This document shows positions 1 through 64,000 of a stretch of DNA of 64,000 nt, in pieces (the stretch's first letter is position 1; each line of letters begins with the position of its first letter). Source of the stretch: Tetramitus jugosus (lineage: Eukaryota; Protista; Heterolobosea); contig OW569346.1 in the NCBI GenBank assembly GCA_937625935.1, forward strand, positions 62,001-126,000. Direction: 5' to 3'. The notes under the pieces were generated by a model. The model was not told where the DNA came from. It saw only the letters and a program-made list of their open reading frames with translations, and made no database searches. Both the position numbers and the translations under genes were made by a program.

Positions 1-12
1 AACAACAAGCGA

Positions 13-3000
13 ATGAGAGAAATGTTACCTCCACCTCCTCCTCCATCATCATCACAGTCATCACAGTCATCATCTTCACAACTCATCAACAAGAAGAGAC
101 GATTGACATCATCAGTAGGAGTAGATGATTCATCATCATCAACTCATCGTTCCACCAATGATCAAAGTAGAAATAGCAGTAGTAGTAGAGATTATAGGGG
201 TAGTAGTCATAGTAGTAGTAGTAGTCATAGTGGTGGTGGTGGTGGTAGAATTCGAAATGAACGAGATGAAGATGAAAGTTGGAAGCGCACTCCTGTTCAT
301 CGATCCTCTTATCATGATGATGATGATGATCATCATCAACGCAGTAGTAGTGGTAGTAGTAGACGTGCGCAGATGAGAGGTGATCGATATAGTACGAGAG
401 ATGTTGCGAAAAGCAGTAGTCGAGATGGTAGAGATGATCGACCATCCTATGGTGACTATAATAGGAGATCATCTTCGCATCATTATCATCACCATCATCA
501 CCATCCATATTCTAATGATTCTAGTGATCAAAGTGACAAGTATAGTATGCAAAGAAGTAGCAGTAGTAGTTTTAGAGGTGATGGAAATCGAAATCGAGTT
601 GATGCGACTCCAATCTCCACGCCGAGTCATCGTTATAATCGATGGGAACAAAGTCCTCATCACAACAAAAGACATCGAAATGAAAATTCCCGCGATACTA
701 ACAATAGTAGTGGTGGTAGTAGGAATCGAAATGTTGCTGGATGGGAAGACGATGAACAGACAGATGAAGAAGAAATGTTGGCGGATGATGAGTTGAACCT
801 GAATTGGTATGGCGCTGAAGAGTCGGACGCCACAGATTTAACAAAGCAAATCTTTGTTGGCAATGAAGAGAAAATGAGGAAGAGGGAAGAGGATTATGCA
901 AAGAGAACAGGAGCGTACAAGGTATCTGCTCGAAAGAGTCAAATGATCAAAGACAATGACGCATGGGAAGAGAATCGAATGAGACAGTCTGGTGTGGTTA
1001 GAAATCGAGAAATTGACATGGATTTCAACGAAGAAGATGAAAACAAGGTTCAAATTATAGTTCATGATGTGAAACCGCCATTCTTGGATGGTGACATTAG
1101 TTTCACATCACAAAGTGAACCGATTTATCCTGTTGCTGATCCTACGAGTGATATGGCTGTCATGTCACGTAAGGGTAGTTTGTTGTTGAGAGAGGTGAGA
1201 TCTCAACGAGAGAGAATGAAGGCTGTGAAGGCAAAGTTCAAATTATCAGGAACGAGTCTTGGTAAAATTTTGGGCATCAAGGAGGACAATGCTGCCGACG
1301 ATACGACCCAGAGCATTTCAGACAACACAGCACGTGCCAATATGAGCAATCAAGAATCAGACTCGTATGCAGTGATTCAACAAAAGCGAAAAACATTGCC
1401 CGTGTATCAGTGTCGTGACGAACTGTTGCAAATTATTCGCGAGAATAATGTGATTGTGATCGTTGGTGAAACGGGATCGGGCAAAACGACTCAACTGACA
1501 CAGTATCTCCATGAGAGTGGATTTACAAAGAATGGCAAGATTGGGTGCACACAGCCTAGACGTGTCGCTGCCATGAGTGTCGCAAAGAGAGTGAGTGAAG
1601 AAATTGGATGCAAGTTGGGATCGACAGTTGGCTATTCTATTCGTTTCGAGGATGTCACATCAGACGAAACACTCATCAAGTACATGACAGATGGTGTCTT
1701 ATTGAGAGAATCTCTGCATGATCCTGATTTGGATCAGTACAGTGCCATTATTATGGATGAAGCTCATGAGAGATCTTTGAACACTGACGTCTTGTTTGGC
1801 ATATTAAGAAAGGTGATTGCAAAGAGACGTGATTTGAAATTAATTGTCACATCAGCCACCATGGATTCCACAAAATTCTCCAACTTTTTCGGCAACGTTC
1901 CGGTCTATACAATTCCAGGCCGAACGTTTCCTGTTGATGTATTATACACGAGAGCGCCAGTGTCTGATTATATTGAAGCATCTGTTAAACAAGCGCTCTC
2001 GATTCATTTGATGACACCAACAGATGGTGATATTCTAATATTTATGACTGGTCAAGAAGACATTGAGGTTACATGTTATGTGCTCGAAGAACGGTTCCGC
2101 AATGCAATAGCCGAAAATGAAGGTGATAAAAGTATAGAAGACAAGATGAACCTTCATATCTTGCCCATTTATTCTATGCTGCCATCTGAATTGCAAGCTA
2201 GAATCTTCGAAAGATCAGCACCAGGACATCGTAAATGTATTGTCGCCACGAACATTGCTGAAACGTCTCTGACTGTTGATGGAATTTATTACGTGATCGA
2301 CTCTGGATTTTGTAAATTAAAAGTCTTCAATCCAAAGGTTGGAATGGATGCACTCCAAGTGTACCCTGAGAGTCAAGCAGGAGCAAAGCAAAGAGCTGGA
2401 AGAGCTGGGCGAACTGGTCCTGGAACGTGCTACAGAATGTTTACTGAACAACAATACCAAAAGGAGATGTTACCGAACAATATACCTGAAATCCAGAGAA
2501 CAAACCTTGGCAATGTGATTCTGCTACTCAAATCACTCGGTGTAGAAAACTTGCTGGAATTTGACTTTATGGATCCACCACCTGAGGACAACATGAAGAA
2601 TTCAATGTATCAATTGTGGATATTGGGAGCCTTGGATAACAACGGTTCTCTCACTAGAATTGGAAGACGCATGATTGAGTTTCCCCTGGATCCACCTCTT
2701 TCCAAAATGTTATCACATGCCGATGAACTTGGATGCACCAATGAGATTTTAACAGTTGTGTCCATGCTGTCTGTTCCGACCGTGTTCTATCGACCAAAAG
2801 ATCGAGAGGACGAGAGTGATGCAGCACGAGAGAAGTTCCAAGTTCCGGAAAGTGACCACCTAACGCTGCTCAATGTTTACCAACAATGGAAGATGAACAA
2901 GTACAGCGCATCATGGTGTGCCGAGCACTTTTTGCACTACAAAGCCTTGAGAAAGGTACAGGAGATCCGAACACAGATTGCCGATATTCTGCATAAAAGT

Positions 3001-3486
3001 CACATCGACCTCGTCAGCTGTGGATCCAACTGGGACGTGGTTCGAAAGGCCATTTGTGCTGGATACTTCCACCATACTTCAAAGCTCAAGGGTATCGGTG
3101 AATATGTAAATATGATCACGGGAATGCCTTGCCATCTACACCCGACAAGTGCCCTGTATGGTATGGGATTTACTCCAGACTATGTGGTCTATCATGAATT
3201 GGTCATGACAACCAAGGAATACATGCAATGTGTGACAAGTGTGGACGGCAACTGGTTAGCAGAGTTGTGTCCAACATTCTTCAGTGTGAAACGATCTCAT
3301 GTCACCAGGGAGGAAAGAAGGAAGGTTGCCCGAGACTTAATACAATCAGAGACTCCACAACGGGAAACACCTGGATCTGTGGGACGCAGTGGAGCTCAAC
3401 AGACACCAAGCACCAACCCACTATCATTTGGAACCTCTGTGAGAGCTCCAACTCCAAGAAGAACACCCAGAAGATTGGGTCTGTAA
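13..3486 (+). CDS. PRP16: Pre-mRNA splicing DEAH-box helicase Prp16/DHX38
   Basis: Motifs [18 protein letters not shown] and QRAGRAGR; Prp16-typical [19 protein letters not shown] segment and C-terminal TPRRLGL; Ser/His/Arg low-complexity N-terminus. Confidence 0.96.
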
Positions 3487-3797
3487 ACAACAATTTTCAC
3501 TCCTCTTGCTCGGCCAAGGAAGTTTCATCATCCTGTTGTAAAAATTTCGCGATCTGCTCAATATTCCTACCACTTGACGAAAAAAACATGGACATCCAAT
3601 CCCGCCATTTTTTCGTAAGACTTTGCGAAGAAAAAATTTCCTCTCACACAACACAAATCATTGTCGAATCCTCACTCAGTCCAGAAAGCTTTCCCATCCT
3701 TTTTTGTGTGTGATCAACAACAACCAACCAAATCAAAAAACTAAAAATTTGTATAACATACACACTCTCACCTACTAGTAGTAAATAAGACAAGAAA

Positions 3798-5626
3798 ATG
3801 AGTCACATGATGGTACGTTATCAACTTGATGCAAGCTTTTTTGCACCACCACCAACACCACCAACACCACCAACACCACTCAAAAAAATGAGAGCAATTT
3901 TATTGGTGAAAATCACACAAATGCAAGAGCTTTAGCTAACACCACTCTCCTCTTTTTTGTATTTTTCATCTCTCTCTCATATCGATAGCAACCATCTATC
4001 ATTCTGTTACGTGACGGTACAGATTCATCACAAGGAACAGGTCAACTCCTCACAAACATCAATGCCTGTCTCGCTGTGGTCGACGTTGTGAAAACTACGC
4101 TTGGACCAAGGGGCATGGACAAGTTGATACACGATGGCAGATCACCTACCATTAGTAACGATGGTGCCACCATTGTCAAATTGCTAGACATTGTTCACCC
4201 AGCTGCCAAAACATTGGCTGATATTGCCATGTCTCAAGACAGTGAAGTTGGTGATGGCACAACCAGTGTCATGGTGCTTGCTGGAGAGTTTATGAAACAG
4301 GCCAAGCAATTCATTGAAGAAGGTGTTCATCCACAGGTCATTATCAAGAGTTATCGCATGGCATGTCGATTGGCACTGGAGAAATTGATGGAATTGTCCA
4401 TTGATATCACAAAAAAGTCTGAACAGGAACGAAGACAAATTCTGGAAAAGTGTGCTCAGACTTCACTGTCCTCCAAGCTCATTGGTGGCATGAACAGAAC
4501 ATCATTTGCCACCATGGTCGTTGATGCAGTGACTCAGTTGGACGAGGACCTTGACATTAGTTTGATTGGTATCAAGAAGGTGCCTGGTGGTGCCATGGAA
4601 GACTCTATGCTCGTCAATGGTGTAGCCTTCAAGAAGACTTTTGCCTATGCTGGCTTTGAGCAACAACCAAAGAAATTCACCGATCCAAAGATTATTCTGT
4701 TGAATATCGAGTTGGAATTGAAGGCTGAGAAGGATCAGGCAGAGATCAAGATTCAAGACCCAGACCAATATCAGTCCATTGTCGATGCCGAATGGAGAAT
4801 TATTTATACCAAGTTGGAGAAGATTGTGGAGTCTGGAGCCAAGGTTGTCCTCTCCAAGTTGGCCATTGGTGACTTGGCCACTCAATACTTTGCAGACAGA
4901 GGAATCTTTTGTGCTGGAAGAGTGCCTAATGATGACATGATCCGTGTCAGCAAGTCCACTGGTGCCAAGGTGCAAACCACTGTCAACAACATTATTCCAG
5001 AGGTCATGGGAACATGTGCTCAATTTGAAGAGAGACAGATTGGTAGCGAGAGATTCAATTTCTTCACTGGCTGTCCACACGCCAAGACTGCCACCATTAT
5101 TCTGAGAGGTGGTGCCGAACAGTTTATTGCTGAGGCTGAGAGATCACTCCACGATGCCATCATGGTTGTCAAGAGAACATTGATGAACACATCGATTGTT
5201 GCTGGTGGTGGTGCCATTGAGATGGAATTGTCCAAGTATTTGAGAGATTACTCCAGAACTGTCAGAGGAAAGTCTCAATTGATCATCAATGCCTATGCCA
5301 AGGCATTTGAAGTGATTCCAAAGACCTTGTCTGAGAATGCTGGATTCGATGCCACTGATATCTTGAACCGATTGAGACAGGCCCACGCCACTGGAAACAC
5401 ATGGTACGGTGTTGACATAAATAAGGAGGATGTAGGTGACAATTATGAGAACTTTGTGTGGGAACCAACTCTGATCAGAAGAAATGCTATTGCTTCTGCC
5501 ACTGAGGCTGCTACCTTGATTTTGTCTGTCGATGAGACCGTGAAGAACCCACAAAGTGAACAACAAGACCATCAACAAATGCAGGCCCAAGCTGGTGGTA
5601 TGCGTCCAATGGGTATGCCACAATAA
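3798..5626 (+). CDS. CCT7: Chaperonin CCT/TRiC subunit eta; exons 3798-3812 and 3989-5626
   Basis: Motifs [17 protein letters not shown] and [11 protein letters not shown]. Intron 3813-3988 (GTACGT..GCTAAC..TAG) joins MSHMM to [16 protein letters not shown], the expected N-terminus. Confidence 0.96.
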
Positions 5627-5680
5627 ATTGAAATCAATTGTTACAATAATAATAATCAACATCAAATAAAAAAAGAAAGT

Positions 5681-8600
5681 TTACAACATTTGCAAGGACC
5701 TCAGCACTTGGTAGGCATCCTTGAAGTCTGGTGCATTATAATCAACTTCATTTCTTGGGAAGCTCTTCTGGTACACCTCAAGAAGTTGTTGCTTTTTGGT
5801 TGGATTTCTACGAGTCCAAGCTGTCAGTATCTTCAATTTAGGCAGAAGAGCGTTCTTGGACTCTGCCAAAGTCAGAGACTCCTTGAAGAGATTATCCACT
5901 TCTTCTGTCGTCCCATGCCCAACACTCAGTTCAGCTCTCTGTCTCAACAATTCCACTGTCAGGTTCTTTTGATGTGATTGGAGACACTTGTCGATGACGG
6001 TATTCATCTCCACTACCAACTGTTGCTGTTCGACTGCTAGTGGGTTGCACCGAACATATAGCAGTACCATTTCCAGCAGAATATAGTAAACGATCAAATT
6101 AGGTTGCGTCATTGATTCTAATTGTTTTAGGTTCTCTTGAACTGTGTGGATGATTTTAAGCATAGACCGACCAATCTCAGATTCTTTGGAGTGTCTATCA
6201 TATGTCACAGGCTCCTGCAACAATCTCTTTTGCTTTTCCAACTCAAAGATATTCATGTAATCACTGTATATTCGCAGTATGAGATCAAACTCTCTTTCGT
6301 TCCCTCTCTTGGATCCTTGCATCAATTGCATCAACCGCTTTAATTCAGAGAAATTCCTCCGTATAATATGTGCATACGGAATAAAGAGGAAGAAGACTTC
6401 TCGGGTTCGTATATTCTCCCATTGAAAAGCAATTGTTTCGGCTCGCTTCTGAAACAAAGCACTCTTGTTGAGATATCCGAGAATAAGTGATGCCCGGGCT
6501 GCGTACAAACTGAGCATCACACCAAAGTCGACATTTTGGTAGGATGTGACACTAATTTCGTGGAATCTATCTGGATCACAAATGTACTGCTCGTATCCTC
6601 TTTCTGCGTAGTTCATCACAGTTTCAAAGTCACCAGAGGAGTATGAAGTCATACATCGGACCAAACAGAGAACAATCTTCTTCGCATCGTCGTTGCATAC
6701 TCTGGCTAGTTGTTCGAGCTTATCCGCATAAACAACCATTAGTTGATGATTGCTGTGGACCATAGAGTCAAACCACGATTCGTATCTGATGTCAAACACT
6801 AACTCGTGATCGTCATCGCAATACAGCTCTGCCATCCTAATTTCATCAGAGAGTTGAGGGGATGCAATTGATAACACCTCACGTAACGTGCGAATTAACC
6901 AGAATCGAGTCCTAACTTGCTCTGATCTCCACTCTTTTTGGTCATATTCTGAAGAAAGATCTTCGAGTATGGTGAGTTTTCTTCTAAGAAGTGACATTGC
7001 TCTCTGGTAGTCAAAGTTCTTGTGTAAATAGGAGATAGATACCGTGATGTAATGAAGTTCCCTCTTCAACAATGAGATCTTAGTAATTGAGTCAACGTGT
7101 ATCTCTTCACTATTCATTTTTACATAGTAGTGCGCACTTGCCAGATGATACGCAATTTCTACACAAGATCTTTGATATCTTTCAGGAGGTTCTGATGTTG
7201 ACAGTCCGCATTGATGGCACTCACTGGTGACAAAGTCGCTCAAATATTCAGCAATCTTTAGATGAGAGTCTCTCTTAAGACTACCATTTACCTGGGCATA
7301 ACACAACTCCCTTGTGACACTCGAAGAGAATTCAAATGATTGATCATGATCTACAACAAGATCAGGTGCATTTAATGAATGTCGTATCAAACCTCTGGCG
7401 ATGAGATCATTCTTTATGATCTTCAAAATCTTGTCATCCGAGTAGTCATCTTCAGGAAATATTGCGCTTAGAGTTCGAAAAGCAAATATCTGGCCTATAA
7501 CAGAGGCGACCTTGATCACTAGATTCGATCCAGAATCCAGCTTGTCAATCTTTTGTTGAATAATAGCATTGGTTGTTCCGGGCATATCCCTAAGAACAGA
7601 CCGATAATCTATCATACCCTTTTCAAAATGAAGAACATCGCTCAACACAGAGATGTATCCTCTTTCGAATAAGTAGTTATAGCTAGAATAAATCAAAAGT
7701 GGATTGCCTCCAGTTCTTTCATACACGCTATCGAGAAGCTCACTACTGACGTACGTACAGTGAGCATAGGATTTGAGAATTTCTTCCACTTGAGATTTGT
7801 TGAGCGGTGCCAAAGTGATGACTGCTTCTGCAGTTTCAAGAAGTTGTTCCGTGTCATTGTCGCATTCTCCATCATCTCCAAGTATTAAAATGTTTATGGT
7901 GTTTCCACATTGAGAATTCTGGATGATTCCTTGAGTCACTATCTTGGATAACTCATCAAAATACTGATAGTTGTCAAAGATGAAGACAGGGAATCCAGAT
8001 CCATGCGATCCCTGGATATAACTGAGAATAGAGCACCATATCTTCGCTGATAGTTCATTTCTATGATGTTGGTCCAATTCTTTCATCTGGATCGTTTCTG
8101 GAAAATCTACGTTGTACATTGTATTGAGAGTGGCGACGTAGGGTAAATGATCAGCAGATATCCAACTCAACAAAATTTCTTTCTTCTCTTGGGTGGTCAT
8201 TCTCTCTGCCATCTCAACAGCCGTAGTAAAATCCGGGATGCTCTGTTTGGTGAACTTAATAGAAACGATCACATATTGAAGAAGTGGATAATATACGTGC
8301 AATGGAGTATTCTTCTCAATGTCCACCCCACAGAGGTAGAAGTGAGTGAATTTGTCCTTATCTTCACGATTGAATAATTGAGAAACGAAAAAGGTTTTCC
8401 CTAGTCCCGATGAACCACGAATGACTATTACATTACCCTTCATTTCTTCTCCTGACCTCTGTTCAGAAGCTCTTCTTAGATTTCTATCGATTGCTCCATT
8501 CAGCATCTCTAAGTCTAATTCTCTTCCTACAATTATCGAAGGAGTAGCATCACGAGAGTTAGGAGAACCAAACAATTGAAGATTATGATTTCGATTCTCC

Positions 8601-10254
8601 TGTACAACTCTACAGATCTGTAACTTCTCTCTTTTTCCTTTTAGAGATACTGGTTCCATCTCTTCAAATGTGATCTGCTTACCACAGAGTTCTGCTGTTT
8701 TCTTGTCTACAATGATGATCCAACCACCATTCTTTTCTGACAACTTCATCAAGCGAGCAGCGGTATTGGCAACATCAGATATCACAGAGAAATCACTCCG
8801 AATATCGGATCCTATCTGACCAAAGAAACAATTGCCAGAGCTAATACCTCCGCCGAGAAGAATATCAAAAGGTCTTAATAGATCCAATATTTTCATTACA
8901 CACTTAATAGCACGATATGGATCATTGGAATGCGCAATGGGATATCCGAATGCTACTGCCAGTATAGCTCCTTTTTCATCTTGCAGGAAGTTTACAATCG
9001 TCCCCTCAAGACGATGTATTATCTCTTGAGCATGCTTCATTGTCAAAGAATAATCTCGAAGCCTTTCTTCTTCGGTTGCATATTCAGTTCGGTCGTGCAT
9101 CGAAATGAATCCGATAGTCGCGTATTTCATTTCAGATAAATATCGAGCTTGGTCTGCGTCAATCTTATTCTGCACATGAGAGTCGACGAATCGCCTCATT
9201 AGAGGCTCTAATGATGATTTGATGTAAATCAGAGGAATTGCTTTCTTAGGTACACTCACCTTTAGTTCCTCAACAAGATAGTTTCCTAGTGTTGTTCTGG
9301 ATACGTCCACAACATTTGATAGTTTGTATTTTTCAAAAGTGTTTTTCGATATTAATAGTTGACCTGCTCCTGACTCATCAACCGCGGTATTCAACTCACT
9401 AACGGTGAACCAAATGTATAGCGTAGCCAACGGTCATTGTATCCAGCAATATCAAATGTAATTAGAGTTCCCGCTGCAATGGCACAGTGCAAGGTCAATA
9501 GAACATTGCCAGCTTGAAATCTTCCGTATTGCTGCTGTACATCGAGTCCGCAGTGAATAGTTCTTTGCAATAGTTCCAACAATGATTGCTTTTGATCATA
9601 CCAAACACATATCATTGCATCTCCTGACCATTTTTCGACATCCCCACCGTGTCCTGTGACCACATCAACCAACAAACTAAAGTATCCATTGACATACTTT
9701 GACATAACTTCTGCTCCATGTTCGTGTTTGGACAACGATTCGGTCAATGAAGTAAACCCACTAATATCAACAAATAAAACTACAGAGTCCCTGTAGTACA
9801 TCCGAGGAGCGAATTCAATACTTTCTTTTCCGTTCTGCTCTAGCAGTCTTTGTTCCAGATTGCTCATCAAGAATTGAGAACAATAAACTGCCAATCTTAG
9901 TGAGTTATCTGGATACAACATTGCAAATCTTTGAGACTTGCTCTTCACTGGTTGCATCTTGATAAGACTGTTTAAGCTTCCTGTTTGGAGAATTCTCTTC
10001 GTTGATTGTTCACTAGGCAACGATCTTTGTTCATCACGTTGGATAGGGACGACCTGATTTCTCTTCCCAAATATCATGACACCAAATGTCGATTCCTGAG
10101 TTGATGTACTATCGTTGGAGGCATTGTCATCAGTGGACAAAGCTGTTTCTTTCTCTCCAATAACAACTGTTTGAACAACATATTTTTTATTGTTGTCCTG
10201 ACTTGCAACTTTCTTGACCGAAGAACGATAGCAACCAACACATGAATTGCCCAT
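5681..10254 (-). CDS. Soluble-type (ADCY10-like) class III adenylyl cyclase with STAND/AAA NTPase and helical tail; split by a frameshift at about 9397-9399
   Basis: ORF 9391-10254 carries cyclase domain 1 (FVDISGFT, SGDAM) and an N-terminal MGNSC acylation motif. ORF 5681-9430 carries domain 2 (DEKG, NTAARLM) and P-loop GSSGLGKT. The frames join as GSPL(V)ELNTAVDESGAGQLLIS. Confidence 0.88.
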
Positions 10255-10411
10255 GATTTCTTCTTCTTCCGTGTTTCTACAAAAGGTTCGTGCACTGGCG
10301 TAAAAAGCAACTCACACGGCAATTCGCGATTGCTTGAAGATGGTCTCTTGCATGATCATCGTAAATATGCGGTACATTGATTTGAGGTTTTTATCCGCTG
10401 TTGGGATGAGC

Positions 10412-12679
10412 TCATTTATCTTCAATGGAATGACAAAATCGAACAAAAGTGTCCGAAATGACCATGATTCTTACCGCTGTTTCAAGCTTATCGAACACTG
10501 TCAAATCTCCACAGGACTTTTCAATCACAGCCAACTCAGCATTAAGCAAATTGCCTGCCAGGTTCAGCGGAGAGACACCCGTTGGTTTCAAGAACTGTTC
10601 TACAATCTCGTGCTGGAAGATGGCTCTCTCGTGCACAGACTTCAATGACTTGTAGTGTTCTATCCCTTGCAAGAACAAAAAGTTCTCTTCTGACGCTTCA
10701 GATTTACAGAACTTGTGGAACTCGTCCCTCGTTTCATGATTTCTCATCATCTGATCGAATTTGACTTGATCAGCGAGCTGTAAGAGCTGCTCTTGACGCT
10801 TGTTCAACGTCTGTATCAACTCATGTTGCTCCTTCATGTTTCTGACAACGACAACATAACAATTGACAACTCTGTCGTCATCCATAAACAAACGAACAGT
10901 ATGACATGAGATCTCGACAGGCAAAACAGCAAACGAGGTGTACACACTCGTGTCCAAAGTACTATTGGTGTCGGCGAGCCCAGCCAAGTTGTCCATCAAT
11001 GTCTCACCACTCAAATCCTTGAATAAAGCTGAAATGTTCATGTTGTTCTCAACATTCTTTGCAGAGTAACCTAGCTTGGAATAGAAAGACTGATTCGCAC
11101 TTAGAATCACTCCTGTTTCAGAACTGACTGTGAGAATGAAATCGGTCATGGCATTCATGATTGATCTCGATTTTTGTTCTTCTACAGCGACCTTGTCTAA
11201 TAGGCGGATCAACAGTGCGTGGTCACTCGCCAATTTTCGCTGTGAAGCATCAAGTGCTTTTAGCATACTATTTACACCTCTTGCAAGAGAAGAGATTTCT
11301 GTGCCACCTCTCGGTATATTCACTCGTCTCGTAATATCATTCATTTGTCGAATCGATAGAACACTACTGCTCAATTGAACTACAGGTCCAACTACCACGA
11401 ACTCAATGAACAGAGTAACGACAATGGAAATGATAAGAACGACCAAACAAACCATTCCATAGCTCCATCCAAATGATTTCAATCCCAACAGATTAATGTA
11501 ACGTTCTACGTCGGAACGAACAACAAGAACATTGGCTCCTAAAATGTCAGTATAGACCTGATATGATGCAATACGAGGATTCGTAGTGGGTTCATCCCCC
11601 ACATCATTTTCGCGCCAGCACTCTCGAGCGGACAAGCGCTGCCCATTTTTAGCATCGAATGGGGAAACACGAAACGGTTCATCATGGAACCATTCACTAG
11701 TTTTGACACTTGACTGCGTTCCCAGGGTGTGATTCAAGGCCTTTGTAGATATCACCGAGGTGACAGATGGATCAGTGCCGAACTGATCTCTCGTATAAAA
11801 TGAGATACACATCTGAACGCTGCTGCTCACTTCCTTTGTCTCATTCTCCACATATTTTGCATAGACCAGCATGCCGACCGGATCTGGGAAATCTGGTGGA
11901 TACGTCAGCAATGCACTCGTCACTCTGAGCAATCGACCAGAAGCCATCATCAATCCACCATTTCCTCTCAACGTATCATTCATGTAGTCCAGAGAAGACA
12001 AATCGAGTGGATGACCCTTTGTTATTTGTGACAACTCTTGGGGCAACTCCAATGTTTCCAACGTATCCAGATCATATCCCAAATAACTCAACACATCACC
12101 ACTCATGTTGTAAAAAATGACAAAATTGACCTTGTGAAACGATTGGATGTACTCTGGATAAAAATTCGTTTCCAAATAAGTGTCCATCAACTCACTTGTC
12201 CTATTCACACCATTGCTCTGTATAATGGCATCATTCAACGACTGAACTGCATCACACGTGTCTGTCCACTCTGAATAATCTTTACTTGCAGCCAATTGAT
12301 GAGTCAAACTCTCATAGAACACTCTAGTAATTCTCTTGTTGGATTCTGACATGACATTCCTCTCCAACTTGTAAAACGATGTGAGGAAAATGGAGAGGAG
12401 AACAGCCAAGAACAAGCCCATCATTGCAAAAAACAAGAGCACCAATATGCACAATGTTTGTGACCGAATACTCCTTATGCTAGCCACTAGTGAACTCTTT
12501 GAGCAATTTTTAGATTTGCTGTCACTGCTGTGGTCATCTCCACCACCGTCAGCATCGTCATGTGCCTGTAGATCATACAGGGAAGTACCCGTGAGTGTAG
12601 AATTGGTTCGAGCTAAAAAGTTTAGTTCGAACGATATGGACTTATCCTTGTTGTTGTCCTTTTTGTTTTTGACTGTCAT
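10412..12679 (-). CDS. Two-TM sensor: CHASE4-like extracellular domain, HAMP, PAS-like and C-terminal RGS domains
   Basis: TM1; DYSEWTDT (CHASE4-like DWA/S-W-D motif); TM2; HAMP (GPVVQLS..GTEISSLARGVNSML); PAS-like ILSANQSF..LGYS; RGS (FHKFCKSEASEENFLFL..PLNL..DTFVRF). Confidence 0.8.
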   Translation of the reverse strand: MTVKNKKDNNKDKSISFELNFLARTNSTLTGTSLYDLQAHDDADGGGDDHSSDSKSKNCSKSSLVASIRSIRSQTLCILVLLFFAMMGLFLAVLLSIFLTSFYKLERNVMSESNKRITRVFYESLTHQLAASKDYSEWTDTCDAVQSLNDAIIQSNGVNRTSELMDTYLETNFYPEYIQSFHKVNFVIFYNMSGDVLSYLGYDLDTLETLELPQELSQITKGHPLDLSSLDYMNDTLRGNGGLMMASGRLLRVTSALLTYPPDFPDPVGMLVYAKYVENETKEVSSSVQMCISFYTRDQFGTDPSVTSVISTKALNHTLGTQSSVKTSEWFHDEPFRVSPFDAKNGQRLSARECWRENDVGDEPTTNPRIASYQVYTDILGANVLVVRSDVERYINLLGLKSFGWSYGMVCLVVLIISIVVTLFIEFVVVGPVVQLSSSVLSIRQMNDITRRVNIPRGGTEISSLARGVNSMLKALDASQRKLASDHALLIRLLDKVAVEEQKSRSIMNAMTDFILTVSSETGVILSANQSFYSKLGYSAKNVENNMNISALFKDLSGETLMDNLAGLADTNSTLDTSVYTSFAVLPVEISCHTVRLFMDDDRVVNCYVVVVRNMKEQHELIQTLNKRQEQLLQLADQVKFDQMMRNHETRDEFHKFCKSEASEENFLFLQGIEHYKSLKSVHERAIFQHEIVEQFLKPTGVSPLNLAGNLLNAELAVIEKSCGDLTVFDKLETAVRIMVISDTFVRFCHSIEDK

Positions 12680-13262
12680 GACCGTAAGTGTGTTTTTGTT
12701 GTTTTTGTTGCTTTGGCTTGGATTTCGACTAAATGTGATTTGGTATTATTCTGAACTAATAATGGTGCGCAGTGAGTGCTGTGTGTGGGGATAGCTTAAT
12801 GTGTGTTGGTTGGCAAGAATGAACTCTGTGTCTCTGTTGTGGTGTGGTGTGCTACGATGGTTGCTCGAGTGTGGCCATCAGGAAGAGTTCATTCTCGAGG
12901 AAATCGGAGTGTGTGATGTTCAGGGGAGAGCTCTCTTTGTCAAAACACACACATTTTACCTATTGCGTCGATGTTCAATGTTCTTCGCGCACAACGGGGA
13001 GTTAAAAAAATATTTTTTGAGCTGACGTGTGACAACCACAACTTGGAACATTCTAGGCTTGTGAAAAAGCGTTGAACTTTTACGGTTCTCTCCGCACCAC
13101 TTTCGAGAGAGACTTTCCCGCTAGCCGTTGCCCCCCCTTTACAATTCAACAGTTCCGGCTACGGTTTGTGAAAAATCATTTTTCTACCCAACCGAAGAAG
13201 CAAGTTTTCAACCAAAAACAACAAAAACAAAACAACACTAACTGACTGATTCATCAACTAGG

Positions 13263-16238
13263 ATGTTGTCGAGGAAAAATATTCTCTCAGGGTGCCTTTG
13301 CGTACTTATAAGCTTACTCTTACTTGCGGTGGTGGTAAAGTCGGACACTTGCGCCGACAGTTTCGATTGTGGTGCTAACTCTTTCTGTTCAGGTGCTGAT
13401 GCTCTGAATGGTATTCTTGGAACTTGTACATGTAATAATGGTTATGGTTTGGATACAGGATTCTGTGTTCCTATGTGCTATAACAGATTGGAAAGTGATC
13501 TTAATGTTTGTAGTGGTGCTGGTACTTGTGATGGTCCAAACATGTGTACCTGTGAACCTGGTTACGGTGGTAATCAATGCGAGTATCACACTTGTGATGG
13601 TATTCGTTACAATGATACTTCTGCCTGTGGAGGCTTTGGTACTTGTGATGGCCCAGATACTTGTGACTGTCCTCTAGGCTATGAGGGAGAATTCTGTGAG
13701 CACTACTCTTGCCATGGTATTAGTACAAACAGTACTCAAACAATTTGTTCAGGCCACGGAAAGTGTATTGCACTTGATACTTGCCAGTGCTTCCCAGGCT
13801 ACGAAGGTGTGAACTGTGAGATTCCAATCAATCCATGCCAATTGTCTGCATCTATTGAGGGAAAGAAAGAAATAACGATTGCTCGCTCCAATCCACTCTC
13901 TTTGTTTGGTGTTGCAAATATTGCTCCAAAATGTGGATTCACTAGCTACACTGCCAAATGGACACACAATGTCACTGCTCGTATTGGATCGTCTGAAGAT
14001 CTATTGGTAATCAATCCCTTCACTTTCCCAATCTCAGAAACAACCTACCAGTTTACATACACGATTAGAAATGGAAATTACTCTGACTCTGCCACAGTAA
14101 TTGTCCATGTCAAGTTGGCCCCACTTCATGTTAGAATTGCTGGCGGTAACAGAGTAGCATTCCCAGTTGGAAAGACTATCGACATCAAGGCTGATGTAGA
14201 AGATCCAGAAAAACAAGAAGGAGATGTGTTTTCATGGAGATGCTCTGTCTTCAACTCTGTTGCATCGTGCCCTGATGGTATTAATCGTGTTGTCTATGCA
14301 ACTCACACTGATGAATTGGTCATCCCTGCCTCAGTCAATGCTCATACTGGAAAGTATATTTTCACTATTACCTACTCCAAGAGTTCAGGAAGTAGACCAC
14401 CAAAGAGTGCTTCAGTAACTATGGAACTTATTGCGCCAGGTGCTCCATTTGTTCACTTTGACGACGATATCCAACCAATCATCGCAAGAAGACTTCAATC
14501 CTTTGCAGTATCAATCACAAACAGAGTTGAAAGCTACAGGTGGTTAATTGACGGCACAGTTGTAAGTGGATCAAACTATATTGCAACCAGAAGTCGTTTG
14601 CTTGTTAGTCCTGAGGCATTAGTTCCTGGCTCAACTTACACGATTCGTTATGAAGCCACTAACTCAATTGGAACTGGATATGCTGAAATTGATGTCACTG
14701 TTAATCTACCACCATATGGAGGTTCTATCACTATCACCCCAACTAATGGTACCGCCTTGGAAACAACTTTTGAATTCTTGGCAGAAAATTGGGCTGATGA
14801 TCAACTCTACCCACTCAGATATGAATGGAGTATTCACTACACTGATGGAAGACGTCTCTCCAAATCATATATGAGCTATAATCCAAAGTTCATTGTTCCA
14901 TTCTTGCCAAGAGGTTCCTTCGAGATCAGCGTCATTGTTTACGATGAATTTGGGGACTCTGCAACAAGAACTGAATCACTTACCATTTCCCCAAGAATAT
15001 TTGCAAATAGAGACGCAAAGTATAATGCTCTAACACAATTGCTCACCAATTTCATTTCTGAAGCTGGAGAACACAGATTGAGTGAGAGCCGTATTGGAAG
15101 ATTGTTCATGATTACTGATGCTTGTCTTGCATCCTTGGAAGATACAAGTGATGAAGGATCTTCGAGAAGAGTTACTGCAACTCCATCTGGTATTGTTTCT
15201 AGCCTCTTATCCTTGATCAACGAAACATTCGTAGATGTCAAGAATAACAACCTAACTCAAGCAGGAATTGTCAGTTCATTTGATAATTCTTACTTTGAAA
15301 ACATGGGTAACAATTTGAAAGGTGTTGTCGGGAGTGGTAATTTGACTGCTGGAGGAAAGACAACCGTCCTTAATCTGCTTGACTCAATGATGGACTCTGT
15401 TGATGATGTCAAGAACAATGTCAATATCGACGGACCTTTGCTCGATGTTTTCTCTGGCCTCTTGAATGATCTATCTGGCCAATATGCCGGAAAAGTTGAT
15501 ACGATTTCTGACAAACTTCTCAAGTACTATGCCCAGAATCAAGTCACCGGTACAACAACCACAAAATCTTTGTCAAACATGGTTTATGTGAGCATGAAGC
15601 TTGATGTGCCTGATTTTGCAAACAAGAATCTCAATCTCCCTGCAACCAACGTCAGTTATTCCTCAGCTCCTTCCATTGTCTTCCCTGCAACAATGTCCGA
15701 CAAGTTGACTGTTGCTGGCCTCTCAGTAGCTGTCGCTAGAGTTAAGCTCTTTGGAATTGCAGCCAATCCATACACATATGCTCCAACAAGCAATAGTTTG
15801 TCTGTTGCATCATCAATCTCTGTCGAGTTGACAGACTCTAACGGTACTGTTAGTAGAATTAGCTCCCTCACCGATCCAATTACGATCTCTCTTCCAGCTC
15901 AATACACTGAGAAGAGAGGATGGAAGGCACACTGTAGATACTATGACACAACTAGTGCTCAGTGGGTGAAGGACAATACTTTGTCTGTGGCATCTGCAAC
16001 TTCAAACAGAATTGTTTGTGAGACTAGCCACTTGACTGCATTCTCTGCAACCTATGACAAGAGTCCATCATCTACCAACATTGGAAGAATCCTTGGTTTG
16101 GCTCTCGGTATCCCAATTCCAATTGCCTTTATTTCCTTGTGTCTGTTGGTTATTGGTATCATTGCTGGTGTGGTCATCAAAAAGAAGAAGGCACAACACG
16201 GAGACGACTCTATCGAAATGCGCGAAGCAAACGTCTAA
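13263..16238 (+). CDS. Single-pass surface protein with EGF-like repeats, REJ/PKD region and GPS motif (polycystin-1-like ectodomain)
   Basis: Signal peptide; C-x-G-x-G-x-C EGF repeats; REJ-like NLPPYGGSITITP; GPS CRYYD..W..CETSHLTAFS; one TM followed by KKKK. Confidence 0.85.
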   Translation: MLSRKNILSGCLCVLISLLLLAVVVKSDTCADSFDCGANSFCSGADALNGILGTCTCNNGYGLDTGFCVPMCYNRLESDLNVCSGAGTCDGPNMCTCEPGYGGNQCEYHTCDGIRYNDTSACGGFGTCDGPDTCDCPLGYEGEFCEHYSCHGISTNSTQTICSGHGKCIALDTCQCFPGYEGVNCEIPINPCQLSASIEGKKEITIARSNPLSLFGVANIAPKCGFTSYTAKWTHNVTARIGSSEDLLVINPFTFPISETTYQFTYTIRNGNYSDSATVIVHVKLAPLHVRIAGGNRVAFPVGKTIDIKADVEDPEKQEGDVFSWRCSVFNSVASCPDGINRVVYATHTDELVIPASVNAHTGKYIFTITYSKSSGSRPPKSASVTMELIAPGAPFVHFDDDIQPIIARRLQSFAVSITNRVESYRWLIDGTVVSGSNYIATRSRLLVSPEALVPGSTYTIRYEATNSIGTGYAEIDVTVNLPPYGGSITITPTNGTALETTFEFLAENWADDQLYPLRYEWSIHYTDGRRLSKSYMSYNPKFIVPFLPRGSFEISVIVYDEFGDSATRTESLTISPRIFANRDAKYNALTQLLTNFISEAGEHRLSESRIGRLFMITDACLASLEDTSDEGSSRRVTATPSGIVSSLLSLINETFVDVKNNNLTQAGIVSSFDNSYFENMGNNLKGVVGSGNLTAGGKTTVLNLLDSMMDSVDDVKNNVNIDGPLLDVFSGLLNDLSGQYAGKVDTISDKLLKYYAQNQVTGTTTTKSLSNMVYVSMKLDVPDFANKNLNLPATNVSYSSAPSIVFPATMSDKLTVAGLSVAVARVKLFGIAANPYTYAPTSNSLSVASSISVELTDSNGTVSRISSLTDPITISLPAQYTEKRGWKAHCRYYDTTSAQWVKDNTLSVASATSNRIVCETSHLTAFSATYDKSPSSTNIGRILGLALGIPIPIAFISLCLLVIGIIAGVVIKKKKAQHGDDSIEMREANV

Positions 16239-16661
16239 AAAATTGTGAATAATAAAAAACTCGTTTCAAGTGAATCAATGTGGATCCGTTTGGGAACATG
16301 ATCATCAACACTAAGAGAGGCTGTTCTGGCCAGGGGAAAGGTGCGGTATGACCGATCAGCCAACGACACACAAGGCTTGATTGAGTTTCCAATTTGCCAC
16401 ATCGGAGTAATATAAAATCCGTCTGGCAAAATCCATGAAAATAACGGACTTGATCTAAAAAAATTCAGTTACGACAATTACATTCTTGAATGCTGTTGGT
16501 CGGTTCTCTCACTCGAGCAGTCCATGGTTGTGCACTGAGCTGGCGAGAGACTTGCTCCCCAACAACAGTTCTACCCAATCACAACCACAACACAACAACA
16601 ACAACTTGCACCATCAACCAACAACAACAACAACAACAATTCACAAGAATCATAGATCAAC

Positions 16662-17459
16662 ATGACTGATACCACCACCGCCACTCCTGCTACGACCACT
16701 GCTGCACCAGTCGCTGATGCACAACAAAAGGAAGCAACAACAACCGCAACAACCACCACTGCTACCAGTGGTAGTGAAGAGACCAAACCAACAAGCACAT
16801 CTTCATCAGAATCCTCTTCTGGTGGTGCAACCAAGTCACTCCATGACTTTGAGTCCATTCACGATCTGCTAAAATTGAAGCAAAACGAGTTGCAAGATTT
16901 GTGCGAAGAGGCCAAAGTAGAGTCCAAGGGCAAAAAGATTTACCTCGTTGGTCGTCTCATCAAATCCTTCCCAAAAGTCGATGAAGAAGAGTTGAACAAG
17001 GTGTCTGCTACGGATCTCAAGGAATTTTGCTTGGCCAATGGTTTGAGCGCAAAGGGTAACAAGAAGGATTATGTCGCAAAGCTTTTGGCCTTTAGAGAAG
17101 GAAAACCAATTCCTGAGCCTGCTCCAACTGAGACAAAGAGAAGAAGAGAGTCTACTTCAAAGGCTGCTGCTGCTGGTGATGATGAAGAGTCTAGTGGTGC
17201 TGACTCTAGTGGAGAAACGGAGACCAAGAGAAGAAGAACGAGCACAGGAGGTGCTGCTGCCACTACACCAAGCAAGAAGGACAATAAACCAGCCGCAGAG
17301 GACATGAAGAAGCTAAAGGTGGTGATTGATGGTGATGAGCGTGAGATTGAACCAACTGCCTCTAGAACATTTACTGGATGGAAGGGATTGTTTATGCAAA
17401 CGATCGATGGACACAAGTATGACATTGATATCAAGATTCATCTCTCCAAGAGCAAGTAA
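16662..17459 (+). CDS. Probable chromatin protein with tandem SAP/HeH-like motifs
   Basis: Two motifs LKQNELQDLC..GKKIYLVGRL and ATDLKEFC..GLSAKGNKKDYVAKL; NLS-like KRRR clusters. Confidence 0.6.
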   Translation: MTDTTTATPATTTAAPVADAQQKEATTTATTTTATSGSEETKPTSTSSSESSSGGATKSLHDFESIHDLLKLKQNELQDLCEEAKVESKGKKIYLVGRLIKSFPKVDEEELNKVSATDLKEFCLANGLSAKGNKKDYVAKLLAFREGKPIPEPAPTETKRRRESTSKAAAAGDDEESSGADSSGETETKRRRTSTGGAAATTPSKKDNKPAAEDMKKLKVVIDGDEREIEPTASRTFTGWKGLFMQTIDGHKYDIDIKIHLSKSK

Positions 17460-17669
17460 GCAAAGAATAACGGCGTTCAAGCCTCATTTTTGTCAAAACC
17501 AGTGCTCTTTTTTGTCTACATTGAATAAAATGAAAAAGTTGTAAATACTACCAATTTAGACCTCGAGCCGTTACAAATGATAGCATGACTACCTTTGAAG
17601 TGGATGACAAATTTCGTGGCTAATGTCTCGCCTTCTTGTTTTCAAATAGATATAGGTGGGTTTATTTTT

Positions 17670-19309
17670 TTACAAGAATGTCAACAGTTCATACTCTTGA
17701 ATCTCTTCCTCGTCAGGAGTAATCTGCTTCTTGAAGTTAGGGAAGAATGGACAAATGGTGAGAACCAATAGACCCAGTTGACCAATGGCAGTAGGAATCA
17801 AGCACAGAGCAGCATTGAACACCTCTCTCTTCGTCAGAGGCAACTCGTTTCTGACACAGAACAAGATGCATGTAATAAAGTTGAGTGCGAGATAGATGCA
17901 AATCATAGAGTATGAAAGTGCCATCAATGGACCATCTCTGTTCTCATCACCCTTTAGGAACAAGTTCCATGAGAGTGCACCCTTGAAGCAAAACACGCAG
18001 AATGCCATGGCAAATGCAACAAACAATGGCACAAACACAATCCACCATGAGATGGCAGGGAAACTTGTCTGTGAGAATGGCACCTTTTGATCAATACGTC
18101 CTGAAACAATGAAAATGAACACTGCAATCAGGAAGAAGAACAGGAAGTAGACGAAACGGAGAATAATGTTTGGATGTTCCTTGCTGTATGGATTCTCAGA
18201 GTCGTCACTTCCCTTGACAAAGCCCTTCATGAGACCACCGACTAGCCACAAAATCTATATACATGCACACACACATATCAAACAAGGAATTTTACAGTGT
18301 GAGCTATCGTCGCGTCATTTCTTCACATGCACACAAGCACACATGCACACACACACTCAATGAAAATAGAATTTACAAGCAAAACATACCATGTAAGCAG
18401 AAAAGTCCCAAGTCACTGGTGATTGCCAAACCGTTTCTTCTTTTTGGATAGGCATGATGATGGAGATGAGGATTGGCACTCCGAAAAACAGGCACAAATT
18501 AATGAACACAATGGGCAGGAAGAAGAAATAGGCAATCAACCAATACAGCTCTGTTGTATATCGGAACTGTTTTATAGATTTGTGTTGTGGTTAGTATAAA
18601 GGTGCTAAAAGAAGAGAAACATACTGTAATAGAGGGAGAGAGAGAGAGACGAGCTCACATTGAACGTGCACACGTGTGTGTCTAAATGCGATTTTCTTTT
18701 AAAAGCTTTCGATTGCAGTGGACGACAGTGCTGTGTCTGTCTGACTGTAGTTTGTTTTTTCGCGCTCCAAAATATATATATTTTACAATGAAAGCTGCAG
18801 CGGTTGAGTTCCCATGCAATGCCTCAAGAATGAATCACACACACACATATGCTGTCTCTCACTACACGACAGCTCAAATAGCGTTTTGTTCCCTTGTTTT
18901 ACTCGTATGTGCACATGACATGATTACTCCTCTCTCTCCCAAAACAGTAAAAACAATAACAACAAAAGCTACAATAGCTACAATAGTAACAAAAGACACT
19001 TACCAGACAGAATACAAAATAACCAAATAGGATAAAGCTTGCAATACCAACGACACCAAAATAGAGTTCAACAGGCACGACGACAGCCCATAACATTCCC
19101 TTTGCTTTCTCACCAACACCAATACGTATCATGAGAAGCAACAAAAATAGTACGGACAGGAATTGTTCAATCAAACTCACAATATTGACGAGAAGACGCA
19201 CCTTCTTAACAGGTGGATGTGCAAAAATGGTTTCAGCTTGACCTGTAATATCAATAAAGGCGGTCACATAACCCTTGAAATAATCAAACACGATACTGGT
19301 AACAATCAT
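17670..19309 (-). CDS. Three-exon multi-pass membrane protein (TMEM185/fragile-X-F-like); exons 19004-19309, 18390-18566, 17670-18254
   Basis: Introns 18567-19003 (GTAAGT..TACTAAC..CAG) and 18255-18389 (GTATGT..TAG) join three hydrophobic ORFs in frame; ISWWIVFVPLF motif. The family call is tentative. Confidence 0.65.
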
Positions 19310-19649
19310 GATGACAGTGATAGTGATAGCAGTGATGAAATTGTGGAATCAACAAGTTGGTTGTTGTTGTTTTAGGTAGGAAAAGGTTGATATCGAGTTG
19401 TTTGTAGTTTTGTTGTGTGTGTGAATCCCTTTTTTGATATCAACTGACTGCACCGTGTAGTTGTTGTTGGTTGAGAGGAAAAGGAAGCTTCGATGTTTTT
19501 GTTTGGATGCACAGACCAAGGGACGAGTCGTTGAGGAATTATTGTGAGCAGTCATACGTCAAAAAACAGACAGTCTATCGACCCATCAACTGTCAAAACT
19601 ACAGCGGGCAATTATTTGAGCGCTATAAATAGAAATTAAGGACATGAAG

Positions 19650-19731
19650 GCATTCGTGGCCGAGTGGTCTAAGGCGTCCGACTCAAGTTCGGATATCTCC
19701 GGATGCGTGAGTTCAAATCTCACCGGATGCA
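19650..19731 (+). tRNA. tRNA-Leu(CAA)
   Basis: Acceptor stem GCATTCG/CGGATGC; D-arm TGGCCGAGTGGTCTAAGGC; anticodon arm TCCGA-CTCAAGT-TCGGA; long variable arm; TTCAAAT T-loop; TATAAAT at 19624; downstream T-run. Confidence 0.96.
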
Positions 19732-19878
19732 CAAGTTTTATTGCTGTCAAATTTTGATGGTTTGATCCAGATCTTTTTTGCTGGAAGGTTTTTCAGGCAA
19801 CCCAAACAAAGATCCGATCAAATATCCAACACGCACAAAGTGAGATCTTTGCATTTTCATTTAAACCGAGAAGAAAAA

Positions 19879-22800
19879 ATGGAAGAATTGTATGAGGCGC
19901 AAATGAATGCCACCAACGGACAAAAGTTTCAATTTTCAATCGATCGGTGCGTTGTGTTTGTTTTCTTTGTTCTTTATCATTTATCATTTCCAACAACAAC
20001 TAGCGTGTTGTTGTTTTCCATTTGAATACATCAAGCTAACATGATGATGATCGCGATCTGCGTATGTCACGTGACGAACACAACAACAGAGGAGGAACAT
20101 TTACAGATATTTATGCTCAGGTACCTCCCACTGAGCACAACAACCATCAGAGCTACATGGTCATGAAGCTTTTGTCTGTTGATCCATCCAATTATGAAGA
20201 TGCACCTCGTGAGGGCATTCGAAGAATCATTTCAATGACATTGGGACTCGATATTCCAACTGCCAAGCATATCAATACACGTACGATTGATTGGATTCGT
20301 ATGGGTACTACTGTTGCTACCAATGCACTCCTGGAGAGAAATGGTGAAAAGTGTGCGTTGATTACCACCAAGGGCTTCAAGGATTTGTTAAAGATTGGAA
20401 ATCAGAGTCGACCAAAGATTTTTGATTTGGTGATTCAGAAGCCATCTCTGCTGTACTCGAATGTGATTGAAGTGGAGGAGCGTGTGCAATTGTTGTCTTC
20501 TCCTACTGCTTCATTGTCTTCTCTGGCTTCCAAGGGTGGAGTAGGTGAAGCGACGAGCGGTGTTTCTGGTGATCGAATTCAGGTACTCCAGGAACCAGAT
20601 TATGAAAAAGTGAGAGAGACTCTGATTTCTCTGAGACGTGATCACGATATCCACAGTATTGCAATTGTGTTTCTTCATTCATATACGTTCCATGATCATG
20701 AGTTGAAGGTGGGACAAATTGCCAAAGAAGTGGGATTCACTTCTATTTCCATGTCTCATCAGATTATGCCCATGGTGAGAGTTGTGCCGCGTGGTCATAC
20801 GACTTGTGTCGATGCTTATTTGACACCTATTATCAAGCAATACGTGCAACAGTTTTGTGATGGATTTGCTGATGATTTCTTGCAAAACGTGAGTGTAACA
20901 TTTATGCAGTCTGATGGAGGCTTGACACCTGCTACTGATTTCATGGGTTGCAGAGCCATTTTATCTGGTCCTGCAGGTGGTGTAGTCGGTTATGCAACAA
21001 CAGCTTACGATTATCAACATGTGACACAGGATCCGAACAAGGAGCAAATTACTCAGGCAGTTATTGGATTTGATATGGGTGGTACGAGCACTGATGTCTC
21101 ACGATATGCGGGTTCTTATGAACATGTGTATGAAACTGAAACAGCTGGTGTTACTATCCAATCTCCACAGCTACATATTGAGACTGTTGCTGCAGGAGGT
21201 GGCTCTCGGTTGTTCTTTAGTGATTCTGGCATGTTTATCGTTGGTCCAGAATCATCAGGAGCTCACCCAGGCCCTGTTTGTTACAGAAAAGGTGGTTATC
21301 TGTCCATTACTGATGCCAATTTGTTCCTCGGTAGAATTCTACCAGAGTACTTTCCAAAGATTTTCGGTCCTAACGAGAATGAACCACTGGATTATGAGGC
21401 AACAAAGAAGGCATTCGATGAGTTGACCGCCAAGGTTAACGCTTTTCATGACAAAAATGGTGTCAAGAGAATGAGCGCTGAAGAGGTTGCCTATGGTTTT
21501 ATTCGTGTTGCAAATGAGGCAATGAGTCGCCCTATCCGTTCAATGACTGTCGCAAAGGGATATGACACTCGTGACCATATTCTGGCTTGCTTTGGAGGAG
21601 CAGGAGCTCAGCATGCTGCTGCCATTGCTCATAACCTGGGCATGCAAAAAGTTATGATTCATAAACACTCTGGTATTTTGAGTGCATATGGGTTGTCTTT
21701 GGCAGATGTCGTTTCAGATCAACAGGAACCATGCTCCAAAGAATGGACACAGGAGACTTATACAACGTATATTTATGAACGATTAGACTCAATGAAGCAA
21801 CTTGTCGTGGGTGAATTAATGAACGAAAAGAACAAGTTCAAGCGAGAGAGCATCGAAACAGAGGAGTATGTTAATCTGAGATACAAGGGCACAGATTATA
21901 CAATTATGACCAGAGTATACTTAGATGACCGTAATTATGAATCTGTTGTCAAAAGATTCGAACAGAGATATCGAACAGAGTATGGATTCGTTATGACAGG
22001 TAGAGATATTCTTGTTGACGACTTAAGAGTGAGAGGTATTGGAAGAAACAATCCATTACGAACTCATGACGAGATTGAAAAGATTAGAATTACAAAGAGA
22101 ATGGGACCTCCTGAACCAGTTGACTATACTCAAACTTATTTCGAAAATGGATGGGAGAAGGTCCCAGTGTATAATTTGGATTCATTGAGCAGTGGTGTTG
22201 AAATTAAGGGTCCTTGTATGATTATTCATGAGACAACCACAATTGCAGTGACCCCGAATGCCACTGCCACAGTCACGCCTCCAGAAGGTAACATTGAAAT
22301 CACATTCTCTAAACATTTCAAGAAACAGTATTCTGAGGCTGTAGACTCTGTTTTATTGAGCATCTTCGCTCACAGATTCATGTCTATTGCTGAACAGATG
22401 GGTAGAACATTGCAAAGAACTGCAATATCTACCAATATCAAAGAAAGACTAGACTTCTCTTGTGCCATATTTGGTCCAGAAGGTGGTTTGGTCGCCAATG
22501 CTCCTCATCTTCCAGTGCATCTAGGATCAATGAGTGAAGCAGTCAAGTTCCAAATTCGATATTTGAGGGAGCAGGGGCTAGAATGGCAAGAAGGAGATGT
22601 TTTAGTTTCCAATCATCCAATAGCTGGTGGTACACATCTACCTGATATTACTGTGATCACACCAGTGTTCGACAGGGTATCAAAGAAGCCCGTGTTTTAT
22701 GTTGCAAACAGAGGTCATCATGCCGATATTGGTGGTATATCACCTGGTTCAATGCCTCCCTTCTCTCGTCGTTTGTCTGAGGAAGGTGCTGCCATTAAGT

Positions 22801-23993
22801 CACTTAAGTTGGTCAAGAATTCTGAGTTCCAACTCGACGCAATTGTAAATGTATTGAAGAATGCTGGATCAAGAAATTTGAAGGACAATATCGCAGATTT
22901 GAAAGCTCAAGTAGCCGCAAATCAAAAGGGAATCGGGCTTATTGACGATCTTATTGCTCAATATTCCCTTCCTGTTGTTCACGCGTACATGAGACATGTT
23001 CAAGACAATGCCCAACTAGCCGTCACTCAAATGCTTCAGCAAGTATTCGAAACCCACGCAACTAATCCTGTTGAAGATGAAAGTGTTGTGCTCCATGCTG
23101 AAGATTTCATGGATGATGGATCCAACATTACCTTGCAGTTAACTGTGTTTAATCAAAACAAGCTCGAATCTACCAAACACGTTGCTAACTTTGACTTTAC
23201 AAAGACATCTGCCATGGTTCTCGGCAACACCAATGCACCAAAGGCCATCACAGTCTCAGCCATCCTTTACTGTTTGCGCTGTCTCGTAAAGAGAGAGATC
23301 CCACTGAATGAAGGATGTCTGAAACCCATCAATATTCAAATCAGAAAGCACTCACTGCTTGATATTGGTGATAGTGATGTTGGTGTCGTCGGAGGCAACG
23401 TTCTCACATCTCAGAGACTCACTGACGTAATTTTGAAAGCCTTCCGTGCATGTGCTGCCAGTCAAGGTTGCATGAACAACCTAACGTTCGGCAATGAACA
23501 AATGGGATATTATGAGACGATTGCTGGTGGTGCTGGTGCAGGCCCTACATGGAACGGTTGTGACAGTGTGCACACTCACATGACCAACACTCGTATCACT
23601 GATGTTGAGATCCTTGAGAAGAGATATCCAATTCTATTGAGACAATTCTCAGTGAGACAGGGCACTGGCGGCAACGGTCACTTCCGTGGTGGTGCCGGAG
23701 TGATTCGTGAGTTTGAGTTCCTTGAACCATTGCATGTGGGTATATTGAGTGAGAGACGTGTGTTCCATCCTTATGGCATGAATGGTGGATCCGATGGAGA
23801 AAGAGGACTCAACTTGTACGTTACACCAAGAAGAACAACAAATGACAGCAACAGCAAGGAAGACGACAACGAAGAACAAGAATTGATTCATAATCTGGGA
23901 CCAAAGAACGCCTTCCAAGTTTCAATCGGTGACAGAGTTCTCATTTGCACTCCAGGTGGCGGTGGTTATGGAAAGGTGGAGGAGAATAACTAA
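19879..23993 (+). CDS. OPLAH: 5-oxoprolinase (ATP-hydrolysing); intron 19947-20089
   Basis: Splicing (GTGCGT..GCTAAC..CAG) restores FSIDRGGTFTD. Also [31 protein letters not shown] and TPGGGGYG. The start could be 19879 or 19903. Confidence 0.95.
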
Positions 23994-24076
23994 ATTCCTT
24001 CACTTCGCACCCCAAACACTCCAACATAACAATACATTTTCATACGATAGCAATACACCAATTTACAATAGTTCGC

Positions 24077-24529
24077 TCAATCAAACAAATGATTTATTTT
24101 TTCCTGCTTCTCCGTAGAGCGCGCCCAATGTTTCCTCACCAGAGAAACCAAGTTGTCTCTGCTCGCATTTCCATTCTCCATACTCCGTCTCATCTCATAC
24201 GGCACATAACCCATGACAATGAGCAACGACAGTGACTTCAACCAAAACAATCGACTCCCTCTCAATCGATCCTCCAATTGAAAGAGTTGTTCCTTGTATC
24301 CTTGTTCTCCATTCTGATGCAATGGCTTTCCCAGGGCTTTGAACACATTCCACACAAAGGATGATTTTGGAGATGCTTTGTTGCTGTTGTTGTTGTTTGT
24401 TGCTTGTTGATCAAAACTGACAGTTGTTGTTGTTGTATGAGTTGTTGATCTCTTGAATTGTTGTTGTGATTGTGGTAGAGCAGAAGTGGAACCACTTTGC
24501 TTCTTGTTGTTGTTGTTGCTGTGGTTCAT
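24077..24529 (-). CDS. Hypothetical small protein with one hydrophobic segment
   Basis: 150-aa ATG ORF filling the gap between genes; N/Q/T-rich N-terminus; one TM-like segment. Confidence 0.5.
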   Translation of the reverse strand: MNHSNNNNKKQSGSTSALPQSQQQFKRSTTHTTTTTVSFDQQATNNNNSNKASPKSSFVWNVFKALGKPLHQNGEQGYKEQLFQLEDRLRGSRLFWLKSLSLLIVMGYVPYEMRRSMENGNASRDNLVSLVRKHWARSTEKQEKINHLFD

Positions 24530-24655
24530 GATGAGCTTTGTGTTTTTCTTCTCCAGATGTGAAGTTTTTGCGCATCTCCGATTGTGAACAGAGTTCTGGG
24601 TGGGATGCGATGGACAACCTTTTGACCAATGTTTTTATTACAAGTGTGGTGCCTT

Positions 24656-26326
24656 TTAAAAGTCCCACCCGGATCCCTTCTTCACATCGAGGTACACTCT
24701 TCCTTCCTTCTTGGAGTCAAGTACACGCACTTTTTCTACAAAGGATAACACAATGTCTCCTATGCTGGTATTGTTCAGCTCGTGAGGGATGACTGTGTGA
24801 TCCTTCAGAACAGCGTATCCATCACCACCACCGAGCAAGTAACCTGGTGCTGCGATCGTGTATTCTGCCTTCATGTCCAATGGGACACCATTCAACTCGA
24901 ACAGTTCAATGCGCTGTCCAGCTGGTCTATTGACAGAGTATACCACATGACAACCAGAGCTCAAATGAGGGAATGATCCGAGCTTTTGTTCTGCACGGGC
25001 CAATCCGAACTCAATTGTGTCGAACAATACCTGACCAGTCACACGGGCCAGGGTGACACCGTTCGGGAATGGGAATTCCTTTCGAATATCAGCCTTCTTC
25101 ATTCTGTAACCGGCGTCGTACCGCGAATCTCCACGGATACCACCGCCGTTCACGAAAGCAACTTGAACCAGATTCTCTCCAAATGACTTTCGGAGAGCAT
25201 CGGCCGTAAAATTAGCAAATGTGGTTTCCTTGGAACGAACAGCCTCAGTTGCACTGTTCAATGGGCTCAAAACCAGACCAATCTCATCTCCATTGTCACT
25301 TGGCAGTTCTGCCAAGTAACGATCAATCACTTGTTTCACGACGGGATCAGGAAAAACATGACGATTGAGCACCATTTCCCATTCAGGGAACACGTGCACC
25401 TTTTCGATTCTCTTGGCTTCTGTATCTTCACTACCCATGCTCACAACTGTCACCTTCTTCTCTATTCTGAGGCGGATTCGAGCCAGGTATCTCGCATCCA
25501 TTCCTGCCTTATGAATAAAGCTGCCACCTTGATACTGTGTGTGAGGGTCATGGTCATGACCACCGAGCAGCACATCAATGCCATGAACTCTTCTGGCGAG
25601 TTCTCTGTCCTCTGCAACACTCAAATGAGTCAATGCAATGACTACATCGCACTTGTCTTGTTGTCTGAGCTCTCTGACGAGTTGCTTCGACGTAGACAGA
25701 ACACTAAGGAATTGAACAGAAGGACCAGGAGCACTCAAATGTTTCGTGTCTCTTGTACAGACACCAAATAGACCAATCTTGAAACCTTCTACTTCTAGAA
25801 CCTTCTTGTACACGCAACCATCGAGCAATAGGGACTGCTCAGGAACAACAACAGCTTGTTCAGAGCTACCATCACCTGCTTGTTGACTTTGCTTTTGAAC
25901 CGCATCTGTGTTCACAATATTCGCGCACAACCACGTGCACTTGCTCTCCTGAATTCGCTGTCGTAAAATATTGGCGCCAAAATCAAATTCATGATTTCCT
26001 GGCACGACATAATCGATGGGCAAATGATTCATAATGTCAATCATGTGCGCCCCCTTGTGCTTCACAGCAAGTGCGCTCGCGCTCAAAAAATCTCCGTTGA
26101 GCGTTACGATTGGCCTGTGGTTGCACTTTGCAATTTCACTCTTGAGTAGCGTGCTCAGCTCGGCCAAACCACCCAAGCCATCATAATTGGGAATCATTTC
26201 ATAGACGTCATTGACCATGAGAATCGTAAAATCGGTATGAGACTCTGTGACTGTTTCTGGGAAGATGACTGACCTTGGTTTGTTCCAGAATGATCCACCA
26301 CTGGTGTTGCTCTCGTTTGTTGTCAT
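24656..26326 (-). CDS. 5'-nucleotidase / calcineurin-like metallophosphoesterase with 5'-NT C-terminal domain; no signal peptide
   Basis: Motifs NDVYE, GDFLS, GNHEFD, LTH, GGHDH, NGGGIRG and GGDGY. Confidence 0.9.
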   Translation of the reverse strand: MTTNESNTSGGSFWNKPRSVIFPETVTESHTDFTILMVNDVYEMIPNYDGLGGLAELSTLLKSEIAKCNHRPIVTLNGDFLSASALAVKHKGAHMIDIMNHLPIDYVVPGNHEFDFGANILRQRIQESKCTWLCANIVNTDAVQKQSQQAGDGSSEQAVVVPEQSLLLDGCVYKKVLEVEGFKIGLFGVCTRDTKHLSAPGPSVQFLSVLSTSKQLVRELRQQDKCDVVIALTHLSVAEDRELARRVHGIDVLLGGHDHDPHTQYQGGSFIHKAGMDARYLARIRLRIEKKVTVVSMGSEDTEAKRIEKVHVFPEWEMVLNRHVFPDPVVKQVIDRYLAELPSDNGDEIGLVLSPLNSATEAVRSKETTFANFTADALRKSFGENLVQVAFVNGGGIRGDSRYDAGYRMKKADIRKEFPFPNGVTLARVTGQVLFDTIEFGLARAEQKLGSFPHLSSGCHVVYSVNRPAGQRIELFELNGVPLDMKAEYTIAAPGYLLGGGDGYAVLKDHTVIPHELNNTSIGDIVLSFVEKVRVLDSKKEGRVYLDVKKGSGWDF

Positions 26327-26486
26327 GGAAATTTCAGATATCTTGGTACAATCTAGTCAAATTCCACAAAAAAAATTTGTTTGTTTCTTGTTTGTTTGAT
26401 GTTGGAGAACTAGTTAACACAGGGGTTTTCTGAACAGAAACAGTTTGAGAGGAGAATCTGTCACCACGACAACATTAACCGGATTT

Positions 26487-27932
26487 TTATTGGAATGAAC
26501 GCAACAAGTCCGCCATGACAGCGTCCATTATGATTGGATGGAGTTGAGCGGAGATACATGGATATACACTCGACAAGGACAACATTAGTTGTGAGTTGAT
26601 ACTGAGTGCGTGACATGAAAGAGTGTTGCCCAGTCTCCACTGAAGAGTTGTGACAAACAACTCTTTCAGTTTCAAGTGTTCCTTTGACGAGAATGATCCA
26701 TCGACGACTCCTCTGTTGGATACGTTGAAGTGATCCAGCCTTCCACCATTTGTTTGGTCACAATAATCCATGTAGTTGGTCACATTGTCGAGCCAATTGG
26801 GTGCAGCACAGGAGTCAAACTCACCTTGATTGACGTAATCATGTATCTGTCTTTGAATTGATCGTGCCAATGTCCAAAAGTGATCATTATCGAGTGGTGT
26901 GCTCATTTCTTCCTTGATACTTGTTTTTGCAGCTAATCCAGTATAATAAAGCCCTAATTGATTCATAGGTATTGAGCACTGGTTTCTTAGCGAGACACTA
27001 ACATAGGTAGAGAAATAGGTATTTGCGGGATCATTCATGTTGTTCAGATCAAACAGGTGATGAAATCCTGAACGTATTACGGCAGCACAAATTGCTCCAT
27101 TCACTGTCGTGTTGTTCCTTCTGCATGCTGATAATAACTGGGCAGAGTCACTCTCAGATAATGTTCTGAATGCTAAAATCGCTTGTCTGTCATCTAATGG
27201 AGGAATTGAACCACAATGATTCGGATGTGGGACAGGAGTACCACATACTGTGGGTTTGTTCTCTGTATCCTCGTCATTTCTCTTTTCTTTCTTCTCAATA
27301 TTCGACAAAACAAACTCCAGAGGTGCAGAAACTGGTTCACTCGGTTTGGACATGGTCGATCCACTACCAATATATGATTCCATTTGCTCCATCAAATCAT
27401 TCAAAAGCACCATTAGTCCATGCCCATCACAGATACCATGACTTGCAGTCATGATGATCTCAAAATCAGAGCAATCACTGCCCTCCTCATTTGAGGAGTC
27501 ATAGATAAGAACCACTCTCCAGAGTAAACTCTCCTCATCCTTGTTTTCTCTTGTAATGAGTTTTCTTCCCTGCATGACCATGCTCTGAGTATATTGTTGC
27601 CAATAATCTGCGGTCTTGTCTCTCAGGTCGACACAAGACACACAACCACTCTCATGCATCATGGTCATAGCTTTGTTCAGTTCCCATTCTTGAAAGTAAT
27701 ATTGCAATTTTCCTTTTTCCTTAATACTGCAACGAAGTACTTGATAATTTTGAAGGAGTTGACCACATGACTCGAAAAATGCAGATTTCAACAAACTCGT
27801 TGAAACTGATTTGGTTGTTTGGCAACACGCAATTTGCACAGGAAGAAAAGAATCTTTCTCAACATTGGTCCAATGAAACAACGACTCGAAAGCAGACAAA
27901 TCTCTCACAAAAACAGGTGATTGTTCCATCAT
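26487..27932 (-). CDS. CoA-dependent acyltransferase (alcohol acetyltransferase/condensation-domain type)
   Basis: HxxxDG catalytic motif SHGICDG; CRRNNTTVNGAI; VSNRG; N-terminal RDLSAFE. Confidence 0.8.
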   Translation of the reverse strand: MMEQSPVFVRDLSAFESLFHWTNVEKDSFLPVQIACCQTTKSVSTSLLKSAFFESCGQLLQNYQVLRCSIKEKGKLQYYFQEWELNKAMTMMHESGCVSCVDLRDKTADYWQQYTQSMVMQGRKLITRENKDEESLLWRVVLIYDSSNEEGSDCSDFEIIMTASHGICDGHGLMVLLNDLMEQMESYIGSGSTMSKPSEPVSAPLEFVLSNIEKKEKRNDEDTENKPTVCGTPVPHPNHCGSIPPLDDRQAILAFRTLSESDSAQLLSACRRNNTTVNGAICAAVIRSGFHHLFDLNNMNDPANTYFSTYVSVSLRNQCSIPMNQLGLYYTGLAAKTSIKEEMSTPLDNDHFWTLARSIQRQIHDYVNQGEFDSCAAPNWLDNVTNYMDYCDQTNGGRLDHFNVSNRGVVDGSFSSKEHLKLKELFVTTLQWRLGNTLSCHALSINSQLMLSLSSVYPCISAQLHPIIMDAVMADLLRSFQ

Positions 27933-28277
27933 CACGATCGGTGTCACACCTGTCTCTCAACTGTTTTGTTGGTTCGAGAATTTTTGGTATGAGGTCGGAT
28001 AAATTACCAGGAATTTTGATACTTGACACCCTGTCACCCTTCCGCCGAGATACCCGTTCAGCTTTCCCCGCGTTACAAACTCGTTTGGGCACACCAATCC
28101 AGTGGCATATGTACTCAAAGCACAGACTATGAGACTAGAGTAAATTGTTCTCTTCGCTATTTTTGTAAGTTATCCGCCTTCCAAACACGAAAATCATCCA
28201 TAAACAACGATACAAATGAAGATGATGCAAGACTCATAATAACAGCAACAACAACAAAACAACACACAAACGAAGCA

Positions 28278-29210
28278 ATGACAGCATCAAACAGCACTAC
28301 GACATTTGCACACACTTCCAACTTGAATGGTGATCATAGGAGCAAGGGTGTGGGAGGTCGTGTCTCCTCTACATCACAGAAGATTGTGTGTCGTACTACA
28401 ACGAAGATTCTTGAAGAGAAGCTATCAATTGCAAATAAGAAGATTCAGTTATTGAACCAAAGTGTCACCAAACTCCAACTGGAACTAGTTCACTACAAAC
28501 AATATTTCGCTTCCATGTACCTGAACAATTCTATGAACCATAATACAGCATCAAGTGCAGTTCCAATTTCTATTGTTGCACCTGTTAATATGGCATCTGT
28601 TGAGCAGAAGATTGATAATTACATTGAGCAATCTGATGATTCTGATCCAAGCATTGCATATTTTGAAGTGTCATGTGCTTTGAAAGTATTGAAGAGCAGA
28701 GTGAAGCAAGCACGTACCCAGTCTATTAGTTTTCAACCAGAGAACACTGCATGTAATATTACTCGTGGTGAGTTTGAGAAATTGTATGATTGTCACAGAA
28801 TCCAAGAATTTCTAGGTTCAGCAACCAAGATCCTTAATAATAGATTGCAACCTGGCTTTGCGAAGAATGGAACCAATCTACATCTAGGTCAATGTCCATT
28901 TTATCTGTTCAATTATTTTATGTCTCTACAGAGCAATTGTAAGCATACAACCAAAGTTTTCCACCCAATCAGAGATGGAGTGAGAGTGAATGTCACAAAG
29001 CATTATTATAGATTCAATAATACTCTTCCTGATTTTGGATCCAGATGGCACATTCGTGATCATGGAAATGTTGTTGACTGGAGTGCAGAAATGAGATCCA
29101 TGTACCAATCCATTGTATTAATTATTAATGAAGAAGATGATAGAGTTACATGCAAGTACTCTCAAGTGTCACAATTCAAATTTTGTGATCGTTGGATAGA
29201 TACTGCATAA
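28278..29210 (+). CDS. Unknown 310-aa protein (N-terminal coiled coil), convergent partner of the RAG1-like transposase
   Basis: Intact ORF from ATG 28278; its stop lies 54 nt from the transposase stop; no kelch or PHD motifs recognisable. Confidence 0.7.
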   Translation: MTASNSTTTFAHTSNLNGDHRSKGVGGRVSSTSQKIVCRTTTKILEEKLSIANKKIQLLNQSVTKLQLELVHYKQYFASMYLNNSMNHNTASSAVPISIVAPVNMASVEQKIDNYIEQSDDSDPSIAYFEVSCALKVLKSRVKQARTQSISFQPENTACNITRGEFEKLYDCHRIQEFLGSATKILNNRLQPGFAKNGTNLHLGQCPFYLFNYFMSLQSNCKHTTKVFHPIRDGVRVNVTKHYYRFNNTLPDFGSRWHIRDHGNVVDWSAEMRSMYQSIVLIINEEDDRVTCKYSQVSQFKFCDRWIDTA

Positions 29211-29264
29211 TATGGACTAATTGTAAACAATTCATTTTTCAACTTCTGCAATGTAATTATATAC

Positions 29265-32030
29265 TCATACACTTCGAGCATTATTGATGTTGCCAATAAG
29301 CGTCTGTAGGAAAGAATCATTAGCTCCACTATACGCACGTGTGTTTCTCATCAAATCTGGATCAATTCTCTGCCTCTTATTAGAGTTATTGTCAGTTGTC
29401 ACATACAATGGATACTGTGGCTGGAACTGTTGTTGCTCTTGCACAACTGGTGCAAGTTGTGGCTGGAACTGCTGTGTTGAGTACTGTTGAGATCCGTATT
29501 GTATCAATGGATACTGCTGCTGGAATTGTGGTGGCATCTGTGGAACAAATGGATTATTCATTTCTGGAATAGGGCCATTCTGTTGAGACGAATCAATGCT
29601 GGTACTGTTTCCAATTGGTACATATGCCTTCTCTGTTGATTGTGGTAGTTCAGATACATATTGTTGCATATATCCCTCTATATCATCACCCATCTGGAGC
29701 AAATCCAGTAGTACAATCAATTTCCAGTTCTCCAATTTGTTCAATAGGAGCTTTCGTGGATCATTCTTCTTCTTTTTGCTGTTAGTTTCATCTGTTTCAT
29801 CAACGAATTCGTCATCGCTGTTACCATTATCATCTATAGGCTCCATATATTCAGAGTGTTTGCCCAGCCACTTTATATGTTCATGCTGTGCTGGTAGATA
29901 TATCTTTCTGAGGCCTTGATAGAATGTTTGCTCAAACTGAGTCTTTCTAGCAACGCCACTCTTTGCAGCTTTACCACCTGCACTTGTAGCTCGTGTCTTG
30001 GCTTTCATGTGCATAGAGTGGACATTCTCTGTTCCTTCATTCGAATATCTGCACAAAGATCCATGCTGCACCAGCAATTCCGGCAAATGTTTGATCATAA
30101 TATGAAAGTAATAGGCAAATTTGCTCGCTGGATATCTGAATCTGAGGAGACTTCCGAGTGTTTTGAGCAGTTGCTGCAGAAGCTCCATGTCTAACTCTTC
30201 AATCTCTTTGCTAGATGCCTCTACATATCTGTACATAACATATCGATGAATTTTCCAGATTGTAAGCTCCGCTGGATCTGCAATACCATCCAGCACACTC
30301 TCAAAGTTATGAAGAATCTCATTCACTTGACTGCCATTCAGATATGGTAACTTGATGTTGCTCTGATCGAAGTCATCATCATCTGGATCATTCTCTCGAG
30401 CACGAAAATCAAACTGCGAACATCCATTTAACTTTCTGATGTTCTCTTTCAGCTGCTCATGCAATGGTTGCTCCTCACGAGATCTCAACAGAATTTGTGA
30501 CAGAAGATTGCATACAGTTCTCATCTTCAAATGTAGAATACAGATCATAATAACGACATCCATTTTGTATTTCATATTCAACATTCTAGCTGCGTGATCC
30601 TTTTGAAATAAATGTCTTTCAGCTTTCTTGCACATGCAAAATGGACAGAACAGACCATTCTTGAACACATCAGATATAAGAGATAGAGCCTTCAGATCAT
30701 TAACTAAAAATAACTTTAACTTGAATTCAACTTGATCTTGAGTGAATCCATTTTCTATCCACTTCTGAATTTGTTCGAATATAGGCTTGAACCTGGTGTC
30801 CACATCCTTCTCAGTTTCTGATCCAACATACGAGGCGCAGCAAATACACGAGTCTCTTGATTGAGTTGCAAAAGTAGAGAGGTTCAATGGCGTGAAAGTC
30901 ATTGTCGTATATGCGTTTGCTCCACCATCAAATGACAGCTTTCCTTCAATAGACACTTCTCTTGGACCATCTGGAGTATACATAGAATCTCTGTGACAAC
31001 AACAAATAGCAGAATGAATGTGATGTCTCTGGTGCTTGTTTGAACTGGTACAACAATTATCAGAATGAGTGTGACGCACCTGCTGCAGTTCTTTCAATGC
31101 TCTTTTATGAATTTTGTGCATATCAGCTATTGCTTTGTCTAGTTCAATCTGTAGTCCATCCATAATTTTTGTGACACTATACTTTTCCTCTATTTCATTA
31201 TTCACATTAATTCTCGTTCGCTTGAGCGTTGACTCATGAGGTATATCATTCAAATTAGTATAACCTCGAACACCCTGCAGTAAACCATCGCTGATCATAT
31301 AATGGTCTTTCATATACAAAATTGAAAACTTATCTGTTCTTAGTGGATTTGCTTCTTTCAAAATCTGGTTGATAGTTGAATACCTATTGGATCGTTTGGA
31401 CACCTTTCCAGTTTGATCTCTGATGAAACTATCGATGATCTTATAGAAAATTTCTGGATGATATTGAAAATATAGTTCAAGAATGGCTTCCAATTATTGG
31501 CCATTCGACTCTAAAAGTTCAACGACACCGCACATCAAACGAGTAACTGTTTGTTTTTTATGACCTGCATCATCCATTTCTTTAACTAATTTGTAAGGTC
31601 TTCTGCCGCTCGTTGGTGATACAGTATGATTGTTACATTTGGCACAGTTTAAATTGAATAACTTCTTCATGTCTACATGACCAAGTGGAATAGCAGATCC
31701 AGTTGCTTCTGAATTGTTTGAATTCACTAAATTATCTTCATTTAACTTTTCGGTCATAATTGAAACAAGATAGCTTATATATGAATCACGAACTGAGCAC
31801 AATTCACTCTGCAAGAATTGATGTAACCATTTTTTATCCACGTATTTATGATTGCCAATCATCATACCAACTGGTTTATATGCTGCACTTTGTTGTGGTT
31901 TGAAATTCTTCGGCTTCTTGTCACTTCTAGTGCAGTAGTTCTTAATGAGACTTGTCAGATTGAAGTAATGAATGTCATTCACTCTTGTGAATACCAATAT
32001 ACTTGGATCAAAATTGACTTGTGCATTCAT
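29265..32030 (-). pseudogene. RAG1/Transib(-Chapaev)-clade DDE transposase of about 920 codons, with one in-frame TAA at 31494-31496
   Basis: NBD-like SGRRPYKLV; SFDGG (D1); VNDLK (D2); CPFC; ICILHLKMR. YYFHIMIKHLPELLVQHGSLCRYSNEGTE parallels RAG1 [29 protein letters not shown]. ORFs 31494-32030 and 29265-31493 are in the same frame and abut. Confidence 0.82.
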
Positions 32031-32265
32031 TTGTTCGTGTGTTGCTTGTTATTCGTGTTGTTGAAGTTCCACTTTTTTGTTGACACCAGTTCTTCTATCA
32101 ATCATAAACAATCGCACTCAAACAATGACTAGTCATCAAATTCAAATCATAATAACCAAAGATTCGTATTGGAAGGCTTTATTTGGACATATTTTAGCCA
32201 TTACATCGTTGCATGACCAAAAACGAATTGTTGATGATATCACAGCTTAGAATGGGGGGAAGTGG

Positions 32266-32296
32266 AACATACCCCACAAACCAAGCATTGAACTGT
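32266..32296 (-). repeat. 31-bp dispersed repeat, copy 1 (candidate TIR)
   Basis: Reverse complement ACAGTTCAATGCTTGGTTTGTGGGGTATGTT matches 53173-53203 at 30/31 positions. Confidence 0.85.
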
Positions 32297-32384
32297 ATTG
32301 ATGTCGACACCTTCACACCCAACCGAAACATTTGCAACACAAAACACCAAACCTCCACAACATTGAACGGTGAAATTGAAAAGT

Positions 32385-35300
32385 ATGCAACACAAGATCT
32401 TCTTCATCTTCCTCGTATTTGCCATTTTAGGTTCTTTCATTTGTTTCAACAACCAGAAGGGTGTTGTTGCTGCCAGATCGACACCAAAGGGCAAGTACCT
32501 TTATGGCATGGGAGAAAATGTAAATGGAGTCTTAGGTACAGGCCAACCAATAAGTACCATGTACTCTTCTCCTCTACCAGTACTCTTCTCCGGTTCAGCC
32601 AAAGTAACCATCCAAAGAATTTCTCCAGGTTTCCAACATGCTTCAGCCATTGTCAACAACAAGTTGTACACTTGGGGAAACAATTTACAAGGTCAATTGG
32701 GTGACAATACCACAGTTTATCAAACTGTTCCCATGCATGTCAATAAAGGTGATTTGAGGGACAAGGTGCTAGTGGACACTGCTGCGTGCTATGATTCAAC
32801 AATGGCACTCGATTCTGAAGGTAATGTGTACACATGGGGAGGAACTAACGCGTATGGAAAGTTGGGAACGGGAGATACTTTGCCTGTTGTGATACCGAAA
32901 CAAATCAACTTGACTGGAATGAGTCGTCTGGGATGTTCGAACGAATTTGCAGGAGCTTGGAATCAGAGTGATTTGTTTGTCTGGGGAAGAAATGATAGTA
33001 TGTAACTGTTGTTGATATTCACTGAGGTGTTTTTGTTGTCTCTCATACTAACATGTGTTACTAGATGGACAGTTGGGTCAAAGTTGGAAAACTCTTGCTT
33101 CTTCTCTCATTCCCCTCAGAGTTGCATTACCAAGCATGGCCATTGTAGATGTTCAGTTTGGAGCGCATTGGATATGTGTGTTGAACACTGTCGGCAGCGT
33201 ATACTGCTTTGGTTCTCAGACTGGTACGGGTAACACTTCAATCGATGCTCCAGGACAGATTTTGAAGATGGAACAGCTGGAAGCATACAATATCACACAA
33301 GTATTGAGTGTATCGAGCACATTGTATGCCGTTTCGGATCAAAAACGATACTTTACTTGGGGGGAAAACTCCAATTTGCAATATGGTGTGCCTGGATCTA
33401 ATTCTCTCCAACCAACAGAAGTACTGACACTCAATGTTACTTTGGGAGATAGGCTTCATTCAGGCCCGTTTGCAGAGAGTACCTATGTCATTTCTAGCGA
33501 CAATCGTTTGTATGGATGGGGAAAGAGTTTACAGATGCAGTTGGGTCAAAATGCATCCTTAATCAGATCTTTACCTGTGGAAGTATTTCAAATTGACTTA
33601 ACAAAACAGAGGTTTGCAGCAGTTTATCCAGGATATGCGTACTCTTTGTTTGAAATTGAGGATATTGAGTGCTTTGGTTTTGTCAAGAATGACATAGGAG
33701 TGTGTTCTGGTCATGGTGCTTGTATTGGCGAAGACACGTGTAATTGCACAAATCAAGGTTACACTGGTCCAACTTGTAACCTTCCCATTTGTTTTGGATT
33801 TTCGAATCAGAGGGCTTGTAGTGGCGTCGGTAATTGTACTTCTCCTGATCACTGTGAGTGTTCGTATGGATACGGGAGTTTGGATTGCTCCTTGGCAGAC
33901 TGTCCTGAGGCCAATCTTTGTCTGTCATCATCATCGTGCTTAGGTAATTGTTTACGAATTAACAATGTGACGATAAATGATTTTGGATCAGTGTTCACGA
34001 TGAATAGAATGAAGGGAATCGAATTTAGGCCTAGGATGTCCTCTTCAGATGTTTCACCAACATTGATCTACTCATGGACATACAAGATACTATCTGGTAG
34101 TAGCTCTGTGAATATGAAGATCACACACAATGGTGATTCCATTCGACTGATACCTTGGAACTCGCTCGGTATTTCTTCCAATACCTCCTTGTTAATTACA
34201 TTGGATATTGCTGGTATTAGTTCTTCGAACAGTGTATCCTTCACTGTTGTAACAAGAGAAAATCAGAAGATTGAACCATTTGGCGCACCACTCTTGGTTT
34301 CTCCAAACGAAGGGAGAGAGTTGTTTGATTCATTCACTTTGAAACCAATGAATTGGCCGAACAGTGGAGATTTAGTGTTCTCACTATCCTATTATGATTC
34401 CAGATATGGTAGATACATTAAGATAAGTGATAGATTATCTGACTCGAATTCTGTCGTTTCAACACTTCCCAGAGGAAGATCTAAAGACAATATGCTTCCT
34501 ATTCGATTAGATATATTGAATGCAGAGAATGGTGATGTGGGGTTATATGAGACTGAAGTGAAGGTCATACCTAGTACAGATGCTGACGTTCCTCTTGATG
34601 AACAAACCAATAGAATTATCGAGGATGACATCTACTCTAATGTTGTTGTATTTGTGGCTCGATTACTGGACTCCTCGTTCTCTATTGACTTGAGAGATCG
34701 AGCATTTGAAGATATCTTGAACTATACATGGACCAAGAGTTTCATACAGTTGGGTAATGATACTGTACTTCCAGAACACCAATTGACAGTAGTTAACTAT
34801 ATTACAAGAAATTCAACATTGAGTTCCACAACCGGTAAGACTGCAGCTATAGGAAGTTTACAAAATATTCTCCTTCAAATTTCACAGAATGATCAACTGG
34901 ACCCACTAGTGAATACGGATAATAATGAAGTCATAGCAAATACAGTGTCTAACATCCTAGCTGAAGGAATATCTGAAAAGTCTCTCAGTAGTATGCTCCT
35001 AGATGTGACCTCAGACTTTTCCCAATTGTTAGGTCGAAGAAAAATTCTTTCAGAACCTGCAACTGTGATTATAGCTCCCAACTTTGAGCTAAATGTCAGA
35101 ACAGAAGTTGTAGAACAATTGTCTCAAGAAAAGATTTCTACTCAGATGAATGGTACCAACGGTTTCTCTATCTCGAGAAACTTTGGTTCTGAGGTTGGGT
35201 ATACCTCAGTTGCGTACAGTCTTGCTGTGTTTAGGCAAAATCCGTATGGAATCGATCCAGTGGGGTCTTCATCAAGTTCAAACCTGCCTGTTGTTGACAT

Positions 35301-36945
35301 TAAATTCAAAACTGACCTAGGAGAAAATATTCAAGTGGACAACCTTCAGGAGGCCATCATGATTGAATTGGAGATTGATCCAGGATTAGCAAACAATAAC
35401 ATTGAATGCAGGTATTTCAACGAGACAGAAAGCAAGTGGAAAAATGATGGTTGTGTCCTTGTGAGTGTATTTAGCGACAGAATTGTCTGTGCATGTAATC
35501 ATACTACCAGTTTTTCGGCGTTTGTTCTTGATAGCAGCTCTCACCCTCGTGTAGCATCCAAGATTGTACAAATCGTCTTCAATTGTATCTATATTGTGAT
35601 CTGCATCGCTATACTGATTGGATTACTTGTCATGCGAAATGAACAACCAATCAAATCTCGAGCAATTGCACCAGTCATCGGTATGAGTTCGGTTCTTGTT
35701 GATGCCACCATTCAAGGATTAATCAGAAACAGTTTAGCATTAGCATCCAAGTACAAAGCATCCAATACCTTCTCGTATGTGATCATGCTGACTGCTAATG
35801 CTTTAACTGTGACAGCACTGTTTGTCTACCTGGTTCAACAAGTTCGCTTCATTCTGCTAGAGAATCTGTACAGTATCATGGCCCTTCAACGAGATAGTAA
35901 GAGGACAATCAAGATCATTCGACTGTTCATTTCGAACAAGTTGTTTGTAGGTTGTGCAGTACTCATATACTCTCTTGTTATAGCCTACTTTGCTATTCTT
36001 GTTGGAATATCTGCCCATTACAACAGCAACGTATCAAAATGGATGAAACAAAGAGATGCTACGACTACAGTTCAAGTGATCTCTTTGTCTGTTTTCATGT
36101 TCTGTATTGCTCTGGGCATATTTGCATGTTTCATACTTGATATAGTGTTATTTGTGAGTCGGATGAAGCGACAAGCTCCTTTGGCAGACGAAAGCCAAGA
36201 CAAAAAGAAGCAGTGGAAATTTCAAGGAGTGAAATTGTTCACTAGCGACCCATTATGGTTCAGATACGAAGCAGTTTCAATTTGTATCTTTTTACTGTTG
36301 ATTGTCATTCTGTACAGCACTGGAATAGATATCATTTGGAGTAAGAATACAAATGAAAGTAGTGGCGTCTTAATATTCAACACCATTGTTGAAATATTAA
36401 TGATGTTCACAAAGATTGTGGCTTTTGGTGGCATGGTGTGTGTTGCATCCATCCATAACTTTAGACAGAGAAAAAAGTTCCAAGACCAATGCACTGAGGA
36501 TAATATTGACTCTAGAGATATTGTTTCCAAGCTGCTATACAACAACGAAGGATACATCATGTTCCACCAATATTGTCAAATGGAGCATTCTTTGGAAAAT
36601 TTATTGTTATGGAAGTACATTGATCAATTGAAGGAAAAGAACGTGGAATCATTGGAAACAAAGGAGAAGAGAGATATCATACTTCATATTGAAACAACAT
36701 TTATCGCCAATGGAAGTGAAATGCAGGTCAATATTTCGTCCAAAGTGAGAAAAACGTTCCTCTCTGTGCGCAACGATCCAGAGGCAACTCAATTTGCTCA
36801 AGCACTTAAAGACCTTACTCAAGCATGTATGGCAAACATGTCCGAAACGTTTACTCGCCTTAGCACGACAACTCAATACGCACACTTTATCCAAGCCGAA
36901 GAATTGAGTATGGAGTTAAAGGAAACATTCACTGCACGTCAATAA
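32385..36945 (+). CDS. Adhesion-GPCR-like receptor: RCC1 repeats, EGF, REJ, GPS, 7TM, RGS; intron 32998-33064
   Basis: Signal peptide; WGxNxxGQLG RCC1 repeats, with the GTATGT..TACTAAC..TAG intron restoring GRNDNGQLG; EGF repeats; GPS CRYF..W..GC..CACNHTTSF; seven hydrophobic helices; RGS YCQMEHSLENLL..QVNIS..ETFTRL. Confidence 0.88.
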
Positions 36946-36996
36946 AAAGGGCAATGTGCTTTTATGGTTTTGATTTATTAGGTGGGCCTTGAATCA

Positions 36997-37596
36997 TTAC
37001 CACGAGTGAATGTCGAACGCCCTATTCAACCAGTCGCAACGCGTATAATCCACATTAATCGTTTCGACTCTCGAATCGAAAAAGTAAGTGTGTCCTTTTT
37101 TTTGGGCAAAGTACGACTCTTTGACATCCGCCATATTTAGAGCGACAGGTGACGCCTCATCACCTTTCCATATCGTGTTAGGCTTGTCTTTTCCCAGTGT
37201 AACTTCTTGGACGACTTCATCGCCTTCATCTGAAATGTGAATAACTGAACGGATTGACATGGATACCCTTCTCTCATTTTCTTCTTCCGTTGGTCTTCTT
37301 TCACATGTTCTCCTTCCACTGTGATGCTGTACTGAACACTCTGGACTCTGTTTGTCTTGTGATAATGGTGGAAGTGATAAGGAAGATGACGACGAGGACG
37401 AGGAACAGGACCGAATGTCCTTTTTTGGTGGCAAATTTTTCTCAATCTTGAACTTGCTCACAAAGTTGATATGTTCGCTGGGTTTGCGAAGAAAATGGTG
37501 GATACCTCGGGGTGATGTCGCCAAAGAGAATGATCGCCGTGTGACGTCTGCGTGCGAGACATCATTTATCATCAAATCGAGAATGGCGACATCCAC
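36997..37596 (-). CDS. Hypothetical protein (start uncertain)
   Basis: ORF of about 190-199 aa between the receptor gene and CASP; no recognisable domain. Confidence 0.45.
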   Translation of the reverse strand: MDVAILDLMINDVSHADVTRRSFSLATSPRGIHHFLRKPSEHINFVSKFKIEKNLPPKKDIRSCSSSSSSSSLSLPPLSQDKQSPECSVQHHSGRRTCERRPTEEENERRVSMSIRSVIHISDEGDEVVQEVTLGKDKPNTIWKGDEASPVALNMADVKESYFAQKKGHTYFFDSRVETINVDYTRCDWLNRAFDIHSW

Positions 37597-37692
37597 TAAA
37601 AGGGAGAAAATCTACCGCACCATTCAAAGTTCAGTTGCCAGAAAAAGTAACCGGTACATTTTGATTGTGATTGTTTAATGATGCACACGTTA

Positions 37693-39957
37693 TCAATCAT
37701 GGTTGGAACCACACAAAGGTTGATGTGACAGCCTGTAACTGACAGCAAATACCAGCAAGTGCAGAGCGATCAAATAGAAGAAGACAAAGAGCCGAGAGTA
37801 CTTGTGCGACAGCATGAGACGTGTCATACTAAAAGTAATCTTCTCTGGTGCCGTCAACTTTTTGTACTCTGACGTCTTTTCGTTCTTGTGGAACTGTTTG
37901 AATGGATCCAGTTTTTGTTCGTACAGTTTCTTGTATTTGTCTCCTATTGGATCCTCGAGATCCATGTTTGGATTGTACGACTTGTTGACGTTCCTTTGAA
38001 CTGATCCGCGCGAGGAACGGTCGGTTTTTTCTTCGTTCACCGGTAATAAGGATACAACTGACGATGACGACGAGGAAGAGTCATTGGCATTATAGCTCTG
38101 CAAATACCGAATCTTTTCGTATAGTGATACATTGTCCTTTTGCAGGATGTTCAGATCGTTTTGAACACGAGCGAGTTTCTCGTTCAACAGTTGATTCTCT
38201 TCCTCGACCTCATGAAGTCGCTTCTTGAATCGATTTCTTTGTTCAGTCACAATTTGAAGCATTGTTGATCCTTGTTCCTTTCCTGACGGCGCAGCAGCAG
38301 CGGAGGCAGATGTTGATGTTGTTGAAGAATTGCTTGTTTGACCGTCTTGGTTGAACATTGTCGCAGCGTTTGAATCGGTTGCTATTGGTGATGGAGGAAC
38401 AACCTGCTCTGAGGCCAAATCATTTTCTAGTTTTTGGATCAATTCTTGCTGTTCTGCAGTCTTGCGTCTCAAATCGTTCAATTCCTCATCAGAAATCTTT
38501 AGTTGCTGCTCTGACTCGGATGCCAATCGCTTAGTTTTTGTGATTTGATCCTCTAAGTATCGGTTCTTCTCAGACAATAATTGCTCTACTGATTTTTGAG
38601 AGATGGAGTCCGGATCCGTTGTCGTAGAACTAAATGCCAACTCCTCCAACATTCTCGCTCGTTCCTTCATTTGATTGTACGCTTCATCAGTTGGTCTCTT
38701 GAGCAACAATTGCTCCAGTTCGAGAATCTTGATATTGGACTCGGAGACTTGCTTTTGCAACTTTTCGCTTCGTTCCTTCTTCTGATCGAGAGATGACTGT
38801 AGATTCTGTATCGTTAATAGGAGTTGCTTCATTTGCGCTTCTCTCTGTGCTCTCACGAGTTCATCTTCGGCTTCATTGTCCTGCTGATTCGACTCGTCAC
38901 TGCCCTTGTCTTGACCACCACTGTTGTCATTGTTACTTGTTGATGATGCATTGCTTCGTCCTCGTATCTGACTCAACTGTTCTCTCAACATATCATTCTC
39001 ACTCTGCAGTGAAACAACACTTTGGCTCAGTGAGGCAATTTCTTCGTTCATGGTTTCGAATTGAGACTGCTGATTCGACTCTGTCTCCTCATTTCTCGAC
39101 TTTACATTAAACAGTTCATTCTGCGCATTTTCATACAATTGTTGTACGCTTGTCAACTCTTGTCTCGCCAAATGGACCTGATGCGTCATGATTTGCTCCT
39201 TTTCTCTGTAGTGTGATAAAAATTCTTCTCGTTCTCTCTGCCACTCACTCTGCTTCACTTCCAATTCTCTCTCAATACGTTTCGCCATTGAATTCTCATA
39301 TTCGGACACCTTTTTTTCCAATGAGTGAATCTTGACATCTTGATCCTTCAAATGAATAAACTCTTCTTCATAGTGACGCAACTGATTCTTCAATCGTTCC
39401 ACTTCATCATCACTCATCTTCATTGATGATGAAGATGATGACTCTATTGAAGCATTTTCATGATGAGAAGAATTGGCAGTCGCCACCAACAGAGCTGCTG
39501 CATCCAGTGAAAGAGAAGGATCAGGTGCCTCTCTCAACTCATTGTACAACTCTAGAAACGACGTTTCAGACGATAGTGATCTCTTGGTCAGTGCATCAAC
39601 CTCATCCTGATAGCTCTTTAACAATTTTGCAAATCTTGTCAACTTTTCAGCATCCTTCAACTTTTTGAAAGCTTTTGTTTCTTGTGAGAGAGTCTTACGT
39701 GCATTGGAGCTCTTTTCTCTCTGTGTGGCAATGTCCAGTCCTTGCTTGTCCAGAATTTCCTTTTTTGAGTTGAGTCCAATCTCTGTTATGAAAAGTGAGA
39801 ATAAGCTTATCGCGCGTTTTTTCTTTTTTTTTCAGAAAACAAAACTACAGAAAAAAACAAACGTACGTTTCCAGTGATCTCTGACCCGAGTCAGATCAGT
39901 CAATACATCAGAAGTCTGATTATGGTCGTCGTTATTGTTGTTGTTCAATGACGACAT
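37693..39957 (-). CDS. Golgin CASP/Coy1 (CUX1 alternative-product family); exons 39867-39957 and 37693-39782
   Basis: Motifs LLKSYQDEVDALTKRS..E..FL..Y..L..APDP, IVTEQRNRFK, DNVSLYEKIRYLQSY, Y..KLDPF..F and a C-terminal TM (YLIALHLLVF). Intron 39783-39866 (GTACGT..CAG) gives HWKQIGL. Confidence 0.9.
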
Positions 39958-40119
39958 GTTATTGGGTATGATGGAAATGATCAAACAAAATGGTTTTTCT
40001 TTGTTCTTTTTTTTTGGGGAAAGCCGAATTTCGGAGATTCAATGTGAGAAAATGGATCGATTCAGACAAAAAAAGAACTGTCGGGCTTCAACAAAGAACA
40101 AAAGCTGGTAGCTGTGACA

Positions 40120-41427
40120 ATGATGCTGTCCCATGTAGTACCACCCAGTCATGATGGCGATGGAAGAGAAATGGTGCTACAGTCATCAACACTGCCAATT
40201 ATTGACTCCTCACAGGCTCATTCAGTGGTTGGCGCCAACAATATTGCTTCTCCAGGCTTGGATGATATTGCAAGTCGAACGCTGCTTACACCGGACCATC
40301 AAGCAGACATTGAATTTCCCGATCCTGCACGGTCATGCTTGTTTTTTGTTCGATTTTTTAAAGGAGTGATGTATCCGCTTAATGCTGTGAAGCTTTGCTT
40401 TACGGAACGGTATATTTTGATGAGTATATTGGAGGCTTCAATCGTTGGAGTGCTCGTGTATTTGATTCTGGCTTTTGGAGTCGTTTGTGGCTACTTGACG
40501 ACGATTGCCATGTGGCACAAGCCAACGGATCGTAGATGGCACTGGTGGCGCAAATTTTTCCCCTACAATATGTTTGGACTGTGGGTCGTTGTGATTATTC
40601 TGTGGTGCTTGTTCTATATTTCAATCCTATTCTTGATTCTTCTCGTGCCCTTCCGTGCTGCCATGGATGCCAGTTGTCGCAAATTGTCTTTGCTCGTTGA
40701 GCGCAGAATGCGCAAAGAGCAGATTCGGTTGAGGCATATTGTGTTTGGAGAGGATGAGGGATCAGGAGGTGAACCAGCTCCCGAATGTTGCACATGGGAG
40801 TGGATTGTCAAGTGGGTGAAATCCTATGCATGGAGAATTGTTCATGGCTATTTCAACCAATTCAAGTCCATTTTGAAGAAGTTGATCAAGAGATATGCAG
40901 GTCGATTTCTGACATTTGCTATCACAAATGCTCTTACATTTATGCTCGGGTTTTTGGTGCCTGGTGTGGGATTGATCGTGTCCACGATTCTGTTCTTTAT
41001 TCGCCTGTTTTTAGAGATGGGATTAACAGGATTGGATGTCGTAATGGATCGTCGAGGCCTCGGCTTCTTCGAAGTCCAGAGAACAATATGGAACAACTTC
41101 TCGCTCATATCAGGACTTGGATTTGGTCTCGTATTGGTTGCTCTCTTTCCTGGTGGAATACTGCTGCTGTACCCGGTAACAGTCATTTCTGCCACTAGAT
41201 TGTTTGTCCATTTGGAGCATCATGAACACACTGGACAGAGTGATGAGTTTTGGGATCTACCCATGTGCTTTGCTCTTTCAGTAAATTATGGGAACAGATG
41301 CTTCATCAGAGTTATACCACGAAGCAAACGCAAGATGAAATCAATATTGCGTCGTAATAGAGAGCAAAACCAGACACAGTGGCCGTACAACAATGAAGTA
41401 GAGCTTCAGAAGAATGATCCTATTTAG
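40120..41427 (+). CDS. EI24/CysZ-like multi-pass membrane protein
   Basis: FFKGVMYPL..; LSLLVERR; VPGVG; LDVVMDRRGLGF; GLGFG..FPGG..LYPVTVISAT pattern. Confidence 0.65.
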   Translation: MMLSHVVPPSHDGDGREMVLQSSTLPIIDSSQAHSVVGANNIASPGLDDIASRTLLTPDHQADIEFPDPARSCLFFVRFFKGVMYPLNAVKLCFTERYILMSILEASIVGVLVYLILAFGVVCGYLTTIAMWHKPTDRRWHWWRKFFPYNMFGLWVVVIILWCLFYISILFLILLVPFRAAMDASCRKLSLLVERRMRKEQIRLRHIVFGEDEGSGGEPAPECCTWEWIVKWVKSYAWRIVHGYFNQFKSILKKLIKRYAGRFLTFAITNALTFMLGFLVPGVGLIVSTILFFIRLFLEMGLTGLDVVMDRRGLGFFEVQRTIWNNFSLISGLGFGLVLVALFPGGILLLYPVTVISATRLFVHLEHHEHTGQSDEFWDLPMCFALSVNYGNRCFIRVIPRSKRKMKSILRRNREQNQTQWPYNNEVELQKNDPI

Positions 41428-41707
41428 TGTAATCAAGTTCCATTGACTCAATTGAGATTTCACTAACATGTTGACACATGTAGATAGACACCAAACCTTG
41501 AAGGAAGTTGAAAGAAAATCCAAATTCGGACTCAAAGGAAGAGTGTGATTGATAGGTTGTGGAGTGTACTCTCAAAAGAAATTGAGGACATCACATTGAT
41601 GTTGCTTTTATTGCTCTATCCTTTGATTCGTCGTCAATATCACTTCACATTAGATTAACACCGTGGCCATAAGTGTGTTGCTTCCTTAGAGATCTCAAGA
41701 TGTATAG

Positions 41708-43120
41708 TTATTTGGTTGGTGCAAATAAACTTTTGTAGCCATACTTTGGAGCGTAATTTAATACAAATCCTTGATCATCCTTCTCTACAAATACACTAGC
41801 ACTCGGATACAGACCAGCGTCTTTCAATGTGATATCCCAATCATCGCACTGACTGAACTTCCTTCGTGGATATCGCGAACAAATCCGTATTCCATTCGTA
41901 TAGGAATTTGGAGCTGTTCCCACAACATTCACTCTCCACCAATGATGATAACCCAAACGATGGCGAATATCATCATCATCATCATTATCGTCGTTATTCT
42001 CATCCTTGAAGTTGCAATAATTGTCATTTGTTTCACACAGAGTGTAATCTTCATGTTCGTGCCCTGAGACATGATTTCCATGAGCCATCTGCATCACATA
42101 TTCACACACTTGTCTCACAGTATCACTTGAACAAAACTGTGCAGTGAACACTGTCCCATCAATCATGTGGACACGAACCATCATCGGCAAAGAATCATCC
42201 TCCCCAGCAGATTCATCACTCATCTTCATTTGACAATTCTTCTTTCGTAGAGAATAATAGGGAACATACAATACTTGTTCGTGTCGCTTCTTCACAATGC
42301 GACTCGGTCTCAATGGTGATTGATTCGATACGTTGGCAGCTGATCTCGTATCAATGTAACGAGTAAAGACGGCCCATGCTGAATTTCTCTTCTTCTTTCC
42401 ACGATTGGATGCTTGTTCTCTCAATTCCTCAATCATGATTCTTCTGCCTTCCATATCATCATTATCCACCTGTTCATTTTCACTTGCATTTGACTCCACA
42501 TTTTCTAGAGTATTGCTAGCATTGGCATGTGCTTGCTCAGGAGCATGGGTCTCTGAGAGTGGTAATGGTACTTGTCTCACATTCTCCTTCAAATGCTCTT
42601 GTTTAACAACACTTGATTGCTCTTCAACTAGAGTTGCTATTGAGGTGGAAACTTGATCTTGTTGTTGCTGTTGCTGTTGCGAAGAATCATCATTGTTTGA
42701 TGCAAACGAGGCCAAAATCTTTTCAAAAGTAGTCGCAGGACTATCCAGTATGGCAGCACTATGGTTGTTCAAAAGAGTGGAGATGGTTGTTGTGGCAGTG
42801 ATTGTATCATTGTTGGTAATGTTGTTTTGGTGATTGGTTAGAATGGTGGTTGTAGTGGTTGTGGTTGTTGTGAGAGTGGTGGTTGAAGGTGGAGTGATTG
42901 AAGCCAAAATTTCTTCGTCTGTGCTGGGAGTGAACCAACTGCCTGGTGGAGGTCGCTTGTGCATCCCTTGACCCCACTCTCTTCTCATATCAGCTCTCCA
43001 GCTGGTCACAGTCAAAGTGACCCCTGGATCCGAACGGTTTCCCGTAGGTGGTGTCGGAGTCGAACGATGTTTCTCCGTCATTTTTTGGCGGTACTCTGAG
43101 AGTTGGTCGCAAGGAAGCAT
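41708..43120 (-). CDS. UBX-domain protein
   Basis: C-terminal UBX: VRVHMIDGTVFTAQF..DTVRQV..YPRRKF..TLKDAGLYPSASVFV, with an internal insertion. Start uncertain. Confidence 0.75.
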   Translation of the reverse strand: MLPCDQLSEYRQKMTEKHRSTPTPPTGNRSDPGVTLTVTSWRADMRREWGQGMHKRPPPGSWFTPSTDEEILASITPPSTTTLTTTTTTTTTILTNHQNNITNNDTITATTTISTLLNNHSAAILDSPATTFEKILASFASNNDDSSQQQQQQQDQVSTSIATLVEEQSSVVKQEHLKENVRQVPLPLSETHAPEQAHANASNTLENVESNASENEQVDNDDMEGRRIMIEELREQASNRGKKKRNSAWAVFTRYIDTRSAANVSNQSPLRPSRIVKKRHEQVLYVPYYSLRKKNCQMKMSDESAGEDDSLPMMVRVHMIDGTVFTAQFCSSDTVRQVCEYVMQMAHGNHVSGHEHEDYTLCETNDNYCNFKDENNDDNDDDDDIRHRLGYHHWWRVNVVGTAPNSYTNGIRICSRYPRRKFSQCDDWDITLKDAGLYPSASVFVEKDDQGFVLNYAPKYGYKSLFAPTK

Positions 43121-43349
43121 ATTGAATGAGAAAGACAAAGAAAAAAGTGTTGATGTGCTCTACTGTTTGTTTTTTTATATGAGATATATCTGCCAACAGA
43201 CAAAAAAAAAGACTAAGGCAAGATCAGGTGTGTTTTTTGTTTTTTGAGTTGGTGGTTTTTGTGCTTGTTTTCTGAACTGGAAGTCTCGGTTCTTTTTTGT
43301 TCAGGGACGGCAGAAAGACAAAACGAAAAAGATTAGAAAGACGGTTAAA

Positions 43350-44867
43350 ATGGTCTCAATGCGGGAGTCTTTTTCATCTTTCACGTGGCTGCACATTCTG
43401 TTGTTCAGTTTGTTTCCCATTGGTTTCACAATGATTCACTCCTTTTCTCACACGGTTCAATTGCCACTTCAAATTCAGAGCTTGTTGGGTGGTGATGAGA
43501 CAAGGACCAAGACCATGGTTGCCATTAGTTCCTTGTTCACTGCGGTCAGTGTTGCCATCTTTACTTTTTTTGCTGGGTTCTTATCTGATCATATGAAGAC
43601 AAAATTTGGTCGAAGGAAACCCTTCTTGTTGTTGGGTACTGTGGGCACTGTTTGTAGCTTTGTGTTGCGATACAATTTGTTTACTGGAAAGAGTGCATTG
43701 GGGCTCTTGTTGAACATTGTGCTACTGTGTGTTCAGGATGGAGCTCAAGCGTTGGCTGTAGTTGGTTTTTTGGCGTTGATACTCGACGTGTTTCAAAATG
43801 TTCACTACGGTTTCATTTCTGTGCTGTATGCGGTTGTGCATTTGATTGGAGCAGTGTTGGGTGCAATGCTGTTTGGAAGTTTTTTGGATACGACGCAACA
43901 TCCGACTTGGTTGGTGGTTGGATTGTGCTCATTTGTAGTTGTGATTACAATTGGAATGTTGTTCGTTCAGAGAGAGCCCGATAGGAATTATGCAAATCAA
44001 CTACAGTTTTCTTATGTAGTTTCAGACGAGGATACAGTTGTGGAAGATGATCTTCCAGTGCCGTCTCACCAAAGCAGCACCATTTCATCGTTTGTGCAGA
44101 GTGTGCCTGTTATGGTCTTTGAATATTTTAAGCCGCTCCAGAGTCGACATTTTCTGTTGCTTGTATCGAGTTTGGCATGCTTCTCATTGGCTGTTCACAT
44201 GTTTAAGCACATGTCTCTGTTTTACATTCGAGCAAAGTTTGTCTCTTCATTGGAAGAGGCCCAGAATGAATACATTTCCTATTGGTCGATGGTTTACCTG
44301 TCAGGCATTATTGGATCACTGATTCCTTTGAGTTTGATCCTGTTGCGAAGAGGAGAGAAGATTTTGATTTGTTTGTCTGGTGCCGCATTTGTCATATGTT
44401 GTATTATAGTTAGTGTAGCCAAAAAGTATCTGCTTGTTTGGTTGACAGCATTTATTGTTGGACCAGCTATTGTGAGTGTCTACTCGATTATTTTAGCAAT
44501 AGTTCTCAGCATCTCTGACGAATACAAGTATCATGCAACTGGAGTTTCTCTCTTTTATTTGGCTCACATGGGTGTGCAGGAACTAGCTAACCCACTTGGG
44601 GCATCACTAGTGTTTCCAATACCGCGTGCAGGATACTTTCTGTTGTTCTTTTTCTGTGGATTGTTCAGTGTCCTGTCGGCAGTACAGTTCCTACTAATGC
44701 GAGTACCAGAGAGTTACTCTTCAACAAATGTCATGCTAGCAATGAAGAGTAATGAGAATGGTAATTTGGGATTGCATGGTGATGAACAAGAAGAAATCCC
44801 ACAACAAGACGAAGAATCATACCAACAAGCAACAATCACCACTGAAGAAGAAGTACCCGATAGATAA
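43350..44867 (+). CDS. MFS transporter (SLC45/sucrose-transporter-like)
   Basis: About 12 TM helices; GFLSDHMKTKFGRRKPFL motif A variant. Confidence 0.85.
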   Translation: MVSMRESFSSFTWLHILLFSLFPIGFTMIHSFSHTVQLPLQIQSLLGGDETRTKTMVAISSLFTAVSVAIFTFFAGFLSDHMKTKFGRRKPFLLLGTVGTVCSFVLRYNLFTGKSALGLLLNIVLLCVQDGAQALAVVGFLALILDVFQNVHYGFISVLYAVVHLIGAVLGAMLFGSFLDTTQHPTWLVVGLCSFVVVITIGMLFVQREPDRNYANQLQFSYVVSDEDTVVEDDLPVPSHQSSTISSFVQSVPVMVFEYFKPLQSRHFLLLVSSLACFSLAVHMFKHMSLFYIRAKFVSSLEEAQNEYISYWSMVYLSGIIGSLIPLSLILLRRGEKILICLSGAAFVICCIIVSVAKKYLLVWLTAFIVGPAIVSVYSIILAIVLSISDEYKYHATGVSLFYLAHMGVQELANPLGASLVFPIPRAGYFLLFFFCGLFSVLSAVQFLLMRVPESYSSTNVMLAMKSNENGNLGLHGDEQEEIPQQDEESYQQATITTEEEVPDR

Positions 44868-44909
44868 CAAATACAACTTAAATTATTTTACACATGAATA
44901 ATATTGTTT

Positions 44910-45635
44910 TCAGTGAATTCCCAGGATTCTTAGCGTAAAGTACGCTGTTAATGGTACAGTAATGTTATCTACATCACTCGGAGAGAATGCTTCTGCAACT
45001 GTGGCAACTGCACTAGCGACCAAATGAGCACCAATCAAGTATGCACTAGGCCATCCAAACACACAAAAATGCATCAGCAAGCCACCGAGGAACGAAGCAA
45101 TTAACATGACTCCACTACCCACATATGTCTTTTGTCGACCAAACGTCGTGTACTGCTGATTCTTGTTGCTCTCACCACCACCGAATCTCTCTCCAAAATA
45201 GGGTGCCAAGCCATCGCCAAAGCTCAATGTAGACAATGTGAGCACACCGATCCTTGTCATGAACAATTGAAATCCAATCACACACATCACAATCAAATAG
45301 TAGAGTGGCCCAGCCAACAACTCTCTAGGATCACCACTGCGAGACATGCTTCTCACATCATTATCCTCTCGGTCCGTGAGAAACAAGCCCTTGTACAATA
45401 GTACAATTGCATAAATGAGGGGAGCAGTCATTGCAAACATCCAACTGTATCCTTCACTACGATCGAAAAACTGCCATGTAAGCATCCAGGTTCCTGCCAA
45501 CACGTGGATCAGTTTGCGTGAGAGTTTCACTCCTACAATATTGTACTTGACAAGCATAGAACATGCAAAGGTGATTGATTTGACATAGATTATGGTGCCA
45601 ACAGTGGCAAGCAGATTATGAATAATGACACCCAT
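44910..45635 (-). CDS. Phytol/farnesol kinase-like polyprenol kinase (CTP-dependent)
   Basis: Motifs SRKLIH, SMSRSGDPRELLAGPLYY, GDGLA..G, KTYVGS and DNITVP. Confidence 0.88.
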   Translation of the reverse strand: MGVIIHNLLATVGTIIYVKSITFACSMLVKYNIVGVKLSRKLIHVLAGTWMLTWQFFDRSEGYSWMFAMTAPLIYAIVLLYKGLFLTDREDNDVRSMSRSGDPRELLAGPLYYLIVMCVIGFQLFMTRIGVLTLSTLSFGDGLAPYFGERFGGGESNKNQQYTTFGRQKTYVGSGVMLIASFLGGLLMHFCVFGWPSAYLIGAHLVASAVATVAEAFSPSDVDNITVPLTAYFTLRILGIH

Positions 45636-46009
45636 CAGAAGGAATGTTTGATGTTCTTGAAAAAGCTTTTTTCCAGATCAAAATCGTTTTTGGCGCGCAG
45701 AAGGGTTTTCCTTTTTTGTTGCAGCGATCTGTGGAAAAAATGCAGACTTGAGAAAATGTGTATTTATGATTAAATGATTGTATCAGATAAATCTTTCAAT
45801 TGACAGCACCTCCTCCTTTCATACTTGCCCGGAGTACTCAGACCAAATTTTTTCAATCATCAGATCCGAGAAAAAACACTTTAGAAATCGAACTTCGTTC
45901 CAAAGATGTTCTGATACATTGGGAGTCCAGATATTCACCTCCTGCCTGTTTTGAATAAATTTGAATAACACATTGTCCTGTAAATTCGAACGTTACATTA
46001 ATTCTCCCA

Positions 46010-46060
46010 CTAGGATTGGGGTCTATGAATAAATTTCACAGACCCCCTTCCTAGGGGGTC
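46010..46060. repeat. Overlapping inverted repeats/hairpins
   Basis: 46010-46029 pairs with 46035-46054 (17/20 bp); alternative perfect 8-bp hairpin GACCCCCT-TCCT-AGGGGGTC at 46041-46060. Confidence 0.7.
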
Positions 46061-46399
46061 GTAAGAAATAATATCTGGGAGCTCCCATTGACACCTCAAC
46101 CTAGTCTCAGTTCGAACTTGACTATAAAATTACTCTCCATCCTCGATCTAAGCCTCAACAACACTTAGCAGACATGATTCATACATTATTTCAACTTTTA
46201 TTTTTTCTTTTTGTTGTTTCGATCCGATTGGGTACAGAGCATGGAATTAGTTATTGCTCATTAGAGCAGCTTGAACATATGATGATTATCACGAACACCA
46301 CCTTACCTTTTCCCACCTGTTGCACCTTATCCACATCAATGAAAATTTCTTCCTTGATATTTTATGAAAGACTGTTTCTTTTCATTGTCCTCTCCTGCT

Positions 46400-46673
46400 T
46401 CACCATAGGAACTCTTGATACATCTTGGTAAGCTTCTTACTGACAGCATTGGCAGGATCACGTGGGCGTTGAAGGAAGCGCTTTGCTTCCATCTACACTG
46501 GCATGGATAGAAGATCCCGAAGCAAAGCTTCAGCATACGTCCCATTACAAAAAGCCTGTGTTGTACTTGTTGCACACACTTGACATTTTTAGTGCTCGTC
46601 CGAGCATGGCCTTGATGTCGTCCTCCGGCTTACCTTTGACACCATGGCGGACGGCCTTCTTGGTACAATCAAC
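46400..46673 (-). repeat. Degenerate inverted copy of the RRM/ORF1-like repeat
   Basis: The reverse complement aligns by eye to about 47363-47640 (e.g. GGAGGACGACATCAAGGCCATGCTCGG, GGAAGCAAAGCGCTTCCTTC). Confidence 0.85.
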
Positions 46674-46995
46674 TTTTTACTTTAGGCCTCCGAAAAGTTA
46701 AAAAACGTTTTCAGTTTTCCTTTCCGTTCCGAATAATTCCCTGGGTAAAAGCACTTATTGGGTCGTACGAAACTTTGTTCAGGCTGATGTACTTCCTACC
46801 ATATGTATAATATCATAACAGAAAGAACAATGCTAGTAGGCTGTATTCAAGATACTGAAGATGCCAGAATGCAACTGCAACAATTATTGAGAGAGGGAGT
46901 AAAAAATGCTGATATACTACTAGCTGCCATTGATTATTTTCAATAACGCCTGCAGCAATTTTAAATCAATGCATCATGCGTTCAAAAAACGAGTT

Positions 46996-47068
46996 CGCCT
47001 TCCGGGGGGCTCGAACCCCCGACCGTTGGGTTAAAAGCCCAACGCTCTACCGACTGAGCTAGGGAGGC
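46996..47068 (-). tRNA. tRNA-Lys(TTT)
   Basis: GCCTCCCTAGCTCAGTCGGTAGAGCG-TTGGG-CTTTTAA-CCCAA-CGGTC-GGGGG-TTCGAGC-CCCC-GGAAGGC-G; one acceptor-stem mismatch; T6 terminator downstream. Confidence 0.93.
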
Positions 47069-47131
47069 TTCTATATACAATTAAATTTCGTTGATTAATG
47101 GCCGAAAAATACACTAAAAACGCAAACGCCG

Positions 47132-48125
47132 ATGAAAAAACGAACACACACCCCTGTTGTGCGATGACTCTCCCAAAGCTGCCTTGGCCAAGAAGATTGG
47201 CTTGGATTTTGGTGATTTGCTCACCAGGGTCCAAGTCATCAAGAAGGGCCCCAAGAGGTTTGTTGCGTGGGTAACTGTTGTTGATGACAACATTTACCCA
47301 TTTGTTGAAACCTTCAACCGCAACAAGAAGATGAGTGGCTGCAAGGCAGCACTCAAGCACAACGTCGATTGTGCCAAGAAGGTCGTCCTCCACGGAGTCA
47401 AAGGTAAGACGGAGGACGACATCAAGGCCATGCTCGGCACAACAAAGGTCAAGAATGTGCTCAAGAAGCACAACACTGCCTTTGTTGTGATGGAGTCTGA
47501 AACGTATGCCGAAGCTTTGCTTCGGAACGTTCAAGCCATGCCAGTGGAGGTGGAAGCAAAGCGCTTCCTTCCACGCCCACGTGACCCTGTCAAGGCAGTC
47601 AGCAAAAGGCTGACCAAGATGTACCAAGAGCTCCTGGCTGTGGTGGGCGACCTGCGCCACCAAGTCAGTGTGTTAAAAGAAATGGCTTCCGTCAACCGGA
47701 TTCCCTTCGCGTCCCCGTCTCCAAGGACGCCGGACCGAATCTCCGAATTCGAACCTTCGACTCCGTCTACGACCGATGACTGGGAGTCGATCATGCCGGA
47801 GTCCCGCCCCGCCACTTCAACTACGGTCATCCAAGAGCCAACCAACACCATTGATGAGGATGCTCGTAACAGAGCAATCCTCGAGCTAGTATTGAACACC
47901 TCCGAGGTGTTCAAGAAAGCCAAGAAAGAGATTGCTGCCCGAGCAATCATGGTGGACCGCAATATCTGTAGTCGGCATCCCTCAATTTATCGGCTTCCCA
48001 AAATACACATCGGCATCCCCGAAAAATTTTATCCCAAAACTATTGATCAATACAATCAACAAACCATGAAACATCCCAGGTCGAAAAACCTTGGAGGAGA
48101 ACCGTTTGACATGAAAGAAGCTTGA
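47132..48125 (+). mobile_element. Repeat-family ORF with RRM-like domain and coiled coil; possible non-LTR retroelement ORF1
   Basis: RRM-like VVLHGV..TEDDIKAML..NTAFVVMESETYAEALL; two further decayed copies in the window. ATG 47132 is out of frame by one A in an A6 run. No RT seen. Confidence 0.55.
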
Positions 48126-49253
48126 AACGTATTTCTGAACAATGGTTGGATGGCCGTCACTTCCGCCCAGGGGATTCAAGGAGTGACAACTGACTTTGAC
48201 ACCGCCGTCATCCAAACGGACTAATGATTTTCAAACTCGTAACAAAGATGAAAAACACTGGTCTACGCCATATGTTTCGAACCTCACCTACATCTGAGCA
48301 GAGAAATAAATGGTGCGCCGGGAGTGCGAAGGTTCATTGCCCATTGGCCTACAGTACCAAGCCTAACATCACTGTTGATGTAGGAATAGGCTCAATCGAT
48401 TTCTTGGAATATTGCGCTGAGAGAAAAATTCTAATTACCAAGGGTCTAATCCTCAACACTACAGAGAGATATGTTGCGACCAAACACTGGCAATTCTTGG
48501 ACGGCCGCGATGAATTCATGCAAAAGGGATATATGGCATCTCTGCGAATTTTCTTAACTGGGAGCAAATGTGTAAGTATCACCATTTGATGACGAAATCT
48601 TTATGATTACATTGTCTAGATTCCTCGCCCATGATGGACCAGGGATGAATTGCACAGTAAAATGGTCGTATAGAGGGATAATGGTTTGAAGAAAACAGGG
48701 AACCCAGCGGATATGATTTCGAAGATCATTTTCACAAGCCGCCGAGAGGAGTGTTGAAATGTTGATGGTTCAATTGAAAGTAAGTCGTTTCATGTCAGCA
48801 GCACACCATCACCAGTATTGTAGAAGAATTTCAATACAGTTGATCTCATTGACAGAAGATTCATCAACAACATTGAAAAATTGGAGAGCAAATATCATGA
48901 CGGATGTTGTAGCAAGTAGTGACGCAGCAATCAGCCGCGGCTCACAGGTTTTGGATTTGTCCTCTTCCGGGGAGTTCTTAGTGAATGTTTGCAAGTTGCT
49001 CAAGAGGGAGTTTTTTCGGAGAGCAACACCACCGTTTGAATTGATGACTTGTAGGATGCCGATAATCCGTCCTGTGGGATGCCGCCTATAGATATTGCAT
49101 TACGTGTGTAGAACTTCAATGAATTTGTTGATAGTTCAACGAATTCTTGTAGGCTTCGCAGGTAACATCTTCAAAAAAAAGTGCAATTCACACGAGTACT
49201 ACATAAGAGCGACCCAGTAGTGTACAAATGATTCTTAGAACAAAACATTCACA

Positions 49254-52063
49254 ATGATATACTGTCATCATTCTGTAAGCACGGTTATGATTATGCTGCT
49301 ATCCTGTAGTGAAACACGAGTGCCAGTGTTTCTCCTTGAGTATCACATCGTACACATTCTGACATGCTTGAATATCAGTGGTTTTGAGTTACCTTACAAA
49401 GCGTATCCTGTTCCGTTTAATATCAAAGAGGGTGAGTACTATGACGCTATGGTTGCATTGTTAAATGAAGTTAAGGAGCAAGCATCCAACAAGAAGAACA
49501 AGTTACGCCACAAACAATTCATGGTATTACCAAAGAGGTATCGTGTGGATTCAGTTTTGAATACTAAACGAGATGAGTTTCAGAAGCTTGATAACAGGCA
49601 ATTGAAATTTGTAATGAAACTCGTGATAATACATTTCGATTGTCCAGGCTTGAGAATGATCTCCATAATATGCATGCCACAAACAAGAAGCAATTTAGAT
49701 ATACCATGGATGTCAAGCTCTATGCACACTGCCTTTTGAACTATCTTGGCAAAGCCAAGTACCAAATGATTCTTGGAATGCAGGAGACAGAATCTGATGA
49801 TAATCAGGGACACTTTGATACATCCCGATGTAACGAACTTCTGCCATCCATTAGTTTATTGGAGCAGCATCGCTTGCCGATGATCACTGAACATGGTGTT
49901 TTCCACAATTACATTGCTTCCTGCTCAAAATTGGTGACATACCTGCAATCATTCCAGAATTTGTGGGTCAGGATGGTAGATTCTGTGGATCTTCAGGCAA
50001 ACCTAACAGTCAGCAGAGAGAAGGGCATGATATTTGGTATCAGTGGCCAAAGATACAAGATCAGTGAGGTATTCACAGATGAAATATTCAGTCACTTGGA
50101 TGCTCTGAAACATTTAGCACGAAAGGCAACTGTGGTACTACTCTGCCATGGCTCGAATCATTTTGCGATCCCAGTAACATGTGGCACCTGCATCAGTGAA
50201 ACGCATGAAGCAGTGGTATCATTACTTGATCAATGTGTCACAAGCTGCTTGAACATGAAAATTAACCTCCAGATGGTAAACTCAGATGGTGGCAATTATA
50301 CAGCAGTGAAAGAGATAGCTGAAAAGTATTCTATTGCTGCAGTTAATTATGCCTGTCACTTGGGTAAGAATATTAGGAACCATCTCAAAGAGGAGGAACG
50401 CTGTATTTGAGTCCCTGTCCATAGAGTGGATGTTCTTGGTGATCATGACTTGTCGCAGCCTGTGAAGTGCATCCAGGAGGGTATTAACTTCATCACTGTC
50501 ACAGTGTATAACATCACTGAGAAATTTGGTTTGGATATATTGATTCCTGGCGCAAAGCCAAAGATGTTATTCGAAGGAATGTTCTATACTGATTCATGTG
50601 ATCTGTATTTTGATGAGGCGTATGAATCCAGCTTCACATATGGCAAGGACAAGAAGAATATTAGTTTCTCAATGTACTCTTTGTCAAAGGAGTTATCTAA
50701 TTTAGTATTCAGAAGATCGGGAGCAGCAACAGCAGATGTAGAGTGTACTGGATATGTTGTACAGCAAGTTTCAATGGAAACAATCCGTGCGACATATGAA
50801 CATCGTGATCATTCCAGCAAAGTACAGAAATTGATTCAAATGAGAAATACACCTGCTCCACTGAACAAATCTACTACTAGGCCATTGTCACAATATGAAA
50901 AGAGCAGTACCTCTCAGATTGCAGTACTCACACAGAACATAACAGATGTTCAGTCAAATAGAAAACAGTTATTCAACAGACCAGTTCCAGAATTTGAACA
51001 TACTGATATTGCTATGGTATTTACAGACTTTGAATGGAACCGTAGTGGCGACATTATCAGTGTTGGTGCTAACTACAAGCATCAAGATAGAGAATTCAAC
51101 TTCTATAGCCTAGTGAAGCAGAGATCTGCTGGAAATACTCCAGTATATAATATCACCATAGAGCAATTGAAGTCTGAACCGTCACCACTATCTGTATTCA
51201 GAGAGTATATGGTTTATTTGAAGTCATTGAATTCAGATAAGGTCGTACTCGTAGCACACTTTGGAACTGGTGCAGATTTCCCTAAACTGTTCAGGACACT
51301 ACACAGTCTGGGCATCAAACTGGAACTAGATCTGGAACTAGCTGACACTAGATACACTCTAAAGAAATATCTGAAAGGAGGTAGCAATACACTCAAGCTC
51401 ACAGAATTGTATCTTAATCGAGTGTCCAAGGAAGGTTACAATGCTCATAACTCTTTGAGTGACAGTATTGCGCTGAGACAAGTTTTACGTTCTATTGTCA
51501 CGGATATTGATCTTGAGAATCAGAGAGCAATATACGAACGGTTCCTGGAAGATGTAACTGCTAAATCTAAAGAAAAATACCACCGATTAATATGTGATGA
51601 TCCTACTGCAGTTGCTCCAGACGGATACATGTGTGTGAAGAAGAAACGTAGACGGGCTTCTAAGTGAATAAAAATATCAGATGATCAAGTAGATGAAGTA
51701 TTGTATGAGGAAGATGATCGTGGATTCGATGCATCACAAGCTATTCACACTCGTACCAGATCTGCCACAAAGAAACGAGCATGGAATGAACTGCAAGAAG
51801 ACTGGAAAGAGAATGCAGAAGATGGTCACCATGATTACTGCTACAAATGCAATATTGGTGGTGATATTTTGATGTGTGATGGTTGCAATCAGTCTATTCA
51901 TTTGAATTGTGTTGTTCCACCATTAGATGAAGTGCCATCTGATGACTTGTACTGTGGCGACTGCACTCAATTGGACAATTTCACGAGTATAGATGATTCT
52001 GACACTGAATTTGAAGAGCAAGATGCTTATGATCATGAGAGTGATGTATGTTTCTTTATTTGA
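49254..52063 (+). pseudogene. Disrupted P-element/THAP9-like transposase followed by DEDDh exonuclease and PHD finger modules
   Basis: P-like RYTMDVKLYA..KYQ..LPSISLL, MVDSVDL, LARKATV..IPV, NSDGG and CHLGKNIRNHL; DEDDh TDFE..VAHFG..D..LADT..AHNSLSD; PHD CYKC..CDGC..HLNC..CGDC. Fragmented by stops and frameshifts. Confidence 0.72.
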
Positions 52064-52225
52064 ACATGAATTGTTTGAAGTAAATTTTGGCAGAAACAAT
52101 ATCTTTTCCATACAACCATCGCAAGCACAAGATTGCTCATTTATTGCACTTGTTTTGTGAGCAACGACCCGTAGGGCATCTTTCACTCTTGTTGTCCCCA
52201 TTCAGCTTATTCTGTTGTAGATTGT

Positions 52226-52873
52226 TTGGTTAGGGTGTGTGTTACTATGCGTACATGCTCTAGTTCGAATCTCATCCAGGGCAAATCAGGCCAATGGAGA
52301 TGGCATCACCTTAAAATTTTTCGTTGTGTCCCCCTGTCTCTTTCACTACGAGTAGCTGGAATCTCAATTGTTCCTTTGAAGCAATTATACAAAATATTCA
52401 ATGTGTTTTTGTTGTATTCAAAACAACGCGATACAGAAATGTTGAAGTGAAGTCTCAAATCTTCCAAACTGTAATTTCTCCTCATCCACATTAAACAAAT
52501 CATCAACTGTTGTCTCGTATCAAGACTCCTTGGTCTTCCTGATTTCAGTTTCAGTTTTTTTCCATCAACAGTTTGCTTACTGAGTTGATCACATATCTGG
52601 TAATACACTTTATCGAATTCATTTGGATACAATCCAGTTTGATGCTTTAATAACGATTTGTTTATCAATAAAAAATTAAAATTCACTACAAGAGAAAATG
52701 TTAGTCAATATGAAAACGATAGAAACAATTATTATTCATCCGCCTCTTGATTCTGAGTCATCATCCGAATCAAGCAACTGTTCCTCATCCTCTTCTTGTA
52801 CACTGACAATGTTGTCTGAACACATCATAAGGTCGAACGTCCAAAGGACAAACATACTCTATCGGTCATCGTT
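52226..52873 (-). pseudogene. ISL2EU/Harbinger (IS5-like) transposase remnant
   Basis: HTH_Tnp_4-type LKHQTGL..F..GRPRSLDTRQQLMICLMWMR..LEDLRLHFNISVS; intron acceptor GACTAAC..TGTAG at 52686; DDE core appears deleted. Confidence 0.7.
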
Positions 52874-53172
52874 GATGTTTCTCGTAGAATTTGTGTTTAT
52901 TGTTGGGTGCAAGGGTATGTTGTTGTTTTCGAAACAAAAGGCTTGGCAGCTCCCCAAAACGTTTTTGAAACCCTGGTCCAATTTCCAGAAAATGGAAGGA
53001 TCAAGAAAAGATTAGAAATCTTGCAAAATTAGCGCACTTTCGGAAATACACAACAGTTTGTCTTTTAAGGAGAATGGGACATTTTTATTCTTTTATGTCA
53101 TACTCTGGTCACTCTGCTGTGGTCAACACAGCATATGCGTGGATTCTCATACTCACGAACACAAAACACAAA

Positions 53173-53203
53173 ACAGTTCAATGCTTGTTTTGTGGGGTAT
53201 GTT
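53173..53203 (+). repeat. 31-bp dispersed repeat, copy 2 (candidate TIR)
   Basis: ACAGTTCAATGCTTGTTTTGTGGGGTATGTT; inverted match to 32266-32296. Confidence 0.85.
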
Positions 53204-53334
53204 AAAAATTTATGTCAAAGGTTTGACACAAATCTGTTTCGTGTGCCCGAAAATTACATTAATATTTTTTTGCAACCACAACAACTTTTTCTTTTTTTAT
53301 AGCGACAATACATTTGTGTTTTTTATTGTGTTTA

Positions 53335-54322
53335 TTATTGAACTAAACACCGTTCTGATCCACAATTGTGGTCATTGAGAACCCATCTGCTCTGATCAAG
53401 CAGTAAAAAATGGGAAAAGGGTTGTCGCCTTCGGGTTAATGCTCCGCTCGCTGCTTGGGGAATATGTACTTCATGGTGAATATGATGCGGAACCAAGCAG
53501 AGCCTGGGTTTTATCATATTTTGACCTTTGAAAGAGGTACTCGAAGGACTTACCGGCTCAGTTCTTGAAGATCTGGGGCGTCTTTTTCGGTTCTTTCGTG
53601 ATATCAATGGTGTGACATTCATATCAACATCGTGTGGTACTATTGCACCGATATCTTGATCTCTAGTAACAACGAGCTGATCATCTTCGATATCTTCGTC
53701 AAAGCATCACTTTTTTTACTAATCCTTGTGACAGACTCAATGAATCTCTGAAGTCCCGATATATTCTCCTTGCAACGACGTATGCCCAACTCAACAGTAT
53801 CTGGCGCCCTACCATCATTGACATATCGCTTATTTCTTCTTGCAACTGCTCTTTTCTTACGAGCATCCACAGTGTTACTCCTGAAGGAGAGGTCGACGTT
53901 TGATAGAACGTTTTTGAACTCCAGAAAGGCTCTTTCATCTTATCACACAGTGTTGCACTGTTTACAACAACATTCTTGTTGTATACCAACTGCATAATGT
54001 TATGGAGTGATTCCACATTGTTTGTTGTATGCGGTATATCGCTCCAATGTTCCACTAAGCTGTACGCCTTGATGAGTAAACGTAAGTTACAATCTCTTGT
54101 CCACCAGTTGACCCATGACCTTACTCCTGGATATGTCATGCCTATAGCCTTGAAGATAGTAACGATTGACTCACAATCCTTGTCAAATGGAATGGTCTTA
54201 CAGAAATTCACAAATCCCTCCTCCTTATCAGCAGAACAAACCCATTTTGCCAATCTTTTGCAAGACCGTAACCAATGTACGTGACAACCTTTGATCAACG
54301 ATTCCGCCAAGTTGTTGTTCAC
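53335..54322 (-). pseudogene. Mutator/MULE-like transposase C-terminal fragment
   Basis: GCHVHW (CxxH motif), WVNWW and PHTTNNVESLH (catalytic Glu motif); frameshifted tail. Confidence 0.7.
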
Positions 54323-54324
54323 CG

Positions 54325-54665
54325 CATTCTAGATCCATTATTTGACCCGTTGTTTCATCATTGGGATCCAACCTTGTGCTCACTTGCTTGCAGCTTGAGA
54401 CTCTGTAACGACCACGATCGAATCGATATCCCTTACTAATTTCAATCGTGTTTGAGATGGTGCACCCTGGGTCAACCTTCAAGTAACTACTCGGTTGAGG
54501 AGCTACTCTCTTGCACATCTTTCCTCGATAGGGCAGAACTGTACGAGAATCCACATGAGTGACTTCCACAGCACCCGGACCCATGAGTGACTCCAGTGGG
54601 GTGTGGTAGTGACACACGTAATGAGTCTGGGTCGGATGAGTGTTACGTGTATAGTTGAATTGCAA
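54325..54665 (-). pseudogene. Fragment resembling the N-terminal prodomain of M35 (deuterolysin/Lys-specific) metallopeptidases
   Basis: TPLE..YRGKMCKR..P..YLKVDPG..IEISKGY..GRYRV pattern; preceded by an intron-acceptor-like GACTAA..TTAG. Confidence 0.5.
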
Positions 54666-54960
54666 CTAAATTTAGTCAAGTCAGTTTGATGAATATCACA
54701 AACACTTCTAGATTTATTGACCGGTCTATTTAATGATGTTAGTTGGAATTTGACGAAAAAGAAAAATGTTGCTACATTCCTTACAATACTACAACCCTCA
54801 GTTGGACACTCTTTGGTCCCAATGCATCTTGCCTGTCTCTTTGTCCAAACTTTTCACAACCAAACAAATTTGGAATCAGTATACTTGCCTAAGCTAAACT
54901 GAATTGCATCATACAATGGTCTTGATTGTAGTTGAATCTCTTCTGGCAATCTGACTCTCT

Positions 54961-55398
54961 TGCCAAGAAGGTCGTCCTCCACGGTGTCAAAGGTAAGACG
55001 GAGGATTAAATCAAGGCCATGCTTGATAAAAAAAGGTCAAGAAGGTGCTCAAGAAACACAACACAGGCCAGTGGAAGTGGAAGTAAAGCGCTTCCTTCCA
55101 CTCCCACGTGATCCTGTCAAGACTGTCAGCAAGAGGCTAACCAAGCTGTATCAAGAGCTCCTGGCTGTGGTGGACGACCTGCGTCACCAGTCAGTGTGTT
55201 AAAAGAAATGACTTCCGTCAATCAGATTTCTCTCCCATCCCCGGCCTACGACCGATGACTGGGAGTCCCAGTCATGGCTCAAACTACGGTCAAGAGCCAA
55301 CCAACATCATTGATGAGGATACTCATAAGCGATCCTCGAACTAGTATTGAACACCTCCGAGGTGAACGAGATTGTTGCCCGATAATCATGGTAGAACG
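54961..55398 (+). repeat. Degenerate direct copy of the RRM/ORF1-like repeat
   Basis: Colinear with about 47371-47958 (TGCCAAGAAGGTCGTCCTCCACGG.., CAAGAGCTCCTGGCTGTGGTGG), with many short deletions. Confidence 0.9.
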
Positions 55399-56052
55399 TG
55401 CAAGAAGCACAAACACCCAAGAAGATCCAGTTGAGTTGGATCTCAGTAACCCCGATTGCGAGTTTCAGAGTCCCCAACTCAACGAACAAAAGAAACGATC
55501 AGCATGTGTCAGTGTTGTTAAGGTCTCGACCAGGTTGGCCAGTATCAATTCAGGTACCTACTGGCTGGGACTACGGAGCCACCTGACCTCACCAGTGGTG
55601 CTCCATATGGTAGTGAAGGCCCTCGCAACGAATCCCTGAAGAAGGGATCAAAAACATTCCAAGAAGAGAATGAATCCTGTTGCGTAGGCCTGCCACTCCA
55701 CTGTGCAAGCACCACATCATATTAGACAATTGAGAGCAGGCAAAGTTCCGCAACGTGGTGCTCACGCACCATTTGTTGTATTAAAAAAACGGAACAAAGG
55801 ACGAAATCCCTGTAGTTCGTGGGTATGATTAGTCGGTCACTCGGCCGAGGAGATCTAACAGTCCGGCGTTGAGCAGTATTACTGATACAAAGACAACTCC
55901 GATTGGATAATTGTTAAAGAACACATAATGACAAGTTAATGTTTTCTTATTATCAGTAAAGGTTTCTCTTCAAACGATTAGAATTGAACGACCAAAAAAC
56001 AGTTGTTCAGTTGGAGCATAATTGAGTTGTTGTTGAGAATGTTTCGAACAGT

Positions 56053-58563
56053 TTATGCTTGTATCATCTTATTCACGATTGCCAATGACTCTCGAAGGCT
56101 CAGCCTTTCATCCATTTTGGCAACCAGACCAGAAACGAGTCGTGCAAAAAGAGATGCAAAGCCTGAACCAAAATATTGTGCGAGAGAATCTCCAGAAAAG
56201 AACCTTCCAATCTCATCGATATAATCCATGTAATGGTGTTCATCAGGCAAAGGCATGAACCATTCAGTCCTTGTAATTGTTAATCTTGCATAATGAGCAA
56301 AAACAACACCAGCAGAAAATAGATCATTCATTGGACCAATAATTTTGTCCGTCCTCCTTGCTGCGAATGGTTTTGTTCCATAAGATATCCAACCAGGAAC
56401 TATATCGCCCACCTTAAACGTGTTTCCATAGTTAAAGTCGATTAGAACTGGATCACACAACTCGAAGTTCCCTCCAATCCCCGTCAAAGTTGCTGTCGCT
56501 CTAAACATCACATTGGACATTGAAAGATCGTGGTGAAACACACCAACAGAGTGAATTTGTTCTAATCCGTGTAGAATTCCCTTCAATGTGTGACAGATAA
56601 CCTGTTTCTGTTGAGCCACGCTTAAACTGTGAAATGAATGACCAAAGTAGTCACTATAAGCGATCAATGGCTCAGTGATAGTGACATAACAATGTGGTGA
56701 CACCTTACTAGTCTCAACCATCGATTTCATCCAATCTGGGAACGAATTGATCGCAAAGTGACTGTACACCTTGGATATGTTGACGTGGTTTAGCGCCTTG
56801 ATGCGAGTCATCACAGCTTTTTCACTTGGTTGACCCAATGATATTTTTGCAAATGCGGGTCCCTCAGGTCTCATGACCATGAATGCATATGTTCTATCAG
56901 ATTTCTCCAACACAGATACTTTGACCAAGTTGAGCTCTCTCTCGATCCTCTGAATGCTGCAATAGTAATAGTTATTATCGCTCTGATCATCTGGCAGGTT
57001 GAATTGTAAAGTGCGAGGGAGAACGCATGCTTTGTGCGTAGCAGTGACACACATTTCTTGGTCATCCTCTCTCCAAATCACAATAGATTTGGAACAACTT
57101 TCGTCTCCAAGTGTGTAGAAAGCATCTTCAGGTGATTGAACAAGAGCAACGATATGATTACACAATAAGAAAAGATGAAGAAGTTCTGTATGGATATCGG
57201 GAATCCTCATCGGCAATTCATGACTTAAATAATCACTCAAGGGCTTCACATCGTCATTGTGTACATCTGCAAACAACGCAGTTCGTTTCAGACAATTTAA
57301 CATTTCACTTCTGGTGACAGAGGCTAGTCTAAAATTCATGCGATCCTGTATGAAATCTGTGCAAGAATTCAAGTTTGGGAATGTTCGTTGAATAGCTGTT
57401 GTTGAAATTCTCTTTGCTTTCGCACTGTTCATCCATCGAAACTTGTCCTCTCCTGTTGCAGGTTCATAATGACTCCAAAAACTGAAAGCACGATACCCAA
57501 CTTCCCAAAGGAGCAAGAGACACTCTTTCATATCATCTGGCTTGTCATACTTGTAGATCTTTGAATGTTGCAAGCGGTAGTGAACAGCATTCTCTTGATC
57601 TTGGCTGATTATTTCAGTTGATATGGAGAGAATACATAAGCCATCAGAGCCTGCGAGAATACCAAACAACTCCAATTCCTTGGCTGCATCCTTACTTAAT
57701 GACAAATGCTCTATAATGTGCTTGAGCATGCACCTCATGAGAAAACACACTTTCAAAAAGTCTTTGTGAGCGAATACATTGTTACCCATCGCATTACGTT
57801 GTACCTCAACAGTAAGCACATAGATGGGAGAAGCTGACTGTTGGAAAACAAGTGAGAATGTATCTTCACTTAATTCCAATGTGATATCTGCTCTCAGAAA
57901 GCGTGTAACATCCGTGACTACTTGTGCTCTCTTGTCATTTAAGTGCAGTGCCATTGTCGGACAATTGTACTCTTGATCGCAGTTAACAATGAATATGTTC
58001 GGAATTACAAGTTCAAACGCTCTGACAACAAGCAATCCCACTGTATATGAATGAATTGTTCTCTCAGATACTCCCTTGCATTTTGATATCTTGCTAATAA
58101 ATGAGAAGGAACTGCTGTGATCTGTCTCCTCAATGTGCCTCTTTGCTTTTTCGAAACCGTCCAAGTTAATGACGCGATTTGACGAAACCTTGATTTCAAT
58201 GCAAGATTTGTTCAATTCATCAGGATAGAACTTGATGAGCCATGAGTTCAAAAACTCTCTAGTATTCACATCAAGACATTGTTCAGCATTGTGTGAGGCA
58301 ATGATAGAATCCTCAGTTATGTTAACACTTTGACCCATGAGAATGTCAGGTGATAAAGGAGTTTCGTCTTCAACTGATTCATAAAGTGTTCTGAGTGTGT
58401 GGATGTCCACTTTTTTCAACAACACATCCACCAAGAGTTGACGTTCCTGCTCTTCATTTTGAGGGTCTTCCTCAATACTAGCGCTTGCAACCCTGCTCTT
58501 TTTTGGTGGAGGTTGTTGCACTTCTTTCTTAGAGGTTATATCGTCACGGCTGCTTCGCTTCAT
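56053..58563 (-). CDS. Crinkler-like protein: REase-fold-like domain plus fungal-type (FunK1-like) protein kinase
   Basis: RADIT..VEVQ..KDFLKV..M..FGIL motif; kinase FAKIS, SEKAVM, HHDLSMSN, LIDFNYG, GTKPFAA and DLFSAG. Confidence 0.7.
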   Translation of the reverse strand: MKRSSRDDITSKKEVQQPPPKKSRVASASIEEDPQNEEQERQLLVDVLLKKVDIHTLRTLYESVEDETPLSPDILMGQSVNITEDSIIASHNAEQCLDVNTREFLNSWLIKFYPDELNKSCIEIKVSSNRVINLDGFEKAKRHIEETDHSSSFSFISKISKCKGVSERTIHSYTVGLLVVRAFELVIPNIFIVNCDQEYNCPTMALHLNDKRAQVVTDVTRFLRADITLELSEDTFSLVFQQSASPIYVLTVEVQRNAMGNNVFAHKDFLKVCFLMRCMLKHIIEHLSLSKDAAKELELFGILAGSDGLCILSISTEIISQDQENAVHYRLQHSKIYKYDKPDDMKECLLLLWEVGYRAFSFWSHYEPATGEDKFRWMNSAKAKRISTTAIQRTFPNLNSCTDFIQDRMNFRLASVTRSEMLNCLKRTALFADVHNDDVKPLSDYLSHELPMRIPDIHTELLHLFLLCNHIVALVQSPEDAFYTLGDESCSKSIVIWREDDQEMCVTATHKACVLPRTLQFNLPDDQSDNNYYYCSIQRIERELNLVKVSVLEKSDRTYAFMVMRPEGPAFAKISLGQPSEKAVMTRIKALNHVNISKVYSHFAINSFPDWMKSMVETSKVSPHCYVTITEPLIAYSDYFGHSFHSLSVAQQKQVICHTLKGILHGLEQIHSVGVFHHDLSMSNVMFRATATLTGIGGNFELCDPVLIDFNYGNTFKVGDIVPGWISYGTKPFAARRTDKIIGPMNDLFSAGVVFAHYARLTITRTEWFMPLPDEHHYMDYIDEIGRFFSGDSLAQYFGSGFASLFARLVSGLVAKMDERLSLRESLAIVNKMIQA

Positions 58564-58606
58564 CTATCAGTTATTTACTGGCGGGAATGTATTAATGCAC
58601 GCAGGT

Positions 58607-59779
58607 TTATTTTTTTGACATGTACTCATCTAACTCTTGATCTAAATCTCGATTGACTTTTTTCTTGCGATAATCAGAATGTTTGACTGTTGGAGTCACA
58701 CGGCCTGTTCGTCGACCACTAACAACAGTAGCGCTTTGGGAATCCTTGACTACTCTCTCACTGGAAAATTTGCTGCGGTTAATGATGAGCTGGTCAGCCT
58801 CTCTCATCGAAGTTTCGCCCCGATAGCTTGACACCTTTCGCTGTTGTTGTGGACGATATGGTTTCTTCTCACTCTTGCGATTATCCAATATATCGGTGTC
58901 CAAGATGACACGTACATTTGATCTTTGTGTTTGAGTCTTGTTGTATGGTACACGAGAATAGGTTCGATCAGAGGAACGTGTAACACGGAAGTGTCTTTGT
59001 GTCGAAGAAGGTTCATTTTCTAGAGTGTCCAATTCATCTTCTCCTTGTTCCTCTTGTTCCTCCTGATCCTCCTCTTTTTTGCCTTTACGCTCTGTGATTG
59101 CTCCTCGAGAGGAGACCGAGAGCGGCGTCGCAGAGTGAGAGGATGACTTGAGCAAGGTAACTCTCATTTGTTGACCAAAAACCTCAGTGTTGTGATAAGC
59201 TTGAACAACATTTTCAGCATCGTGTACATTGGACATGTACACGTGCATGGTACCCAGAGATTGACCACGCGAATCAACCTTGTGCTCAATCTTGACAATG
59301 TGACCTACATCTTGAAACAGGTTTTGGATGTCATGTGTGGACACTGATGAACGCAAATTGGTCACCAACAACTTCACAGCCTTGTCCAAGCTTGGAGCAG
59401 AAGCAGTTGCAGAAATCGTAGAGGCAATTTGGCGCTGTTTTTTGGGATCGCGATTCAATTTTTGGCGCGAATCTCCACCCCGACGATTTTGGCCGGTGCG
59501 ATCTTGAGAGTCATCAGATGCACTGTCATAGCGATCATCATCATCACTCTCACTACTTTGAGCTCTGTCATACGAGTCGTCACTTCTTCTTCTTCTCTTT
59601 TGTGATCTCGAAGAAGAAAAATCGTGAGTTCTTTGGTTGCGATCGTACGAAGAATAACGCCTTGAGCTGTTGTGTGTGTCGCTGTTTGCATTATCCACGT
59701 TGCGACGTGGATTGTGAGAAGCCACCACTCTTCTCACTTCGTCTGGATGAACATGTCCAGCAGCAACCACTCTTCTCAT
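58607..59779 (-). CDS. ALYREF/THOC4/Yra1-like RRM protein
   Basis: RRM LLVTNL..VSTHDIQNLF..G..DSRGQSLGT..; C-terminal DLDQELDEYM motif; RS-rich regions. Confidence 0.75.
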   Translation of the reverse strand: MRRVVAAGHVHPDEVRRVVASHNPRRNVDNANSDTHNSSRRYSSYDRNQRTHDFSSSRSQKRRRRSDDSYDRAQSSESDDDDRYDSASDDSQDRTGQNRRGGDSRQKLNRDPKKQRQIASTISATASAPSLDKAVKLLVTNLRSSVSTHDIQNLFQDVGHIVKIEHKVDSRGQSLGTMHVYMSNVHDAENVVQAYHNTEVFGQQMRVTLLKSSSHSATPLSVSSRGAITERKGKKEEDQEEQEEQGEDELDTLENEPSSTQRHFRVTRSSDRTYSRVPYNKTQTQRSNVRVILDTDILDNRKSEKKPYRPQQQRKVSSYRGETSMREADQLIINRSKFSSERVVKDSQSATVVSGRRTGRVTPTVKHSDYRKKKVNRDLDQELDEYMSKK

Positions 59780-60044
59780 TCTTTTTTTGTTGTTGATTTT
59801 TCAGGCTTGTGTGGATTGGGCGAGTGTGAAAGAAGACTTTGGTGTTTTGTGATTGAAAGACGATTGGAGGGAATGAAATCCAACCAATATTTCCTAGTTT
59901 TTATTGTACAATGGGGCAACAACCTGGTCCGAATGAACATTTCCCTCCTGTTGAGAGCTTTGCAGAGAAACAGTTGTTAGCTTATAATGAGTTGTGATCC
60001 TAGTTACGACTCTGTGTCGTCGTTGCAAAGCATGATGCTCTGTG

Positions 60045-60704
60045 TTAGTTCATTCCTAGTGCTTTGTAATACATTTCAGCAGAGTAATCTTCCTCAACCA
60101 CCCTATTTGTGTACAAGGGAGAATCATATTCACTCTCACAGAGGTTTGTAGTTGAGTCTTGTTCCTGTTCTTGTTCGAGGAGACTGTCCACATCCACATC
60201 GCTCTCTGCATCAGGAGAAACCATTGGTGAATGTTGGCCATTAGAGAGAGACTGTTCCTCTTCCATCGTGGTTGTTGTCGAGTCAAACTTGAGGGGAAAC
60301 TTGTATTGGTCCAGTACTATTTTCAACTCTTCTGAGCTAGTGTCTTGGTTGACCGTCTTTCGCCAACCGTTTCTTCGAAACAATGAATGCCTCGAAGAGG
60401 CCAGAAGTTGGATGAGGGTTTCTGTGTCTCTTGACAGGAATTCAAGTTGAGTTTCTGTAACAACAGATGTTGTCGTTGTTGTAGTTGTCGTTGTCGTGGA
60501 AGAAGCTGTCTCCACACTCAACATGACGACCTTTCCTTGTTCCTCGTGGTTCACAACATCGATCTCTGCGTGACAGTAATACTCTCTATTCATATTTTCT
60601 CTTGAGGAACCCCAGCTGACATTCTTGTTGAATTGGTCTTGAGTTCCTCGGCCGTTCAATGTTGCCGTTGGTTCTTCTGAGAAGTATGGATCAGTTATTC
60701 CCAT
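60045..60704 (-). CDS. Hypothetical acidic protein
   Basis: 219-aa ATG ORF with a poly-Thr tract; no domain recognised. Confidence 0.5.
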   Translation of the reverse strand: MGITDPYFSEEPTATLNGRGTQDQFNKNVSWGSSRENMNREYYCHAEIDVVNHEEQGKVVMLSVETASSTTTTTTTTTTSVVTETQLEFLSRDTETLIQLLASSRHSLFRRNGWRKTVNQDTSSEELKIVLDQYKFPLKFDSTTTTMEEEQSLSNGQHSPMVSPDAESDVDVDSLLEQEQEQDSTTNLCESEYDSPLYTNRVVEEDYSAEMYYKALGMN

Positions 60705-61311
60705 GATTTATCTTTTAGCAAATTTTATGGTCCAATGATTGGTCTTCAATCGATTCAATCTCGCTGACAATGAGCTACAGAGCGTATAGATGTATGGATG
60801 GATCTATGAAGAACTAGTGGCAGGCAGGTATTGTATTGGGTTTTATAGGAGGTTTTTTTGGGTGAAGAACAACAACAAGTGTTCGGGCGAGTGGTGTTGG
60901 ATATGACAACTCCTGAAGTGTCCAGAGTGCGAACGACTGTGCAAATCAGGAACGTAATTTTAAGCTTTTTTGTACTGTAGCACCTCCATAAATACAACAA
61001 TCTAGATCCGGTAAAATAAACGAGCGCGTTTTGGTATTCGACAATGACTAGAGTGAATGAGCGGTTCCGTTTCACATTCCAGAATGGAGTCCCCATCTGA
61101 CTCTGAACAAAAAGTTTCCATTTGGAGCGACAACGATACAAGAATCTTCCCAAAGCAGTTTTCAACATAATTCACATAATTTTTAGTTTCTTCGGTATGG
61201 GATACTTTTCATGTCATAAACACGCAACGATTCCTATACAACTGATTCGAAAGACGATACGCTTGAATATTGGAAGGAAACTGCTGCACTATTTACAGTG
61301 AGAGGCACGTA

Positions 61312-62241
61312 TTATGATGTGGTGGACTTGGACGATGATTGCTGCAGCAATTGCAACTGACTTCGATTGATCCGCAGTTCGATCCACGAACACGGAGCCA
61401 CTCCAATGGTCTCCAAGTCTGTCCGCAACCGCCACTCGACATTGCCCGCACCGTATCTCACCTTGTACACATTCTCATTCTGATTGCGCAAGAATTGCCG
61501 CAGAGCTTTTTCCGTTTGTGAACCAGCGTTCCACAGTGGCAGCCAGGTGAGACCGCACGTGAACACACCAAGCACCGCAAACGCAGCAATCTTTCCCACA
61601 CAGGGCACATTCTTCTGAATGATGCCATTGATATTTAACATGGTATAGTAAAAGTCATCTGGATGAATGAGGCCTTGACGAGAACGATCACCACCACCAT
61701 CACCATGACCATGACCATGATTTCCAGAGTGAGCAGCAGCATTCTCACCGTCTTCTTCTTCCTCTTGGACAGCACCATCCTCACCATCATCACAACCGTT
61801 GAGCAACAACAACTCTTCTGGATACTCTTCTTCGAATTGTAGTGGAAGACCACCAAAGTATGCATCTGTGCTCATTTTGATCACAATGGTATCTATATCC
61901 TTATCATTTCCACCACCACCACCACCACCACCAGCATCATCATCATCAACATGTTGTTGTTGTTGGTTCATGAGTTCCATCGAGTCATTTTCATTTTCAT
62001 CTTGATGATGATCGTCATGATGATCTGCTTCCTCGTGATTGAATTGGACTGCTGGATGAATACTTGATTTGTTCTTTTTGTGCTTTTTCTGTGTGCCAGA
62101 GTCATCATCGTAGTAGTAGTAATCGTGATAGTGGTGATCATGGTTTTGATGATCATTGTGATAGAGAATTCGATTCTTAATCTTGTTGCCTGTCATGACC
62201 AGGGGATAGCACTGGGGACAAACACACAAAAAGAGTGACAT
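61312..62241 (-). CDS. Erf4/GOLGA7/CHIC-family protein
   Basis: FEEEYPEEL..IHPDDF..INGI..GVFTCGL..L..FL..QN..Y..VEWRL pattern; low-complexity N-terminus. Confidence 0.65.
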   Translation of the reverse strand: MSLFLCVCPQCYPLVMTGNKIKNRILYHNDHQNHDHHYHDYYYYDDDSGTQKKHKKNKSSIHPAVQFNHEEADHHDDHHQDENENDSMELMNQQQQHVDDDDAGGGGGGGGNDKDIDTIVIKMSTDAYFGGLPLQFEEEYPEELLLLNGCDDGEDGAVQEEEEDGENAAAHSGNHGHGHGDGGGDRSRQGLIHPDDFYYTMLNINGIIQKNVPCVGKIAAFAVLGVFTCGLTWLPLWNAGSQTEKALRQFLRNQNENVYKVRYGAGNVEWRLRTDLETIGVAPCSWIELRINRSQLQLLQQSSSKSTTS

Positions 62242-62415
62242 GATATGTGGATCAATGAATGATTGGTTTTTTTGATGGATCTCACACAGGTTGAACTTTT
62301 TACTTTTCAGGAGGAAGAGAGATCTTAGCCATTCAAGAGTTTTTACACCACCACGAATGACTTGCGAATTCGGATGGATCTAACCACTGGCTGGGTTGCA
62401 TAATTTACGAATAAT

Positions 62416-64000
62416 TTATTGAACTCGAGGAAAGCTATGTGTTCCACTTCTTGGGCTGCTGATTGGGTTGTAATTTGTTATGGCCACACTTGTGGCAAAG
62501 TGATGAGAAGAAGGCTGGGTGATTGGATTCTTTCTCATGCTCTTTATCTTGTTACTATGTACTACACTGATGATCGATCGTCCACTACTTCGGAAACTTC
62601 CTATTGTTGTTGGTGTTTGGATAGGCTGGACTATGATAGGGTGCATTGAGGAAGGTGTTGCACTTCCAATCCGATTTGATCGTCTACTAGAAGCAGTTCT
62701 CGAGAACTTTTCTGCCTCTCGATTTACTGAACTTCCTGCGTTTGTCAAATAGGAAGTTTCTGATGGAGTTGGGGCTGCTGGAACGTTGTTACCAGTATTG
62801 GTGTTGGTACTTGATTGTTCAAACTGCATGGCTGCAACTCTGATAGGATGACGCGCATTCGTTGTTGGACCTCCCGTCCATTGTGTGGGTATTAATGATC
62901 CTTGATCGGGTTGTTGATTGAGCAAGGAGTTTGGAGCACTGCCTGGTGCAGTGAATATGTTGGCTGGTGTTGATCCAGAGAAATCTTGGTTCAAGAACAT
63001 ATTTGCTCTATGTCGTTCGTCAGACAGTATCTCACGTCCATCCAAAATGTAGAGTGAGGGACAATGGTAGATAATAGTTGGTCTGTAAATACTTTTTCTC
63101 GATATAGGATTAAATGCTAGGGAGAGTTCTGTTAGTTCAGCTTGCCGACATAGCTCTGCCAGACGTTCAATTTCCGATGCATCAGTAACACGGTTACATG
63201 CACAGTACAGCACAGATAAATTCCCAAAGTATTGAATTCCATCTAGTGATCGCAATCCATTTTCTTCAATATGAAGAAGTCTTAAATTAGGGATGTAATC
63301 CAACTCACATACAGCCGAAGATGGTTGATGGTCCAAGAATCTAATTCTGTTCTTGTCCAAATAGAGTTCCTGCAGTGTTGTGCAACCCTGAAGCCCTTCA
63401 ATTTTTGTGATGTCATTCCGACTCAAGATGAGTACCTTTAGTCTCTTCAATTTTCCTAAGGAGAGGCAGGTCATGTTGGACAAGTGATTTTCTTCCAGAC
63501 TTAGTTCTTCCAAGTTAACTAGTTTTTCGAAGTATCTACCGATCGTGAAACCCATTGGATTTGAGTTACAAGTCTCACCCAACTTGTTTTTATCTAGGCG
63601 AAGAACTTTTAGGGTGGATGTAATAGATTGAAGTCCATTTAAAGTATTGATTAGGTTGTTCTGTAGATATAGCTCCAGTAGCATGGTAAACTTGTCGAAC
63701 AACGGACCAGTGGTGTTGCTAAGGTCTCTCAAGCTAGTGTTGTTTAGATTCAAGGCTAACACCGCTCCGTAATCTTCTGACCCGCCCGTAACTTCTCTTA
63801 ACACATCTGTTGTGATCTTTCCTGTAAACTCTTCTCGAGCTTGTTGAACCTCTTGAGAATCAACACTCACTCCATCCAAGACTTTCAATCTTTTCAAGTG
63901 AAAAATTGAGTGCAAACGATACTGGTTCTGAGAACATATGGGATTTCCACTTAAATCTAGAATGATTAGTTTCGCCAATGGCTTCAAATACATAATTTCT
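62416..64000 (-). CDS. LRRC9-like leucine-rich-repeat ciliary protein, 5'-partial
   Basis: SDS22-type LRRs with LRRcap motifs (GNPIC..YRL..IFHLK.LK.LDG; NPIS..YR..I..L..LDG); the frame is open to the window edge. Confidence 0.72.
   Translation of the reverse strand, partial: EIMYLKPLAKLIILDLSGNPICSQNQYRLHSIFHLKRLKVLDGVSVDSQEVQQAREEFTGKITTDVLREVTGGSEDYGAVLALNLNNTSLRDLSNTTGPLFDKFTMLLELYLQNNLINTLNGLQSITSTLKVLRLDKNKLGETCNSNPMGFTIGRYFEKLVNLEELSLEENHLSNMTCLSLGKLKRLKVLILSRNDITKIEGLQGCTTLQELYLDKNRIRFLDHQPSSAVCELDYIPNLRLLHIEENGLRSLDGIQYFGNLSVLYCACNRVTDASEIERLAELCRQAELTELSLAFNPISRKSIYRPTIIYHCPSLYILDGREILSDERHRANMFLNQDFSGSTPANIFTAPGSAPNSLLNQQPDQGSLIPTQWTGGPTTNARHPIRVAAMQFEQSSTNTNTGNNVPAAPTPSETSYLTNAGSSVNREAEKFSRTASSRRSNRIGSATPSSMHPIIVQPIQTPTTIGSFRSSGRSIISVVHSNKIKSMRKNPITQPSSHHFATSVAITNYNPISSPRSGTHSFPRVQ

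Follow-up and report, generated by a model that had tools for sequence, protein, structure and literature searches.

A two-gene RAG1-like transposon with no apparent target-site duplication in Tetramitus jugosus

To our knowledge, target bases are duplicated by every RAG1/Transib-type element described so far, and each such element either acts by itself or has RAG2 as its partner. RAG, ProtoRAG and HzTransib produce 5-bp duplications, and Transib encodes no RAG2-like protein (bioRxiv 2023.08.20.553239). The genes of AanRAGL are arranged in tandem (PMC9435367). The CMCT group takes in EnSpm/CACTA, Mirage, Chapaev, Plavaka, ESTA and Lanisha, all of which make 2–5 bp duplications; CMCT termini are mostly CA..TG, and ESTA, a RAG1-like lineage of the group, has a fixed TA duplication (PMC12730594). 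The 64,000-nucleotide stretch of DNA that we analysed (the window) contains a two-protein DNA transposon of cut-and-paste type, which belongs to the RAG1/Transib-like (CMCT) DDE group. We judge it to represent a lineage of RAG1/Transib-type transposons that is new, has two genes and apparently makes no duplication. Neither the element nor its partner protein was found described in the literature open to searching, from which Repbase Reports and the majority of subscription journals are missing.

The element is 4,206 bp long (28095–32300, 37.5% GC) and runs from CAAT to ATTG. Searched at the DNA level, the genome (26.35 Mb in 56 contigs) yielded five full copies, on contigs C3, C9, C10, C40 and C45, which are base-identical over their 4,206 bp; each starts with CAATCCAGT and closes with the reverse complement of CAATACAGT, and their flanks are unrelated. 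A partial sixth copy, a right-end fragment only, lies inside a URI1/prefoldin-like coding frame on C20. The inverted repeats are short (9 bp) and imperfect: the right repeat (CAATACAGT; 32292–32300, minus strand), a 9-mer that also terminates the relative L038, matches the left one (CAATCCAGT; 28095–28103, plus strand), whose outer CAA may be target-derived, at 8/9 positions. One contig from public runs of the same organism corresponds exactly to 28095–32300 with zero differences, and runs X2 and X5 carry an allele that skips the element at the window site (joint 28040 to 32314). The identical copies, their unrelated flanks and the element-free allele together imply that the element was recently mobile and is missing from some alleles here. 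It occupies a 200-bp gap separating two host genes that, as first described, are divergent and point away from it: a PapA_C/AATase acyltransferase-like gene (26487–27947, minus strand) and a gene with RCC1 repeats, EGF, GPS and RGS (32370–36945, plus strand; intron 32998–33064). The preliminary description had read the locus as a two-gene mobile element, which the five copies with unrelated flanks bear out, and had placed it at 28176–32296, correct as to location and too narrow as to extent. The element is almost certainly a two-gene RAG1-like transposon.

The transposase frame (32030 to 29265, minus strand) comprises 921 codons and a terminal stop, with one internal TAA at codon 179 (31494–31496) that is common to all five copies and is a sense codon in relatives. 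The 178 residues before this stop (31497–32030), a small alpha/beta domain with a CxxC and a basic stretch, are homologous to the N termini of intact relatives and align with them, which identifies the frame as one interrupted gene. The length first reported, about 920 codons, is right; the stop figured there only in the proposal to search with a stop-repaired protein. The catalytic part (29265–31493) contains an RNase H DDE core, a zinc insertion domain and a Q-rich tail. Its first catalytic aspartate (SFDGG, 30927–30929) is the counterpart of RAG1 D600 and is D in 16/18 aligned family members. The second (NDLK, 30696–30698), the counterpart of D708, and the glutamate (30027–30029), which aligns with RAG1 and is the counterpart of E962, are both invariant in the family. 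The zinc site (30087–30647) consists of a CxxC (30636–30647) and an H-x4-H (30087–30104), and an LH motif lies at about 30531–30536. Across the family, catalytic residues and zinc ligands are conserved. All of these motifs, and a GRRP motif ahead of them (31596–31607), occur in the order and at the positions originally given. The proposal that GRRP marks a helix like that of a nonamer-binding domain fares less well: the motif is found in the window copy only, its region is basic but variable in relatives, and it is weak evidence for such a domain.

Homologues were sought with the two halves of the transposase separately, and the joined frame entered the alignment with X at the stop. At E≤0.001 there are 141 cluster representatives, including intact proteins P0001 (827 aa, 51% identical) and P0002 (839 aa, 32%). 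Named sources are Naegleria gruberi, N. lovaniensis, Willaertia magna, Pharyngomonas kirbyi and the amoebozoan Planoprotostelium fungivorum, and two uninterrupted members are encoded in the same genome (C26, 1,036 aa; C4, 999 aa). The named relatives make a heterolobosean amoeba the probable host, in keeping with the discoban protist first proposed. Scanning metagenome, viral and prokaryotic collections for patterns, a method of low sensitivity, brought up no relatives. Pfam gave no match to the transposase, and neither a RING nor a Chapa domain was detected in it. The family tree, a quick version, covers family members only.

In a single-sequence search of PDB sequences RAG1 ranks first, weakly (E 0.006), over the H-x4-H...EG-x-E stretch, and it is this alignment that sets the final glutamate of the transposase on RAG1 E962; a profile search of PDB sequences did not recover RAG1. 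The fold was assessed on an AlphaFold model of P0001 (mean pLDDT 75). The model matches RAG1 with a Foldseek E of 5e-12 and a VIA Z of 21.4 (rmsd 8.4, 475 aligned), followed in VIA Z by BbRAG1L (19.4), HzTransib (15.6), P element (11.1) and ISCth4 (9.9). Because the structure matches contain no Chapaev or CACTA structure, this ranking says nothing on whether RAG1 or Chapaev/CACTA is closer. Language-model neighbours of the transposase, all at 0.96, are eukaryotic clusters, a DUF1280 cluster and RAG1 clusters. The transposase is thus predicted from the homologue's model to have a RAG1/Transib-like fold with the DDE triad and zinc site in place, and the original assignment, for which a lack of any RAG1, Transib or CMC structural match would have been fatal, is upheld by the matches to RAG1 and HzTransib.

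The second gene, ORF2 (28278–29210, plus strand), is intact and encodes 310 residues: a variable N terminus with a likely coiled coil and a conserved C-terminal domain. It converges on the transposase gene with 54 nt between the stops, as noted at the outset. Conservation is limited to the domain of ~150 residues (28720–29207), at 24–52% identity with invariant E, F, L, P, P and W; the domain alignment shows no conserved histidine and no acidic triad. The domain, mostly basic, is modelled as a long helix plus a beta-meander (AlphaFold mean pLDDT 85). Pfam gave no match for ORF2, and searches of the PDB with the domain yielded a best VIA Z of 5.0 and no Foldseek hit at E≤0.001 (atlas TM≤0.38), which does not prove a new fold. 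ORF2 was accordingly rejected as a kelch protein, in agreement with the early view that the partner is unrelated to kelch RAG2, and as a member of any other Pfam or PDB family. Gasdermin-like matches (E 0.02–0.7, TM about 0.24) were weak and were discarded.

ORF2 belongs to the element. It lies inside all five copies, and homologues sit convergent to diverged transposases elsewhere in the genome (C26, C4 twice, C16, C25 and C50), with a weak remnant on C38. Among external loci the ORF2 domain adjoins a transposase at 9/10. Six are convergent (L038, L039, L044, L045, L049 from N. lovaniensis and L052 from N. gruberi), and three are tandem with ORF2 upstream on the same strand (L046, L048 from W. 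magna and L053 from P. fungivorum). The matches in L046, L048, L052 and L053 are profile-independent; those at the three tandem loci are weak (E 1e-4 to 3e-7, small search). Further copies retaining both genes, which the preliminary description had proposed to look for, are therefore found in many genomes. This linkage also rules out a host gene, including a single-copy one never tied to other transposases. The convergent arrangement holds for the window element and the six external loci, but it is not a fixed feature.

Like RAG1/RAG2 and the ProtoRAG/RAGL elements (BbeRAGL, AanRAGL), the element couples a RAG1-like fold, DDE triad and C2H2 zinc site with two genes in convergent order within inverted ends, and some members share the tandem order of AanRAGL (PMC9435367). 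Unlike RAGL, its partner protein has the ~150-residue helix-plus-sheet domain in place of a kelch propeller/PHD, there is no 5-bp duplication, and structural identity is about 12%. Its ends are short and start with CAAT; no heptamer-spacer-nonamer layout was recognised in them, and the five-copy family has no CAC heptamer. Without RAG2, a 5-bp duplication or a CAC heptamer end, it is not a member of ProtoRAG/RAGL. With Transib (HzTransib) it shares the fold and short inverted ends, and the C4 family in the same genome ends in CACAATG, which we take to be a Transib-type end. The conserved second gene and the missing duplication nevertheless place the element outside Transib, from which it also differs by an additional N-terminal domain. 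The CMCT group fits, the RAG1/Transib-like fold included and the missing duplication excepted. The apparent ends read CA..TG with inverted repeats (CAA/TTG could be target-derived), and the 2–5 bp duplication of that group is not seen at 11 insertions. Spy elements likewise are cut-and-paste elements with TIRs, without target duplication and with a fixed trinucleotide at the boundary (PMC4122938), but their transposase is IS5/PIF-related and encoded by a single long ORF, and their trinucleotides are AAA|TTT; here the transposase is RAG1-like, there are two genes and the boundary is CAA/TTG.

The bearing of this lineage on RAG origins is one of analogy, not of demonstrated ancestry. The analogy suggests that a partner was recruited independently: a lineage in which the same enzyme has an unrelated partner, and in which nothing is duplicated, would mean that accessory subunits were recruited more than once. 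It allows a direct comparison by which to judge the contribution of RAG2 and the determinants of target stagger, and uninterrupted natural members in culturable amoebae such as N. gruberi make these questions testable. The element alone does not change the RAG origin story.

Paired inverted ends starting with CAA were found at 11 insertions: the five copies, C26, L039, L044, L049 (N. lovaniensis), L052 (N. gruberi) and L053 (P. fungivorum), the last with candidate ends from one copy only. The flank alignment suggested in the preliminary description thus yielded TIRs and no target-site duplication: there is no direct repeat at the boundary in 11/11 insertions with both ends, nor one shared at any offset. 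Insertion very probably generates no target-site duplication. Blunt joining is inferred from filled sites alone, in which small target deletions would escape notice. Look-ups by neighbouring genes for empty sites of N. lovaniensis and L044 returned the filled contig only. Flanks carry A/T at offset 4, and those of the five-copy family show site-specific mirror symmetry at offsets 2–4, a lead from five sites that deserves mention given the preference of RAG for hairpin targets (PMC1618415).

We lean, by a modest degree, towards the following course of events as a whole. A transposase dimer would bind the CAA-starting ends and cut the element out, probably by nicking and hairpin formation as in RAG/Transib, a chemistry assumed from these relatives. 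Both ends would then be joined at or near the same target bond, without stagger, and therefore nothing would be duplicated; the targets would show weak mirror symmetry and have A/T four bases out. ORF2 would assist the transposase as an accessory subunit, most likely when the ends are paired or the target is captured, and so be a functional analogue of RAG2 that was recruited independently. The five TAA-bearing copies would supply ORF2 only and be moved in trans by an intact transposase, whose source is probably an ~87–89% identical sister element present in read contigs and absent from the assembly. A wider reading, which we regard as doubtful, is that of a superfamily-level protist lineage whose RAG1-like transposase depends on a partner with a fold not yet described, which reshapes target capture towards unstaggered insertion and mirror-symmetric (hairpin-prone) sites. 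If true, a two-component enzyme in the style of RAG1/RAG2 would have been invented a second time, independently, and there would be a natural insertion system that duplicates nothing.

The alternatives to this scheme (Spy-like targeting, a hidden AT duplication, ORF2 as cargo and autonomous TAA copies) concern different steps and are not mutually exclusive. Two of them turn on the boundary, where filled sites cannot assign CAA/TTG to element or target, and the host-gene frame at C26 is open under both end models. As in Spy, whose fixed AAA/TTT proved to be host DNA (PMC4122938), insertion without duplication might occur in the middle of CAA|TTG, so that the outer trinucleotides are host target and the element's own ends start at the base that follows CAA. 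CAA does open almost every paired end, and host DNA is rich in CAATTG (0.77 per kb). The one empty allele, which is too diverged to serve as a clean empty site, aligns slightly better with a CAATTG site (53) than with a blunt join (47), a fit that 4.6% of random hexamers equal, and the flank symmetry would then prolong a 14-bp imperfect palindrome. We nonetheless consider this unlikely, and CAA/TTG is favoured as the element's own because of the CMCT rule of mostly CA..TG termini (PMC12730594) and the CACA ends of the C4 family, after which the next bases vary. Moreover, the C26/C32 family retains CAAGACAA at different sites, and the terminal base would otherwise differ (T or G) between families. 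Less probable still, and disfavoured, is a 2-bp AT duplication hidden within a fixed CAATTG target, ESTA- or ISL2EU-like. CAAT...ATTG can be read as CA-AT-element-AT-TG in five families and ESTA offers the precedent of a fixed TA duplication (PMC12730594), but the CAAG...CTTG ends of C26 and Planoprotostelium (the latter a candidate from one copy) hold no direct repeat.

The other two alternatives concern what each gene does. CACTA and MULE elements carry TnpA/VANC-type accessory genes, and co-inheritance of ORF2 fits a regulator equally well as an accessory subunit. It is possible, if less probable than a subunit role, that ORF2 is cargo outside the transposition machine, such as an anti-silencing factor, a transcription regulator or a nucleic-acid-binding protein. 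Gene order differs among members (convergent or tandem), derivatives with ORF2 alone persist, and language-model features hint at EndoU ribonucleases (score 0.91, low recognition). That lead was rejected, being without structural backing or the conserved histidines, and ORF2 is retained almost universally, even where transposase identity has fallen to about 20%, as would suit a cofactor that is needed without proving it to be one. That the TAA copies are autonomous, by read-through of the stop or by re-initiation at the next methionine, Met240, with a separate N-terminal piece, is decidedly improbable. All five recent copies have the stop, the catalytic half is intact apart from it, and the element stands on one contig in a run with a spliced host intron (X1, which is probably RNA because of that intron). 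However, an intron or editing over the TAA was rejected, since element-length read contigs, which drop rare variants and from which strand and level cannot be read, contain neither splice nor variant letter. Met240 lies within a conserved predicted helix of the first domain of the core, uninterrupted members coexist in the genome on C26 and C4, and other genes terminate in TAA, which indicates a standard genetic code and counts against read-through.

Mobilisation of the TAA-bearing family in trans is the reading we prefer, and the family is probably moved in this way. The same runs contain low-depth contigs that match both genes at 87–89% identity, as well as another right end whose last 45 bp are those of the element; these point to a sister element outside the assembly as the likely transposase source. 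A 1.3-kb element on C24 has inverted ends and ORF2 as its sole gene, as expected if the element's proteins act in trans.

The sequences flanking the five identical full copies of the element (L031–L035) show symmetry about the insertion point. At offsets 2–4, the left and right flank bases are complementary in 11 of 15 cases, with offset 2 complementary at all five insertions, where the bases themselves differ between sites, and offset 1 at none. Relative to random host positions, the complementarity at offsets 2–4 has a P value of about 0.001–0.007, for a post hoc comparison of a small sample of five sites. When ends are pooled across families, offset 4 is A or T in 21 of 22. Hairpin targets are preferred by RAG (PMC1618415).

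An uninterrupted relative of the element, comprising a 1036-aa frame and ORF2, lies elsewhere in the assembly (G000:C26:338681-342847; loci L006, L025 and L040), apparently inserted directly 3′ of a host start codon. Its 14-bp ends contain CACAGT and, at one end, the complete RSS heptamer CACAGTG is found eight bases in; this resemblance may be due to chance. Two further related elements form a composite (G000:C4:468467-476541; L007, L008, L023, L024, L041 and L042) with the gene order transposase, ORF2, ORF2, transposase, the second transposase being divided between two frames. The outer ends of the composite match (CACAATGAGATAG), and its inner ends are degenerate and separated by 4 bp. ORF2 also occurs alone: an intact homologue is the sole coding content of a 1.3-kb element with inverted ends (G000:C24:163501-164814; L022), and additional ORF2-only remnants are found on contigs C24 and C23. 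Low-depth read contigs from sequencing runs X1 and X4, ~87–89% identical to both element genes (window 28657-30951), point to a sister element that is missing from the assembly.

A right-end fragment of the 4206-bp element, of which 398 bp are visible beside a 200-base stretch given as N, sits within a URI1/prefoldin-like coding frame (G000:C20:60615-61012; L036). A decayed 35-bp copy of its right end is present at window 53134-53168 (G000:C3:115169-115203). A frameshifted transposase relative adjoins telomeric repeat at G000:C46:503-4547 (L010, L014).

The modelled N-terminal domain of the transposase (residues 1–97 of the homologue P0001; window 31740-32030) has weak structural matches to Bro-N and winged-helix-like proteins; some members of the transposase family carry Ulp1 or Zn2Cys6 domains. 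The receptor-like host gene to the right of the element (window 32370-36945) codes for RCC1 repeats together with EGF, GPS and, at the C terminus, RGS; it has a 67-nt GT-AG intron whose spliced form is present in run X1.
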